64,000 nucleotides of DNA from a virus (lineage: Duplodnaviria > Caudoviricetes): positions 1 to 64,000 of the IMG/VR virus record IMGVR_UViG_2832249651_000002; one strand, written 5' to 3'. A model generated the notes under the pieces. It ran no database searches, was not told where the DNA came from, and saw nothing but the letters and a program-made list of their open reading frames with translations. Both the position numbers and the translations under genes were made by a program. Positions 1 through 64,000 of this stretch are shown here, one piece after another (the first letter of the stretch is position 1; every line of letters starts with the position of its first letter).

Positions 1-543
1 TTATTCGTTTTTAATAATTAACTCAATTTGCTTACGCTTTGCCAACGAAGGAAATGACTCGTTGGCATGGAGTAGGTAATGCCAATAATAACCACCAGTA
101 GTAAATTGATTCCCATGCAGGCATCTGCATATTAATTGATTGCCAATATCCATAATACGACCAGCTTCACGAATGCTAGCAAACTTCAAAACTTCATTGC
201 CGCAGGTACTAACAGCCATGACTGGTACTTGCTCTATTAAATTGTTTTTCACTGCATGGTTAACATTCTCTTTAGGGGTAACCCATTCTAAATTGCTTAC
301 GCTATTATTTGTCTTAATACCATCTATATGATTGACTTGAGGTAGCTTTTTAGGATTTGGAATAAAGGTCTGAGCTACTAATCTATGAGCAAAAAACCCT
401 TTAACCTTACCATTTTTACATAACCTATATCGAGCATAGCCCCGCACAAAATCTGGTTTTAAAATTCGATCATATTTTGTATTTTTCACTTGACCTTCTG
501 TGTTAATGAAATAGTCCTCATAGTTTTCAATTGGTTTCCACAT
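1..543 (-). CDS. NUMOD4-HNH-NUMOD1 homing-type endonuclease
   Basis: N-terminal WKPIENYEDY, HRLVAQTFIPNP..VNHIDGIKTNN...NLEW, C-terminal FASIREAGR. Confidence 0.9.
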   Translation of the reverse strand: MWKPIENYEDYFINTEGQVKNTKYDRILKPDFVRGYARYRLCKNGKVKGFFAHRLVAQTFIPNPKKLPQVNHIDGIKTNNSVSNLEWVTPKENVNHAVKNNLIEQVPVMAVSTCGNEVLKFASIREAGRIMDIGNQLICRCLHGNQFTTGGYYWHYLLHANESFPSLAKRKQIELIIKNE

Positions 544-575
544 AATTAATCTCCTTTCTCATATACCTAGTCTTC

Positions 576-1781
576 TTAACTCGTTGGCAATTTTTTTACA
601 TAGGACTCTAATATTTGAACTGTCTTATCCTCCATGCCTTCTGTTAAGTGGGAATAGATATCCATAGTAGTAGTTATACTGGAATGCCCTAATCTTTCTT
701 GAACAGATTTCATATCAGCACCATTTTCAATTAACATAGTAGCATGAGTGTGACGCAACATATGAAAATTAAATGGTATATTTATATCGTTAGTGACGAT
801 ATCTCTGGTATGATTAGCGTGAAAAGGGGTAAAAGCAGTTCCATTTTCTGAGGTACATACAAAATGTATCTCTTTTTTATCCTTTTTATCAAGATTATAG
901 CTATGATAATCTTTGTAAATGAATCCTTCTTCATCAATGAAGAACTTATAATAATAGATGCCATACTTTAATTTATTTTTACTTTGTTCTATTTTGTGTT
1001 TTTTTAATAAATTAACTAAAGTATCGCCAATTCTTATTGTCCTTACAGAGGATTGATTTTTAGTAGTAGATAGGATAAATTTATTGCCTTTTCTAGTGAC
1101 ATTCTTTTCTACAGTAAGTGTTTTATTGTCCAAATCTATATTTTCCCACTTCAAAGCACACACCTCTCCTACTCTCAAGCCTGTATGAAATGCAATTTGA
1201 ATAGGTATATAGTGTATAGTTCCTTTAAATCTTTCTAATATTTTTTGATATTCATCTAATGTAACTGTTTTTTTATCATCGTTTTTCTTCAATGATGGCA
1301 TTGTCACATACTCCATAGGGTTATTTTTTATAAATTGACAAGGATGAACGGCATACTTTAGCGAGCTAGATAATATGGCTTTCATATTTTTTATATATTT
1401 TAAGCTATAATTTTCTTTGACTTTATCATTAATAAAAGATTGTAAAACTGTTGGAGTCAAAGAGTTGAGTTTATACTTGCCTAGATCTGGTTTAATATGA
1501 TTTTTTATTATAATATTTCTTAACTTATAAGTAGTATGTTTTAAGTTTGTTTCTACATATTCCTTCATCCAATAATCCATATAATCGGATACGGATATAT
1601 TTTTAGGTTCAAAAAATTGTCCTGCATTTTCATATTCAGTTAGTGCAATTCTTCCAACCCTAAGAGCCTCTGCTTTAGTATCTCCACCAACTCTTTCTAT
1701 CCTCTTGCGTTTACCATCTATAGATGCAGTTTCAAAGCTATAGTACCATTTCTTTCCTCTTTTTCTTGCTGATACAGTCAT
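576..1781 (-). CDS. int: Tyrosine integrase (arm-binding, SAM-like and catalytic domains)
   Basis: [30 protein letters not shown]. Confidence 0.95.
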
Positions 1782-1798
1782 TTTTATACTCCTTTCTT

Positions 1799-1810
1799 AA
1801 ACTTATGTTC
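1799..1810 (-). promoter_or_regulatory. Putative LexA/DinR (SOS) box upstream of int
   Basis: Minus strand GAAC-ATAA-GTTT matches Firmicute GAAC-N4-GTTY, 18 nt above the int start. Confidence 0.55.
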
Positions 1811-1824
1811 TTTTTTGAATTTAT

Positions 1825-1847
1825 ATAAAAGAGCCGAGTTAGGCTCT
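1825..1847 (-). terminator. Intrinsic terminator between immA-like gene and int
   Basis: Minus strand AGAGCC-TAACTC-GGCTCT followed by TTT. Confidence 0.55.
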
Positions 1848-1860
1848 GAATATCATTCCT

Positions 1861-2316
1861 TTATTCCCACACTTCCATTACAGCCAAAGGATCAAAATAG
1901 ACAGCATAGTTATCGATTACATAAAACTGTCCATATTTTTGACTATAATACTTTAAAACTTCTTCTATATATTCCTCAGTAACATCTAGATATTCGGCTA
2001 GTTCGAATCTATTTCTAACGCCAGCTTTGTAAGCGTTAATTAAATCAATAATACCTACTAATTTTCTATATCCCCATGCTCTAGCTTGTCTCTCTTGTTT
2101 CCGATTTCTAACATCTGATTGGTCTAACACGTCACCAATATTTGCATGATAGTGCCCTAGTTCTTCAACTAATGCACATTTCTTATCTGCATTGTTAAGG
2201 TCCTTTTTTATAGCAATCCTATTTCCTTTAATCCTTCCTTTATAAGCTTTGAGAGGTTTCTCTTTTACAATTAATCCGTGCATTTCTGTTTCTATTAATA
2301 ATTCTTCATAAGTCAT
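1861..2316 (-). CDS. ImmA/IrrE-family metallopeptidase (anti-repressor protease)
   Basis: EELGHY variant of HExxH, RKQERQARAW, next to the XRE repressor. Confidence 0.88.
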   Translation of the reverse strand: MTYEELLIETEMHGLIVKEKPLKAYKGRIKGNRIAIKKDLNNADKKCALVEELGHYHANIGDVLDQSDVRNRKQERQARAWGYRKLVGIIDLINAYKAGVRNRFELAEYLDVTEEYIEEVLKYYSQKYGQFYVIDNYAVYFDPLAVMEVWE

Positions 2317-2340
2317 TTGCTCCGTCCCCCTGTCAACCTA

Positions 2341-2940
2341 TTAAAAATCGTCATCATCCATTATAGCATCGTCATGAGCTTTATCTTCTTCAGAGGCTCC
2401 TTCAATTTCATGTGCTGCATTAAGAAGCAAGTGGTCAGGTGTTTCTTCTTTCCTCTTTTCATTAAGATTGAGAATTTTAAAACGCAAATATGATTTTATA
2501 TCTTTTATAAGCTCGTTATATTCACTTATTGATATATTAAAAGATACATCACCATAGGTAATGGTATAGTATTCTTTTTCAGGTAACTCGAAATCTTTTG
2601 GAGGTATGAGCCAAGAATTATATTCAATATCGCAATCTATAAGTTTAAGTGCATTAATAAATTTAGTTTCTTGCTCACTTTTGGACAATGTTTTTTCAAG
2701 ATCATCCCATCCCATTAAATAAGCTGGAGTTGTATTTAAAATTTCTGCTAAAGGCTCTATTACAGTAATAGGTAAATTTTCAATTTCGTCACTTTCATAT
2801 CTGTATATTGTTGCCCTATTTTTACCTAATTTATCTGCTATATCATCTACCGATAGACCTAATCCTTTTCTTAGTTCTTTAATTCTTTTTCCGATGCTCA
2901 CTCTTATCATCCTCCCACAAAATATCAAATCTAATTTCAT
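2341..2940 (-). CDS. XRE-family phage repressor (probable true start GTG at 2901)
   Basis: IGKRIKELRK...ATIYRYES...YLMGW HTH; GGGAGG RBS before GTG; C-terminal LNAAH motif typical of ImmA partners. Confidence 0.9.
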   Translation of the reverse strand: MKLDLIFCGRMIRVSIGKRIKELRKGLGLSVDDIADKLGKNRATIYRYESDEIENLPITVIEPLAEILNTTPAYLMGWDDLEKTLSKSEQETKFINALKLIDCDIEYNSWLIPPKDFELPEKEYYTITYGDVSFNISISEYNELIKDIKSYLRFKILNLNEKRKEETPDHLLLNAAHEIEGASEEDKAHDDAIMDDDDF

Positions 2941-3016
2941 TATACCTTATATTCGCAAATATGCAACATAAAAACGGTAAAAAGTTAAATAATTATAAAA
3001 ATATGCGAAAATAATA

Positions 3017-3044
3017 TTGACTTTAGAGAACAAGATGATATACT
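3017..3044 (+). promoter_or_regulatory. Early lytic promoter (sigma-A type)
   Basis: TTGACT-16 nt-TATACT with extended TG, upstream of cro. Confidence 0.7.
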
Positions 3045-3092
3045 TTAATTAAAGTCGCGTAAAATGCAACAAAGAAATAGGAGGTGTAAAGA

Positions 3093-3311
3093 GTGGTAAA
3101 TGTCAATAAATTGAAGGGGAAAATAGTAGAAAATGGACTTAACATCTCTGAACTAGCTAAAAAGATAGGTTTGGATAGAAGTACACTTTATAGAAAACTA
3201 AACAGCGATGGTGAAACTTTCACAATAAAAGAAGCTAATTTAATTTTCAGGGAGTTAAAGTTAACAAAAGTAGAGGCAATGGAAATTTTTTTTAATTATC
3301 ATGTCGCATGA
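3093..3311 (+). CDS. Cro-like HTH regulator
   Basis: Small XRE HTH divergent from the repressor, GGAGGT RBS. Confidence 0.85.
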   Translation: MVNVNKLKGKIVENGLNISELAKKIGLDRSTLYRKLNSDGETFTIKEANLIFRELKLTKVEAMEIFFNYHVA

Positions 3312-3343
3312 AGTGCAACAGTTATAGCAAAGGAGGAAAGCGA

Positions 3344-4132
3344 ATGAATGATTTGCAAATATTTAAAAATGAAGAATTTGGAGAAATAAGAACAGTCTTA
3401 ATTGAAGGTAAACCATATTTTGTAGGAATTGATATAGCTAGAGCATTAGGATATAGCAATCCTAGTAAGGCAATTATACAACATTGCAAAGGGGTTACCA
3501 AAATGGGAATACCTTCGAAAGGTGGGATACAAGAAACAAACGTTATTCCAGAAGGTGATATTTATAGGCTAATAACTAAATCAGAGCTACCATCAGCAGA
3601 AAAATTTGAAACTTGGGTATTTGATGAAGTTCTACCATCTATAAGAAAACATGGGGCATATCTAACAGATGGAGTTATGGACCAGATACTAAGTGACCCA
3701 GATTTTGGGATTAAACTTCTTATGGAATTAAAGACAGAAAGAGAAGAAAAGCAACAGTTACAATTAGCTAATCAAAAACAACAACAAATAATTGGAGAGC
3801 TAAAACCTAAAGCTGATTACACAGATAAGATTCTAAAGAATAAAGGGCTTGTTACAATAACGCAAATAGCTAAGGACTATGGGATGAGCGGAACTGAAAT
3901 GAATAAGTTGTTGTATCAATTAAAGGTACAATACAAACAAAGTGACCAATGGCTTTTATATAAAGAACATCATGGAAAAGGATATACTCATTCAGAAACA
4001 ATTGACATAGTTAGAAGTGATGGAAGAGCAGATGTGAAGATGAATACTAAATGGACGCAAAAAGGAAGATTGTTTTTATACGACTTATTAAAAGAGAATG
4101 GCATATTGCCAACTATAGAAAAAACTGCATAG
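3344..4132 (+). CDS. BRO-N / ANT(KilAC) antirepressor
   Basis: FKNEEFGEIRT, WVFDEVLPSIRKHG, LKPKADY, TKWTQKGR; start moved to the ATG after AGGAGG. Confidence 0.9.
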   Translation: MNDLQIFKNEEFGEIRTVLIEGKPYFVGIDIARALGYSNPSKAIIQHCKGVTKMGIPSKGGIQETNVIPEGDIYRLITKSELPSAEKFETWVFDEVLPSIRKHGAYLTDGVMDQILSDPDFGIKLLMELKTEREEKQQLQLANQKQQQIIGELKPKADYTDKILKNKGLVTITQIAKDYGMSGTEMNKLLYQLKVQYKQSDQWLLYKEHHGKGYTHSETIDIVRSDGRADVKMNTKWTQKGRLFLYDLLKENGILPTIEKTA

Positions 4133-4210
4133 TCGAAAAGTAGAAAATGTATTTGAAATAAACGAATCTCAAAATTAATTTAGAAAAACAAAATTAAAGG
4201 GGGGACAAAG

Positions 4211-4945
4211 ATGAACAGTTTAATAAAGAAAGAATTAGTTTTAGATAGCAGAGAAGTAGCAGAAATGGTGGAAAAGAATCATGCACATTTATTAAGAGAT
4301 ATAAAGATATATATCGAATATATTTCAACCAATCCAAATTTGGATTCGTTAGACTTCTTCATCGAAAGCACATATATAGATGCAAAAGGAGAAGAAAGAC
4401 CTAACTATAATTGCACTAAAAAAGGTTGTGAGTTTATAGCCCATAAGCTTACTGGACAAAAAGGCACTCTGTTTACAGCAATATATATTAATAGATTTCA
4501 TGAAATGGAAAGTCAATTAAATATGAAAGGTACTTTATCAAATCTAAGCCCACAACTACAGTTATTAATAAATATGGAGTTAAAACAAAAAGAAATAGAA
4601 GCTACTGTAATTGAGACCAAAGAAGAAATCCAGGCAATGAGAGAAGTAATAGAAATTAGACCAAGTGAAAATTGGAGAAAAGAAACCAATTCAATAGTTA
4701 ATAAAATATGTAAGAAGTTAAATGATTATCAAAATCCTAAAGATGAGATTTATAAAGCTTTAGAGGAAAGAGCGAAATGTAATCTTAAAATTAGACTTAA
4801 CAATTTAAGAGGTAGAGCCTTCGATAACTGTTGGACGCAAACTAAAATCAATAACCTTAATTATCTTGATGTTATAGCTGATGATGGTAAGCTAATTGAA
4901 ATCTATACAGCAATAGTTAAGGAAATGGCAGTTAAATTTTTATAA
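4211..4945 (+). CDS. Rha-family phage regulatory protein
   Basis: LDSREVAEMVEKNHAHLLRDI, YINRFHEME. Confidence 0.88.
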   Translation: MNSLIKKELVLDSREVAEMVEKNHAHLLRDIKIYIEYISTNPNLDSLDFFIESTYIDAKGEERPNYNCTKKGCEFIAHKLTGQKGTLFTAIYINRFHEMESQLNMKGTLSNLSPQLQLLINMELKQKEIEATVIETKEEIQAMREVIEIRPSENWRKETNSIVNKICKKLNDYQNPKDEIYKALEERAKCNLKIRLNNLRGRAFDNCWTQTKINNLNYLDVIADDGKLIEIYTAIVKEMAVKFL

Positions 4946-4961
4946 AGCGAGGTGAAGATAA

Positions 4962-5213
4962 ATGAAACCAAGATTAGAGTTATTAGAAAATACTTTATAC
5001 ACAGTAGAGGAGGTTGCTGTTGTAATAAAAACTAATACTAATTATGTCTACAGCTTAATAAAAGCGGGTCACTTAGAAGCATTAAAACTAGGAAGAATTA
5101 AAGTAAGAAAATCGGAAGTAGAAAGATTTTTAAAAGAAGCTCAAGGATACGACTACACGGACCCTTACAATATAAAGGAATTGGCAAACGAGGAGGAAAA
5201 ATCAAAATGTTGA
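4962..5213 (+). CDS. Excisionase-like HTH protein
   Basis: LYTVEEVA...VYSLIKAGHLEALKLGRIKV. Confidence 0.8.
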   Translation: MKPRLELLENTLYTVEEVAVVIKTNTNYVYSLIKAGHLEALKLGRIKVRKSEVERFLKEAQGYDYTDPYNIKELANEEEKSKC

Positions 5214-5398
5214 ATATAATATGCAACCTAATAGCCAAAATAGTTTTTCTAGGCATAAATGGGACAATCTGTATACCGATTTTAATAGCTTTGTTTCCAG
5301 AATTTGTGGGACAAGTTAAAGATATAGCTTATGTAAGCAATAAAACATTTAAAATGGGGGAGAGCAATGTCAAATCTAGAAAAATGGGACTTCATTAA
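5207..5398 (+). CDS. Small putative membrane protein
   Basis: GAGGAGG RBS, hydrophobic N-terminus. Confidence 0.5.
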   Translation: MLNIICNLIAKIVFLGINGTICIPILIALFPEFVGQVKDIAYVSNKTFKMGESNVKSRKMGLH

Positions 5399-5612
5399 AA
5401 TTCTAGACTTCAACAGAGAAGAACTAGACGAAGAAGAAATGAAAGACTTCATAGGGACAGATGGGATTATAATAGGTATCTTTGGTGACTCTGGATACCG
5501 ATATGATGTGATTTTATTTAATATGGGTTTACAAAAGAAAGCTATGGACAACGGTGGAATCCTTTGGAGGGATGAAGATTTAGAGAAGTTAGAAATTGAG
5601 GGGGTGAAATAA
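5367..5612 (+). CDS. Hypothetical protein (SH3-like pattern)
   Basis: RBS and operon packing. Confidence 0.6.
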
Positions 5613-5614
5613 AC

Positions 5615-5800
5615 ATGAATGAAGATAAATACAAAGAACATCGTGGCAGTTGGCCTGTTCAATGCACTCTAAAATACGATAAAAGAAAAATAGGTAGAAA
5701 TGAATCTTGCCCTTGTGGCAGTGGAAAGAAGTATAAGAAATGTTGTGGTCCAGTTTTTAGAAATAATAGATGTCATTTAAATAGTCAAACCCTTTATTAA
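5615..5800 (+). CDS. Stand-alone SEC-C zinc-binding motif protein
   Basis: [21 protein letters not shown]. Confidence 0.8.
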
Positions 5801-5823
5801 GAAGTCTAGGAGATGAATTAAAT

Positions 5824-6123
5824 ATGGAAACTAAAATTCAATCAATTAACTTAGTTCAGAATAGAGAGAATTTGATAACTAGATATGAGAATGTGCTAAC
5901 AGAGGTAGAATTGGAGTTTATGCTGAATTATCTAGTAGATAGCATAGAAGTAGGAGAAATATATGATTTCTATGTAGTAACTGATGATATAATTCTCGAC
6001 CATATCAATCTTTATGTTTCTAAGATAGAAAAAACTACAGATGATCATATCATTCATGGAACTAATGATGAAGATATAGAAGTAAAATTTTATCTTTCTA
6101 AAACTGAGTTTTGGATAAGGTAG
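5824..6123 (+). CDS. Hypothetical protein
   Basis: AGGAG RBS, operon packing. Confidence 0.6.
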   Translation: METKIQSINLVQNRENLITRYENVLTEVELEFMLNYLVDSIEVGEIYDFYVVTDDIILDHINLYVSKIEKTTDDHIIHGTNDEDIEVKFYLSKTEFWIR

Positions 6124-6134
6124 GAGGTGAAAAA

Positions 6135-6680
6135 TTGATTACTATTAACTCTCAAGATTGCAAAGAAAAGTTCTATCAATCATTTAAGACACAATTAGAA
6201 CAAATAAATAAAACTTATGATGAAATCTGTATTGCATGTATAGGCACAGATAGAAGTACTGGAGATAGCTTAGGTCCTTTAGTAGGTTACAAACTTGGAG
6301 AATTAGAAGGAATTAGGATTGTAGGTAACTTGGATAAACCACTTCATGCACAAAATTTAAAGGAATTCGTTTCTTCCTTAGATGAAAATACTCTTGTAAT
6401 AGCTGTAGATGCAGCACTAGGTAAAGAGGAAAGAGTCGGATTTATAAATGTAAAGCAAGGTGCATTAAGACCAGGTGCAGGAGTAGGGAAAGATCTACCC
6501 CATTTAGGAGACATAGCAATTACTGGAATTGTGAATATTGGTGGAATGATGGAATTTATGGTATTACAGAATACTCGATTATCCGTAGTTATGAAAATGG
6601 CAGATGTAATTTCAGAAGGTCTGAAAAGAGTTTTAAAAGAAAAAAGCTCTCAGGGACGGCAATCCCAAAAGAGCCAATAA
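6135..6680 (+). CDS. yyaC: Spore protease YyaC (GPR-like aspartic protease)
   Basis: CIGTDRSTGDSLGPLVG, PLHAQNL, IAVDAALG, PGAGVGKDLP, LQNTRL; TTG start after AGGAGGTG. Confidence 0.92.
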   Translation: MITINSQDCKEKFYQSFKTQLEQINKTYDEICIACIGTDRSTGDSLGPLVGYKLGELEGIRIVGNLDKPLHAQNLKEFVSSLDENTLVIAVDAALGKEERVGFINVKQGALRPGAGVGKDLPHLGDIAITGIVNIGGMMEFMVLQNTRLSVVMKMADVISEGLKRVLKEKSSQGRQSQKSQ

Positions 6681-6725
6681 GAAAATACTCAATTAAATTA
6701 TATCAAATAGGAGGAATTAAGTAAA
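6640..6725 (-). ncRNA. Putative ~55-nt antisense sRNA with own promoter and terminator
   Basis: Minus-strand TTTACT-17-TATAAT with extended TG (6725-6697); hairpin 6646-6674; U-tract 6645-6640. Confidence 0.5.
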
Positions 6726-7255
6726 TGAAAACAATGACTATAGAAGAATTAAGGAAGAGAGAACTTCAATTTGGTGATGTATTGTATTTTGAATGCCAGA
6801 GCGAAGATTTTAAAGGCTGGTATCTAATTATGAAAAATTGCCTCATAGGATTAAACACTCCCACCCCTATCGCATGGCGACCTAATTGTATTGATGAAAA
6901 ATTCATAACTAAAATTATTTTAAATGAAAGCATAGATATTTTATCAGCTGCATATGATTTTTCGCAATTTATGAGAAGCTTTAACGACTCTTTGGATTCA
7001 CACCTAATTACTTACATCGTTAAGAAAAAGATGGCTAAATATGTCCATTGCGTACATTTTGGTAGTTCAAAATTCTACACATGGAGAGTTCCAGAGAAGC
7101 TAAACAATGTCAAGTTTAAAAAAGGTGACATTGTAGAGGTAGATACCATGTATGGCAATAAATATGTAGAAGTCCGAGAAACAGCTGAATATGAGTATGA
7201 CGAGAAAACTAAGGAAGTCATAAACCTAATAAAAACCGATGACTTACCATTTTAA
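6725..7255 (+). CDS. Hypothetical protein with SH3-like C-terminal domain and SSB-like DDLPF tail
   Basis: KKGDIVEVDTMYG; ends DDLPF. Confidence 0.6.
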   Translation: MKTMTIEELRKRELQFGDVLYFECQSEDFKGWYLIMKNCLIGLNTPTPIAWRPNCIDEKFITKIILNESIDILSAAYDFSQFMRSFNDSLDSHLITYIVKKKMAKYVHCVHFGSSKFYTWRVPEKLNNVKFKKGDIVEVDTMYGNKYVEVRETAEYEYDEKTKEVINLIKTDDLPF

Positions 7256-7267
7256 GGGGGAATTACA

Positions 7268-7636
7268 TTGAAAAATTATCAAATAAATCCAGTTAATATA
7301 GCAAGCCTAGTTGAATTGACAGCAAATTTGTTCAAGACAATGGATAAAGGAATACCCTATTGTCCAAATAGAAATGAAAAAGCTACACAAATGCACTTCG
7401 TAGCAGATTTATTAAAGGATTTAGTAAATACAGCTTATCCAAGGCAAGAAAGTCCTAAGAAAGGATTACCTAGAGATATGTTGGATGCCATGGCATATGG
7501 GCTAGATAAGGTAATCGGAGAAGATTCTACAGTCATAACTGCACTTAATCTAGACTTCAAATCATTTGAAGAAGCTTTACAAAAGATAAACAAGATTATG
7601 AAAGACTACAAACCACCAAAGGCAGGTGAGTTTTAG
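7268..7636 (+). CDS. Hypothetical protein
   Basis: ORF with RBS. Confidence 0.6.
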   Translation: MKNYQINPVNIASLVELTANLFKTMDKGIPYCPNRNEKATQMHFVADLLKDLVNTAYPRQESPKKGLPRDMLDAMAYGLDKVIGEDSTVITALNLDFKSFEEALQKINKIMKDYKPPKAGEF

Positions 7637-7959
7637 TGGATACCGATTATAAGAAACTTACAGAAGATTTAATTCAAGCCAGATTAGCAGCAGAGAAAGC
7701 AGCAGAAGGTGAAGATGGTGGAACTGCAAATTTAGATACTATGACAATAAAATTACCTAGAGCAAACGAAAAGAAAGTCATTGAAGCAGTTAAGAAAGCA
7801 GGACTTTATACAAGAGGTAGAAGGGATTGGTTAGGTCCTAGATATTTTATATCAGGTCCTGGTGGACAAGGCAACTCAAACACAAGAGCAGTTGAAGCTA
7901 TGACAAAGGTTATGAGGGAAGCAGGGTGGAATGTTTTAATTTATTATCAAATGGATTAA
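7636..7959 (+). CDS. Hypothetical phage protein
   Basis: Coupled ORF, EDGGTANLD and GQG..TRAVEAM motifs. Confidence 0.65.
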   Translation: MDTDYKKLTEDLIQARLAAEKAAEGEDGGTANLDTMTIKLPRANEKKVIEAVKKAGLYTRGRRDWLGPRYFISGPGGQGNSNTRAVEAMTKVMREAGWNVLIYYQMD

Positions 7960-7972
7960 GGGGGAGAAGTAA

Positions 7973-8221
7973 TTGGAAATTATCAAAGGTAAAAATTTAG
8001 GTGGTTTTGATTTAATGCCAGCAGCTGAAGGAACTTGTCCAGAATGTGCAACAAAGCATGAACCTGAATTTCCACATAATCAGCAGAGTTTATTCTACCA
8101 ATATAAATTTTATAATGAGCATGGTAGATGGCCAACTTGGAAAGATGCAATGGAACACTGCTCGGAAGAAATGAAAAAATTATGGACTAATGAATTACAG
8201 TCAAGGGGGATTGAGATATGA
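7973..8221 (+). CDS. Small Zn-binding phage protein
   Basis: CPECATKH...PHN...PTWKDAMEHC. Confidence 0.65.
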   Translation: MEIIKGKNLGGFDLMPAAEGTCPECATKHEPEFPHNQQSLFYQYKFYNEHGRWPTWKDAMEHCSEEMKKLWTNELQSRGIEI

Positions 8222-10352
8222 ACATTAAACTAAATTGGCTACACCTAAAGAATTTCAAAGGAATTAAGGATTTTAAGCTAGTAGCAAACGGAAAGAATGT
8301 TTCAGTATTTGCAGATAATGGAAAAGGAAAAACTACTCTAATGGATGCTTTCCTTTGGCTCTTATTCAATAAAGATAGTAACGATAGTACAAACTTTACA
8401 GTAAAGCCCCAATCAGAAGATGGCAGGACATTCATCACCTACAGACCGAAGTAGAAGCAGAACTATTAATAGATGGAAAACCATTAAAAATAAAGAAAAT
8501 GCAAGAGGAAAAATGGGTTAAAAGGCAAGGTACAACAGAAAGAGTATTTGATGGACATAAAACTTCATATTGGTTTAATGAAGTACCAGTAAAAGCAACA
8601 GAGTATAAGACAAAAGTGGATGATTTAATCAATGAAAATATATTCAAGATGATTACCAACCCACTATTTTTTAACACCAAATTGAAGTGGGAAGAAAGAA
8701 GAAAGATTCTTTTAGAAATATCAGGAGATGCGACGGATGAACAGATAATAGCTTCAGATGAAAGTTTAGCAAGATTAACTGAAATATTAAACGGTAGGTC
8801 CATAGATGATTATAAATTAGTCTTAGCAGATAAACTCAAAGGCCTTAAAAAAGAAAGAGACGATTTGCCACCAAGAATTGATGAATTAACACTATCACTT
8901 CCTCAGGAAGAAATTGACTATTCGGCAATAGAAGTTGAATTAAAAGGATATAAGGACCAATTAGCAACGATTGAATTTCTAATGACCAATGCTACTAATA
9001 AAGCCAATGGACTCAATAAGAAACATCAAGAGTTATATTCATTAAAAGGCCAACTAGAGAAGGTCAAAGAAAAAATTAAGTTAGAGTCGGGAGCAGATAG
9101 GCAGGAACTGGTAAATAAAAAACTAGAGTTAGAAAATGGTAAATACCTTCTAGAAAGCAATATTCAATTTCTAAAAAATAGTATAGGCGATAGGTCAGCT
9201 ATTGAACTTGGAGAAGAACAATTGAGTAAATTAAGGGCTGAATGGAGTTCTTTAGATAGCAAGAGAAAAGAAATTATGAATTGGGAATTTGTAGAGCCAT
9301 CTGAAGATGATTTTAATTGTCCTACTTGTAATCAAGCTTTGCCACAGGATTCAAAAGATGCAAAGATAGACGAAATGTATGAGAACTTCAAGAAAAATAA
9401 AAAGGCTGAACTTGATAATGTAATAGCTCAGCTAAACAAAAATAAAGAAGATGGTTTAAATACTGCTAAAAGAAATGAGTTAAATAAGCAAAATAAGTTA
9501 TCTCTTGAAAAAGAATTAGAAGAAAAATTATTAAAACTAGAAGAAATATCAAAATCAATAGCTGAATTAGAAGTAGAGTTATCCAAACCAGTAGTTGAAC
9601 CAGATTACACTCAAAATAAAGAATACAATGAAATATTCAGTAAAATCGAACAGTTGCAAACTGAATTAGATAAACCTGTAGAGGATAAGTCAGTTGAATT
9701 ACTTCAAAGAAAATCAGAAATACAAGCTCAAATAGATGATTGCAATAAGGTCTTAAACAGTAAAACAGAAACCGAGAAGAAAAAAGCTAGAATAGAGGAA
9801 TTAAAGACAGAGGAAAAGAGAGTATCGGCTCTTATAGCTGAATTGGAAGGTCATAAATTCTTGCTTGAAAGATTTACAGTAGCGAAGGTAAATCTACTTG
9901 AAGATAGCATAAATAGCCAATTCAAACACGTAAGATTTAAGTTGTTTGAAGAAAACATTACTAATGAAGGGGTCAAGGAAACTTGTGTTGCTCTAGTGAA
10001 TACTAACGGATCTTACGTTAAATTTGAAGATGGAAACCTAGCAGGGCAGATAAATGCAGGTTTAGATATAATTTCAGCCTTATCCAAATTTTACGGTGTT
10101 CAGGCTCCAATATTCATAGACAATAGGGAGTCAGTGAGTGAAATCATGGAAATTGATAGCCAGATAATTAATCTAATTAAGCCACCAACATGGAATGAGT
10201 TGGATAAGTCAATTAGAAATATGTTGATTGAAAAGCAAATAGAGAAATATCCAGAAGTATCGGCAACAGAAGACCCAATATACCACTTAGATGTAGCTAG
10301 ACGTGAATGGAATGATAGGAATAGTAGCTTAAGGGTGGAGATAGGAGAATAA
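8218..10352 (+). CDS. SMC/Rad50(SbcC)-like AAA ATPase, split by a 1-nt deletion near 8423
   Basis: LKNFKGI and NGKGKTT in the first ORF; coiled coil, CPTC hook and PIFIDNRES in the second; one added base restores DIHHLQTEVEAE. Confidence 0.88.
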
Positions 10353-10537
10353 TGCCAGAACTTAAAATAGGCGACAGATTTTATTCTGTAGGCAACTTCT
10401 ATGTAACTTTAAATGAAATAACTGACACGGACTATGTATTTATAGATGATGGAGGTTCTCCATGGGGTGGTTCCAAGAAGGATATAGGAGATTTTATAGT
10501 ACAAGGGATATTAACTAAAGTAAGTGAGGTGGAGTAG
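10352..10537 (+). CDS. Hypothetical protein
   Basis: Coupled ORF. Confidence 0.55.
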   Translation: MPELKIGDRFYSVGNFYVTLNEITDTDYVFIDDGGSPWGGSKKDIGDFIVQGILTKVSEVE

Positions 10538-10708
10538 GTGGAAATTAAAGTAATAAATCTTTCTGATGAATCAGAATTTGAAAATATAGTAAATGCTTAT
10601 TTAAAAGAGGGTTGGAAAGTATCTTCAACATCTTGTGGGTTTATAGATAGTGATACCTATAATTATGCAAGTGTGCTACAAGTAATTTTAATTAAGGAGG
10701 AATGCTAA

Positions 10709-11710
10709 ATGTCAAATAATCAAGTAGCAGTTCAAGATATAGATTTATCTTTAAGTCAAAGATTTACAAATGCAATGGTACAAGAGTTTCAAAGCGGGGT
10801 AGGGGCAGTAGCTCTTACCGACTTCCAACAAAGATTAGCACAGAATTATTTTATAGCTATAGATGCAGCTTTAAAGACAGCAGAAATAAATAGACAAAGA
10901 AAGAAAACTAATAAAGATCCATTACCAGTAGTTTGGCAAAATGTAGATATGAATTTATTAGCTAGAAATTTAGTAAGCTATGCAAGAATTGGACTAGACC
11001 CAGCCCAAAAAAATCATATTCATGCTATGCCTTTTAAGAATAATTCAACTAATAAATATGACATTGTTTTTATCGAAGGATATAGAGGAATTGAATTAAA
11101 GGCTCAAAAGTACGGATTAGATGTACCAGATGCAGTAATAGTTGAACTTGTATATTCAAATGACCATTTTAAGCCAGTTAAGAAAAGTAGAACAAATAAA
11201 ATTGAAGATTATGAGCTTGAAATTACCAATGCATTTAATAGAGGGGAAATTATAGGAGGATTTTACTACCACTTATACAATGATAATCCATCTAAAAATA
11301 AATTAGTAATCATGACTATTGATGACATATTGAAAAGAAAACCTAAATATGCAAGTGCAGAGTTTTGGGGTGGAGAAAAAGATGTTTGGAAAAATGGGCA
11401 AGTAGTCGGAAAGGAAAAGATTGAAGGTTGGTATGAACAAATGTGTTATAAGACCATCTATAGAGCAGCTTACAACGATATTACCATAGATAGCCAAAAG
11501 ATAGATGATGATTATCTGAGATTAAAACAGTTAGAAAATCAAGCTACAGAAAGTATGGTACAGGCTGAAATTGAAGAAAACGCAAATACTGAATACCTAG
11601 ATTTTGATGGAGATACAGGAGAAATCGTAGATGGTGAAGTTGTCGAGGAAGAACCAGAGGTTGTGGAAGTAGAGGAAGAACAAATTGAAATGGAAGGACC
11701 AGGATACTAA
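10709..11710 (+). CDS. recT: RecT-family single-strand annealing protein
   Basis: GLDPAQKNHI..PF, EGYRGIE, VELVYSND, MCYKT, acidic tail; between ATPase and MBL nuclease. Confidence 0.8.
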   Translation: MSNNQVAVQDIDLSLSQRFTNAMVQEFQSGVGAVALTDFQQRLAQNYFIAIDAALKTAEINRQRKKTNKDPLPVVWQNVDMNLLARNLVSYARIGLDPAQKNHIHAMPFKNNSTNKYDIVFIEGYRGIELKAQKYGLDVPDAVIVELVYSNDHFKPVKKSRTNKIEDYELEITNAFNRGEIIGGFYYHLYNDNPSKNKLVIMTIDDILKRKPKYASAEFWGGEKDVWKNGQVVGKEKIEGWYEQMCYKTIYRAAYNDITIDSQKIDDDYLRLKQLENQATESMVQAEIEENANTEYLDFDGDTGEIVDGEVVEEEPEVVEVEEEQIEMEGPGY

Positions 11711-12051
11711 TGAAAAGTATCGAAGAAATTAAGCAAAATGAAAGATTAATTATTCAACAGATAGGTCTAGATGGAGGGTATGCCTTTGCATATCTTCCAG
11801 GAACTAAAAAGCCAGTAGCAGTGATATTTAGTTGTGGTGGAGATTGGGACCATGTATCGGCAAGTTATTCAAATAGGACTCCTACTTGGGATGAAATGTG
11901 TTACATCAAGGATATTTTCTTTAGTGAAGATGAATGTGTAATACAGTATCATCCACCTAAGAGTGATTATGTAAACAACCATCCTCACACGTTGCATCTA
12001 TGGAAACCTCAAAATGAGAATATTCCAATGCCACCAAAATCTATGGTTTAG
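11710..12051 (+). CDS. Conserved phage protein
   Basis: WDHVS...PTWDEMC.IKDIFF...YVN.HP..LHLW motif. Confidence 0.7.
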   Translation: MKSIEEIKQNERLIIQQIGLDGGYAFAYLPGTKKPVAVIFSCGGDWDHVSASYSNRTPTWDEMCYIKDIFFSEDECVIQYHPPKSDYVNNHPHTLHLWKPQNENIPMPPKSMV

Positions 12052-12061
12052 GAGTGATTAA

Positions 12062-12802
12062 ATGAAATTAAAAGTTTTAGCAAGTGGAAGTAAAGGTAAT
12101 TGCTATATCTTAGAAACTTTAGCAGGGACCCTCATATTAGAATGTGGTATCTCTTGGAAAGAGATATTACTAGGTTTGAACTATGATATATCAAGGGTGA
12201 TAGGTTGTTTGGTTAGTCACGAGCATAAAGATCACTCAAGAGCTATTGAAGATGTAATGAACGCTGGAATTGATGTATGGACTAGTCAAGGAACTATAGA
12301 AGCATTAGGGATAAAACATTATAGGCTTAAACCCATAAAAGATAAAGATAGATTACTTATGGGAGATATGACCATATTACCATTTGAAGTTCAGCATGAT
12401 GCAAAAGAACCACTAGGTTTCTTAATAAGAAATAGACCAACTGGTGAGAACTTATTATTCATCACAGATAGTTATTACAGTAAATATAAATTCAAGGATT
12501 TAAAGTATATCATGGTTGAATGCAACTATATCAAAGAAACGTTAGATGAAAACATAGAGAATGGATATATCGACCAAGCTATGAAACCAAGGTTACTACA
12601 GAGCCATTTCAGCCTTGAAAATGTAAAGGAATTTCTAAAAACTAATGATTTAAGTCAATGTCGTGAAATTGTACTCTTGCATTTATCAGATAGAAATAGC
12701 GATTCTGAACAGATGATGAGAGAAATTAGGGAAGTAACAGGCATTACACCTAAAGTGGCAACTAGAGGGTTGGAAGTGGAATTAAATTTATATCCATATT
12801 AG
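12062..12802 (+). CDS. Metallo-beta-lactamase-fold nuclease (YycJ-like)
   Basis: SGSKGN, HEHKDH, HDA, LLHLS. Confidence 0.88.
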   Translation: MKLKVLASGSKGNCYILETLAGTLILECGISWKEILLGLNYDISRVIGCLVSHEHKDHSRAIEDVMNAGIDVWTSQGTIEALGIKHYRLKPIKDKDRLLMGDMTILPFEVQHDAKEPLGFLIRNRPTGENLLFITDSYYSKYKFKDLKYIMVECNYIKETLDENIENGYIDQAMKPRLLQSHFSLENVKEFLKTNDLSQCREIVLLHLSDRNSDSEQMMREIREVTGITPKVATRGLEVELNLYPY

Positions 12803-12807
12803 GAGGG

Positions 12808-13056
12808 TTGTATGTGAAAAGATGTGAACATTGTATTAACTGCAAAATCATTATTGATGAACTCACCAATGCAGAGGCAAGATGTATGGCGACAAAGTCC
12901 AAGAAAGGGAGATGTATTACTTGGGCGTGCACAGTTTATAAAACAAGAGAAGATGCTATGTGGCGTGTAAATGGAACTGCTGGAGAAAGCAGGGTAAAAG
13001 AATCGCTGTCGAAATAAAAGAAGGCTCCAAGTTGGTGTCCTTTAAGGGGTGATTAA
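12808..13056 (+). CDS. Cys-rich hypothetical protein; in-frame TAA at 13015 probably an error
   Basis: The frame continues KKAPSWCPLRGD after the stop, a common PxWCPL ending in such proteins. Confidence 0.5.
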
Positions 13057-13362
13057 ATGAAAAGATTAATTGCCAAAAGAAGATTAGGGCTAAAATGTGA
13101 ATTTTGCAACAGAACTATCTTCAAGGGTGAAGTTTATTACAAGCATAGGACTGTATTTACAGAAGAAAACAGGGTTTATGGGTATACGTCTTACATTTGC
13201 CCTAAATGTAAATATAAAAGAGAACAATGGCATCTAAGATTTTTAATATTCAAGCATAATAAATGTACTCATCCAAAGGAATTTATAGATACAAAGTATA
13301 CCAACGAAAGATGTCCAAGTCCAGATTATGACTATTGCAGGTTATGTGGAACTGCATTTTAA
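13057..13362 (+). CDS. Zn-finger hypothetical protein
   Basis: CxxC pairs. Confidence 0.6.
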   Translation: MKRLIAKRRLGLKCEFCNRTIFKGEVYYKHRTVFTEENRVYGYTSYICPKCKYKREQWHLRFLIFKHNKCTHPKEFIDTKYTNERCPSPDYDYCRLCGTAF

Positions 13363-13386
13363 AAATAAAAAATAGGGGGAATTATC

Positions 13387-13911
13387 GTGGAACAAATTAT
13401 ACAAAATTTAAAACAGCAAGCAAGAGAGTCATGGAGTGGCAGAACAGGAGAAGAAAGGGCAGAAAATCTTGAAAAGTATTTAAGAAATAAATTAGAGGAG
13501 TATTCAAAAGCATTAGGAATTTCGCAAGAAGAAATTCTGAAATCTTGGGAAGAAGATAGAAATTATTCCACAATCAATTATTATCAAGAATGCAATCAAC
13601 CTTCTATAAAAAGTGATAAGACGAAGGTGTTTGAGACGGTTGAGGATATGTTGAAGTCTATAGGTAAGCGAGGGTTTAGATGCCCTTCATGTGGTGGGAT
13701 TTCTTCAAGTCCATATGAATGTAATAGTGGGTTAGAGATGGCTAAAGGCAAAACATGTGATTGGAAAGTATATGGATTATTTGGAGACTTAGGCAAAGGA
13801 GTATTTGTTTACTGTAAAGATAAGTTAAAAGGCGAAACAATATTTATGCCTATAGCATGGGAAAATAACGAAGTGGAAGTTGAACCAGAGCCAGAGCCAA
13901 GTTTTAGCTAA
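13387..13911 (+). CDS. Hypothetical phage protein
   Basis: FRCPSCG, CDWKVYGLF. Confidence 0.65.
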   Translation: MEQIIQNLKQQARESWSGRTGEERAENLEKYLRNKLEEYSKALGISQEEILKSWEEDRNYSTINYYQECNQPSIKSDKTKVFETVEDMLKSIGKRGFRCPSCGGISSSPYECNSGLEMAKGKTCDWKVYGLFGDLGKGVFVYCKDKLKGETIFMPIAWENNEVEVEPEPEPSFS

Positions 13912-14500
13912 AGGGGTGAGGACAATTAATAAAGATACTAAAATAACTATTTTATATTTTTTAGTTTTCTTAGTAGCTATAGGAGCATTAAAGGCAGTGA
14001 TTAATGAAACAAAGGCAGAAATCGAAACTTTAAAAGTAGAAATAGGACAACTAGAGGATGAAAGGTTAAAGTTGCAGAATCGAAAGGAATTTCTTGAGGA
14101 TATCCTAATTAGAAATAAGCAAGAAAAGGAAATGTTAATTCTGCAAGTAAATGATTTAGAAAAAGAAAACGAGCAACTAAGGACAATTAGAGCAAAACTG
14201 ACAGCTTATTCTCCTTTGGATAATCGTGACGGCCAACAAGCTGAAGGTGACCCCACTAGAACATCTATAGGTAAAAGAGTAAGTCGAGGAATAGTGGCAG
14301 CAGACCCAAGGAAGCTTCCATATGGTACTAAATTAGAAATACCGAATTGGGGAGTTGTAGAAGTTGGTGACACTGGTGCAGCTTTAAGAAATGACAATAA
14401 AAATATCAGGATAGATTTATTTCACGAAACTTATAATCAGGCCATGCAATTCGGTGTCAAAGATACAGAAGTCAAGATACTAGAATGGGGCGATAATTAA
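13880..14500 (+). CDS. Membrane-anchored coiled-coil 3D-domain (MltA-like) muralytic protein
   Basis: TM helix, coiled coil, TAYS, VAADPRKLPYGT, DTG, RIDLF; true start probably near 13916-13925. Confidence 0.85.
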   Translation: MNQSQSQVLAKGVRTINKDTKITILYFLVFLVAIGALKAVINETKAEIETLKVEIGQLEDERLKLQNRKEFLEDILIRNKQEKEMLILQVNDLEKENEQLRTIRAKLTAYSPLDNRDGQQAEGDPTRTSIGKRVSRGIVAADPRKLPYGTKLEIPNWGVVEVGDTGAALRNDNKNIRIDLFHETYNQAMQFGVKDTEVKILEWGDN

Positions 14501-15417
14501 TGGCAGAAGTTAAATGGATAAAAATTGTCACAGATATATTTGATGATGAAAAAATATTGTTTATAGAGCAATTGCCTGAAGCAGATTCAATTATAGTCAT
14601 TTGGTTTAAATTACTAACATTGGCAGGTAAAATCAACAACGGTGGAGTTCTATTATTCAATGACAGGATACCTTACACGGATGAAATGTTATCGACAATA
14701 TTTAGAAGGCCAATAAATACAGTTAGATTAGCATTAAGGACATTTGAAGATTTTGAAATGGTAGAAATAATTAACGATACAATAACTATTCCAAATTGGA
14801 GTAAACATCAGACCTTAGACCAGCTAGAGGAAAGAAAAGAATATATGAAACATTATATGAGGGAGTATAGAGAAAGGCAAAGGATGTTAGCTAGTGGTGA
14901 AGAATGTAAAGTTAACAGTAAATCTAACAATGTACCTAACAGTAAAGCTAATGTTAGCTCCCTAGATATAGAAGAAGATAGAGAAGAAGATAGAGAAGAA
15001 GATATAGATATAGAAATAGATAAAGATACTACTATAGAAAAACCTTCAATAGCACCACATAAAGAAATAGCTGAACTTTATAATGCTATATGTATTTCAT
15101 TCAATCCAGTAAAACAGATAACTAATAACCGCAAAGGCAATATGAATGCACGTTATAGGGAAAATGGTTGTAATGTAGAAGTTTTTAGAACTGTATTTAA
15201 TAAAGTGCAAAATAGTAGCTTTCTAAGAAAGGGTTGGAATACTGGAGGAAAGGCAGACTTTGAATGGATAATGAAACCGACTAATTTTGTGAAGATATTA
15301 GAAGGAAAATATGATGATAAAACAGATGGAGGTGACTCAAGTGGAGCAAATAAGCCAAGCAATCAAGAACATGACCAATACGAAGGAATCGGAATTAAAC
15401 TTAATGACTTGCCGTAA
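14500..15417 (+). CDS. Phage replisome organiser (initiator)
   Basis: VKWIKIVTDIFDDEKI, IPNWSKHQ, C-terminal ADFEWIMKPTNFVKILEGKY. Confidence 0.9.
   Translation: MAEVKWIKIVTDIFDDEKILFIEQLPEADSIIVIWFKLLTLAGKINNGGVLLFNDRIPYTDEMLSTIFRRPINTVRLALRTFEDFEMVEIINDTITIPNWSKHQTLDQLEERKEYMKHYMREYRERQRMLASGEECKVNSKSNNVPNSKANVSSLDIEEDREEDREEDIDIEIDKDTTIEKPSIAPHKEIAELYNAICISFNPVKQITNNRKGNMNARYRENGCNVEVFRTVFNKVQNSSFLRKGWNTGGKADFEWIMKPTNFVKILEGKYDDKTDGGDSSGANKPSNQEHDQYEGIGIKLNDLP
14906..15030 (+). repeat. Iteron-like repeats inside the initiator gene (probable origin)
   Basis: Four 12-bp units GTAAAGTTAACA, GTAAATCTAACA, ATGTACCTAACA, GTAAAGCTAATG, then GAAGAAGATAGA repeats. Confidence 0.65.
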
Positions 15418-16189
15418 ATGTGGAGAAAAGCTGGTTATGGAAGTAAATATATTAGGCGAAAAGAAGATAGTGCCAATCTCATGCAAATGCCAGCAATCAG
15501 AATATAAAAAAAGAAAAGAAGATGAAGCTAAAAAAGAAATGCAAAAGAAATTAGATAAATTAAGAAAATATTCCCTAATGAACAGTAAATTCTTTGATTG
15601 CACCTTTGAAACTTATGACATAGACAAGCAGAACTCTAATTTATACAAGATTGCACTTAACTACTGTAAACAATGGCCAGATATGAAAAAAGAGGGAATC
15701 GGTTTAATGTTTTGGGGGACTCCTGGTACTGGTAAATCTCATACATCATTTTGTATAGCGAATGAACTTATGAAGAATTTAACTCCAGTGATTGCTATAA
15801 GTTCTATTGGTCTGATTGGAAAGATTTATGACAGCTATAGGAAATATGGAACTGAAGGAGAATATGAGATAATAAATACTTTTAACAATGCAGATTTACT
15901 CATAATAGACGATTTAGGGTCAGAGCATGAGAGTCATGGAGGAAAAGAGAAACAGATACTTTATTCAGTCATAGATACTAGAATTAGAAACGGAAAACCG
16001 ATGATAGTAACTACAAATTTAACTTTATTACAGCTAAAAGATAAATTAACTTATGATGATGGAGTCCCAAGAACTTATGACAGATTGATAGAAATGTGTA
16101 CGCCAATTCAAATAGAAGGACCATCAAGAAGGGTTATATCGGCTAGGAAGAAACAGAAAGAAGTATTAGAGAGATTGTTGAAGGATTAG
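15341..16189 (+). CDS. DnaC/IstB-like helicase loader ATPase
   Basis: CxxC/CxC Zn site, GTPGTGKS, LLIIDDLG, TTN; GTG start after GGAGGTG. Confidence 0.9.
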   Translation: MEQISQAIKNMTNTKESELNLMTCRKCGEKLVMEVNILGEKKIVPISCKCQQSEYKKRKEDEAKKEMQKKLDKLRKYSLMNSKFFDCTFETYDIDKQNSNLYKIALNYCKQWPDMKKEGIGLMFWGTPGTGKSHTSFCIANELMKNLTPVIAISSIGLIGKIYDSYRKYGTEGEYEIINTFNNADLLIIDDLGSEHESHGGKEKQILYSVIDTRIRNGKPMIVTTNLTLLQLKDKLTYDDGVPRTYDRLIEMCTPIQIEGPSRRVISARKKQKEVLERLLKD

Positions 16190-16200
16190 GAGGTGACTTT

Positions 16201-16467
16201 GTGGGAAGTAGGAATGAAGATTATATCGAGCAAAGAGCAATTGATACGGCAAATTATCTTATAGAAAATAATTCGACTATAAGGGAAACAGCTAAGCATA
16301 TGGGAGTGTCTAAGACAACCGTTCATAAGGATTTAGTAATTAGGCTCAAGGATATAAATCACTCTTTGTATGAAAATGTAAAAGAAGTCTTAGCTACAAA
16401 CTGGGAAGAGAGATATCTTAGGGGTGGATTGGCTACAAAGAAAAAGCATGAGATGTTGAGAGAATAG
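16201..16467 (+). CDS. spoIIID: Sporulation transcriptional regulator SpoIIID homologue
   Basis: IEQRAIDTANYLIENNSTIRETAKHMGVSKTTVHKDL...RGGLATKKK. Confidence 0.93.
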   Translation: MGSRNEDYIEQRAIDTANYLIENNSTIRETAKHMGVSKTTVHKDLVIRLKDINHSLYENVKEVLATNWEERYLRGGLATKKKHEMLRE

Positions 16468-16477
16468 GAGGGATTAT

Positions 16478-16624
16478 TTGAAAACTAAAATAAGGTTTGG
16501 ATTTAAGAGCAAATATCAGTTGCCACTATTTATGGTTTGGAGAGAGTACCAAAATGAAGATGGTGAAGTAGAATTTGCAAAAGTAATATTTTCAACTGAA
16601 AACCTTTTCCGAAAATCCTGCTAG
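16478..16624 (+). CDS. Small hypothetical protein (48 aa)
   Basis: GGAGG RBS, TTG start, open frame to TAG. Confidence 0.5.
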   Translation: MKTKIRFGFKSKYQLPLFMVWREYQNEDGEVEFAKVIFSTENLFRKSC

Positions 16625-16806
16625 AGCAGGTTACGAGCCTGAGATTAGTATCATCATAATCAATTAAGTTGGCGACTTATTAAAAGGCGTGTTTGCTGTA
16701 GAAACGAAGTATAAAACTTGCATATTGTAGCGTGAGTATTTAGCCAGTACGAGCATGGGAAGGCTTTGCAAGTTCCTACTTGAAGATGAAATAAATTTCA
16801 AGTAGG
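16603..16806 (+). ncRNA. Candidate structured RNA / leader
   Basis: Eight hand-identified stems in ~200 nt; last stem covers part of the downstream RBS. Confidence 0.5.
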
Positions 16807-17552
16807 TGGAAAGGTTGAAACAAATAGTAATGTTTAGTGGTGGAGCAAGTAGTAGTTATTTAGCTAAGTTGGTTGTAGAGAAATATGGTAAAGAAAATAC
16901 TATCTTCCTTCACACACCAACTTATGCAGAAGATCCAGATGCAGATAGATTTAGAGCAGAAGTAGCTGAATGTCTAGGATTACCAATCACAGTTGAAGAA
17001 GATGGTCGAAGCCTATGGCAACTAATAGAAGATAACAACTGTTTACCAAGTTTTCATATACCATTTTGTACAACGGATTTAAAAATAAAACAGAGTAGAA
17101 AGTTTTGGAATAGATTGAAAAACCGAGGAATTGATTTTACAGTTCATTTTGGATATGGGGCTGACGAGTGGAGAAGAGTCCAGAAACAATCAATAAGATT
17201 TGAAAAAGAAGAAATTAAAAGCAAATATCTAATATTTGAGAAAAGAATTGATGACAAGGAAATAAAAAGAATTATCAAAGAAGAATGGAAGATAGAGTTG
17301 CCAAGAGCATACAAGTACCTAAAGCATAATAACTGTATACCTTGTTTCAAGGGTGGTAAGGGACATTTTAAGCAAGTAGCTAAGTATTACCCTGATGATT
17401 TTAAAAAAGCTGTAGAAATGGAAGAAAAAATAGGACATACAGTTTTTAAAGATTGCACCTTAAAGGATTTGTGGGATGAGGTTCAAGCCAATAAAAATCA
17501 ATTAACATTCTTAGATGATGATTTTAATATACCTTGTGAGTGCATGGATTAA
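16806..17552 (+). CDS. PAPS-reductase/PP-loop family protein with Cys motifs
   Basis: MFSGGASS PP-loop, PFCT, HNNCIPCFKGG, C-terminal CEC. Confidence 0.8.
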   Translation: MERLKQIVMFSGGASSSYLAKLVVEKYGKENTIFLHTPTYAEDPDADRFRAEVAECLGLPITVEEDGRSLWQLIEDNNCLPSFHIPFCTTDLKIKQSRKFWNRLKNRGIDFTVHFGYGADEWRRVQKQSIRFEKEEIKSKYLIFEKRIDDKEIKRIIKEEWKIELPRAYKYLKHNNCIPCFKGGKGHFKQVAKYYPDDFKKAVEMEEKIGHTVFKDCTLKDLWDEVQANKNQLTFLDDDFNIPCECMD

Positions 17553-17567
17553 GAAAGGAGGAATTGG

Positions 17568-18077
17568 ATGAATTACATTACAGCAGAGCAGTTTTTAGAA
17601 TTACCTAAGGAAGTTCAGAAAGTATTTATTGATTGGTGGGAAATCGAAGAAGGTGACTTAATTTATTCTGTAGATGAAGATAAGGAATTTACAGTAGCAA
17701 GAGTAGATGAAGAGTTCAGAGGAGAAGGAGATTATTGGTATTACGATTATGATGCAGATAATCTAATGCTGTTCAGTAAATCGCCTGATGAAGGTGAATA
17801 TATAGAGATTCCCTTATTTAGGATAGATCAGCTAATAGAATTTATTCAAATTAAATATAAACATATTGGAGTAAATAATTTTATTCCATATGAAAAGATG
17901 ACAAAGACCATTAGAACATCATCTGATAAAGGAATTTATGAATGGAGTGTAAAGCTATTTAAAAGTATGATGCAATTTGAACCTGATATAGAAGTCTTAA
18001 ATGAAGATTTATTACAGGCATTTTGGGAAACAGCAGTAATGGTGGCAGAGGAAATTGGAGGAATGAATGATGACTAA
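17568..18077 (+). CDS. Hypothetical phage protein
   Basis: Strong RBS; YITAEQFL...PL..I.QLIEFI. Confidence 0.65.
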   Translation: MNYITAEQFLELPKEVQKVFIDWWEIEEGDLIYSVDEDKEFTVARVDEEFRGEGDYWYYDYDADNLMLFSKSPDEGEYIEIPLFRIDQLIEFIQIKYKHIGVNNFIPYEKMTKTIRTSSDKGIYEWSVKLFKSMMQFEPDIEVLNEDLLQAFWETAVMVAEEIGGMNDD

Positions 18078-18693
18078 TATAACTAAACAAAACAAACATG
18101 AGATTTACATGAGGGCATACTTTAAATCATTGTTAGCAGTATTGGAGGAAGAAAATAAAGTATCGGAGCATATCAAAAAAACAATCTTTTATGGAGTAAA
18201 AGCAATTATTACAAGACCAAGATTAGAATATATAACCAGAGAAGAAGTAACTCACAGATTTCAGACTATAAATATAATACAAGATTGCATAGGGCTTTTA
18301 ACTCCAAAAGAGTTCATGAATATATTCCCTATAGCCAAGGAATATGACGGTTATAAATGGGAAATGAAAGATTACTTTTATACCATTAATTATATTAATA
18401 CGCTAGATTCTAACGTGCCTATAGGTACAGGTGATAAGATATTAGATTTTCTATGGAAATATTATAATCGTGATATTTTAATGTTTTGCGTTGAAAGTAT
18501 GATTTGTGCAAGTGATTTGAGGAAATTAGAGGGTTACTCTTCGTTGTTGGAAGAATGGGCAACAGAAAATGGAATTAAGACATATGTAATGCATACAGAC
18601 AGTAAGGGAAATCAATTCCTACTAGATAAGGAAACAGGTACTACAACTAAAGTGTCAAAGCCAAGACCTAAACATTTAAAAATAGTTAAATAG
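18067..18693 (+). CDS. Hypothetical phage protein
   Basis: Long ORF, coupled. Confidence 0.65.
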   Translation: MMTNITKQNKHEIYMRAYFKSLLAVLEEENKVSEHIKKTIFYGVKAIITRPRLEYITREEVTHRFQTINIIQDCIGLLTPKEFMNIFPIAKEYDGYKWEMKDYFYTINYINTLDSNVPIGTGDKILDFLWKYYNRDILMFCVESMICASDLRKLEGYSSLLEEWATENGIKTYVMHTDSKGNQFLLDKETGTTTKVSKPRPKHLKIVK

Positions 18694-18705
18694 GAGGGAT
18701 AATCA

Positions 18706-18891
18706 ATGATTTATGAAGAAAGATTAGACTTACTGATAGAAAGTATAAGGGATTCCAAGTTAAACGGTGAAGAATTTGTTATGTTACATGGAATTTTGGA
18801 TTTATCAAAGGACAGAAACACCTTTAACAAGCAATACAATACCAAAATAGATGAAATTATAAAGAAAAAGGGGAGTGTTGAGAATGTGTAA
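18706..18891 (+). CDS. Hypothetical protein
   Basis: GGAGG RBS. Confidence 0.55.
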   Translation: MIYEERLDLLIESIRDSKLNGEEFVMLHGILDLSKDRNTFNKQYNTKIDEIIKKKGSVENV

Positions 18892-19165
18892 TTGTATATT
18901 AACCACAGAAAAGAGATTTAAAGAGGAATTATCATTAAAAAATGAAAACTACAAAGATATAAAAATTCAATATGCAAATTTTGAAAATAAAATGATAGGA
19001 CTCAAAGACGGTAAAGTTAGATTTTTAATACCAATTAATATAGAAGGCACTAAATTGAGTAAGAAAGGAAAAGAAGTTAAGGTTAAAAAAACAGAGTACC
19101 TTATGACTGATTATTGTCCATTCTGTGGAGATGAACTTGTAGAGGAGAGTGTTGTAAATGAATAA
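18875..19165 (+). CDS. Small Zn-binding protein
   Basis: MCNC...YCPFCG. Confidence 0.65.
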
Positions 19166-19589
19166 TGTGGTGCTTATAGGAAGATTAACAAGAGATCCAG
19201 AACTAAGATATTTACCAGGTAATGGTACAGCAGTTGCAAAGTTTGGACTTGCAGTAAATAGAGATTTATCAAAGGCCAAGAAGGAAGAAATGGAGTCAAA
19301 AGGTCAACCTACAGCAGACTTTATCAATATCACTGTATGGGGAAAGACAGCAGAATCAGCAGCTAATTTCTTAGTAAAGGGTAGATTGGTAGGCATCCAA
19401 GGAAGGATTCAAACAGGTTCATATGAAAAAGATGGAGTTAGAGTATATACAACGGAAGTAGTAGCTACAAATGTGGAGTTTTTAGAATGGGGAGATTCAA
19501 ATAAATCTCAAAGCAATAATGATTCTTCCTTTGATTTTAGTGGAATAGAAGGTTTCCATCCAACGGACTCGGATGATATTCCATTTTAG
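19158..19589 (+). CDS. ssb: Single-stranded DNA-binding protein
   Basis: [18 protein letters not shown]...DDIPF. Confidence 0.96.
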
Positions 19590-19604
19590 TGAGAGGTGTG
19601 AAAT

Positions 19605-20345
19605 TTGACTATAGGGGTGAAATATAAAGATTGGACCTTTGAAGAAGATAAATACATTTTGAAATCAAATGAGTCAAATAAAGTAATTGCTAAAAAGCTA
19701 GAAAGAAGCATACAAGCAATTGTTAGAAGAAAAAGAATGTTGCAAAAGTCTAACATCACAGCTGAAGTATTAGAGTTTCAAGAAAATTTCATTATAGGGA
19801 CCTATGGATATCTGTCTGTAGAGAAAATGGCGGAGTATCTTGGTGGAACTTATTCAGCAATTAGAAATAGAATATTTGATTTAAAGAGTCAAGAAAAGCT
19901 TGGATTCTGCAACTACAAATATTCAGAGAATGAGGATGAATATCTCTTTAAATTCAAGGATGTTCTTACTCATAAAGAATTAGCAGAAGAATTAAATTGT
20001 ACTATAGCAAAGATAGTAGTTAGACTAGATCAACTAAAAAAACAAGAAGACATTAATTCTAAGCACAAAATAGACCCGATGCCAAGAGAAATGAAATTAG
20101 TAACTCCGAAGGATGCACTAACAGTAGAAGAAATAAAAAAGTATAGCGGTCTTATAGCAGGAAAACAGTATGAGGTATTTGTTCCACGTTCTGGAAATGA
20201 GAAGTTAGATAGTTGTTTTGTAGGGAAATTTATTGAAGAAACGGACAACCACATCATATTTCAAACCAAATCGGGATACCGTGAAAGCTTCTCAAAAGTG
20301 AATTTTAAAATAAAGGAATACAAGATTAAGGAAGTGAGTCAATGA
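19605..20345 (+). CDS. Protein with tandem Myb/HTH-like repeats
   Basis: WTFEEDKYI and YSENEDEYL repeats each followed by an HTH. Confidence 0.65.
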   Translation: MTIGVKYKDWTFEEDKYILKSNESNKVIAKKLERSIQAIVRRKRMLQKSNITAEVLEFQENFIIGTYGYLSVEKMAEYLGGTYSAIRNRIFDLKSQEKLGFCNYKYSENEDEYLFKFKDVLTHKELAEELNCTIAKIVVRLDQLKKQEDINSKHKIDPMPREMKLVTPKDALTVEEIKKYSGLIAGKQYEVFVPRSGNEKLDSCFVGKFIEETDNHIIFQTKSGYRESFSKVNFKIKEYKIKEVSQ

Positions 20346-20515
20346 ATAAACCTTGTTACGATTGCCCAGATAGAGAAATAGGTTGTCACAGTGATTGCGA
20401 CAAGTACCTTTGTTATAAAGAAAAGCTAAAAGAGAAAAAAGCATTCCTAGAGGTTGATAGAGCGTTCGGAGATTATTTATACCATGCTACCAAAAGAATG
20501 AAGGGGGGTTAGAGT

Positions 20516-20731
20516 GTGAGTGAAGTTGAAAAAAAGAAAGAAGCTTCAGGAAGAATATCATTTTTTTTAGAAATGTTCTTTACGAACTTAGGAGCCTTAG
20601 AAATGGGTTTTGCAATAACTAAAGATTGTGAAGTTATCATAACAGACTGCAAGACAGGGTTATCTAGTACCTTTACACCAGATAAATTTCAAGAAGCATA
20701 CGAGAAATGGGCAAAAGAAAACAATATATAG
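20516..20731 (+). CDS. Hypothetical protein
   Basis: RBS, ORF. Confidence 0.55.
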   Translation: MSEVEKKKEASGRISFFLEMFFTNLGALEMGFAITKDCEVIITDCKTGLSSTFTPDKFQEAYEKWAKENNI

Positions 20732-20749
20732 CTAAATAAGGAGGAAGTC

Positions 20750-21969
20750 ATGAAGGGAGTGGATAGAGATACTTTCATACAGCAAAATATGGGATTGGTA
20801 GGAATGGTGGTAAACAAACTTGCCTATAGAATAACAGATAATCCATTCATAGACAGAGAAGATTTAACAAACATTGGAGCTATAGGTCTGATAAAAGCAT
20901 ATGACAGATTTGACCCATCTTATGAGGTGCAATTTTCAACTTATGCAGTACCATGATAGAGGGAGAAATCAAGAGATATTTTAGAGACAATTTAGATACG
21001 GTCAGATTTACAAGGCAATCTAAAATAGATTATTATGCAATATCAGAAGTTGACCTTGTAAATGAGAATCCAGAAATAATAGCAGAAATATTAGAGATGC
21101 CAATACAGAGAGTTAAGAATGCATTAGATTATTACAGATGCAAGTCTATAGACTCACTAGATAGAGAAGTATATGAAGATGAAGGAAGTCCAACTATACT
21201 GGCAGATACATTAGGCACTGAGGTAGACTTCGACTCAAATTTAGAAATCGAATTATTCTTAAATAAATTAGATGAACGTTCTAGAAAAATAGTAGAGCTT
21301 AGATTGCAGGAAAAAACTCAAGTAGAAATAGGACAAATCCTAGGTATTAGCCAAGTCCATGTAAGCAGGATTTTAATGAAATTACAAAATAGATTAAAAG
21401 GGGGAAATAAAGTGGCTGAGAAGAACAACATTATCATTGTTAAAGATGCTATTGCAGAAGCAGTAAAGTTGGCAAAAGAAACGGACCTTACTCCAACTCA
21501 AATTCAAAAGCAAACAGGTGTATCCTATGGAACAGCCAAAAAATATATTAAGGAATATAGAAAAAATGAACATGAATCAATTGAACCAGTAAAAACTCCA
21601 AATTATAACTTAGCAAAGAAATTATCAGAGGAAACTGAATTAAATGCAAACCAAATAAGCAAGCAAACAGGAGTATCCTATACAACAGCTCGTAACTATA
21701 TAGAATATTATAGGGTTGCCAAGGAAAGCCAGAAAGAAAACCTAGTAGAAAAAACTGCGGATTCGCCTGCACCAGTAGAACATAGATTAGACATTCCAGA
21801 AGAAGTAATAAGTCAACCTGAATTAAAACAACAAGATGGTTTCATGACAATGACATTTAAGTTAACAGTAGAAGATGCTACAGCTCAATTAGAGGATATT
21901 TTAAAGGCAATGAAGGTATTAGGATTCAAAGACTTAAATTTGACAATACAGAGTCAACAAGTAGCTTAA
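20750..21969 (+). CDS. SigF/SigG/SigB-like sigma-70 factor (1-nt deletion near 20952), apparently joined to a double-HTH protein from 21412
   Basis: NMGLV, EDL..IG.IGLIKA.DRFDP...FSTYAVP-MIEGEIKRYFRD, region 4 TQVEIGQILGISQVHVSR. Confidence 0.88.
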
Positions 21970-22210
21970 TAGATAGAAATTTGATGTACCTAGTAGAGAA
22001 ATGTAAAACTATTGTAATTTCCAAGGAAATCAAAGGAGGGGAGAGAATTGGAGCTGGAAGAACTATTTGAAGAATTAACAGTAGTTGAATATATACCATT
22101 TAGGACTTTCAAGGAAAAAATCAATATAACAAAAAAACACTTAGGAAAAGGGAAAATTGTGATAGATGAAAGGCATGTTTATATAGAGAGAAAGGAAAGG
22201 GGAATAATAA

Positions 22211-22534
22211 GTGAATTTTAACGAATATCAAAGCTTAGCACAAAGAACGAGTGATACAAAATGCAAATCAGATAAAATTGAAAACGGTTTAATGGGCTTA
22301 AATGGAGAAGCTGGAGAGTGCATAGATGTTTTAAAGAAGTTTTATTTTCAAGGACATGAATTGGATAAAGAAAAGCTGATAGATGAATTAGGAGATGTAC
22401 TTTGGTATATAGCTGAAGCTTGTGTTGGGTTAGGAATTACTATAGAAGAAGTAGCAATTCACAATATAGATAAATTGAGAAAAAGATATCCAAAAGGTTT
22501 TGAAAAAGAAAAATCAATTCATAGGACAGAGTAG
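22211..22534 (+). CDS. MazG-like NTP pyrophosphohydrolase
   Basis: GLNGEAGE, DELGDVLWY, NIDKLRKRYP. Confidence 0.9.
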   Translation: MNFNEYQSLAQRTSDTKCKSDKIENGLMGLNGEAGECIDVLKKFYFQGHELDKEKLIDELGDVLWYIAEACVGLGITIEEVAIHNIDKLRKRYPKGFEKEKSIHRTE

Positions 22535-22560
22535 CGAAAGTAATACAAAGGGGTGACTCA

Positions 22561-23112
22561 ATGGCAGTAGAATACATTAGCTATATTCAAACAGAGAACT
22601 TAATAAAAGTGTGGCCGACTATCCAAGGCATAAAGGAAAGTCTAGACAGAGAATTAAGCCTATATGAATATACCAATAAAATAGGAAGTGCAAATAGTTA
22701 TATTTATACCAAAGTCATAGGCAATAAGGTAATAAGTGATATACCTCCATCGGGCAAAATATCAGATACAACAGGAGATACAGCAGTAAATATTGAAAAT
22801 ATGTGGGATAAAGATATGAAAAGCATTAAGAACAGCTTGTTAGAAGAAAAATTCTGTATAGATTTAATAGATGATAAGTTAAATATTGCATTTAGAAGAT
22901 TATCTCAGATGCAACAAAAGATTTTAAAACTTTTCTACTTAGACAATAAAACATGGGCTGAGGTACTGGAAGAACTAAAGGTAGAGAAATATTTTCTTAG
23001 TAAGCAACAAGCACAGTTTCAAAGAAGAAATGGAATTTATAAGGTACAGAGCATATCTAAAATCACAGTAGAGTCGTACTTGCAAGTAATGAAGCTGGTG
23101 GAGGTGGAGTAG
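22561..23112 (+). CDS. ArpU/RinA-like late transcription activator
   Basis: SDTTGDTA, L...QQKILKLFYLDNKTW sigma-4-like C-terminus. Confidence 0.65.
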   Translation: MAVEYISYIQTENLIKVWPTIQGIKESLDRELSLYEYTNKIGSANSYIYTKVIGNKVISDIPPSGKISDTTGDTAVNIENMWDKDMKSIKNSLLEEKFCIDLIDDKLNIAFRRLSQMQQKILKLFYLDNKTWAEVLEELKVEKYFLSKQQAQFQRRNGIYKVQSISKITVESYLQVMKLVEVE

Positions 23113-23295
23113 ATGGACAACATGTATGATTTCCTCAATCTATTTCCTAATAAATTTAGGAGAAAACCAATGTGTAATACATGTAAGTATCGAAAACTAG
23201 GACTTTCAACTATATGCCATCAATACAAAAGAATACCTTCAGATATTCAACATGGTAGATATTGCAGGAAATATATGAAAGATGGGGTGGGTTAA

Positions 23296-23469
23296 ATGAT
23301 AGTGACAAAAGATTCAAATATAAAAGAAGTATTGGACTATCATGAGTTAGAAGAAGATAAGATGTTGCATTTAGCATTTTTATTGCAGACACACAAAGCA
23401 ATTGAAATTAAAGGATTTGGATATATGGCAACGTATATACCTTTAGAGGGAAACGAGGTGATAAAGTGA
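23296..23469 (+). CDS. Small hypothetical protein (57 aa)
   Basis: GGGGTGG RBS, open frame overlapping the next start. Confidence 0.5.
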   Translation: MIVTKDSNIKEVLDYHELEEDKMLHLAFLLQTHKAIEIKGFGYMATYIPLEGNEVIK

Positions 23470-24107
23470 TGAATAGAATTGAGTTGCTAAAGATAGCCAA
23501 ACCTATACTTTTTAATACACCTATGACACAGGCAATTCTTGATAATAGAAAAACAACTACTAGGAGAGTAATCAAGCCACAACCTTCAAGAGAAGGTAAG
23601 TTAACAGCATCCGAGATTGGTATTCCAAGGGTAGTAGATAATGACCAAGGAAACATGTGGACACTATCTAATCCACCTTACAAGATTGGAGATATTCTCT
23701 ATGTTAGAGAAACAGGAATGATTCAATCAATGAAGAACATTGGAAAGAAGGTCAAAATGCTATTTAAAGCTGATAACTCACTTGTAGAATTTAGTGTATC
23801 AGATGAAGAATACGAAAGATTATCTAAATGGGAATTAATTAAAAGGTGGTTACCTCCTTATTGGTTAACAAAAGAAACAGCAAGGATATTTTTAAAAGTT
23901 ACTGATATAAGAGTAGAGAGATTAAAAGAAATGACTTTAACAGATTTGATTAAAGAAGGTATGTGGATTAAAGGAGAGAGTATCCCAGCAAACAAATTTA
24001 TAGATTTATGGAATTCTACAATAAATAAACAAGACCTTAATAGTTACGGATGGGAAGCTAATCCTTGGGTATGGGTAATCGAATTTGAAAGGGTTGAGGT
24101 AGAATAG
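23466..24107 (+). CDS. ASCH/PUA-like phage protein
   Basis: KPILFNTPM..AIL..RKTTTRR, GDILYVRET, W.ANPWVWVIEF. Confidence 0.75.
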   Translation: MMNRIELLKIAKPILFNTPMTQAILDNRKTTTRRVIKPQPSREGKLTASEIGIPRVVDNDQGNMWTLSNPPYKIGDILYVRETGMIQSMKNIGKKVKMLFKADNSLVEFSVSDEEYERLSKWELIKRWLPPYWLTKETARIFLKVTDIRVERLKEMTLTDLIKEGMWIKGESIPANKFIDLWNSTINKQDLNSYGWEANPWVWVIEFERVEVE

Positions 24108-24150
24108 ATGGAAAAGATGACTAGATAAAGACAATATTAAGGGGGCGAAA

Positions 24151-25542
24151 ATGGATTATATAGATTTTCTACTAAGAAAGAAAAAGATAGAAGAAACAGC
24201 AGGAATAAAAGTTAGTCCAGAAAAGCTAAATAAGCACTCTTTTGATTGGCAAGCTGAAATAACATCATGGAATTTAAGAAAAGGAAGAAGTGCATTGTTC
24301 GCCGAATGTGGACTTGGGAAAACCATAATGCAGTTAGATTGGGCAGATAATGTCCATAGGCATACAAATAAAGATGTACTCATAGTGGCACCATTGGCCG
24401 TAAGTAGACAAACTCAAAGAGAAGGTGAAAAGTTCGGTATAGAAACACATATAGCGAGGAAACAGAAAGATGTGAAACGAGGAATCAATATTACCAACTA
24501 TGAAATGTTAGATCACTTTGACCTAGATAAATTCGTGGGGGTTGTCTTAGATGAAAGCAGTATCTTAAAGTCTTTTATGGGAAAAACAAAGAGAATGTTA
24601 GTACAAGCATTTGAAAAGACACCTTATAGGTTAAGTTGTACAGCTACACCAGCACCCAATGACCATATGGAGATATTAAACCAAGCTGAATTCTTAGGGA
24701 TAATGAGTAGTAGTGAAGCTTTAGCAATGTGGTTTATAAATGACACTCAGAACATGGGAACATACAGACTAAAGAAACATGCAATAAAACCGTTTTGGGA
24801 GTGGGTATCGACTTGGGCAGTTAGTATTAGTAAGCCATCAGATATAGGTCCTTATAGTGATGAAGGTTATATACTTCCAAAACTACATGAACATACAGAG
24901 ATAGTAGATATAAGTCTATTAGATAAAACTCTAGAAGATGGGTTCATAAGGGAAATTAAAACTAATGCAACGGCCTATCATAAAGAGAAAAGATTTACAG
25001 CTGAAAAGAGAGCAATAAGGACGGCCGAGATAGTGGCAATGAAACCAGATAAACAACATGTAGTATGGTGTGACACTAACTATGAGGCAGACTTATTAAG
25101 AAAATATATTCCTCAGGCCATAGAGGTTAGGGGAAGTGACAAGGTAGAGAAAAAAGAAGAATCCATAATGGGATTTATAGATGGAGATATTCAAATCCTA
25201 ATAAGTAAACCTACTATATTTGGTTATGGTTTAAACCTTCAAAATTGTTCAAACACTACTCACTGTGGACTTAGCTATAGCTATGAAGACTACTATCAAG
25301 CATTAAAGAGATTTCACAGATTTGGTCAAAAGGAAGAAGTATACAGCAATATAGTAATCGGAAGTACTGAAATGAATATCTTAAATGTTATTAACAGAAA
25401 AAAAGAACTTCACAATGAAATGAATGAAAATATGTTCAATAGCATCAAAGAAATCCAAGGCCATAGTATTAAAGGTACAAAATTTCAATTGAACCTAGAT
25501 GATATAAATATAGAATTGCCTAAATGGGCAGTAGGAGAGTGA
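24151..25542 (+). CDS. SNF2/SF2-like helicase
   Basis: CGLGKT, LDESS, TATPAPND, GLNLQ, RFHRFGQ. Confidence 0.9.
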   Translation: MDYIDFLLRKKKIEETAGIKVSPEKLNKHSFDWQAEITSWNLRKGRSALFAECGLGKTIMQLDWADNVHRHTNKDVLIVAPLAVSRQTQREGEKFGIETHIARKQKDVKRGINITNYEMLDHFDLDKFVGVVLDESSILKSFMGKTKRMLVQAFEKTPYRLSCTATPAPNDHMEILNQAEFLGIMSSSEALAMWFINDTQNMGTYRLKKHAIKPFWEWVSTWAVSISKPSDIGPYSDEGYILPKLHEHTEIVDISLLDKTLEDGFIREIKTNATAYHKEKRFTAEKRAIRTAEIVAMKPDKQHVVWCDTNYEADLLRKYIPQAIEVRGSDKVEKKEESIMGFIDGDIQILISKPTIFGYGLNLQNCSNTTHCGLSYSYEDYYQALKRFHRFGQKEEVYSNIVIGSTEMNILNVINRKKELHNEMNENMFNSIKEIQGHSIKGTKFQLNLDDINIELPKWAVGE

Positions 25543-25546
25543 TAGA

Positions 25547-26449
25547 GTGACAAAACAATACCAAGGAGAGAATTTCTCAATATACAATGGCGATTGTGTA
25601 AGGATAATCAAAGAAATACCAGATAACTCAGTGCATTTCCCGATATTTAGTCCTCCATTTGCTAATCTTTATATCTACAGTGATGATCTAGCAGATATGG
25701 GAAATTGCAAGGATATAGATGAATTCTTTGAACAATTCGACTTCCTTATTCCTGAACTTTATAGAATAACAAAACCAGGTAGATTGTGTGCTGTACATTG
25801 TAAACAGCTAGTGAAGTATAAAGGTAGGGATGGCCGAGCAGGATTAACAGATTTTAGAGGAAAAATAATTGAACACTTTGAAAGGTCTAACTGGCAATAT
25901 CATAGTGAAGTTTGTATTTGGACAGACCCAGTATTAGAAATGCAAAAGACTAAAGCCCATGGTCTACTTTATAAACAAGTAAGGAAAGATGCAAGTTTTA
26001 GCCGACAAGGATTAGCTGACTACTTAGTAATATTTAGAAAATGGGCAGAGGAAGATGAAGAAGATTTAATTGAGCCAGTAGAGCATACGAAAGAAGATTT
26101 TCCACTTCCTATATGGCAAAGATATGCAAGTCCAGTATGGATGGACATTCAGAGGACTAATGTATTAAATGTACAGCAGGCCAAAGAAGATAAAGATGAG
26201 AAACATATATGTCCTTTACAACTAGATGTAATAGAAAGAGCGATTGACCTATGGACCAATCCAGGAGATATAGTATTCAGTCCATTTTTAGGAATTGGTA
26301 GTGAAATATATATGGCCGTCAAGATGGGAAGAAAAGGAATAGGAATTGAATTAAAAGAAAAATATTTTGAAGATTCCTATAAAAATATCATAATGGCAGT
26401 TCAAGAAAGTAATCAAGTATCAATATTTGATGTATTAGAAAAACAGTAA
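25547..26449 (+). CDS. N4-C/N6-A DNA methyltransferase (beta class)
   Basis: Motif IV SPPF before motif I SPFLGIGS; HICPLQ. Confidence 0.9.
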   Translation: MTKQYQGENFSIYNGDCVRIIKEIPDNSVHFPIFSPPFANLYIYSDDLADMGNCKDIDEFFEQFDFLIPELYRITKPGRLCAVHCKQLVKYKGRDGRAGLTDFRGKIIEHFERSNWQYHSEVCIWTDPVLEMQKTKAHGLLYKQVRKDASFSRQGLADYLVIFRKWAEEDEEDLIEPVEHTKEDFPLPIWQRYASPVWMDIQRTNVLNVQQAKEDKDEKHICPLQLDVIERAIDLWTNPGDIVFSPFLGIGSEIYMAVKMGRKGIGIELKEKYFEDSYKNIIMAVQESNQVSIFDVLEKQ

Positions 26450-26455
26450 TGGGCA

Positions 26456-26529
26456 TGTGCAAGGGGAAGTCACTAAAGTTTGGCGACCGAGGCGACTTCT
26501 CCACAAGCACACACAGTTAGAGTATAACA
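26456..26529 (+). ncRNA. Long hairpin with TGGCGA apical loop upstream of the PAPS-reductase gene
   Basis: TGTGC/GCACA and GGGGAAGTC/GACTTCTCC stems; minus-strand TG-T-TATACT at 26521-26529. Confidence 0.5.
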
Positions 26530-26556
26530 TTTTTGAAGTAGGGAGTGTGAAGAAAT

Positions 26557-27562
26557 TTGTATATACAAGATATAGATTTAAAACTCAAAGATTGGGCTTT
26601 TAGTCAAAGAAAACACCTTCCTTATGAATTGAAACTAAAACTTTCAGAACAAAGAATTGAGGATTGGTACAACTATTGGGAAGGAAAAGTTTATATAAGT
26701 TTTAGTGGTGGATTAGACAGTACAGTATTATTACACATGGTAAGGTCAATTTTAGGAGGTAACGTTCCAGCGGTATTTTCAAATACTGGGCTTGAATACC
26801 CTGAATTAGTTGAACATGTAAAATCATTTAAAAATATAGAAGTTATAAGACCAAATAAATCATTTAGACAGGTAATAAAAGAATATGGATATCCAGTAGT
26901 ATCGAAAGAAACAGCTGCAAAGGTAAGAAAACTAAGACATGGAAATTTATCAGATAAATATAGAAATTATTTACTGTATGGAGATGATCGAGGGAAGTTA
27001 GGAAAGCTATCAGAGTGTTGGAAGATCCTTTTAGATGCTCCATTTGATAACATCAGAAAAATGTTGTGATGTGATGAAGAAAAATCCATTTAAGAAATAT
27101 CATAGAGAAACTGGAAGATACCCATTTATCGGTATTACTCAAGACGAAGGATTTCAAAGACAAAGACAATATAGTAAAACTGGATGTAACGTATATGAAG
27201 CCAATGCACCTAAAAGCCAGCCTTTAGGATTTTGGACTAAGCAAGATATATTAAGATATGTTGTTGAAAACAACCTAAATATAGCAAGTGTATATGGAGA
27301 AGTGGTAAATGAAAATGGCATCTATAGAACTACAGGAGTGCAAAGAACAGGATGCATGTTTTGTGCCTTCGGAGTTCATCTAGAGGATTTACCTAACAGA
27401 TTTCAAAAGATGGCAGAAACTCACCCACAATTGTACAAATATTGCATTAAAGATTTAGGCATGGGCGAGGTACTGGAATATATAGACGTTCCTTATAAAG
27501 TCTATGAAGATGGAATTATAAGTGAAGTTAAAGACGGACAAGAGCAATTGAAATTACTTTAA
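26557..27562 (+). CDS. Phage PAPS-reductase-family protein, split by a 1-nt insertion near 27048
   Basis: SFSGGLDSTVL, NTGLEYPE, GYPVVSK, then SEKCCD..KK.P and RTGCMFC. Confidence 0.88.
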
Positions 27563-27577
27563 TGGAGTTGATAAAAA

Positions 27578-29117
27578 TTGAGAGAATTAATAGTAGATTC
27601 GTTTGCAGGAGGCGGTGGAGCCAGTACAGGTATTGAATTAGCCACTGGCAGAAGTGTAGATATAGCAATAAATCACGATGAAGTGGCAATAGAGATGCAC
27701 AAGACCAATCACCCTAACACTAAGCATTACATTGAGGATATATGGGAAGTTGACCCTTTAGAAGCAACGCAGGGAAAGCCAGTTGCTTGATGTGGCATCG
27801 CCAGACTGTCGTCATTTTTCAAAAGCGAAAGGTGGAAAGCCAGTCGACAAGAATGTGAGAGGGCTTGCATGGGTGGTAGTAAAATGGGCTAAGATGGTTA
27901 AACCAAGGGTCATCATGCTTGAGAATGTAGAAGAATTTAAGACATGGGGACCTCTACGACCTAAAGTAGATTCTAAGACTGGCAGATATATCGTTAAAAC
28001 TACATTAGGTCACAATAAACCTAAGTACAAAGAATGGACAAGAGTTGCTGAACCAGGAGAAGTTGTACCTAAAGAATATCTTGTAATGGAACCAGACCTG
28101 GATAAAAAAGGGCATACATTTGAATTATTCATCAAAGCCTTAGAAAAGCAAGGTTATAAAGTTGACTTTAGAGAACTTAGAGCCTGTGATTATGGAGCAC
28201 CAACTACTAGAAAAAGATTATTCATGATTGCAAGGTGTGACGGAAAGCCTATAGTATGGCCAGAGCCAACCCATGGTGACCCAGAGCAGATTGAAGCAAG
28301 AATGGGAATGTTAAAACCTTGGAGAACAGCAGCAGAATGTATTGATTGGAGTATTCCTTGCCCTAGTATATTCACTAGGAAAAAGCCACTAGCAGAGAAT
28401 ACACTTAGAAGAATAGCAAGAGGATTTCAGAAGTTTGTAATAGATAATCCAAGTCCTTTCATAGTTAGAATAGGACAAACTGGGTTCGCTAAAGATGCCC
28501 TTCAATATGAACTAGATACACCTCTAACTACAATTACAACTAAGGCTGAACATTGCCTAGTTACTCCATATTTAACAACTTATTATACAGAAACCACAGA
28601 TAATGAAGTGAGAGGGCAGACTTTAGATGAACCTATAGCTACAATACCTACAGCGAATAGATTTGGATTAGTAACAGCTTTTATTGCAAGACAATTTAAA
28701 AGTTCGACAGGACATAAAATAGATGAGCCATTAGCTACTATTACAACAGTCGATAAATCAAACCTAGTTACGGCTTTTTTAATGAAATACTATGGATCTG
28801 ATATAGGGCAAAGGCTGGATGAACCACTTCATACTATTACTACTAAAGATAGATTTGGATTAGTGACTATCAAAGGTGAAGATTACAGAATAATAGATAT
28901 AGGAATGAGAATGCTACAACCCCATGAGCTGTTTAAGGCTCAAGGATTTCCAGAAGATTATATTATAGACCATGATTATACCGGGAAGCGTTATCCAAAG
29001 ACAGCTCAAGTACACAATGTTGGAAATTCTGTATCTCCAGTATTGCCTGAAGCTATGGTTAGGGCAAATTTACCTGAGTTATGTGAGGATATAGAGCCAT
29101 TAGAGGAAATAGGTTAG
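27578..29117 (+). CDS. C5-cytosine DNA methyltransferase, split by deletions near 27788-27795
   Basis: DSFAGGGGAS, SPDC, ENV, RKR, GNSV; four D.P..TI.T repeats in the variable region. Confidence 0.9.
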
Positions 29118-29129
29118 GGGTGATTTATA

Positions 29130-29711
29130 TTGAAAAATAAAATAATTGATTTTCAAATAATGAAAATAAATAGAAACGCACAGAAAATATGCAAATGCAA
29201 ACCACCGCAATATGAGATAGATACAACGAATAAATTAGTTCAATGTACTAAATGTAATGCTTATATTCATCCATTCGATGCCCTAGTAGGTCTAAGTGAA
29301 AATATAGAATGGTACAACGAAGAAAAAATTCGATTAAATAAAGAACGAAACGAGCTAATAGAGAAAAAGAATGAATATATAAAGGAGATAAATGCACTAC
29401 ACACTAAAAGATTTAGGATGAATGTATTTAGGACTTTACAGGGTAGCTATATTGAGGGATTAATGCCACATTGTCCTCATTGTAGTAAGCCATTCGACCC
29501 AACAGAAATAGATCGTTATACAAATAAGGATTATTGCGATTATAAAAGAAAGAAATCCAGAGATGAGAAAGTGTCTTATATAGTGATGAGTAAAAAGCAC
29601 CCAACAGTTCATGAAATGGACAGCGAATGGGAAAGAGTCGAGAAATTGACAGATGAAGAATTGGACAAGGAGATAGAGAAAATAAAGAAGTGGTCAGAGG
29701 GGGAAGAGTGA
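29130..29711 (+). CDS. Zn-binding hypothetical protein
   Basis: CKC, CxxC, CPHC. Confidence 0.65.
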   Translation: MKNKIIDFQIMKINRNAQKICKCKPPQYEIDTTNKLVQCTKCNAYIHPFDALVGLSENIEWYNEEKIRLNKERNELIEKKNEYIKEINALHTKRFRMNVFRTLQGSYIEGLMPHCPHCSKPFDPTEIDRYTNKDYCDYKRKKSRDEKVSYIVMSKKHPTVHEMDSEWERVEKLTDEELDKEIEKIKKWSEGEE

Positions 29712-29998
29712 TGGTAAAATCAATAACAAATCTAGAAAATGACGAGATAATATCCTTTGTAACTCCTGATAAAGAAGAGTTTCTAATAAAATATGATTTT
29801 AAAATTTCTCTTAAAGAAAATATTAGAAATGCTGAGAATAGAGATGTCAAAATAACAGAAACAATGCAGAAATTCAAACTTCTGTATAGTGGTTATTCTA
29901 TGACTATTACCTTTACTCCAAAATTTAATTTCCTTGGATTTAAAAGATATTTATTGACTATAGGAAAACCAATATATGAAATAGAGGGTGAAGAATAG
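29690..29998 (+). CDS. Hypothetical protein
   Basis: Operon packing. Confidence 0.55.
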   Translation: MVRGGRVMVKSITNLENDEIISFVTPDKEEFLIKYDFKISLKENIRNAENRDVKITETMQKFKLLYSGYSMTITFTPKFNFLGFKRYLLTIGKPIYEIEGEE

Positions 29999-30166
29999 AT
30001 GTTCAGACCAAAATGTCCATATTGCAAAGGTAAAAACCTATACCTTAAAAGAACAAGTCCAATGGAAGTGTACGGATGTAAAGATTGCGAGAAGAAAGCC
30101 AAATATTTGGAAGAACAAGGATTGACTAGAAAGCAGATTGAGAAAGTGATAAAGGGGAGATTATAG

Positions 30167-30892
30167 ATGAATTTAAGCGAAGGTGTTATTACAAAAGCAC
30201 TAAAAGATAAACATGAAAACTTAGAAGATATATTTGCATCTCAAGTAAAAATAGGTCCAGCTGGAAGTAAAATAATGGATGCAGTAGCTATTAAGAAAAC
30301 ATGGTCACCTAGAACTGTTATAGGCTATGAGATAAAAATATCCAGACAAGATTTTCTTAGTGACCAAAAGCACCCTGTATATATGGAAAATTGTAATATT
30401 TTTTATTTTGTTACCCCTAAAGGCATTATAAAAGATGGGGAATTGCCAGTAGGAGTAGGGCATATGATTTATAATCCTGAAACCGATAAATTGAGAACAT
30501 CTAAGAAAGCTCCTTATAGAAAACAACCAATTAATCCAGACATACTCTTGCATATTATGTTCTGGAAGATGGATAGATACTTTGGATATAGAACAAGAGC
30601 GGAGATGTTAGAAGACTATAAGGCTAAGAAGGAGTTAAGAAGTATAGGCCGTGAGATAGCAGATAAGATATGGGATTTAGAAAGACAATTAGATGATTTA
30701 GATAGGAGTTATTATAAAGAAAGATACGAAGAATTACAGAAACAATGGAAAGAAAAATTCGGAACTAACTATATTAATTTTGATGAGATTCCTATTAATG
30801 ATGGATTATCAACATATGACATACAAAGGCTTAGTCAAAGTGCAAAGACAATACTAGATATGACGGAAAAGCTAAAAGCAAACTCAAATTAA
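30167..30892 (+). CDS. MmcB-like PD-(D/E)xK nuclease-fold protein
   Basis: IMDAVA...GYEIKISRQDFLSD...YFVTP..ELP..VG. Confidence 0.75.
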   Translation: MNLSEGVITKALKDKHENLEDIFASQVKIGPAGSKIMDAVAIKKTWSPRTVIGYEIKISRQDFLSDQKHPVYMENCNIFYFVTPKGIIKDGELPVGVGHMIYNPETDKLRTSKKAPYRKQPINPDILLHIMFWKMDRYFGYRTRAEMLEDYKAKKELRSIGREIADKIWDLERQLDDLDRSYYKERYEELQKQWKEKFGTNYINFDEIPINDGLSTYDIQRLSQSAKTILDMTEKLKANSN

Positions 30893-30897
30893 GGAAG

Positions 30898-31497
30898 GTG
30901 AGGACATTGGATAAAGCGAGGATTAACATAGATATAACCAATCATGCTAAAGAAAGATATGTAGAGAGAATTAAAGGAATTATAGATAAGCAGGAAATTA
31001 AAAGATATTTATCAACCGAAGATGAAAAGATAGTAAAAGAAATAAATAAACTATATCAATATTCAGAGTTAATATATAGAGGTCAAATAGGTGGAGATAA
31101 AACTACTAAGGATTTTATGTTAAATAATGATATATGCCTAGTAGTAGATAATGATTGTATAAGGACCATATATCGCATAAATTTTGCGTTTCCAGAACCG
31201 ACACGATTAATGGTTATCAATGACCTTAAAAATGAAATAAGAAGATTACAAGAGGAAGTGGAGGAAGAAAATAAGTTACTACAAGAGAAAGATTTAGACA
31301 TAAATACTTCAATAAAACTTCTAGAATTAGAAATTAAAAACCTTCAGGAAGAGATAGAGGTTAAAAAAGCAGAAGTTGAAGCAAATGAAGCTATTAAGAA
31401 GGCTAATAGAGGAAATATAAGACTACTAAATAGAACACTTCAAACCTATGCAGAGCAGTTATTAGGGAATACCCAATATAAAAAAGATATTTGTTAG
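30898..31497 (+). CDS. Hypothetical protein (ITNHAKERYVER domain plus coiled coil)
   Basis: Motif and heptad pattern. Confidence 0.6.
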   Translation: MRTLDKARINIDITNHAKERYVERIKGIIDKQEIKRYLSTEDEKIVKEINKLYQYSELIYRGQIGGDKTTKDFMLNNDICLVVDNDCIRTIYRINFAFPEPTRLMVINDLKNEIRRLQEEVEEENKLLQEKDLDINTSIKLLELEIKNLQEEIEVKKAEVEANEAIKKANRGNIRLLNRTLQTYAEQLLGNTQYKKDIC

Positions 31498-31507
31498 GGG
31501 TGATTAT

Positions 31508-31789
31508 ATGTTTTCTAATGGAACAGAATATCATGTTTTTATGGAAAGATATTGTTTTAGATGCTCAAAATATAAATCAGATAAAGAAGGAATCCCAAGT
31601 AATAATAGTTGCAGTATAGAAAAGGAAATAGCTACAGCTATGTTTGAACCAGATACTTTTCCTTATAATAATCTCTATTATAAAGACGGACAAGGATATA
31701 CCTGTAATAAATTTAAGGATAAGACCGAACAAAGGCAATATAAGAAAAGGAACGTTAAGCAAGTAGAGGGGCAAATAAAACTACTATAG
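31508..31789 (+). CDS. Cys-rich hypothetical protein
   Basis: FSNGTE...CFRC. Confidence 0.6.
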   Translation: MFSNGTEYHVFMERYCFRCSKYKSDKEGIPSNNSCSIEKEIATAMFEPDTFPYNNLYYKDGQGYTCNKFKDKTEQRQYKKRNVKQVEGQIKLL

Positions 31790-31799
31790 GAGGATCTAT

Positions 31800-32093
31800 A
31801 TGGATGCCATATGTACTGAATTTCAAAAGAATTATGCATCAGTAAATTTAGATTTTCAAGAGAAAGATGCTAAAGGATACGACTATATAATGATCTTAAT
31901 ATATCTAGAGGAATTAAAGAAAGGTTATAAAGCCAAAAGAGTCAATAAGACAACTAAAAAAAGGACTACAGTAACTTATAGCCGAATAGGTAGTAAAGAA
32001 GAATTAGAAGGTTATATGAAGTTGTTACAAGATAAGATTCAGGAATTTAATGAGAAGTGGGATTGTGATTTGCAATTAGAGAAGGGGGAATGA
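31800..32093 (+). CDS. Hypothetical protein
   Basis: GGAGG RBS. Confidence 0.55.
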   Translation: MDAICTEFQKNYASVNLDFQEKDAKGYDYIMILIYLEELKKGYKAKRVNKTTKKRTTVTYSRIGSKEELEGYMKLLQDKIQEFNEKWDCDLQLEKGE

Positions 32094-32096
32094 TTA

Positions 32097-32441
32097 ATGG
32101 ATATTGAAAAGACAATAGATGAACTTCGATATATAAAAGAATATTTTCATGTAGATAAAGGGAGTTTAGAATTAGCAATAAACATACTTGAAAAACAACT
32201 AAAGGATAAATGGATACCAGTAAGCGAAAGATTGCCTAATGACACTGAATGTAATGAATTTGATGATATGCATCCAAACCATAGAAAATTTCTATGTACA
32301 ATTAAGATTGCAGACTATGAGCCACAAATAAGGGTCTTATTCTTATCTGAAGTATTTGGCTGGAAATATGGGGCAGATGATTACAACAAATATGTTATAG
32401 CATGGAAGCCATTACCTGAACTGTATAAGGAGGTAAACTAA
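32097..32441 (+). CDS. DUF551-like protein
   Basis: WIPVSERLP...VIAWKPLPE. Confidence 0.75.
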   Translation: MDIEKTIDELRYIKEYFHVDKGSLELAINILEKQLKDKWIPVSERLPNDTECNEFDDMHPNHRKFLCTIKIADYEPQIRVLFLSEVFGWKYGADDYNKYVIAWKPLPELYKEVN

Positions 32442-32758
32442 TGCCACCAGATAAATTAGATATAGGAAAGATATTCATCAAAGACCTAAATACAGGCGAA
32501 GAAATGGAGTTAAATGAAATAGCAGATATTAACATTACTACAGATAGAATAGAGGAAATTGAGCCAATTAGAACTCCTAGAGAGATATCTTTTTCAATGG
32601 ATGTATCTCAGGTATCAATAGAAGCGATAGAACAGTTAATGCCAAAAGTGAGGATTTTAGGATTGCTTTATAGTCAAAATAAGACTCATAGAAAACATAG
32701 AATAAATAAGAAATGGGCGAAAAGATATGGATATACTTGTACGGTATATTATGCGTAA
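32441..32758 (+). CDS. Hypothetical protein
   Basis: HRK.RINKKWAKRYG motif. Confidence 0.6.
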   Translation: MPPDKLDIGKIFIKDLNTGEEMELNEIADINITTDRIEEIEPIRTPREISFSMDVSQVSIEAIEQLMPKVRILGLLYSQNKTHRKHRINKKWAKRYGYTCTVYYA

Positions 32759-32810
32759 GACGAATAATGTAATTTATGTGTGATAGATAAAATTTGAAAG
32801 GAGAATAAGC

Positions 32811-33035
32811 ATGAAAATTAAAAATTTTAAACATGACAGTAATATCGGAACAATTGAATTCGAGGTTGAACATAACGGAGAAGTCAACAAAGTAAAATTA
32901 GAAAGTACAGGGCATGGCACAAGATATACAGACATTGATGATTTTACAGAATATTGGACAGATGGAGAATATGATCAACTAGAGGGATTCATAGAAGGTT
33001 GTTCAGGTATATTACATCAATTTTATCATAGTTAA
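32811..33035 (+). CDS. Small acidic hypothetical protein
   Basis: AAGGAG RBS. Confidence 0.6.
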   Translation: MKIKNFKHDSNIGTIEFEVEHNGEVNKVKLESTGHGTRYTDIDDFTEYWTDGEYDQLEGFIEGCSGILHQFYHS

Positions 33036-33054
33036 ATAGACACATTTCAAGTAT

Positions 33055-33088
33055 AAGGTTCGCTTAGAAGTAATAGGTGAGCCTTTTT
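33055..33088 (+). terminator. Terminator ending the early operon
   Basis: AAGGTTCGCT/GGTGAGCCTT stem plus T-tract. Confidence 0.65.
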
Positions 33089-33091
33089 ATA

Positions 33092-33120
33092 TTACATATC
33101 GTGGACGAGTATGGTATAAT
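33092..33120 (+). promoter_or_regulatory. Sigma-A promoter of the first moron
   Basis: TTACAT-17-TATAAT with extended TG. Confidence 0.6.
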
Positions 33121-33189
33121 TTGGGTATTAGGTCAGGAGAAATATAGAAAGGGGGTAGTGATCTGAGAACTTTAATACATAATAATTGG

Positions 33190-33897
33190 ATGATTTTAAC
33201 TCCAAGCCAAAATGAAGAAAATATAACATATAGCTTATTTATTTTTACATACAAATTTTTCTGCGAAATCTTTGGACAAGATGTAATGGCAGCAGAAAAA
33301 TGTATACTTATTAATGAACCAATTTCATCATGTCCGATGCTTATAATTAATAGAAATCCGATTAGGTTATGTACTTCAGTAGAAAGTGCAAGTTACTACT
33401 GTCAATACATATATCAGTTATCTCATGAATTAACGCATTATGCTATTAGACAAGGCAAGATAGATAAAAATATCACTATCAAATGGTTTGAAGAAACCTT
33501 ATGCGAAGCTATGTCCCTATATATACTAGATTTATCTGCTCAACGATGGGATGAGTGTGGGTTATCCAATAACAATCCAAATTATTTTAGAAGTATATTG
33601 GAATATCTTAAAAAGGAATATAATCGAGAAGGCAATAGTATGGTAAATAGCTGTAAAACATTGAATGATTTAAAATATATAGAATCCACTAGCGAATCGG
33701 AAAGAGCTAATCGCATTCTTGAGAGAAATTATCTGTACAAAACCTTTAAAGATATGCCTAAAGATATTAAGAATATAATTTATTATACTCAATATTTGCA
33801 TGGCATCATGGTTAATTTTGATAAATGGAAGGAAGAGATAGGGGACGAAAACATTATTTTCTTAAAAAAACTAGAGGGAATACAGCCAGCAATTTAG
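33190..33897 (+). CDS. Gluzincin-like metallopeptidase moron
   Basis: YQLSHELTH...WFEETLCE (HExxH plus downstream E). Confidence 0.7.
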   Translation: MILTPSQNEENITYSLFIFTYKFFCEIFGQDVMAAEKCILINEPISSCPMLIINRNPIRLCTSVESASYYCQYIYQLSHELTHYAIRQGKIDKNITIKWFEETLCEAMSLYILDLSAQRWDECGLSNNNPNYFRSILEYLKKEYNREGNSMVNSCKTLNDLKYIESTSESERANRILERNYLYKTFKDMPKDIKNIIYYTQYLHGIMVNFDKWKEEIGDENIIFLKKLEGIQPAI

Positions 33898-33919
33898 CAG
33901 TGTTAATTTAATAAAATAA

Positions 33920-33946
33920 AAAGGATTTTCAAAACATTTGTAGAAT
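33920..33946 (+). promoter_or_regulatory. Sigma-H (Spo0H)-type promoter
   Basis: AAAGGATTT-11 nt-GTAGAAT matches RNAGGAWWW-N11/12-RNNGAAT. Confidence 0.65.
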
Positions 33947-33970
33947 ATATCTTTAAAGGGAGGATTTAAG

Positions 33971-34780
33971 ATGTATAAATGGATTTCTGATATAATGGGA
34001 AATCAAATTGCAATAGATTTAGTAATAGGGTTTTTCTATTCTGCGATAATAGGATTAACTATATTAGGTTTAACTTATTTATTAGATAAAAAAGAATCAT
34101 TAAAAAATTTATCAATAGATTTAACAAAATTAGTGTTTGTGTTAAATTCAATTAATGAATCTGTGAATAGAATAAGTAGACTTGACGGTGCAAAATATCG
34201 TAAGTTCTTTGGTGATGTATTAGACCAAAAAGAAATAGAACAAGAAGAAATTAAGACTGTTAGTGAGTTCATAATATATGACAGAATATCTTACTTACCA
34301 CCATTAAATAATTATTTAGTTGAAAAATTTAATATTACTAATAAAGAGTTTAAAGGTAACGAAGAAGAATTATTGAGATTATTACAAAGTTCAACAAAAG
34401 ACAAAGAGAGCTTCTTAGTGGAAAGTAATATATTTATTATTTCCTACGAGGATATAAATAGAAGAATAAATAGGATTAATGATAAGCTAGATTATTATAG
34501 GGAATTAACATATATAATAATTGGATTTAATTCTGATGATTTGGAAAGGGATAATATTGCAACTGGAAATATATTAAGAGTGTTTAAAATGTGTATAGAT
34601 ACAATAATCTCTGAATGCAAAGAACTAAAAGAACTCTTAATGCCTTTAGAGAATTTAGTAAATAATAATTTAAAAGAATTGGATGAAAAGATAGAAAAAA
34701 ATAATAAGAATCAAAAATTTGTTACTAAAGGATTTATTGTCTTAATTATTATTTGTTTAGTACTATTATTGATTGCTTAA
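33971..34780 (+). CDS. Membrane protein with terminal TM helices (moron)
   Basis: Hydrophobic segments at both termini, very AT-rich, GGGAGG RBS. Confidence 0.7.
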   Translation: MYKWISDIMGNQIAIDLVIGFFYSAIIGLTILGLTYLLDKKESLKNLSIDLTKLVFVLNSINESVNRISRLDGAKYRKFFGDVLDQKEIEQEEIKTVSEFIIYDRISYLPPLNNYLVEKFNITNKEFKGNEEELLRLLQSSTKDKESFLVESNIFIISYEDINRRINRINDKLDYYRELTYIIIGFNSDDLERDNIATGNILRVFKMCIDTIISECKELKELLMPLENLVNNNLKELDEKIEKNNKNQKFVTKGFIVLIIICLVLLLIA

Positions 34781-34914
34781 GAGTACTAATAATTAGATTT
34801 AAAATTTACTAAAAATTTATTATCCCACCATAGTTACTTATAGCACCATATAAGAACTTTATACCATTTGTATATATTTTGTATGAATATACTAAATAAA
34901 ATCCAATACAAGCC

Positions 34915-34946
34915 AAAATAAAAGCCAGTTTTATACTGGTTTTTTC
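34915..34946. terminator. Bidirectional terminator
   Basis: A-tract, GCCAGT/ACTGGT stem, T-tract. Confidence 0.6.
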
Positions 34947-35012
34947 TTTACCTATACCAATGGAAATATTTGGCATAATTTATTGATAAAATATTATTGT
35001 TAGGGTAAAATT

Positions 35013-35726
35013 ATGGCAAGGGGAGGGGATTTTATGCATTGGTTTATGTTAGTATTTTTATGGGGTATAGTTTCTTATACATTAGCAACAGTAATTCCAG
35101 ATATTTTCCATTTAAGAAATGTAGGTGATGGATTCTTTTGGACTGTAGCATTTTTTATAGGCATAATATTTACTATTTGGGGTGTACACATAGAAAGAAG
35201 AAATGCGGGAGAGAAAATAAGAGAAGAAAATCATAAGAAGGAAAAAGAAAACAGTATTAAGCAATCTCTACTAGAAACATATGGTTTACCAATAGATTGT
35301 CCATCATTTCAATATCTAAATGGATATAGCAGTATATCCAATAAAGCATCAGTAAATATATGGGTAGGGGAGAATAGTCTAAATTTATTAATCAATGGAG
35401 AAGATATCCAGAAGTATCAAGTTCCTATTGATAACATAAACTTTTATTCCGTCAAAGGAGATATGAAGCAAGAAATGGAAACTAAAGGAGGGAATATGTC
35501 AGTAGGGGGGACTGTAATTGCAGAAGGAATGCTTGGTACAGCTGCAGCTATGAAGAAAAATCAAGTAGTACAAAATATTAAGACAATTGATGAAAGAAAA
35601 ACTATAATAAATGCCATCGTAGACGGAAAAAATAGTTTCATATTTTTTGATGGAGCAGATCTGTATAATTATCTTTTGGAAAATCTTCCAGAGAAGGAGC
35701 AATCTTTTGTTGCCATGAATAAATAA
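35013..35726 (+). CDS. Two-TM membrane protein (moron)
   Basis: Two N-terminal TM helices and a Gly-zipper-like segment; true start probably MHWF after GGAGGGG. Confidence 0.7.
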   Translation: MARGGDFMHWFMLVFLWGIVSYTLATVIPDIFHLRNVGDGFFWTVAFFIGIIFTIWGVHIERRNAGEKIREENHKKEKENSIKQSLLETYGLPIDCPSFQYLNGYSSISNKASVNIWVGENSLNLLINGEDIQKYQVPIDNINFYSVKGDMKQEMETKGGNMSVGGTVIAEGMLGTAAAMKKNQVVQNIKTIDERKTIINAIVDGKNSFIFFDGADLYNYLLENLPEKEQSFVAMNK

Positions 35727-35749
35727 TAAAAATCTAAGGAGGAAACGTT

Positions 35750-36337
35750 GTGCTTAAAAAGAATAAACAACTGATAATAGGTTTTGTTTTAGGAGCGTTG
35801 ATATTTGGTATTATTCCAGTAGGTGCAGTAGTGCAAGATTACATTCTAAAGAAATCTGAAACTAAACTTATGGTAGACGGAAAAGAATTCGCCAATAAAG
35901 AATTACCAGTGCTAATTTACAAAGGTTACAATTACATCCCAGCAGCAACATTTAGGGAAATATGTGATACAATAGGAGTAGGATTTGAGTGGGTAGGGGA
36001 GAAAAACGAGATACAGATAAATACAAATAGATCTATGACTATAAAAGAAACGAAGGTCAAGGATATGATTGATATCGAAAAAGATGGATATAAATTATTT
36101 GTTGTTGATGGAGTAGAATATATATTACCTAGAGAAATTTTTGAAAAGCACATAGACCAAGGATACGACTTCAGATTTATACCTGAAACAAAGGAACTTT
36201 ATTTTTATCATACAAATAACCTAAGAAATGGCGATGAGGAAATTCTATTAAGAAATATTGAAACACATATTTTTCAGAATAAAAGCTATATAGAGTATAA
36301 TTATTTTAAAGAAAATATATTACCTCTTATTAAGTAG
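35750..36337 (+). CDS. Secreted stalk / copper-amine-oxidase-N-like domain protein
   Basis: Signal peptide, LMVDGKE...PVLIYKGYNYIP. Confidence 0.7.
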   Translation: MLKKNKQLIIGFVLGALIFGIIPVGAVVQDYILKKSETKLMVDGKEFANKELPVLIYKGYNYIPAATFREICDTIGVGFEWVGEKNEIQINTNRSMTIKETKVKDMIDIEKDGYKLFVVDGVEYILPREIFEKHIDQGYDFRFIPETKELYFYHTNNLRNGDEEILLRNIETHIFQNKSYIEYNYFKENILPLIK

Positions 36338-36340
36338 GAA

Positions 36341-36357
36341 AGGGGCATATAGCCCCT
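36341..36357. terminator. Hairpin at the convergence of moron and late transcripts
   Basis: AGGGGC-ATATA-GCCCCT. Confidence 0.55.
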
Positions 36358-36607
36358 AAATTTCTTTTATTCCTTCATTAGAATTAAGTTGTATAATTAA
36401 ATTATTAATTTCAGCTTCCTCTGTAACTAACTGATTATACTCACCAACTAATCTTGAATTTTGTTCTTGCAATCTATTCTTTTGCATTTGAATATCTCTT
36501 AATTTCATTTCAAGCTGAATCTTATCTAACTTAGTCTCAATTTCTTCAGTGATAATTACTAGGTCATCCTGAATAGTTATATCTTTATTTAATACCTTTT
36601 TATTCAT
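36356..36607 (-). CDS. Small coiled-coil protein
   Basis: AAGGAGTG RBS. Confidence 0.6.
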   Translation of the reverse strand: MNKKVLNKDITIQDDLVIITEEIETKLDKIQLEMKLRDIQMQKNRLQEQNSRLVGEYNQLVTEEAEINNLIIQLNSNEGIKEI

Positions 36608-36634
36608 AAAATCACTCCCTTAAATAATAAAACA

Positions 36635-38598
36635 TTATAATCCGATTACTCTAGCATTGGAAAAATCCCAAGTACCTTGAGGTACAAAACTTCTTGTAGC
36701 ACCAGATACTCTAAGGAATACCCCTATAAGACTTCCTAAATCAACATAGTCAAATCCATTGTAGATATAAAACACTGTATTTCTATCATGGTATATAGAA
36801 AAATCTCCATATCTATCAAATGTAGCTTCAGACCTATTGTCTCCATATATAGAAGTAACCCCTCTTAAATCAATCCTATCAGCATCTATAGTTATCTGTT
36901 CTCTTGACATATTAATTGCAGAAATTACCTCATCATCGCCAACCTTCAAAGTAATCTCATCTGCCATTTGCCTTATCTCGGACTTGATACCATATCTACC
37001 ATTAACATCGTCATCTACCCTCTCAACAGTAGATTGAATCCTATCAGCTCTCACATCAAGCCTAGCAGCTTCACTCGTAACCCTGTTATCAACACTAGTC
37101 ACCCTAGCGGCCTGCAAAGAAATTTGTTCAGCGTTTTGTTGTATTAAAGTACCTTGATTAACTATAACATTGCCCAGCCTATTAGTCTCATTTGCATAGG
37201 ACAGAAATGTAGGATTTTTAATCAAGTCAAGACCCTTCACGAAATCATTATCAACCTTTCCTATAGTGATACTACCAGCCTTAATCCTATCAGCAGATAA
37301 ATAGCCAGTAGTTATATTACTAGCATTTAGATTAATAACATTTATTAGATTTGCATCAATGGTTCCAGCTGTTATTTTATCAGCAGTTAAATTCTTTATC
37401 TTAGCATCAGTTACAGTCATATCCTCCAAATAATTACCACTCATTTGCCCATTTCCATTGAACTTTCCATCAATAAATCCAGTAGTATTAAAAGAAGCTT
37501 TCAATTGCTCAATTAATCTTTCTTCTGGGTCGCCAATATCTAATTCACATTGCCAAGGTTGAAACAAATTATATTTATGCCTAATAATTCTTGGCCGTGG
37601 ACTATCAGGTGCAATATCAGGATCTATAATATCTACCATATCACCTAGAGAATAATCTTCATGTTCATATTCAGGAAGAACACGAACATCAACTAACTTT
37701 ACTTTATATAAATATCTAGGCCTACAGATTAATTCTAATTCAGCTATAGCTTTTTCTTTTAACTCTGATTGACTATAGATATCTTGGTTCTTATAAATTC
37801 CTACATATTCCCTAGAAGTATAGCTATTGTTAGTAATATATTTCTTACCACCATTTACTGCAGCTATATCTAAATCATCATGGCCGAAAGCATATAATTT
37901 AGTTACAATTTTATTGGATTGAGTTCTAGTGATATGTTTTAAGTTTTTTCTATACCTAACTTGGAATCCATTATAAGGTTGCCATTTTCCAGCATCCCTT
38001 AAGTGAATAATCTTATTGATACTATCGAATACAAGATAGCCACCCCAAATGTCTTGAATCATCTTAATAAGTTCAAGTCTACTAACTTTTTCAGCTTCAA
38101 GGTCACGAATACCAGTTACATCAACAGTACCCATAGTCCAGTCAGAGCCTTGAAGAATAGCATATAGAGCATGGGCAGCGGTACCAGTAGAATATCTATT
38201 GCCACTTAAATTAGAACCACCACCAACAATGATAACAGCAAGGTCGGCAGGAGGTCGGGCAGTAGGGTCATTGGATATAGAAGGCTCTACATAACTAGTA
38301 TCTAGTTCATACCATTTCTCAACTGCCATAACCTTAGTCCATAGTACATTTTTATCATCTCTAATAGTATCTATAGCTTCATCTTTGCGAAGAATATAGA
38401 CTCTACCACCAGCCCATATTTCACATTCAGGAGTGAGTTCACTTATTTTTTCAGAAGTAGCAGGGAGCATAAGCTCTAGGATAGATTCTCCATTAAGTCG
38501 AGCATCTGCCAACACTCTTTTAAGCCATCAGCAGAAGGGGAGAGGTAGGCAGTAGTTTTACCATTAACTTTTATTTGTATATTTTTAGGTATTTGCAT
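36635..38598 (-). CDS. Tail tip / tail spike protein (prophage endopeptidase-like; 1-nt deletion near 38509)
   Basis: YRKNLKHITR, TKLYAFG, LGDMVDIID, ADKITAGTIDA repeats; start extended to MQIPK. Confidence 0.85.
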
Positions 38599-38611
38599 AA
38601 AATCACCTTCT

Positions 38612-39675
38612 TTAAATCCATTTATCATGCCATTTTACAATTACATTACTATTAGATACTACGTTAGTACTTCCAGGATATAGTAGGGGAAAGACACCGT
38701 TATAGTTAGCCATAGTATTATTAGAACCGATCTTTGCAGTTTCTTTTTCAGTATCGATAATAAGTTTTTGTCCGCTAGGAATAGTTCCAGTATAGGTTAA
38801 TGTTTCTCCACCTATAGTAAGGGAAGGATTCGTAACAGGTCCAGAAATTTCAACTATTAATCCAGTTTCAAAAGTACCTTCATTTACAAGATTACCACTA
38901 CCAGTTAAAGTTTTTTCGAATGAGCCAATGATAAATGGGTCACTCATTTTAAATGGTAATACAAATTGGAACCAACTAGCATAATTAGTAATATCAATCT
39001 TACCAGAATACTTAACCATATAAGTTTTTTCCACATCATCACTAAATATCAAAGTTTTATATCCTTTAGTAGGATTAAGATATTTAGCAAATAGCCTTTG
39101 TAAATGAGCCTTTTCAAGGGGAGAATTACCTTCATCAGTAGCAACGTGTAATTCCATCATCTTAGACTTAAATTCAGTACCAAAGTCAAATTCACCATGC
39201 CTACCAGGTATTTCGTCTGTGTAATCTCTAGTAGCAGGAAGGAGTTCATATCGCTATCGCCAGTAACTAAAACACCTAGTGGATGTAAGATATTATTTGA
39301 GTCGATAACGAAGAATGCACCAGCAACACTAACGTCAGAGTCAGTGATAAATCCAGCATCCGAAATATTCAAGTTTGCAGTTAATGATAAAGAATCATTT
39401 GCAACTGCGGAGTCTGATATGTTTACATCTAAAATTATAGAAATATTGTCATCTGATGATATGGATTTGTCTAAAACTTCTACACTAGCAATTAAGGCTA
39501 TGCTTTCATCGGCAATAGCATTATCTGAAATAGGAATATTGGCGAATATATCTTTAATACTATCAAGTCCATACCCACTGTCTAGTATGATAATAGCAAA
39601 AGGCCCTGAATTATAATTTGCTCCGCCATCTGGTAATTTCTTGTTGTATACTTTTCCTGAGTTATAACTTGTCAT
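38612..39675 (-). CDS. Distal tail protein (Dit) with N-terminal repeat extension; split near 39256
   Basis: Restored frame reads EIPGRHGEFDFG...LIFSDD...DPF...N.GT.ET...FPLLYPG. Confidence 0.8.
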
Positions 39676-39724
39676 TTTATCACCTCATTAGAAAAGAAGG
39701 GCAATAAAAAAAGCCTTCTAGGCA

Positions 39725-39871
39725 TTAATTTTGTCCTACTAAATATTCAGCTACTGCAATTTGATATTCCTGTGGCACTAAAGGTTTATTTTCTCCTTCA
39801 ACTTCCTCTAAATTCCACATTTTAGCTTTGACTAATATTCCATAACTAACTATTAAATATCTCTTTAACAT
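39725..39871 (-). CDS. Small XkdX/CD1375-like protein
   Basis: MLKRYLIVSYGILVK...VPQEYQIAVAEYL after GGAGGT. Confidence 0.6.
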   Translation of the reverse strand: MLKRYLIVSYGILVKAKMWNLEEVEGENKPLVPQEYQIAVAEYLVGQN

Positions 39872-40232
39872 TATACATTACCTCCTTCTAATTCCGATAA
39901 TCTCATTTCTAAATCAATAATGCTTCAGCCATTGCAACTTTTTCATCGTCAACATATTCATCTATAATTTCAGGCTCTGGTATGATCTTATCTTCAATTT
40001 TATATTTTTTAATTACCTTATCTTCCAAAATCTCGTAACCATCATCTAAAATATATTGATTTTCCACATCATGCTCTGGAATTACATCTTCCAATGGTAG
40101 CCATCCTTCAGCTAGTAGAATTTCAATATCTTGTAGATGATAGCCACTTACAGAACTACCATCTTTTAATTCACCAGTAGTAGGTAACCCATACTGAACT
40201 ATTTCACCATCAATTACTTGTGCCATTCTCAT
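39871..40232 (-). CDS. Tail-fibre-associated protein (1-nt deletion near 39921)
   Basis: AEGWLPL motif; restored C-terminus IIDLEMRLSELEGGNV. Confidence 0.6.
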
Positions 40233-40254
40233 ATTTACATCATCCTTTCTTTAT

Positions 40255-41457
40255 TTATTCATACCACTTACCATAGAACTTAATTGAGCCACTTAAATTG
40301 TCCGTAAAAATCATTAAGGGTCTTTCAAATTCTAACGTATTGTCAATTAAAGTTGATGGCATACCTGAATTATAATTAGTTACTGCTATGAACTTTTTTT
40401 CACTAACATCCCATAGACTTATCTGGCTAAAACTCCCTTGACCTCCTTTATAATCTATAGCAATAAACACTCTATTATTTTTATCAACTGTTATACTTGG
40501 ATATCCCCTATTCCAGCTATTTCCAGAGGTTATCTTAACAGAATTAATCCATGTAACCCCATCGTCGATTGAGTATATATATCTCGTATTTAATGCCACT
40601 GTATCTACATTATCTGTTCCATGCCAAGATACATGAATTATTCCATCGTTATCCTTGCAAACGGATGGTTCTGTTTGAGGGTATGGGTCAGTAAATGAAG
40701 TAGGATAGATTATAGATAATTTCCATGAACTGTTAATTACCCCCGCATGTGTACTAGGAAGGTTTGGATTTTTACCAATTGCTCTAATTTGGTAATAACT
40801 TGATTGTTTATATGCTACAATTATCAGTGGATAGTCATTACTATCTAATACTATACTTGGGGATTCAAAAGAATAGCCATTACTAGTAGCAATAGTAACT
40901 TGTGTTGGAGTGTCCCATATACCCTTTCCATCACTACCTATAACACCCTTACAATATCTGATATTAGTAGTATTAGGATATAATGAGTTTTTATCAGACC
41001 AACAAACATGAATTTCAGTACCTTCCTTGTTTATTGTTGCTGATATATTACCTAATGAAGTAGAAGTTACACTTATGTTATCTCTCCTAATAAACGCAAA
41101 GTCTCTACTTCTATGAGTGACTACTTGAATTGTACTACTACCTACCCCCAAAATAATAAAAATATAATCTTTATTATTTACGATTGCCCAATCATTAGGT
41201 ATTCCACTCGTATTAATATTTGTAGGAGAAGTAAAAGTTTCACCCTTATCTAAACTCCTATAAATATACAAAGTAGTTGATGCATTTCTAGCACTTGCTA
41301 TTAATGTTCCATCTGACAATCTTACTGACTTTCTACCTCCATTCCCCTTAGTTGTATAAGCTTGATTTACTACTGTAGTTGGGGTAGTTCTATCAATTAA
41401 TTCACAAACCATTCCACCCTTTTTTTCAACACCTAATCTGACTCTATCAGCTAACAC
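40255..41457 (-). CDS. BNR/Asp-box beta-propeller (sialidase-like fold) receptor-binding candidate
   Basis: YRSLDKGETF and YSIDDGVTW Asp boxes; repeated PS(I/V)xxD blades. Confidence 0.7.
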   Translation of the reverse strand: MLADRVRLGVEKKGGMVCELIDRTTPTTVVNQAYTTKGNGGRKSVRLSDGTLIASARNASTTLYIYRSLDKGETFTSPTNINTSGIPNDWAIVNNKDYIFIILGVGSSTIQVVTHRSRDFAFIRRDNISVTSTSLGNISATINKEGTEIHVCWSDKNSLYPNTTNIRYCKGVIGSDGKGIWDTPTQVTIATSNGYSFESPSIVLDSNDYPLIIVAYKQSSYYQIRAIGKNPNLPSTHAGVINSSWKLSIIYPTSFTDPYPQTEPSVCKDNDGIIHVSWHGTDNVDTVALNTRYIYSIDDGVTWINSVKITSGNSWNRGYPSITVDKNNRVFIAIDYKGGQGSFSQISLWDVSEKKFIAVTNYNSGMPSTLIDNTLEFERPLMIFTDNLSGSIKFYGKWYE

Positions 41458-42283
41458 TCACACCACCTCCAAACATTGCTATCCACCTATTAGCAACTTT
41501 TGAAGAAGATATAAAAGTAATTATATACTCTGTGTTGGCTTTTGTTAAGTCTGGTATCCCATTTACCCAAACAACATTAGATGGAAATGCTATTGACTTA
41601 GGAGTACTTTCTTGAATGATTGTTAACGTGAAAGAATCTACATAACTAATATCCTGATTACTCGGTATCATATATTCTGTGTTGCCAGTGATAGTATGAA
41701 TAAACATATTGCCTTGCAGTATATTTATTATAGGGGAAATACCATCTAATACAATTGCATTTTCTCTGTATGCTTTTAAAGATGGGTTTGTTACTAAATT
41801 ATATCCATGATTAACTTCTCCAGTAAAATTCCCACCTAGTGATGATATTTGTTCTGTCCAAGATGTCCAGTTGTTATTATACCTATGTCTAGTGAACAAG
41901 ACATTATCTGAATAACCCCAAGCTATCTGTTTTATATTATCATTATCTCCACCACCACGATTATATTTTAAATTTACAATATAATAATAGCTTCCGTTAG
42001 TTGGAGCGTTGTTTTCAGAAGTGCCTAATGCTATTCCCAAGTAACCCTCACCAGTTAACATATTAAAGTCAACGGAACCTAGATTACCCTTAGAGAATAA
42101 GTTATTTATTTTCCCATTCAATACTTTACCTTGAGTGGCATCTAATGCTTTTCCTATCTCAGTTTCATCAAGATTATTAACTATCATTGAATTATCCAAT
42201 TTATTGTCAAGTTCATCTTTTAGTGTTTGTGACAATTCCTGTCGTGTGATTAATCCATCACTCATAAAATCACCTTCTCTCAT
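41447..42283 (-). CDS. Tail fibre protein with pyocin-knob-like domain
   Basis: ALDATQGKVLN, DFN..GEGY..NAP..Q.A..FTR...WTSW. Confidence 0.75.
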   Translation of the reverse strand: MREGDFMSDGLITRQELSQTLKDELDNKLDNSMIVNNLDETEIGKALDATQGKVLNGKINNLFSKGNLGSVDFNMLTGEGYLGIALGTSENNAPTNGSYYYIVNLKYNRGGGDNDNIKQIAWGYSDNVLFTRHRYNNNWTSWTEQISSLGGNFTGEVNHGYNLVTNPSLKAYRENAIVLDGISPIINILQGNMFIHTITGNTEYMIPSNQDISYVDSFTLTIIQESTPKSIAFPSNVVWVNGIPDLTKANTEYIITFISSSKVANRWIAMFGGGVSVS

Positions 42284-42340
42284 TATTTATGCAACTTTGC
42301 TAGAAAGGCATAAAAAATACACCTTTCTAGGTGTTATTAG

Positions 42341-42478
42341 TTAAAAATCTAATTCAGTAATTTCTTTATATTGTGCTTCTGTTATTTCTCCAAAAGGATT
42401 ACTTTCTGTTTTTACCGCCAATCTTAATTGCTCTGCTGATACCCATTTCATATTAAATGCTAATTTCCAAAATGCCAT
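42341..42478 (-). CDS. xkdX: XkdX-family small protein
   Basis: MAFWK..F..KW..AEQL..AV...ITEAQYKEIT. Confidence 0.75.
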   Translation of the reverse strand: MAFWKLAFNMKWVSAEQLRLAVKTESNPFGEITEAQYKEITELDF

Positions 42479-42479
42479 T

Positions 42480-42836
42480 CTAGATTCCTCCTTGTAATAG
42501 TTGTAATTTTATGCTTGTAAGTTCTTGACCTAAAGTGTCTATGATGTTGTCTTTAGATATATTAGACAATTTTAGCATTGTAATTTCTTGTCCTAATATT
42601 TCTATTTCGCTTGGCTCTTTTTCAGGTTGTTTGTTTAACTCGTCAATTTCTTCTTGACTCATATCTTCAATCCATTCTATATCTGTCCATTTTGCACGAT
42701 ATAAGCCATTTGGAGGGGTTACAGTTATTATATCCTTTTCTAATTCCTCAAGAGGATTACCTTCCTTATCAAATTCAACTACATGTTTTTCTATTATATA
42801 GCCATTTTCATCTATTTTAAATACTTCTTTTATCAT
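42480..42836 (-). CDS. Tail-fibre chaperone (XkdW-like)
   Basis: IDENGY, PPNGLYRAKW...WIE, coiled C-terminus; precedes xkdX. Confidence 0.65.
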   Translation of the reverse strand: MIKEVFKIDENGYIIEKHVVEFDKEGNPLEELEKDIITVTPPNGLYRAKWTDIEWIEDMSQEEIDELNKQPEKEPSEIEILGQEITMLKLSNISKDNIIDTLGQELTSIKLQLLQGGI

Positions 42837-42849
42837 ATATTCTCCTCCT

Positions 42850-44262
42850 TTAAGTAGCTATAAAACTAAAGTTAAAATATATAGTTTTATGAGGTTGACC
42901 CCTCCCAATATACAAATCACCTGTTGGATAAAGTTCTGCGGTGCATAATATATATTCGCTGATTAGAGTAAATGCTGTTTCCATAACATCATATTGAGGC
43001 CTATAACCTACAGGAAGCTGAAATACAGCACCTGCAGGTGTATTATGAGAGCAATTCCCCGTTACATGAACTACCCCACAAGCATCCTTTCTGTACTTTA
43101 TAGTACCCGTCCATCCATTTATGAGTGTAGCATTTATCCAACTAGTGTTAGCTTGTAAATTTAAAATTCCTGTAAGAGTATCTCCTGATTTACGTATCCT
43201 AGAATTATACAAATCTGATATATTTGTAGAAATGCTTGATTGAACTCCATTTGCAATTGGTATATCATCCCCTGTCAACTGTACTTCACCAGTCTTAGAA
43301 TTTACACTTTTGACTTTACCTGCATTTGCTAGAACATATTTAGTTTGCTCTGTTAAAGCTTTGCCTTTTAACTCTTCAGGTAAGGTAGGGTCGTTTATGT
43401 CTCCTATTTGATTTTGTACTGAATCAACTTTTGAATTTATGTCGGTCACATTTTGCTGTACATTTGAAACATCATCTTGAATATCACTAAGTTTACCTGT
43501 CAATCCTTGAACTCTATTTTGTGGTATAGAATCTATCGAAATCACACTCCCGCTGACACTACCATCTTCACCTACGGGTATGTTTTTCCACACTTCTATA
43601 GTCACCTTTGATTCTACTTCTAAAGCCTTATTTAGCTTTATCTTTTTTTCATCTATTGTGTAAAAGTCACTATCTCTAGGTATGGCATTTATATATAATT
43701 TGACTATATCTGTAGCCTTATCAAAACTTTCCAGAGGTATGGTTATTTCCGTAGTACCAATATCGACATTATGAAATTTATACTCATACACGTTCAATTT
43801 TGGTATTCCAGTTTCGGTCACTAAGGTTATTTGTTCATCTGTATAGTCCTTGGCTTTTTGTTCTGCTTGGTTTATTTTATTGCCGAGTTCAGATAATTGA
43901 TTTCCATCAATCTTAACAGTATAAGTAGCATCGGCAGTTAATATATCAGATTCTAAAATAGGAGTAGTGAATATAATAGCACCGCCACCATAGTCAATTT
44001 CAAAATCATCAGTGATAATTACACCATTTTTCTTGATTGATGGGGTAGGGGAGAGGAGCCAGTTTCTTTTTCCTTCTGGTGCTTGATAAATTCTACACCT
44101 ATCATCATTAGATATAAACACTTCGGATAAAGGTATATCAGTTTCAGAAATAGTATTCATACCAATGGATTCTTCAATTTTTCCAACAGCTTCCTGTAGT
44201 CCAGAAATATGAGGGGAGATAATTTCCCCAGTTTTAGGATCTTGCCAATTTGTTTTAGCCAT
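42850..44262 (-). CDS. Tail fibre / receptor-binding protein
   Basis: VKSVNSKTGEV, KSGDTLTG, C-terminal L.NGW...FQLPVGYRP. Confidence 0.8.
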   Translation of the reverse strand: MAKTNWQDPKTGEIISPHISGLQEAVGKIEESIGMNTISETDIPLSEVFISNDDRCRIYQAPEGKRNWLLSPTPSIKKNGVIITDDFEIDYGGGAIIFTTPILESDILTADATYTVKIDGNQLSELGNKINQAEQKAKDYTDEQITLVTETGIPKLNVYEYKFHNVDIGTTEITIPLESFDKATDIVKLYINAIPRDSDFYTIDEKKIKLNKALEVESKVTIEVWKNIPVGEDGSVSGSVISIDSIPQNRVQGLTGKLSDIQDDVSNVQQNVTDINSKVDSVQNQIGDINDPTLPEELKGKALTEQTKYVLANAGKVKSVNSKTGEVQLTGDDIPIANGVQSSISTNISDLYNSRIRKSGDTLTGILNLQANTSWINATLINGWTGTIKYRKDACGVVHVTGNCSHNTPAGAVFQLPVGYRPQYDVMETAFTLISEYILCTAELYPTGDLYIGRGQPHKTIYFNFSFIAT

Positions 44263-44276
44263 TTATATCACCACCA

Positions 44277-44798
44277 TTACGATATAGTAATTTGTAATTG
44301 AATTACCCATGTGTCGGGATTAGCCTTTGTCCTGAGTGCAGATTCGACCTTGCGATTCAAGTTCTTGGCGGAGTCGGAAAGTCCGTTTGCAACTGTAAAC
44401 TCACGCCAATTATGATTACCTTCATCAGGTCCAAAAGTAGAGCGGAAGGTTACAATATTATTAGAAACTTGAGGGTAAGTAGAATCCATAGGAGCATAGC
44501 TTTTATTAGCACCTAATAATCCAGTTTGACTGGCACTAGCAGCAGTAGTTCCATCACCAACACCAATGTAAGCGTTACTGTTGTTGAATGGAGTTTCAGA
44601 GCCACCAATCAATAGAGTGAGTAGGGAAGTGATACCCTCACTTAAAAGTAGGTTTCCTTTGATTTCTTCTATTTCATATAGCTTCATATTTTTATCGTAT
44701 TTTTCAATAGTCCATTTAGGTTGCCATTTAGCATGTTCAGCAATTCCAAGTCCAGCACCAACAGCTATAGTATCTATTCCAAAGCCTTTTTCAAGCAT
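44277..44798 (-). CDS. Minor tail structural protein
   Basis: AYIGVGDGTTA...L, TF...EGN..WREF pattern. Confidence 0.6.
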   Translation of the reverse strand: MLEKGFGIDTIAVGAGLGIAEHAKWQPKWTIEKYDKNMKLYEIEEIKGNLLLSEGITSLLTLLIGGSETPFNNSNAYIGVGDGTTAASASQTGLLGANKSYAPMDSTYPQVSNNIVTFRSTFGPDEGNHNWREFTVANGLSDSAKNLNRKVESALRTKANPDTWVIQLQITIS

Positions 44799-44859
44799 AT
44801 AATCAACTCCTTTAAAATTAGTAAAATAAAAAAGCCACTCAATTAAGAATGGCTTATAA

Positions 44860-45168
44860 TTATTTATTTTTATTTAGTTCATAAACAGTAGCTTCAATCA
44901 GAGCATCTAGTTGTTCATCAGTAACTTTAATGCCCTTGGAGTTCAGGAACTCTAATACATATTCTTTTTTATCTTTGCCTTTACCTTTTTCTTTGTAGAT
45001 TTGTTCTGCTGCATTAACAGCTATCTGAACCCAAAATATTGTGTTATCTCTTTGTTCTTTAGTAGTTTTAGATTTTAAAAATGGTACTATTATATATGTT
45101 ATAATAGCACCAATAAAAGTAATTAAAGCAGTACCTATACTTACAACAGCATCACCGTTCATAATCAT
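44860..45168 (-). CDS. LL-H-family holin
   Basis: TM helix, AVNAAEQIY, IEATVYE. Confidence 0.85.
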   Translation of the reverse strand: MIMNGDAVVSIGTALITFIGAIITYIIVPFLKSKTTKEQRDNTIFWVQIAVNAAEQIYKEKGKGKDKKEYVLEFLNSKGIKVTDEQLDALIEATVYELNKNK

Positions 45169-45180
45169 TTACCACCTTTC

Positions 45181-45954
45181 TTATTTAGAAATTCTATCTA
45201 TAATAGACCAAAACAACCATTGAGGAACATTTTCCGCTAGAGTTTCTTTCCAAGTGTCTGGGCTATTTACAATTGGATTTCTATTATTATCTTTTTTCTT
45301 GCTTAAAGAATCTAATGATTTAATTCCCATTTCTTCTTGCCATTTAGCTAGTTCCATTTTAATCAACTCCCCAACTTTATCATTTTTTAATGAATTCAAG
45401 ATTTCGTCAAACTGAAAATTCTTACCAGGACAAAACGGTTTGGTGACAGGATTAATCTGATAATGTCCGACTATATGATTTCTATCTAGAGGTATGTCAA
45501 TTCCATAGATACGTTTAACTTCTTGGATTATATATTTGTGTAGCCATATACTAGCTTCTAGTTGTTTAGGCTCTAACCTTCCATTAGCTTCAGATGAAAA
45601 ACCTTCATGCTCAATTGATATAGTGTAATAATTAGCATTGGTTTTTCTATCTTTTACTTTAGATAGAGTAGATAAACTATAGTGCATTTTTGGATTTTTA
45701 CCTTTTAAATCTACAGAAGTTCCATTTGCTTTAGCTGTATCTGTAAGTTCTACTAGTTGAGTTATTTTTCCATCTTTAGCAACTACAAAGTGGGCAGACA
45801 CCCCCGAGTTTGGATTACATAACCAGCTAACTGCTCCGTTAAATCCACCTTCTGTGATATGAGAGACTATCATATCAGGTTTCCAGCCATTTCGACCTTT
45901 AGTAATATTAGGAGAGAGCTTTTTTACTATATTAAATTCTTTGCTCATAATCAT
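45181..45954 (-). CDS. N-acetylmuramoyl-L-alanine amidase endolysin
   Basis: HITEG, SAHFVV, SIEHE, GHY...CPG. Confidence 0.9.
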   Translation of the reverse strand: MIMSKEFNIVKKLSPNITKGRNGWKPDMIVSHITEGGFNGAVSWLCNPNSGVSAHFVVAKDGKITQLVELTDTAKANGTSVDLKGKNPKMHYSLSTLSKVKDRKTNANYYTISIEHEGFSSEANGRLEPKQLEASIWLHKYIIQEVKRIYGIDIPLDRNHIVGHYQINPVTKPFCPGKNFQFDEILNSLKNDKVGELIKMELAKWQEEMGIKSLDSLSKKKDNNRNPIVNSPDTWKETLAENVPQWLFWSIIDRISK

Positions 45955-46480
45955 TCACCTCTTTTTTAGGAGTTTCTTCTTCCTCATAAGGTTTCATTAA
46001 TTCTTTATTTTTCTTCTTTGAAAATAAAAGGAGCCAATCTAAGTCAGCTCCTGCTTCAATTAAATTTTCTATATTAGATTGAAATTCTCTCATAAACATT
46101 ACAGAATAAACAAAAGATGCGATAAATATCCCTAACTGTTCTAAATATACAACTCTATAAGATAGTCCAGTTAAAATTGATATCATAAGATAAGATACAA
46201 TTTTTACCTCAGTACCTTTCCATAGAGTTTTACTAAATATTTTTTTCAACTTGACTGCATTTTTATATCCGTCATATTGCTTACATAGTGAGTACATTTT
46301 AGTTAAAACATCACAACCGGCAGCAGCTAATACAGCAATAAAAGACATACGATAAAAGGGGACAGGGAATAGGACATAACCTATAATTCCGAATATAGCC
46401 CCCCATATTGGTTTTGTTCCTGAAAATGCTTTTGACAAATATTCTACCATATCATTAAAAATACTTAAATTTTCATCCAT
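45932..46480 (-). CDS. Holin (phage holin 4-like)
   Basis: Several TM helices, D.LT, REFQSNIENL. Confidence 0.75.
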   Translation of the reverse strand: MDENLSIFNDMVEYLSKAFSGTKPIWGAIFGIIGYVLFPVPFYRMSFIAVLAAAGCDVLTKMYSLCKQYDGYKNAVKLKKIFSKTLWKGTEVKIVSYLMISILTGLSYRVVYLEQLGIFIASFVYSVMFMREFQSNIENLIEAGADLDWLLLFSKKKNKELMKPYEEEETPKKEVNDYEQRI

Positions 46481-46505
46481 GCCATACCCCCTGAATGTAG
46501 TTAAT

Positions 46506-49500
46506 TTATAAGGAAGTAAGTGAACGTTGGAGTTGCCTTACAAGAATTTCACTATCAATATCATCTTCCATATAATTTCTTTCGATGTTTAATAATTTAT
46601 CAATCTTAATTTCTTTACGATTATCAGTTAATGAGCTAGAAGATTGACTCATAGGTCTTTGATAAAGTACATCAATTAGAGTTTCTAGTCTAGTAGATAA
46701 ATCAGGAGGGAATACTAATTCTCCTGGTTTAAACATTGCAACTCCATATGATAAGGTTTTAGCTCCAGTATGGAATTCAGGATATTCTCCAAGATTAGGG
46801 TCACGGCCATACTTAATTCTAAGTCTATCATTTTCAGCCTGTAACCTTTGCATCTCTGCATTATTAGAATGACTAAATCCTTGTCTTTGAAGTTCTTTCC
46901 ATTTTTCACCGTTAGATTGAAATCTCAAATAATCAGCATCTGTCATGCCCCAATCATGCTTAGAGTATTTATCTTGAGAGTATCTATCGCCATAATCAGA
47001 AAGACTATTACCATAATCATTAATTCCATCTACAATGCTGCCAATAGAGTTATAATCTCCATCTCTTAAAGCATTTTCTAAAGGTATAAGATAATTTTTC
47101 TGAAATTCCTCAAACATACCTTTAGACATAGTGGAAGCTAAGGCAATAAGATTAATACTATGTTCATCAAAAGCTATCTCTATTTGTTTATAGGATTTAT
47201 CAAGTTTTTCTCGTTCCTCCCTAGCAGTATCCTCAACAGATTTAACTTCATCTTGTAGTACCTTTTTCTTATCTTCAAGAGATTGCTTTTTAAGGTCAAC
47301 TTCTCTTTTGTGTTCAGCTTCATCAATCTGTTTTAAGAGTTCAGTAACTTTCTTTCTAGCATCTTCAGATGTTCTAACTTGCCAGTAGGCTAATTGTTCT
47401 TTAAGGTCAGCCATTTTTTTATCGTGGTCATATTCATCTTCCTGTCTACTAAGAAGTTCTAACTCTTTTTCAATAGCTTTAATTTCATCTTCATGTATAG
47501 ATTTCTTCTTTTTAGCTTCTTCCTCGATTTGTTCAATCCTCTTATCATGAGCTTCTTTAATAGTTTTCTGCTGGTCAGAAATTTGTTTCTTGTATAGGTC
47601 AAATAGATTTTCAATCCTAGATTGTTCTTCAGATAGAGTGGAGGCTTTAACCTCATATAACTCACGATATTTTTTAATTTGTTCATCAACACTTAAAAGA
47701 CCAAGTTTAGTCAAATGTTTAATTGAGTTTTCTTCCCTAGAAAATGAGTCTGTCATAACTTGATTTCTTAACTTATATAGATTAAGAGTAGCTTGTTTTA
47801 CGGCTTCGATATTATTGCTTTGATTTTTTCTAACCCTTTCCCAAGCTGCAATCTCATCTTCAACTGAAAGTTCGTTAAGGTTCTTCTTTTGATTAATCCA
47901 GTTAATTGAATCTTGTAAGGTTCTATCTCTTAATCGTTTTTCAGCAGAGTAGATACGTTCAGCCATATCCATTCTTTCATCAGCAGTTTTGACATATAAG
48001 AAATTAATTCTATTAAGTTCTGCTATTTCAGTTTTAATACTAGCTTGAGTTTCTTCTGATATTTTCTTTCTATGCTCCAAAAGTTTCAATGCTTCTTGTA
48101 ACTGTTTATTTTCATATTTACCATCTTTAGAATCTCTAACGTTAGCAAGGTTTATGCCTTTAAAATCAACAGAGCTAATATCTAAAGCGATATTTCTGAA
48201 TCGTTCTTCAATTTCTTTATATTTTTTTGCAGCAGATAGTGTATTTATTGCATCTATATTGCCGCTTACCATATCTTGTGCTAATCTACCTTTGACTAAG
48301 TGTTTTTCCATTTCATCATTACTTGTAGTCAGCACATTATAATATTCAGCCCATTTACCAGATAAGTTTTTAATTAAGTTACTTTCAACTATTTCCTTAG
48401 CATGTGCTAGTGATTTAACATTTTCTAAGTCTTTATTATAAAATTCACCTAACTTATCAACTAATTCTTTATTACCCTTGACCTTGGCATTGAAAAATTC
48501 TTCATTAATCATCAATATATCGGCATAAGCTTGTTTCTGAACCTTTTCCTCCTGCCGAATTATAGCTGTCAACTGCTTATGGAGTTCTTTTTCATCATCT
48601 AGGTAGGGGAGTAGTTCTTGATGCTTAGAAATTATCTCTTGCTTAGATTTAGCAGATAGACCTTCTTTAGAATTTAATTCTGCTAAAAATGAATTATACC
48701 TTTGGATTTTAGAGGTAACATCTTCAAAAGATTTTGCCAGTGCATCTGTGATTTCTTTACTAGCTTGCAAGATTTCATTATTTTTATTAGCTTTGTTGGA
48801 GTTATCGATTAGTGATTCTGTATTTCCTTCATAAATGGCAGTTAGTATCTTTTTAGCTTCTTGAAATGAATCTGTATTCATCGTAAGAGTAGAAATAGTT
48901 TCTTTTGCTTTTTCTATTGCTTTTGTATATCTTTCTAACTCTTTTGACTCAAAAGATCCCAAAGGTGTTTTTAAACTTTTCAATGTCAATTCTTTCGCCA
49001 AGACCTCAAGTTCTTTTAGCATATCTTTTTGTCTTTCTAATTCCTCTAAATCCTTTTGATAATTATACTCTCCACCACTGATAATACTTTGAGCTTTTAA
49101 TTCAAGTCTTTTTAGTTCTTCTTCATTTAATTTTTCTATTATACTAACTTGTTCTGATAAAGACATGCTTTCGTTTTCAATGACACTTTTGCTTTGAGGA
49201 AGTAAATCAATTATTTTCTGCTTTGCTGTTGCTAATTTCTCTTGTTCGTCAGTAGCCAATGAACTTTTATTTGCTAATTCTTCGTAAGTGGATAACAAAC
49301 TCTTCAGATCACTATAGATTTCTTTCTGTTGATTAAATACCTCAATAGCTCTTTCCTGTTCCTCTCTTTGTTTCTTGATTGCATTAGTAATAGCAACAAC
49401 AACTCCTACAGTAGCAGATAAAGCGATTAGGGGATTAGCCTGTGCAAAAGCTATCATGCCAGCAGTACCACCATTTAATGCGTCACCCAATTCATATATC

Positions 49501-51389
49501 TTGTTTTTTAATAAATTAATTGTTTGAGATATATTAGGAACTTCAACTCCCAAACGTGTCATTACTGTTTGGAAGGTTTTTACAGTTGTTATAGTAGTTA
49601 ATGAGGAAAGTATAAAATCCTTTAACTCATCATCTAGATTATTTATAACATTTAATACACCAGTGCCACCGTCAACGAGTAATTTCAGGACATTATTTAA
49701 TCCAGCATCACCAATAGAAATAGCTAATTGTTCAACAGATGCTTTTAAAGACTCAGTTTTCTTCTCCAAGGTTTCCATAGTCTTAGCATTTTCTCTCATG
49801 GAGTAACCTTCTGCATCCATCATGTCATTAAGAATACCTTGAACGTTAGCAAGTCTCTCAATCATACCAATAAAATAATTTCTACGATAAACACCAGCAC
49901 TAGATTGAGCAATGTCACGTTTTTCAAGGTCATTATATTCTTCTCTAGCAAGGTTATATTTTTCTTGCATTCCTAAAGCAATGGCTAATTCTTCACTAAA
50001 TAATTCGGTGTCATCAGCAGCTTTAACAAAACCATCTTGAAATACTTCACCAGATGAATTCCATTGTGAAGCAATATCTTTAAAAATATCCATAATATTT
50101 CTAAATTGTGTTTTAGCCGTATCCGAAAACATTTGAATACCCATAGATTCGAGAGTGTCTATTGACTTCGGTCTTTGCATAAATGAAATTATAGAATTCA
50201 AAGCATTTCCGATTTCACTTCCAGCTCTTCCTGAAGCCTCACGCATAACAGTTAATAGTCCAATAGTTTCCTCAATAGACATATTCATATTCTTAGCAGC
50301 ACTAGAAGAACGGAGTAGACCATCCACGAGGTCTTGAGATGTTACTGAGTTGCTATCCGCTACTAGATTAATTTTGTCCATTACAAGAGCCATATCCTCG
50401 GCTTGAAGTTGCCATTGAGCCATGATACCAATCATAGACTCAGTAGCTTGAGTTGCATTAAGTTCAGCAGTATTAAGAGCGAGTAGGGAAGTCTTAGTTA
50501 ATTCTAAAGAATCAGCTACATTATATCCAGATTGAGACCATCTTAGAGCGATGCTCTGGACATTCTCAAAAGTTTGACCATAGTTAACAGCTAGTTTAAA
50601 TAATTCATCCCTATAATCTTTAAACACAAAGGAGCTGTCATCCATAACTCTTGAAATCTCAACCATGCCCATTTCAACATCTTTGATGGTAGTTAAAACT
50701 TCTTCTCCAGCTTTTTTAATGGTATAATACATGGCAGCATCAGCAAGCCATGAAGTATGGTTCTGTAAATCTTTACTAGGGGTATTGAAATTTTCTATTT
50801 GTTTATCATATATAGCAGAGTTTGTTTGAGCTTTTAATATATCAAGCTGTTCTTTTAATTGTTGAGTCTGCTTGACTTCCTCGGCAGATAATTTGCCTTC
50901 AGCTTGTAGTCTAGCTTGAATTACAGATAGTTGTTCTCTTAGGGTACCAGATTGCTTAGAATATTCTTCATTTAACCCTTTAGTAGTAGCTCTTTGGTGA
51001 ATAAATGCAGCCTGAGCCTTCATCTGTTCAAGAGTGCTTTCTTTTATACTAGATACTTGCTTGTCATATTCTTTATTCAATTTTAAAGCTTCAGTATGAG
51101 CTTTTTTCATGGCTTGAATAGAAGACTTTTCTAGTTCTTTATAATGTTGGCTAAGTTTTTTTATTTCATCAGAAGGTTGGAATTTATTTGTATCTTGAAA
51201 ATGTTGTTTCCAGAAAGCATCTTGACTCATTTTAATACTCTTGGCATTTTCTATTGCCTTGTTCTTTTGATTATCTAAATCTTTGTTAAGTTCTTGAATT
51301 CTCTTTTGAAACTCTTGAATAGACTCTATGGCAGGATTATAGTCCAATCCAAGACTAGCTATTATTTTTAAAAAGCTATCATCATTCAT
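46506..51389 (-). CDS. Tail tape measure protein
   Basis: ~1630 aa coiled coil with TP901-like core (G..IGNAL); start MNDDSF at 51389. Confidence 0.92.
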   Translation of the reverse strand: MNDDSFLKIIASLGLDYNPAIESIQEFQKRIQELNKDLDNQKNKAIENAKSIKMSQDAFWKQHFQDTNKFQPSDEIKKLSQHYKELEKSSIQAMKKAHTEALKLNKEYDKQVSSIKESTLEQMKAQAAFIHQRATTKGLNEEYSKQSGTLREQLSVIQARLQAEGKLSAEEVKQTQQLKEQLDILKAQTNSAIYDKQIENFNTPSKDLQNHTSWLADAAMYYTIKKAGEEVLTTIKDVEMGMVEISRVMDDSSFVFKDYRDELFKLAVNYGQTFENVQSIALRWSQSGYNVADSLELTKTSLLALNTAELNATQATESMIGIMAQWQLQAEDMALVMDKINLVADSNSVTSQDLVDGLLRSSSAAKNMNMSIEETIGLLTVMREASGRAGSEIGNALNSIISFMQRPKSIDTLESMGIQMFSDTAKTQFRNIMDIFKDIASQWNSSGEVFQDGFVKAADDTELFSEELAIALGMQEKYNLAREEYNDLEKRDIAQSSAGVYRRNYFIGMIERLANVQGILNDMMDAEGYSMRENAKTMETLEKKTESLKASVEQLAISIGDAGLNNVLKLLVDGGTGVLNVINNLDDELKDFILSSLTTITTVKTFQTVMTRLGVEVPNISQTINLLKNKIYELGDALNGGTAGMIAFAQANPLIALSATVGVVVAITNAIKKQREEQERAIEVFNQQKEIYSDLKSLLSTYEELANKSSLATDEQEKLATAKQKIIDLLPQSKSVIENESMSLSEQVSIIEKLNEEELKRLELKAQSIISGGEYNYQKDLEELERQKDMLKELEVLAKELTLKSLKTPLGSFESKELERYTKAIEKAKETISTLTMNTDSFQEAKKILTAIYEGNTESLIDNSNKANKNNEILQASKEITDALAKSFEDVTSKIQRYNSFLAELNSKEGLSAKSKQEIISKHQELLPYLDDEKELHKQLTAIIRQEEKVQKQAYADILMINEEFFNAKVKGNKELVDKLGEFYNKDLENVKSLAHAKEIVESNLIKNLSGKWAEYYNVLTTSNDEMEKHLVKGRLAQDMVSGNIDAINTLSAAKKYKEIEERFRNIALDISSVDFKGINLANVRDSKDGKYENKQLQEALKLLEHRKKISEETQASIKTEIAELNRINFLYVKTADERMDMAERIYSAEKRLRDRTLQDSINWINQKKNLNELSVEDEIAAWERVRKNQSNNIEAVKQATLNLYKLRNQVMTDSFSREENSIKHLTKLGLLSVDEQIKKYRELYEVKASTLSEEQSRIENLFDLYKKQISDQQKTIKEAHDKRIEQIEEEAKKKKSIHEDEIKAIEKELELLSRQEDEYDHDKKMADLKEQLAYWQVRTSEDARKKVTELLKQIDEAEHKREVDLKKQSLEDKKKVLQDEVKSVEDTAREEREKLDKSYKQIEIAFDEHSINLIALASTMSKGMFEEFQKNYLIPLENALRDGDYNSIGSIVDGINDYGNSLSDYGDRYSQDKYSKHDWGMTDADYLRFQSNGEKWKELQRQGFSHSNNAEMQRLQAENDRLRIKYGRDPNLGEYPEFHTGAKTLSYGVAMFKPGELVFPPDLSTRLETLIDVLYQRPMSQSSSSLTDNRKEIKIDKLLNIERNYMEDDIDSEILVRQLQRSLTSL

Positions 51390-51501
51390 GCAGTCACCAA
51401 CTTTCGGGTATAAAAAAACCACTCATTTGAATTTGAGTGGCTTTAATGTAATTTTTCAGCATTATTTTTAAGTAATAGAAAAGAAGTGTCTTATAACACT
51501 T

Positions 51502-52011
51502 CTAATTAATGAAATTATTAGTTTCCTCTAATAATGTTTCTATTTTATCTTTAAAATCTTCTAATTGTTCAGTATAATATTCTGCTGTATTTTTTCTTTT
51601 TAATCCCATTTCTTCATTAGTTTTATCGAGGTCATATTCTGATTTAATAATTTGTAATTTACCAGATGCTATTGCTATTTCCATCATATGCTTCAATACA
51701 TTCACTTCTTCAACGGTGTAGCTTGTTGGAGAGTTCATGAATTCATCTCGTAAGGGTGCAACTTTATTCTCTACATATGCATTAAATTCACTATCAATGG
51801 TTTGATTTTCGGCTTCTAGTACAGTGGAATGTACTTTTATTAATCCATCTACCAAGTTTAAGAAAACTGCTGCTATCATACTGTCTATTTCTGAGTATTC
51901 CTCTTTAAATTTATAATCAAATTCGTATGCTATAGTTTCTTTTTTATCGCTACAACCAAACAAACTCATTGACACAATTAAAACTAAGATCATAGATAAT
52001 ATCTTCTTCAT
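51502..52011 (-). CDS. Lipoprotein moron (superinfection-exclusion candidate)
   Basis: MKK-hydrophobic-LFGC lipobox; own promoter and terminator. Confidence 0.75.
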   Translation of the reverse strand: MKKILSMILVLIVSMSLFGCSDKKETIAYEFDYKFKEEYSEIDSMIAAVFLNLVDGLIKVHSTVLEAENQTIDSEFNAYVENKVAPLRDEFMNSPTSYTVEEVNVLKHMMEIAIASGKLQIIKSEYDLDKTNEEMGLKRKNTAEYYTEQLEDFKDKIETLLEETNNFIN

Positions 52012-52032
52012 AAAATCTCCCCCTTTCCCATA

Positions 52033-52061
52033 ATTTTACATTAAGAGCAGAGGAATATCAA
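52033..52061 (-). promoter_or_regulatory. Sigma-A promoter of the lipoprotein gene
   Basis: TTGATA-17-TAAAAT. Confidence 0.6.
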
Positions 52062-52087
52062 TATAATAGAATAATCTTATCGTATAC

Positions 52088-52393
52088 TTAATTAAAAGCA
52101 TTTGCAAAAGACATAAATTGACTTAATTTAGGTGGAGAGTCTGCCCTTGGCTCACTAGTTACAGTATGAGATAGGGTAGAGGAGCCAAATATATTTGGAA
52201 CACCTATTTTAATTGGAATATTTCTTCCAATACTTTTACGATAATTATTTATTTGTGGGAGCGTTAAGTAGGGGATTTCACTATGAGAAATACTTGTATG
52301 GCAAACTAAATCCCCAAAGATTTCTCCCCAATCAGGGGAGGTATTGTCGCCCTCCCCATCTTTTTTATCATCAGGAGAGGGCGAGGTTAGCCC
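52088..52393 (-). CDS. gpT-like -1 frame extension of the tail assembly chaperone
   Basis: 101 open codons lacking an early start, DWGEIFGDL...IPYLTLPQI. Confidence 0.65.
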   Translation of the reverse strand, partial: GLTSPSPDDKKDGEGDNTSPDWGEIFGDLVCHTSISHSEIPYLTLPQINNYRKSIGRNIPIKIGVPNIFGSSTLSHTVTSEPRADSPPKLSQFMSFANAFN

Positions 52394-52758
52394 GACAAGT
52401 CACACAGTTTCTTGAAATATCTCTTATAATCAACAACATCCCAGCCATCAGCCATAGTCTTTTCAAGTGACATAGGTTCGTTGTTTTCATCAAATAAATA
52501 CACAATAGTTATGTCTTTACCTAAAATCTTAGCAGTGACTTTTTCGCCACCAAGCCATTTGTTCATAGCCTTTTTAGACTTTTCATCAGATAAATTGAAG
52601 ATCTGATTTTCGCCCATGAAAAGTTGCTCTTTTCTAAACATTTCTATATGAGCAGATGCAATAGGTAACATAGTATACTGTTTTCCTTTAGCTTCAAACT
52701 CAACCCCACTCCCAAGCATAGCTTCTAGGGAAGTAGGGGTATTATCATCTTTACTCAT
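52387..52758 (-). CDS. Tail assembly chaperone (gpG-like)
   Basis: Lies between major tail and tape measure genes. Confidence 0.75.
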   Translation of the reverse strand: MSKDDNTPTSLEAMLGSGVEFEAKGKQYTMLPIASAHIEMFRKEQLFMGENQIFNLSDEKSKKAMNKWLGGEKVTAKILGKDITIVYLFDENNEPMSLEKTMADGWDVVDYKRYFKKLCDLSG

Positions 52759-52782
52759 CTAAATTACCTCCTTGACCTAAAT

Positions 52783-53610
52783 TTAATTGCATTCTCCATT
52801 TCTTTTAGCAAACTTAAAGTCTACAGCCTTATCACCACGAGGTTTTAATACCTGTAAAGTGATAGTTTGAGGTGCAGGAGTTTTGCTTAATGGTGGAGGA
52901 TTTATTGTTCCAACAGCTTTAGCTCTATCTATGATGATATTTGCATCATAAGCAGTAGCTTCATCATCACCCATAGCCTCACCAGATACAATTGCTCTAA
53001 AGGCATAAGGAGTACCAGATTTAGGGAAGTTAAAGCCTACAGCTTCTAGAGCCAACCAGTCATAAGCAAAGTATGCAGCTTTTCCAGCATCATCTTCGTG
53101 GAAAGTGACGACATTATCTTTAATTGTTACTTTGCCTTTCGCTAATGGTGGATCAGGTACTTCCTCTGTGGGTTTTATAATTTCAAAATGAGTACCTTCA
53201 TAATCTACAATCAGTACGCTTCCTGCGACAGGTTCATGAAGTAATTTAACTTCATAAGGAGCTTTTTCAGGAATGATGGCTTCATAATCAGACATAGTCA
53301 TAGTTGTATTGGTTAGTTTTTCAACCTCAGTTCCCATTAAAAATGCATAAAGTTCAGGGGACATAAAAGATAACTCAACAGCGATAGAACCTTCTCTACC
53401 AGTTACAGGTTGAGCAGCAGGCCAGTCAGAGTTTCCGTCTGGTAGGGCTTGTGTATTAGTGGTAACATTTGGAGTAATGGAAACAACTGCCCCATGATGG
53501 AATACTGCGTCACCTTTAGCCCTAGAAGGCTTTCCACATCTGTATCTTTCTAATAAAAGGCTTCCAGCTTTGTTAAAAAATATCGGTTGCATATAAGCAC
53601 ATCCTTTCAA
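52783..53610 (-). CDS. Major tail tube protein
   Basis: Size, position and beta-rich pattern. Confidence 0.7.
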   Translation of the reverse strand: MKGCAYMQPIFFNKAGSLLLERYRCGKPSRAKGDAVFHHGAVVSITPNVTTNTQALPDGNSDWPAAQPVTGREGSIAVELSFMSPELYAFLMGTEVEKLTNTTMTMSDYEAIIPEKAPYEVKLLHEPVAGSVLIVDYEGTHFEIIKPTEEVPDPPLAKGKVTIKDNVVTFHEDDAGKAAYFAYDWLALEAVGFNFPKSGTPYAFRAIVSGEAMGDDEATAYDANIIIDRAKAVGTINPPPLSKTPAPQTITLQVLKPRGDKAVDFKFAKRNGECN

Positions 53611-54026
53611 ATTGTTCTATGAAATTCAAATCTACTCCCACAACAAAAAAAGCCTTGCATGGTTGGGAGTTCACCAAGCTGGCCACCAAAATAGGTATAT
53701 CTTTTATTTATTCTTTTCTTGTGTAAAAGCTTTTCAACTCTTTCTTGTATTCTCCAAGATTTATAATCTTCAACGGCAGGGACATGAACATCAATCTCAA
53801 TTACAGACTGAATGAAACTTTCATTCCTAGCTCTTCTATCAGGAACAAAGAAAATACAAAGTCTTTTTTCGTTAGTAGCCAAATCATTCCATTGACTTCT
53901 TTTAATAATTCTTTTAGCAATCTCTATTCTGGATTTACCTTCTAGATCAAGTAACTTTAAAATTTCCTTATCAGCCATAATAATATTTTGTATGGCCGTC
54001 AAATCTTTCTCAGGAGTAAAAGCCAT
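53607..54026 (-). CDS. Tail terminator-like protein
   Basis: IEIDVHVP; directly before the major tail gene. Confidence 0.6.
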   Translation of the reverse strand: MAFTPEKDLTAIQNIIMADKEILKLLDLEGKSRIEIAKRIIKRSQWNDLATNEKRLCIFFVPDRRARNESFIQSVIEIDVHVPAVEDYKSWRIQERVEKLLHKKRINKRYTYFGGQLGELPTMQGFFCCGSRFEFHRTI

Positions 54027-54072
54027 AAAAAATCACCACCTTTGGGCATAAAAATATCCCCAAGGTTGGGGA

Positions 54073-54260
54073 TTAAATAAATTTGATTTCTTTTGGGTTA
54101 AATACAAAACATGATTCTACCTTTAAAGGGCAGTCATCAAGTTTAATAATCATCCAACACTTCCAAATGCAGTTCTTGTGACATCCTCTATAACACCAGT
54201 TTCCCTATAGTGAGGGTGATTACTATCAATGATTTTTACCTTCTTGCCAATAATGTTCAT
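54073..54260 (-). CDS. Small KOW/SH3-like protein (1-nt deletion near 54153)
   Basis: GAGGT RBS; IIGKKVKIIDSNHPHYRETGVIEDV. Confidence 0.45.
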
Positions 54261-54270
54261 TTCTCAAACC

Positions 54271-54822
54271 TCACTTATTATAAGTTATGATAAACCTTTG
54301 AAACGGAAAATCCTTAATTGTTTCTTTGATTTTTTCTTTAAACCTACCGTTTTTCATCCACCTCATGGCAGTCTGCAGAGCATGAGAGGGTGGAGTGGGG
54401 GAGACTTTTCCAGCTTCTTCAAGGTCAAATCCACCTTTGCCACGACCACGAACAGGATTACCAAATATATCTACTTGCCCTGCAACATCTGGTCTAGTCC
54501 TAATCTTGTTATCATGCCTAGCAGGGTTCCAAGCAGGACTATTCTTGTAGGCTTCCAAAGCAGGGTTGGAAGTATCCATTAATGAACCACTTCCAAATTC
54601 GTCGAGTATAGCCCAAGCACCACCAGCAATACTAGCAGTGATAACATTAGCAATATCAGTTATTTCTTCATCATGTAAACTTTCTTTACCTTCAGGAGTT
54701 TGCATACCTTGTTTAGCTTCATTGAGCAATTCTTGTTGTAAATCCTTCATAGCATCAATTAAACTTTTTCTAAAGGCAGTAATACAGCCTTGACTATCAA
54801 ATCTAATTGACATATCAATCAC
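54271..54822 (-). CDS. Neck / tail completion protein (HK97 gp10-like)
   Basis: A..DEFGSG motif, position. Confidence 0.6.
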
Positions 54823-55094
54823 CTAACCCTATAGTCAAAAGCAGTTAGTTTTATTAATTCAAGAAAATCTTCTAATTCAGAATAGGTAAGATTCATTTTT
54901 CTTGCTATTTCTAATACTTTATCTATATTAGATTGAACAAATGAGCCAGTTCTTTTGGTCATTACTTTGTCCTCATTTATCAAATCACCAGATGATAGTG
55001 ATTCAAATAACTCAACACGTCTTTCACTTAGACTATTGACAGGAAACATTCCAGTTTCATACTGTGGAAATCTATCAATACGTTGCTTAGTCAT
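54819..55094 (-). CDS. Hypothetical protein
   Basis: GGAGGT RBS. Confidence 0.5.
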
Positions 55095-55468
55095 TATAAA
55101 ACACCTCCCATCATCAATTCTTGCATTAACGTATTACCTTTCTGCATATATCCCTTTTGTTTCTTATCCCAATTTTTCTTATACTTTGGAATATTAAATG
55201 GTGGGGCAGAGGTGCGACTTTTCATAGCCATACATAAAATACCAGCCAAATAATAAATGCCTGCTTGTTGAAGTTGATTATATTTCTGTTCAGTATCAAT
55301 CTTTTTGCCTGTTGCAGTTAGTTTATCCATAGCAGGAGCAAGTAACATTTTCATCCCACCAATATTGGCATCTGCATCTATAACACTATTTGGAAGAATT
55401 TCTTCATTTAAACTTAGCATTTTTCTAACTTTATCATGATATCCTTCACCTAGATATTCTTTATACAT
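55094..55468 (-). CDS. Head-tail adaptor paralogue
   Basis: VR..L...EILPNSVI; resembles the 56068-56498 protein. Confidence 0.55.
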   Translation of the reverse strand: MYKEYLGEGYHDKVRKMLSLNEEILPNSVIDADANIGGMKMLLAPAMDKLTATGKKIDTEQKYNQLQQAGIYYLAGILCMAMKSRTSAPPFNIPKYKKNWDKKQKGYMQKGNTLMQELMMGGVL

Positions 55469-55492
55469 AAAATTACCTCCATAATTTTATTT

Positions 55493-56080
55493 TTAATCAG
55501 TCCTTATATCTACAGCTAATTGTATTCTATCGACACCTTCAAGACCGACATTATCTATAGAGACAACTTCATAATTCTTTCCACTATGAACAAATCTATC
55601 AAGCATTATTACTCCTAGAGTTTTAGGAACTTGAAAGATATATATTGTATTATCCAATAATCCTGGTTCTTCTTGTCTGATTCTAGATGTAACAATCTCG
55701 CCATAACAAGCCACATCAGGATTGATAGTTTCCCATACTTGAATAATATTATTGCTATCGTCTATTTCTTCAACATCTCTTTTGTGTTGGATAGTAGCAT
55801 TACACTTAGCAGAGAAGAAAGCATATTCCATAGATGCAGGATCATAGTTAGTAGATTGTACTAGATACTTATTATCTCTAATAGTAATGATTTCGCCACT
55901 TTTAAGGTTAGAGTCAGCAAGAATTAATCCTTCCCAGTAACTTTCACGAATACCTAAATCTCTACTTGCTTTTGTGGAACGCTTAATTGACACTTTGGTG
56001 CTAATAGGAGGGACCCTATCAATGATACAGTCCTGTCCTTTAGAGTTTAGAAATTTTTCAGCATAACTCATATTAGCCAC
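55493..56080 (-). CDS. Head closure / head-tail joining protein
   Basis: Two beta-barrel-like repeats, DRF...YEVVSID. Confidence 0.6.
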   Translation of the reverse strand: MANMSYAEKFLNSKGQDCIIDRVPPISTKVSIKRSTKASRDLGIRESYWEGLILADSNLKSGEIITIRDNKYLVQSTNYDPASMEYAFFSAKCNATIQHKRDVEEIDDSNNIIQVWETINPDVACYGEIVTSRIRQEEPGLLDNTIYIFQVPKTLGVIMLDRFVHSGKNYEVVSIDNVGLEGVDRIQLAVDIRTD

Positions 56081-56498
56081 TTCCTGCTAGGGAAAGTAAC
56101 AGTAAAGTGGGGAATAGAAGAGGGGAGAGCATCAGGAAATTCTAGTTCTATAATCTTGCCGATATAATTATCTCTTTCCTCTTGAAATTCAGCTTTCTTT
56201 TTAGACCAATCAATCCATAATTCATGACTTGCATGAGGACCAGACTCTTTCTTGGGTAATCTAGCAGCCATAGAAGGGGAGAGAAGTATACAACATTCCA
56301 ATACAACCGCATATTCAAGATAAGTTTTGCTATCACCGTCTAGGTAGAGTAGTCAGGTATCATGGATATTATATTAGCTTCAGCTACATCTATACAGTCT
56401 GGTTGTTCAATAACAGAATCGGGAAGATAGGCATCATCAACACCCATCTTATCCCTAATTCTTTGTTGCCAATTATCTTTTAAAATCCTATTTTCCAT
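56068..56498 (-). CDS. Head-tail adaptor (1-nt deletion near 56341)
   Basis: MENRILKDNWQQRIRDKMGVDDAYLPDSVI; frame restored by one C; follows the capsid gene. Confidence 0.65.
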
Positions 56499-56513
56499 AG
56501 GGAATCACCCCCA

Positions 56514-57623
56514 TTAATTGAGAGTAAGTATCTTAGCACTCTCTTTAAAGATCTTTCTAAATCCACTATTTTCAGAAACAGTCATTTCCTTAGTTTGGTT
56601 AATTATGTTGATATCAGATTCTTTGATTGTTGAGTTAAGCTCATAAACCTCTTCAATAGTGTTTTCTTTATTTAAAGCATAAATAGCCTCAGCATTATTG
56701 ACCTTATCTATCCTTGGGCTATACAATAAAGTAAAGTCTGATATTAAGTTTTGTGGCATATTGACTGATATTCCTAAGCCTTGCTTAATCATTTGGTCTA
56801 TTTGTCCTGCATTTTCCATTGTTGGATAGAGTATATCTAAAATTTGCATAAATGCTTTCTTATTAGCTATAACAGTATTAGCACCACCAACATCTTCAAA
56901 GCTTAACATGAAGTCAATAAATACATCTCTAGTAAGATTAGTTGTACCTGTAGATATGTCACTAGATTTTATTACTTGAGCTGCATTGTTGTTACCATCA
57001 CCATTCTTGATTACATCTAGAATTTCATTTGTTTTATTCATTGCTGCATATATTCCAATTAAGTTAATATGTCTTTGGAAGATTTCAAGACTAGTTCTTC
57101 TTAAAGCTTCGTAAGATATACCTACAGCTCTACCATATTTATAAAGCTTAATTACAGACTCACCAAGTTTTAATACCGCCTTTGGCAAGTCAGCACCTTC
57201 TGCAACTCTTCTCATTTCTAATGCTTTCTTATTCTTAGCATCATTCAAATCAAGATATGAAGCTTCATAAACACTACCCTCAATACCAGTCCTAACTCCT
57301 ACTAAATGTTTATAAAGAGGATATTCTGTCATGCTTCTTACAAGGGTTCTTGCTACATACTCAGGGAATAGAACTTTATTTTCATTGGTTCTATAGAATG
57401 CTTCAACAGTTGAAGCCATCATATTTCTAGATGGAACAGATTTAGTTAATATCCCAGCTTCTTTCATCAATCTTTCAAAAGCATCTAATTGATCTGTTTC
57501 AGAACTAGGATTTAATGTTTCAAGATACATTGATAATGTCATGTTTTGTTTAAAAGCCTCCTGATACATTTCAGGCTTTAAATTGTTTAAAGTAAATTTC
57601 ATACTATATTCATCTCCTTTCAA
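56514..57623 (-). CDS. Major capsid protein
   Basis: RVAEGADLP, KLYKYGRA..ISYE HK97-fold motifs. Confidence 0.88.
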   Translation of the reverse strand: MKGDEYSMKFTLNNLKPEMYQEAFKQNMTLSMYLETLNPSSETDQLDAFERLMKEAGILTKSVPSRNMMASTVEAFYRTNENKVLFPEYVARTLVRSMTEYPLYKHLVGVRTGIEGSVYEASYLDLNDAKNKKALEMRRVAEGADLPKAVLKLGESVIKLYKYGRAVGISYEALRRTSLEIFQRHINLIGIYAAMNKTNEILDVIKNGDGNNNAAQVIKSSDISTGTTNLTRDVFIDFMLSFEDVGGANTVIANKKAFMQILDILYPTMENAGQIDQMIKQGLGISVNMPQNLISDFTLLYSPRIDKVNNAEAIYALNKENTIEEVYELNSTIKESDINIINQTKEMTVSENSGFRKIFKESAKILTLN

Positions 57624-57624
57624 A

Positions 57625-58020
57625 TTAACCTAAAAATACAGTTGCTAATTCTTCAGTTTCATCAACTTCAATAAAGATAGGATTTCTTAATTTTGCAGTA
57701 GAAGAACTATCTTTAATCTTTCCTGTTCCGTCTACAGCTGCAATTTTACCAATGGTAGGAGCAATAGCACCTATAGGAACATCAGTCCTAAATCCTCTGA
57801 ATTGAACAGTGCAATGACCGTCCATTTCATAAACATCAATAAATCCAAATACAGTGTCACTATCAGTTCCTAAATCAACTGTTCCAGCACCACTTACAAC
57901 AACAGGTACACCAACAACTGCATCTCTGCCTTTCTCTTTAACTAATGCTTTAATTCCAGCACCAGCCTTAAATGTAGCAGCTTGAAAACCTATACCTTCA
58001 AAACTAATTCCACCTCTCAT
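57625..58020 (-). CDS. Capsid decoration/cement protein
   Basis: Small Gly/Ala/Val-rich protein before the capsid gene. Confidence 0.65.
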   Translation of the reverse strand: MRGGISFEGIGFQAATFKAGAGIKALVKEKGRDAVVGVPVVVSGAGTVDLGTDSDTVFGFIDVYEMDGHCTVQFRGFRTDVPIGAIAPTIGKIAAVDGTGKIKDSSSTAKLRNPIFIEVDETEELATVFLG

Positions 58021-58079
58021 AAATTACACTTCCTTTCTTAAATTTGGGCATAAAAATAACCACTGTTTAAGTGGCTTGC

Positions 58080-58256
58080 CTATTTGTTGTTTAAATCTTT
58101 TTCTAATGCTTCAATTGTTTTGACTATCTCATTTTTTCTTTGTTTTTCTTCGGACAGACTGTTTTCAAGTCGATTAATTTGGAAATCAACATCAAGCAGA
58201 TTTCTTCTTTCACAAGAAAGTCTATCTTCTAACATTTTTTTAGTAATCTCTTGCAT
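58080..58256 (-). CDS. Small coiled-coil protein (58 aa)
   Basis: GGAGG RBS, MQEITKKMLEDRL. Confidence 0.55.
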   Translation of the reverse strand: MQEITKKMLEDRLSCERRNLLDVDFQINRLENSLSEEKQRKNEIVKTIEALEKDLNNK

Positions 58257-58276
58257 ATTAATGCCTCCTATATTTT

Positions 58277-59599
58277 TTATTTTCCTACTTTAAAAGCCTC
58301 ATCTGGTAAGTCTTTGGTTTGCACTTGCCCAGCAGCAGGATCTGTTTTTCTTCCAGCAGGAATACTCACATTAGCTTGTAGTTCCCATGTTTTCATGATA
58401 TTTTTAATATCATTCGTACTCATAGTAGTAAAACTTTTCTCCCAAGTTTCCTTAGTGAAATCATTACCCATAGCACGGACACCCATAGCTATAGCTTCAT
58501 CTGATAAATTCTTACGATATTCTTGACCTTCTTTAGCCAACTTTAAAACTTCATCAGCGGATAGTTCAGTACCTAGTTTTTCAGTAACTTGGTCTTGAGC
58601 CATAAATACACCTTCTTGAGGTTCTGCTACCTTTATTGAGTTCTCCCATTTCTCAATCATTGCATTCAAGGCAGTAGTTACTTCACCAGCATTAAGAGCC
58701 TCAGCTTCTTCGTTAGTAAATCCAATTCCAATTAATGCATTTAATAATTTTTCATCCATTGATTTTTCACTTCCTTCCAAATTATCATCTTGAATTTTTG
58801 CACCCTTGAATATTTTTTTATGCTCTGATTTCTTAACCATAGTAACAATATCCCCATTATGATAATGACCAAGTAGGGGAGTGTTTTCTGGTAATTCTTC
58901 TTTATCTTCCAAAATACTAAATTTACCTGAAGTAGTTTCTATAATATCCCCATGTTTAGATTGAGTTACTACAGCACCAGGATAAGCACCATCCCAGACA
59001 ATACTTTCTTCAAAGAGGGAATTGTTATTATAAGGAATTATAATAGAAGGGGGCATGGCAGTTAATGTACATACCTTTTTACTTCCATCTTCCATAGTAT
59101 AAGTACCACCTCTGTAATGGTTACAATCTCTACTATAGTAGTTCATTCCGCAAATAGAACAAGTCATTCTATCAGTGCTAAACCCTATTGATGTGTCAGA
59201 AAGTATTCCAGTTTCAATCCTCTTTATGAGAGCATTAGCAGATACACCGTCAATGATTTCATCATCTCTTACAATGAATTTATCTAAGTGCATTTCTACA
59301 GTTTCACCTTCGGCACTACTAGGAATAATCCTTCCATCAAACACCTTTCCATAAGGAATTCCTTGAATGCCACCCCAGTTACTCCAATTATGATTTAGCA
59401 TAAATGAAACACCTTTTTTAGCATCTTCAATCATAACTTGTAGCAGTTCAGGACTTAATTTTGTATATCTATTGGGTATCAATAAATCACCAGCAGATTT
59501 GCCACTAAAAACAAAAACTTCATCTTTAGATAAGGTTCTTTTAGCTAATTTATTAATTTTAGTCAACTGTTCATCTGTTGGTACTCCAAAATTACTCAT
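58277..59599 (-). CDS. Prohead protease-scaffold protein
   Basis: LNH.W, DTSIGF, CSICG, E.S.V..GA.P, helical C-terminus. Confidence 0.8.
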   Translation of the reverse strand: MSNFGVPTDEQLTKINKLAKRTLSKDEVFVFSGKSAGDLLIPNRYTKLSPELLQVMIEDAKKGVSFMLNHNWSNWGGIQGIPYGKVFDGRIIPSSAEGETVEMHLDKFIVRDDEIIDGVSANALIKRIETGILSDTSIGFSTDRMTCSICGMNYYSRDCNHYRGGTYTMEDGSKKVCTLTAMPPSIIIPYNNNSLFEESIVWDGAYPGAVVTQSKHGDIIETTSGKFSILEDKEELPENTPLLGHYHNGDIVTMVKKSEHKKIFKGAKIQDDNLEGSEKSMDEKLLNALIGIGFTNEEAEALNAGEVTTALNAMIEKWENSIKVAEPQEGVFMAQDQVTEKLGTELSADEVLKLAKEGQEYRKNLSDEAIAMGVRAMGNDFTKETWEKSFTTMSTNDIKNIMKTWELQANVSIPAGRKTDPAAGQVQTKDLPDEAFKVGK

Positions 59600-59842
59600 T
59601 TATTCACCTTCTTTCTGTTTCATAAATTCTCTTATTTCATCCTTTGTATAGCCTGTTTCAGGATATGAGCAATATTTTGTGTAGTGTTTAGGCATATCAG
59701 ATATATATTCCATATCTTGTTTATCAAGGATAATCATAATAGGTTCATCATTGGAGTCGTAAATTTTATTTCCTATCTTTACCTTCAAAGGAGTCACCTT
59801 CTTCCTTGCATAATTCTTCACATAAGCAACCTTCACAATCAA
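59600..59842 (-). CDS. Hypothetical protein
   Basis: KVKIG..IYDS..EPIM. Confidence 0.5.
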   Translation of the reverse strand: MIVKVAYVKNYARKKVTPLKVKIGNKIYDSNDEPIMIILDKQDMEYISDMPKHYTKYCSYPETGYTKDEIREFMKQKEGE

Positions 59843-59871
59843 AACAATCTTTTAATTCCTTTGGAGGTTCA

Positions 59872-61280
59872 TCAAATGGTACCTTCAATGGATAAAGGTT
59901 TTTCTTCCCTCGAATGTTTGTCATTATCAACGCTAACACCTCCATTACTCAAGCTAATCCTAATATTTTCACTTGGCTTGTTGCCTATAGCTTTTTCAAC
60001 TCCCATGACTTCTTGAGCCGCTTTATCTGCATCTATCCAATCCATCAATTGAGCTATTACATAGAATTGTTGTTTCATCAGATTAACATTAAGTCTTTGT
60101 TCTTCGGATTCCCAATCAACGATATCATGCTTAAACTTAGCAATAGCCTGTTCGCCATTAACCCTTAACCATAGTCTAGCTATTTCTTCAATAATTCGCT
60201 TAGAACCTCTTTGACAAGAGTTAATACCACTAACAAATATCTTAAATTGAACGGTTCCCCAAGATTCAGTCACACCCTGATTTCTATTCATAAAAATAGC
60301 CATCTGTTTTAATCCAGATAGCGTTTGAGTATCAAGCATTTCAGTTATTGCTCTAACATCAAGACTTCTTCCGCCATTAGCTCCATTAGTCATATTAATT
60401 TTCACATCATCAAAATGAATATAATCACTATCAGGAGCAATGTTTTCCATCATATTAACAATATTATTATGTTGTTCATTGAGCCAATTTTGAAGTTCTT
60501 TGGGATTGTTTTTTATATGTGGAGGGCAGTAGGTCATAAGTCTCTCCAAGACAATCTCAATATCATTTCTAGGATAGCCTTGATGATGGAGTACGGCTTG
60601 AAGGTCTTGGAGTATCTGCATTTGAAAATCTATAGCCTGTAATACAGGAGTCATTGTTAATGTTCCTCTAGGGTCGCCAATATCAGGGTCAGTAGGTACC
60701 CAAAAGAAGTTAGCATGTTCTTTATCAAGGTAAATTTTCTTATGCATATCATACTGGAACGGTACCCATATTTTACGACCTTTGATTTCTTTAAGTTCCC
60801 ACTCAATAGTTTGCGGTTTGACAGGATAGACGTCATATATATCTTTTCTATTAGGAGTAACCTCACTTCAACACCCATAGCACCTAATAAAAAAGAGCTG
60901 TGATGTAATTGATCTATCAATCCATCAAGCCCACTATTGGATATTTCGTTTATCCTTGAAGCAAAATCTCTCCATCTATCTTCTAAATCAGTTCTTCTAG
61001 TCTTGCCATCAATAGCATAGAAGTGCATCTCGTTTCCTTGATTAGCTAATCTTACAAAATTCCACACTGCCATACTAATGTCAGGATTAACTCTTTTTAA
61101 ATATTCTATAGCTGCAGCTTCCTCTGGAATACTTCTTAAAGTTTTAAGCACATCACCAGTCCTTGAACGAAAAGGGGAGAGGGTAGAGGTATAACCATTA
61201 TTTATTTGAGTTTGTCTACCAGTAGGAATATGCCGAGGTTCAGCTCTTGCTCTTGCAAATTGTCTATTAGAAAGTCCCAT
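59872..61280 (-). CDS. Portal protein (1-nt deletion near 60864)
   Basis: Joined ORF of ~470 aa between terminase and protease; one G restores EVEVTP. Confidence 0.8.
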
Positions 61281-61290
61281 TTACATCACC

Positions 61291-61506
61291 TTACCTTTTC
61301 CAATGCTTTCCTAGTGCAAAGTTTAATCTTTGTCTTTCGCCATATGAAAGCTTTGTTGCTTGTTTCATATCTAAGTAATCTCTTTCAGCTTTGAGTTTAT
61401 CCATTCGGATTTTTTCATCAATTTTGCTTCTTTGTATTTTCCACGATAAATCTATCGCCATTACCAAAATAACAGGTATAAATATTATAACAAGTAACGA
61501 TTTCAT
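61291..61506 (-). CDS. Small membrane protein
   Basis: N-terminal TM helix. Confidence 0.55.
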   Translation of the reverse strand: MKSLLVIIFIPVILVMAIDLSWKIQRSKIDEKIRMDKLKAERDYLDMKQATKLSYGERQRLNFALGKHWKR

Positions 61507-61519
61507 AGGTTATAACCCC

Positions 61520-61924
61520 CTAGTATTCTAATACGGAAAGTTTAGTTTCTTTTTCACATATAGCATAGATTTTACCATGCCAATTATCTAATGAAATACT
61601 GCCACCATTGCCATAGTTAGGAGAAGTATCAGGAGCTAATACAAAATGAAAGTCCTCCTTAGAGATTCTACTATCTAACTTAAGGTAACAAGGTTCTAGC
61701 CCTATATTTTGAATTATAAGTTTTGTTCTACTTTCATTGCAACCTAACACAAATGTAACAGATGAATTAATTTTTTTAATTGGATTTTCATTGGCTATAT
61801 AATTTTCTTCTTTAGAAAGCTTACCATCTATGGATTTAAGAGGTTCTAAAAGTTCAGCACCAGTCTTTATTATCCAATTAGTAATCAATCCAATTTCTTT
61901 TAAGAGATTGTTCCAAAATTTCAT
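61520..61924 (-). CDS. Small beta-sandwich protein, possibly virion-associated
   Basis: R..LIIQN.G..P.YL pattern. Confidence 0.5.
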   Translation of the reverse strand: MKFWNNLLKEIGLITNWIIKTGAELLEPLKSIDGKLSKEENYIANENPIKKINSSVTFVLGCNESRTKLIIQNIGLEPCYLKLDSRISKEDFHFVLAPDTSPNYGNGGSISLDNWHGKIYAICEKETKLSVLEY

Positions 61925-61935
61925 TTATATCACCT

Positions 61936-62208
61936 TCACTTTTTAAGCTTTTCTATTTCATTAATTATTTGTGCTTTAGCTATATTAGCTATGTTAGGGC
62001 TATTTTCAATTAGTTCGGAAATAAAATCGGCTTCATTATCATCTATCTCAATTTCTCCATCATTCGTAAGATTCACTGCCCAAGTCATCATTTTGGCAGG
62101 CTTCCCAACAGTTGACATAGCTAAAATATTAGCTAATATATCACTTAGTTTTTCATTAAAAGGTGAGCCATTGAGATTAATAAGATTTTTATCAAGATTT
62201 AACTTCAT
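61936..62208 (-). CDS. Hypothetical phage protein
   Basis: L.NL.G...GEIEID..E..FI pattern. Confidence 0.55.
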   Translation of the reverse strand: MKLNLDKNLINLNGSPFNEKLSDILANILAMSTVGKPAKMMTWAVNLTNDGEIEIDDNEADFISELIENSPNIANIAKAQIINEIEKLKK

Positions 62209-62437
62209 TTTGTGTCACCTGCAATTCAAATTCTTTAATTAGTCCTTTAACAGTATGTTCTGCAATTTCTTTTGTCATTTCTTCAATGCTCATGTTAGGG
62301 TTAGCTTTAAATTTCTCGACTACTGATTCAGATAAGTCATCTATGCAACTTTCCATAATGTCCTGAAATTGTTGGGCAAATAATATTACAGCAGTAGAAA
62401 ATTTTGTTTCAAACTGTTTTTCTTGTTTTTCATTCAT
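62192..62437 (-). CDS. Hypothetical protein
   Basis: GGAGGAG RBS. Confidence 0.55.
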   Translation of the reverse strand: MNEKQEKQFETKFSTAVILFAQQFQDIMESCIDDLSESVVEKFKANPNMSIEEMTKEIAEHTVKGLIKEFELQVTQNEVKS

Positions 62438-62458
62438 AATATCTCCTCCATTTTTAAA

Positions 62459-62560
62459 TTATTGACACTGACTTTTAGGTTTGCCACATCTACAACACCT
62501 ATAGCCTAATTCTTCATAATATTTGATTTTATGTCTAAATATCCAAAAACATTTTTTCAT
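62459..62560 (-). CDS. 33-aa Cys/His zinc-ribbon peptide (DUF1660-like)
   Basis: GGAGGTGG RBS; MKKCFWIFRHKIKYYEELGYRCCRCGKPKSQCQ. Confidence 0.55.
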   Translation of the reverse strand: MKKCFWIFRHKIKYYEELGYRCCRCGKPKSQCQ

Positions 62561-62564
62561 ATAA

Positions 62565-62655
62565 CCACCTCCAATTTATATGTAAGTCACTGCACCAAGG
62601 AAGGACGGTCGGAGGCAGACCAAATCCTATATAAGTTCCTTGGTTATTGACAGTG
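62565..62655 (-). ncRNA. Cis-regulatory hairpin/pseudoknot candidate
   Basis: Four nested stems; apical loop UGCCUCC is complementary to the downstream GGAGGUG RBS. Confidence 0.55.
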
Positions 62656-62703
62656 TGGTATATAAAAAACAACCTCATTAGAGATTGCTTGATATATCAA
62701 TTA

Positions 62704-64000
62704 TTAATCTGTTTTACTGATTCCACTAACTTTGCCCATCCAAGGTAATAGTAGGGCAGGGGACTGGAAGTCACTAAAACAGAAATACAAGGCACTTACA
62801 ATATCATCATGGCCACTGTCGGTAGCATTGTGATATTGAGTTGTTCTTCCTTCTCTATCCACAGATACATAGTCTTGTAATTGCTTTTCAGTTTCAGCAC
62901 TCCAAGGTATTTGACACCATTGTTGTTCTACTACTACTGCAAAATCTTCAACTAATTTAGCCTTATTATTACCTTGTTCATTTATAGGTACATTAGGTAT
63001 TCCTCTTTTAGTAAGTTGTGAACCAATGGTTTCACCAAGTCCAGTTTGACCAAAGTTTACAGTAGCACCATTATATAATCTTGAATACATAGCTAATTTA
63101 TCCCATTGAGCATCCCATCCAAGTCTACTCATAAGGTCAATTTTAACAACTTTTCCTTTACTATCTCTAATAACACAAGGCTTACCATCGCCCTTAGATG
63201 CAGGGTCATAGCCTATAGTATATGTTTCGAATGGGTCAACTTTTTCCCATTCAGACCAAAATTCAGCCATAGCTTCATCTGAACGACAATCGAGTGGAGG
63301 CCTAACGAGAACTCTGTCATAGTGAGGGAATACGGAGTTAATCTCCATGATGAATTCAGCTAGATAGTCTTGCCTGTATCTATCATTAGTCATTCCCATC
63401 TTAATCTCATCTTCAAAGGTGATAGGATTACCCATTGAATCTTCGCCAACAATAGTGTATCTTTTAGCTGCCATATGAGGGTTATCCCATGTTGAAAAAT
63501 GAAATGTTTCGTAAGAAGGAGAGTAGAGAGAAGAATCTTTATCTCCCATTAAAGATAACTTATAGAAATAAGTCCGACCTCTAGGAGTACTGTTGATTAA
63601 TGCGATTCCGCCTTTGCCACCTGGACCTCTACCAGGTGAGTCAAGTCTTTGTCTAAGGTTAGCCCAAACTGTATCAAGTTCTTTAACTCTAGCAGCCTCG
63701 GTTATAGTTACAATATCAAGACCAACTCCGACTAAAGTTTCAGGGTCATCAGCTGAGTGGACTTCTATGATTCCACCATTGATAGTTTCTATAGTTAGAT
63801 TAGATAGTGAGATGTCATAAACTAGTTCCTTAGGTAGTAACTTCTTTAAATCACGCCAATTTTGCCTTGCTAATCTCATATTAGGAGCAACTATCCACCA
63901 AAGTACAGGAGGATTTACATCAATGGAACGTTCCTCATTTTCCATTTCTATAAATCTCATTACACCTTCGCCAATAGATCCTAAGTCTTTTCCAAAACGG
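62704..64000 (-). CDS. terL: Terminase large subunit (5' end outside the window)
   Basis: Frame open to the edge with RFGKD; VAP, ITEAA, STPRG, GYDPA, HDD. Confidence 0.92.
   Translation of the reverse strand, partial: RFGKDLGSIGEGVMRFIEMENEERSIDVNPPVLWWIVAPNMRLARQNWRDLKKLLPKELVYDISLSNLTIETINGGIIEVHSADDPETLVGVGLDIVTITEAARVKELDTVWANLRQRLDSPGRGPGGKGGIALINSTPRGRTYFYKLSLMGDKDSSLYSPSYETFHFSTWDNPHMAAKRYTIVGEDSMGNPITFEDEIKMGMTNDRYRQDYLAEFIMEINSVFPHYDRVLVRPPLDCRSDEAMAEFWSEWEKVDPFETYTIGYDPASKGDGKPCVIRDSKGKVVKIDLMSRLGWDAQWDKLAMYSRLYNGATVNFGQTGLGETIGSQLTKRGIPNVPINEQGNNKAKLVEDFAVVVEQQWCQIPWSAETEKQLQDYVSVDREGRTTQYHNATDSGHDDIVSALYFCFSDFQSPALLLPWMGKVSGISKTD

Follow-up and report, generated by a model that had tools for sequence, protein, structure and literature searches.

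The gap between a SpoIIID-family gene and a PAPS-reductase-like gene in a 64,000-nt viral window (the window being the whole stretch of DNA analyzed here) raises the question of whether it encodes a structured RNA and, if it does, what such an RNA would do in front of this enzyme. The original prediction, made from the letters of the window, placed there a multi-stem, + strand RNA touching the next ribosome-binding site. Comparative pairing bears this out. The segment 16601-16816 (+) is one copy of a structured RNA within a polycistronic prophage mRNA, and its last hairpin, P5, abuts the Shine-Dalgarno (SD) sequence of the next gene. It is a copy of an uncataloged family of 150- to 220-nt pseudoknotted domains found in phages and prophages of Clostridia-type hosts. 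Members of the family lie within a polycistronic mRNA, after the stop codon of an upstream, often tiny, reading frame and before the start codon of a PAPS-reductase-like PP-loop gene. The RNA base-pairs with the ribosome-binding site and start codon of the enzyme gene and thus most likely controls when the enzyme is made.

The RNA and its neighbors in the window

The gene order around the RNA is replisome organizer, DnaC/IstB-like ATPase, SpoIIID-family helix-turn-helix (HTH) protein, a 48-codon open reading frame (ORF), the RNA itself, and a 245-aa PP-loop protein (Table 1). The gap had been described as noncoding and as lying between spoIIID and the PAPS-reductase-like gene, which is correct only in part: the small ORF intervenes, overlaps the RNA, runs into its structure, and terminates within the P1 loop. 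Over 127 nt, covering most of this ORF, the sequence has 77% identity with a hypothetical gene of Bacillus phage vB_BcoS-136, so the ORF is probably real and the gap is not wholly noncoding; the same ORF was also found in G049, a genome of another genus that is introduced below. The gap is indeed richer in GC than its surroundings, but marginally so (0.39 versus 0.31 to 0.37 nearby). No promoter-like or terminator-like site was predicted to flank the RNA in the window, which places it inside a polycistronic mRNA, and its own genome carries it once.

Table 1. Features of the RNA and of the neighboring genes; positions refer to the 64,000-nt window
Feature	Position	Strand	Remarks
Replisome organizer			Early/replication module of prophage-like element; PF09681
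DnaC/IstB-like ATPase			Early/replication module, near the RNA
SpoIIID-family HTH protein	16201-16467		PF12116, 6.6e-31
48-codon upstream ORF	16478-16624	+	From the ORF list; its end forms the P0 5' strand
P0	16601-10 / 16808-16	+	Outer helix; MFE fold; all cells paired in 3/3 close sequences
P1 hairpin	16617-21 / 16626-30	+	5 bp, CCTGC/GCAGG; loop UAGA holds stop codon; 1 double change in L344
TAG stop of 48-codon ORF	16622-24	+	Inside the P1 loop
P2 domain	16633-16690	+	Short stem, AGCCUG loop motif, hairpins P2a and P2b, UUAAAAGG
P2 stem	16633-35 / 16688-90	+	Invariant among 3 sequences
P2 loop motif AGCCUG	16636-41	+	Counterpart of type-B AGRYUG
Pseudoknot AGCC/GGCU	16636-39 / 16762-65	+	4 complementary bases, invariant in 3 type-A sequences; assigned by homology
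P2a hairpin (GATTA/TAATC)	16643-61	+	2 pairs changed on both sides
P2b hairpin (TAAGT-TGGCG-ACTTA)	16665-79	+	Loop UGGCG; 2 pairs changed on both sides
Candidate kissing loops UGGC / GCCA	16670-73 / 16743-46	+	Unvarying in 3/3 sequences
P2c hairpin (GUUU/AAAC)	16691-16705	+	Invariant in 3 sequences; absent from type B
P3 (AACTTGCA/TGCAAGTT)	16715-22 / 16767-74	+	Wobble changes; 7/7 homologous pairs covary in type B
P3-enclosed conserved core	16715-16774	+	J3/4, GCGUGA, P4a, variable P4, AGCAUGGGAAGG
J3/4-core pair	U16728-A16761	+	Fits type-B covarying C-G/U-A pair 121-241
P4a	16731-34 / 16754-57	+	Within conserved core
P4 (GTAT/(A)GTAC)	16736-39 / 16747-50	+	Loop UUAGCCA; 4/4 pairs changed on both sides in L344
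P5 hairpin (CCTACTTGAA/TTCAAGTAGG)	16775-84 / 16797-16806	+	10 bp, ends directly 5' of SD
SD GGAAAGG	16808-14	+	Directly before start codon; in P0 3' strand
Start codon TTG	16815-17	+	First two bases within P0 3' strand (16808-16816)
PAPS-reductase-like PP-loop gene, 245 aa	16815-17552	+	Putative regulated gene

Every pairing named in the original prediction is present in the sequence where it had been placed, and the minimum free energy (MFE) fold of 16598-16820 recovers the stems; what the stem list missed was the outer helix, P0, and the pseudoknot. In the MFE fold, the P0 of the window is a 9-bp helix that pairs AACCUUU(U)CC with GGAAAGGUU. The structure of this form of the RNA (type A) was written from the window, and its pairs were counted over three close sequences (the window, G049, and the metagenome locus L344), to which two distant sequences (L042 and L043) are added to make up the type. 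Across the whole element, 97.9% of the 194 pair cells in the alignment of the three close sequences are paired, versus 33 to 44% with slid partners, and 9 of the 66 pairs have changed on both sides (one in P1, two each in P2a and P2b, and four in P4). The module GCGUGA...AGCAUGGG, to which the prediction had drawn attention, proved to be the conserved heart of the element.

Two interior contacts are less firmly placed. The sequences of the proposed GCCT/AGGC helix are present, but the helix competes with the pseudoknot, as 16637-40 can pair either locally with 16685-88 or in the pseudoknot with 16762-65; it is without independent support, and L344 weakens it by one pair. The pseudoknot of the window is in turn one we infer by homology, because its AGCC/GGCU register is shifted by one base from that of the commoner form of the RNA and it shows no variation. 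A kissing interaction between the UGGC and GCCA loops had also been suggested, and it is favored by the constancy of these bases across the three sequences, in contrast to the changing P2b and P4 stems, but it shows no covariation and is best called a candidate.

Folding energy provides modest evidence only. The MFE of 16598-16820 is -55.7 kcal/mol (z = -2.24; 2 of 200 shuffled sequences fold equally well), the fold of 16603-16815 gives z = -1.82, and the reverse strand gives z = -2.34; given this last value, thermodynamics is a weak argument that does not choose the strand, and the comparative data must decide. Wobble pairs of the G-U type assign the structure to RNA of the + strand. The alternative of a palindrome or origin acting as DNA was rejected, as the G-U pairs and the pairing of the start codon favor RNA.

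Relatives of the RNA and covariation in its commoner form

The RNA has no match among the Rfam families. At gathering scores, Rfam 15 gave 0 matches over the whole 64-kb window, and permissive searches returned only chance-level hits to unrelated eukaryotic or small RNA models in 16350-16950 (E of 0.36 to 8.4) and one irrelevant hit (E of 0.94) in 12 homologous loci. The resemblance to the raiA motif RNA that had been suggested in the original prediction did not hold up: that RNA is of similar size, multi-stem, and found in Firmicutes, but its genetic context differs, and its model (RF03072; 209 positions, gathering score of 101.3 bits) matched neither the window at the gathering score nor 16350-16950 at E ≤ 10. 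The same model gave no match in the window's own genome, but control genomes gave none either. A group I or other intron was also rejected, the element being too small and without an Rfam intron match. Literature searches found no published description of the element; the notion that a PAGEV motif precedes PAPS-reductase genes proved wrong, the name being expanded in PMC5737381 as Plasmid-Associated Gammaproteobacteria Especially Vibrionales.

Homologues and covariation, both of which the original prediction had proposed to look for, were found: at least 74 distinct viral, metagenome, and genome leaders carry the RNA, and double changes occur in 29 of the 35 pairs of the commoner form (type B). 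A DNA search of 81 genomes of the family gave one true relative, G049, at 91% identity; window and G049 are 90.8% identical in the RNA (197/217), 78.1% in the downstream coding sequence, and 73.4% in spoIIID. Contigs of relatives from three metagenome runs also span the region. The best of these has 48 differences in 511 nt, and among the 40 differences listed for it, 6 are in the 216-nt RNA, 14 upstream, and 20 downstream. An exact 24-nt stretch of the window had 0 matches in viral contigs.

Further relatives were reached through the protein. A protein-profile scan of genome contigs gave 80 loci with PP-loop homologues, and the motif shared upstream is made up of two hairpins (the first flanked by AUCC...GGUU), GUAAA, and a helix that encloses GCGUGA, a variable hairpin, and AGCAUGGGARG. 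A pattern for the RNA only was derived from this motif upstream of the PP-loop loci. A loose core pattern run against viral contigs had given 118 loci, of which only 10 were true and most were chance or coding matches, and it was replaced by the stricter one, which matched 25 loci in viral contigs and at least 118 loci in metagenome contigs. The covariance model R1 was built from 38 seeds, obtained by thinning 66 candidates to 40 (<88% identity) and then removing a false hit and a variant. It scored ≥60 bits in at least 88 metagenome loci (88 among the 118 listed, as 56 of 75 plus 32 of 43) and ≥105 bits in 19 of the 25 viral loci, and its E value was below 1e-6 in 8 of the 80 genome loci; the window scored 38.5 bits (E of 1.8e-6). 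R1 had no match in 30 distant viral PP-loop loci (L008-L037), where the motif is absent, and none at E ≤ 1e-4 when 20 candidates were scored in each of 149 further genomes sampled from the class.

Type B was aligned from 75 R1 hits (74 distinct), one for each distinct score class of about 150 loci, with weak hits and variant forms excluded. In this alignment, which was fitted to the helices of the model and in which the pseudoknot was not part of that model, 92.4% of 2,574 pair cells are standard, versus 30 to 42% with partners slid by 1 to 3 columns, and the covariation score is 0.653, versus 0.06 to 0.10 for the slid partners, a value reached by 0 of 500 shuffles. P0, P1, P2, P3, and P5a/b covary, the homologue of the window's P1 doing so across the 74 type-B leaders, and the 4-bp P4a (CGUG/CAUG) never varies. 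The length of P4 is variable, and the junction nucleotides are highly conserved. In 70 of the 75 aligned sequences, the search pattern itself required TAAA, GCGTGA, and AGCATGGGARG, which accounts for their invariance there; nine sequences found via protein or DNA similarity to the window have the same core with few changes. G-U and U-G pairs are frequent in P0, P2, P3, and P5 of type B, which again identifies the sense transcript as the folded molecule.

A mutual-information scan of the unpaired type-B columns exposed further pairs that are absent from the model. Pairs 79-244 (AU48/GC25/CG1) and 80-243 (UA51/CG11/GC11), together with an invariant U-G, join two positions of the P2 loop to two bases after GGGARG, and pair 121-241 (CG57/UA17) joins a base of J3/4 to the R of GGGARG; each of the three has 0 unpaired cells. 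These covarying contacts between the P2 loop and the core show that the core is pseudoknotted.

Other variants retain different parts of the fold, and the element is therefore modular. L040, L045, and L050 keep P0, P1, P2, and P5 around a different interior, L047 has P0, P1, and P5 only, and type C (three or four variants: L248, L259 = L316, and L277) consists of only P2, P3, the core, and P4, without P0, P1, or P5. The type-C copies lie directly after an ORF of 60 to 68 codons, and downstream of them come an intrinsic terminator and a gene that looks structural. With a core and a terminator and none of the outer helices, they are left unexplained by a pure coupling device.

Pairing of the outer helix with the translation start

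The outer helix connects the RNA to translation in both main forms. The type-B P0 has 5 bp, and the last bases of its 3' strand are the first two of the start codon. Column 313 of the alignment is the first of these bases, and its pair with column 13 is UA in 35 sequences and CG in 27, so that the P0 partner base tracks whether the start is AUG (40 leaders) or GUG (25 leaders). Among the type-A sequences, the start codon is UUG in the window, with its UU paired to AA, and GUG in L042/L043, where the partner is CAC and P0 is a different 9-bp helix in which CACCUUUAC pairs with GUAAAGGUG or GUAAGGGUG.

The upstream reading frames end at this helix as well. In 66 of 69 distinct type-B leaders, the end of an ORF of 7 or more codons falls -2 to +18 nt from the first base of P0 (38 at -2 and 15 at +5; all are predicted ORFs, 37 of them with at least 50 codons), and two of the three leaders that lack one are located at contig ends. 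All five type-A sequences have a predicted upstream ORF (48, 48, 15, 13, and 13 codons) that continues across the P0 5' strand to a stop in the P1 loop, the 15-codon ORF of L344 having a poorly spaced SD. Two features expected of translational coupling by long-range pairing are in place: a helix from the end of an upstream ORF to the downstream initiation site, and a predicted upstream ORF that traverses, or stops on, the 5' strand of that helix. Other structures also approach the SD. P5-like hairpins abut or cover it in L344, L042/43, L361, and L342, and in the window, L342, L361, and L335, an otherwise normal SD is hidden by P0, a P5-type hairpin, or both.

From this geometry, we infer that the RNA of the window is a translational-coupling gate with a conserved core, a reading to which we assign a probability of roughly 0.6. 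P0 ties the end of the 48-codon ORF to the SD and to the TT of the TTG start codon, and P5 ends beside the SD; with both helices over or beside the initiation site, a free ribosome should not start there. Ribosomes translating the 48-codon ORF would traverse the P0 5' strand and halt in the P1 loop, and their opening of P0 and P1 would release the initiation site. The strongly conserved interior consists of the P2 loop, which forms a pseudoknot with the strand following GGGARG, and of an asymmetric internal loop made up of GCGUGA and AGCAUGGGARG. Most probably, this interior is the binding site of a small molecule or protein that would tune the opening or re-forming of P0.

Such a gate has precedents. 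In the MS2 Min Jou interaction, long-range pairing couples translation of the replicase to that of the coat gene; as here, a helix joins an upstream coding region to a downstream initiation site, and upstream ribosomes are thought to open it. Unlike in MS2, the two strands here enclose a conserved pseudoknotted domain of 150 to 200 nt, the setting is a family of DNA-phage mRNAs in front of one enzyme family, and the upstream stop is positioned at the helix or in the P1 loop. In the Escherichia coli rpmI-rplT operon (L35-L20), a long-range pseudoknot couples translation and binds the L20 repressor. In both, long-range pairing masks the downstream ribosome-binding site; relief of the masking by upstream translation and binding of a regulator by the fold, which in that case is L20, would be shared by the gate proposed here. 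The differences are the lack of any sequence or Rfam relationship and the class of gene.

The commoner form raises a different possibility. A strict SD core lies, unpaired, 2 to 4 nt before P0 in 70 of the 74 type-B leaders and within 20 nt before the start codon in 2 of the 74, so that the ribosome-binding site is split by the folded RNA. The RNA might then be a fold-assembled ribosome-binding site or reinitiation device, in which the fold would be required for translation because it carries the start codon within reach of an SD or stop codon some 150 nt before it, and the overlap of the stop codon with P0 fits this as well. The device would apply to type B and only in part to the window, where the SD is normal, adjoins the TTG, and is buried together with it by P0; moreover, P0 holds the first two start-codon bases, and these pairs would need to fray. 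On balance, we regard this device as improbable. Split sites are known from phage T4 genes 38 and 25, in which a hairpin lies between SD and AUG. In type B, too, the sole SD is separated from the start by folded RNA, and the closing helix joins the two, but the insert is a multi-helix pseudoknotted domain, the start codon is itself paired, and the window copy keeps a normal SD.

The type-B fold may nevertheless promote rather than block initiation, a logic opposite to that of the window form. A wider view that would embrace both forms, and that we put forward tentatively, as possible but well short of probable, is that the family is a sensor-controlled "RNA clamp," which would assemble or hide the ribosome start site by means of a ligand-competent pseudoknotted fold. 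In most members, the sole SD and the upstream stop would lie about 150 nt from the start and be joined to it only upon folding, and the window copy would be a variant that buries a conventional SD.

The downstream enzyme and possible roles of the conserved core

The PP-loop protein of the window matches PF01507 weakly (1.4e-4) and phrog_424 "PAPS reductase" clearly (9.5e-34), it has 289 homologues at E ≤ 1e-10, and its N terminus, MKQIVMFSGG, matches the starts of these homologues (MKHIV.FSGG). The profile of the family also matches the PDB entry 21fy_C, "PptA" (6.1e-23), for which a literature search found no published paper. Among 59 distinct ORFs of at least 60 aa downstream of the RNA (10 shorter ORFs were excluded), 57 match phrog_424 at E ≤ 1e-5; the other two are a fragment with the same N-terminal motif and, at L336, a radical-SAM protein (phrog_9298). 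The 57 span at least four sequence subfamilies, and PF01507 was found in 14 of 22 representatives. Because 54 of the 59 ORFs came from RNA-only searches, the association between RNA and gene is not circular.

A covarying conserved structure and a place in the leader of genes of shared function are what a riboswitch would show, and both were found. In a classical metabolite riboswitch, the P2-P3-P4 core would be the aptamer for a small molecule related to the chemistry of the enzyme, such as a sulfur-carrier metabolite or a nucleotide. The expression platform would be P0, P5, or a terminator, and upstream translation would be incidental. The conserved junction nucleotides, the covarying pseudoknot, and the variable-length P4 all suit such an aptamer, as does the tight link to one enzyme superfamily across at least four subfamilies, and several different platforms occur (P0 on the start, P0 and P5 on the SD, a local anti-SD hairpin in L342, and a terminator in L248, L259, and L277). 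The element shares with translation-controlling pseudoknotted riboswitches an aptamer-like core that covaries, a variable stem, paired initiation signals, and a single enzyme family, but it belongs to no Rfam family, and the upstream stop codon that is fixed at P0 in the 66 of 69 leaders is not a riboswitch feature. Nor was any conserved, mutually exclusive alternative helix found in addition to the masking of SD and start by P0 and P5, the likeness of the L259 terminator to the core being absent in L248. We consider a riboswitch that acts independently of upstream translation doubtful.

A protein could also be the partner. In a published report (PMC13551039), phage PAPS reductases are proposed to act in DNA modification or anti-defense, Aca-regulated PAPS reductases are noted, and the Aca1 and Aca2 HTH proteins are described as binding 5'-untranslated region (5'-UTR) hairpins. 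By analogy, either a phage regulator, such as the SpoIIID-like HTH protein of the gene just before, or the PP-loop enzyme itself, which has relatives that bind structured RNA, might bind the core or P1 and repress translation, an arrangement that in the case of the enzyme would be autoregulation. The RNA does travel with PP-loop genes of several subfamilies, and P1 is a near-perfect palindrome with 2 U-G in about 370 cells, versus tens in P2, P3, and P5, as would be expected of a site read as a duplex. However, the same core serves greatly diverged enzyme subfamilies, SpoIIID is not a constant neighbor (G049 has an extra ORF inserted, and most type-B loci differ), and no PP-loop gene (PF01507) was found in the type-C records, though these are fragments only 15 to 29% complete. 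As to the likeness with the Aca hairpins, both are leader structures of phage mRNAs that control translation, putatively so in the present case, but the Aca1 and Aca2 motifs are described in PMC13551039 as single hairpins directly downstream of the transcription start that are bound by HTH dimers, and the element here is an internal, pseudoknotted domain of 200 nt. A protein operator of this kind, taken as the whole explanation, seems to us rather unlikely.

The compact pseudoknotted core, its near-invariant junction bases, and its occurrence in phages could also suggest a self-cleaving ribozyme, an mRNA-processing site, or a stable trans-acting small RNA, and the terminators that end the type-C copies would fit the last of these. 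No Rfam ribozyme or small RNA family matches, the window element has no promoter or terminator of its own, and P0, in pairing with the start codon, suggests that the RNA acts on translation in cis, so that this reading is highly improbable. Translational coupling, with a core that would respond to a small molecule or a protein, is the explanation that we prefer for the window.

Taken as a family, the RNA is a strong candidate for a new class of regulatory RNA, either an orphan riboswitch or a protein operator. Phage genes of phrog_424 are common in gut and environmental phages, and the element offers a testable RNA for their control, with six or more covarying helices, a pseudoknot, near-invariant junctions, and a helix that joins an upstream stop to the start of the enzyme. 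A ready covariance model and about 90 natural variants are available as a resource for this purpose. The commoner form, moreover, is an extreme case of the separation of SD and start codon, by a whole folded domain. If the tentative clamp view is true, the family would be a bacterial-virus counterpart of termination-reinitiation elements, in which an orphan riboswitch-like aptamer would govern phage PAPS-reductase-like enzymes of DNA or RNA modification.

The P1 hairpin and the upstream stop codon

The loop of the P1 hairpin is of near-constant type, U-purine-purine-purine, in the window and across alignment A5, which holds 75 leaders of the commoner form (type B). The commonest loops include UAGA (22 leaders), UAAA (13), UGAAA (12), UGAAG (5), and UAAG (3). 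Because P1 loops almost always follow this pattern, a stop triplet stands at the loop start; in the window form, that triplet is the actual stop codon of the upstream open reading frame. Wobble pairs are nearly absent from P1, in contrast to the other helices.

Coordinates of features in the window and in related loci
Feature	Sequence	Coordinates	Remark
P1 loop	window	16622-16625	column block 30-57 of A5
PP-loop gene	window	16815-17552 (+)	PAPS-reductase-like
Region around small upstream ORF	window	16467-16591	matches Bacillus phage vB_BcoS-136
Counterpart in vB_BcoS-136	L002	2501-2627	hypothetical gene
Extra 95-codon ORF	L003 (G049)	1059-1346	inserted between spoIIID-like gene and small ORF
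Example human-gut leader	L262	659-812 (-)	

Reduced and altered leaders

Type C RNAs (viral and metagenome loci L248, L259/L316, and L277) consist of P2, P3, the core, and P4 only, and they lie directly 3' of an ORF of 60 to 68 codons. An intrinsic terminator and then a structural-looking phage gene follow them, and no PP-loop gene is seen on the short fragments that carry them. Four genome loci upstream of PP-loop genes (L040, L045, L050, and L047) retain P0, P1 (and P2), and P5 around an interior that is different or missing; the L047 leader comprises the SD, P0, P1, P5, and the start codon and nothing else.

Human-gut metagenome loci (L262, L270, and about 20 near-identical ones) have an A-rich run (AUGGAAAAAG...) after the P0-paired AUG. 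With respect to this AUG, the PP-loop sequence (..YVASISGGKDS) can be read through only in the -1 frame, which lacks an in-frame start close by. This arrangement may reflect programmed frameshifting or, alternatively, an overlapping mini-ORF.

Downstream genes and mobility of the module

The PP-loop family profile matched a solved structure, PptA (PDB 21fy chain C; E = 6.1e-23), for which a literature search found no published account. The SGGxxS loop is invariant across the family, and a metal or Fe-S site is suggested because four cysteines (C-x2-C and C-x-C) are invariant or nearly so. At two metagenome loci (L336 and L367), a radical-SAM-domain gene (phrog_9298, 2e-28) takes the place of the PAPS-reductase-like gene after the same RNA core.

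Around the small upstream ORF, the window and vB_BcoS-136, whose host (Bacillus cohnii) is a distant one, share 77% DNA identity over 127 nt, which is unusually high for phages so distant. In G049, a relative from another genus, the 95-codon ORF separates the spoIIID-like gene from the small ORF; therefore, the small ORF, the RNA, and the PP-loop gene move as a module, one that is independent of spoIIID.
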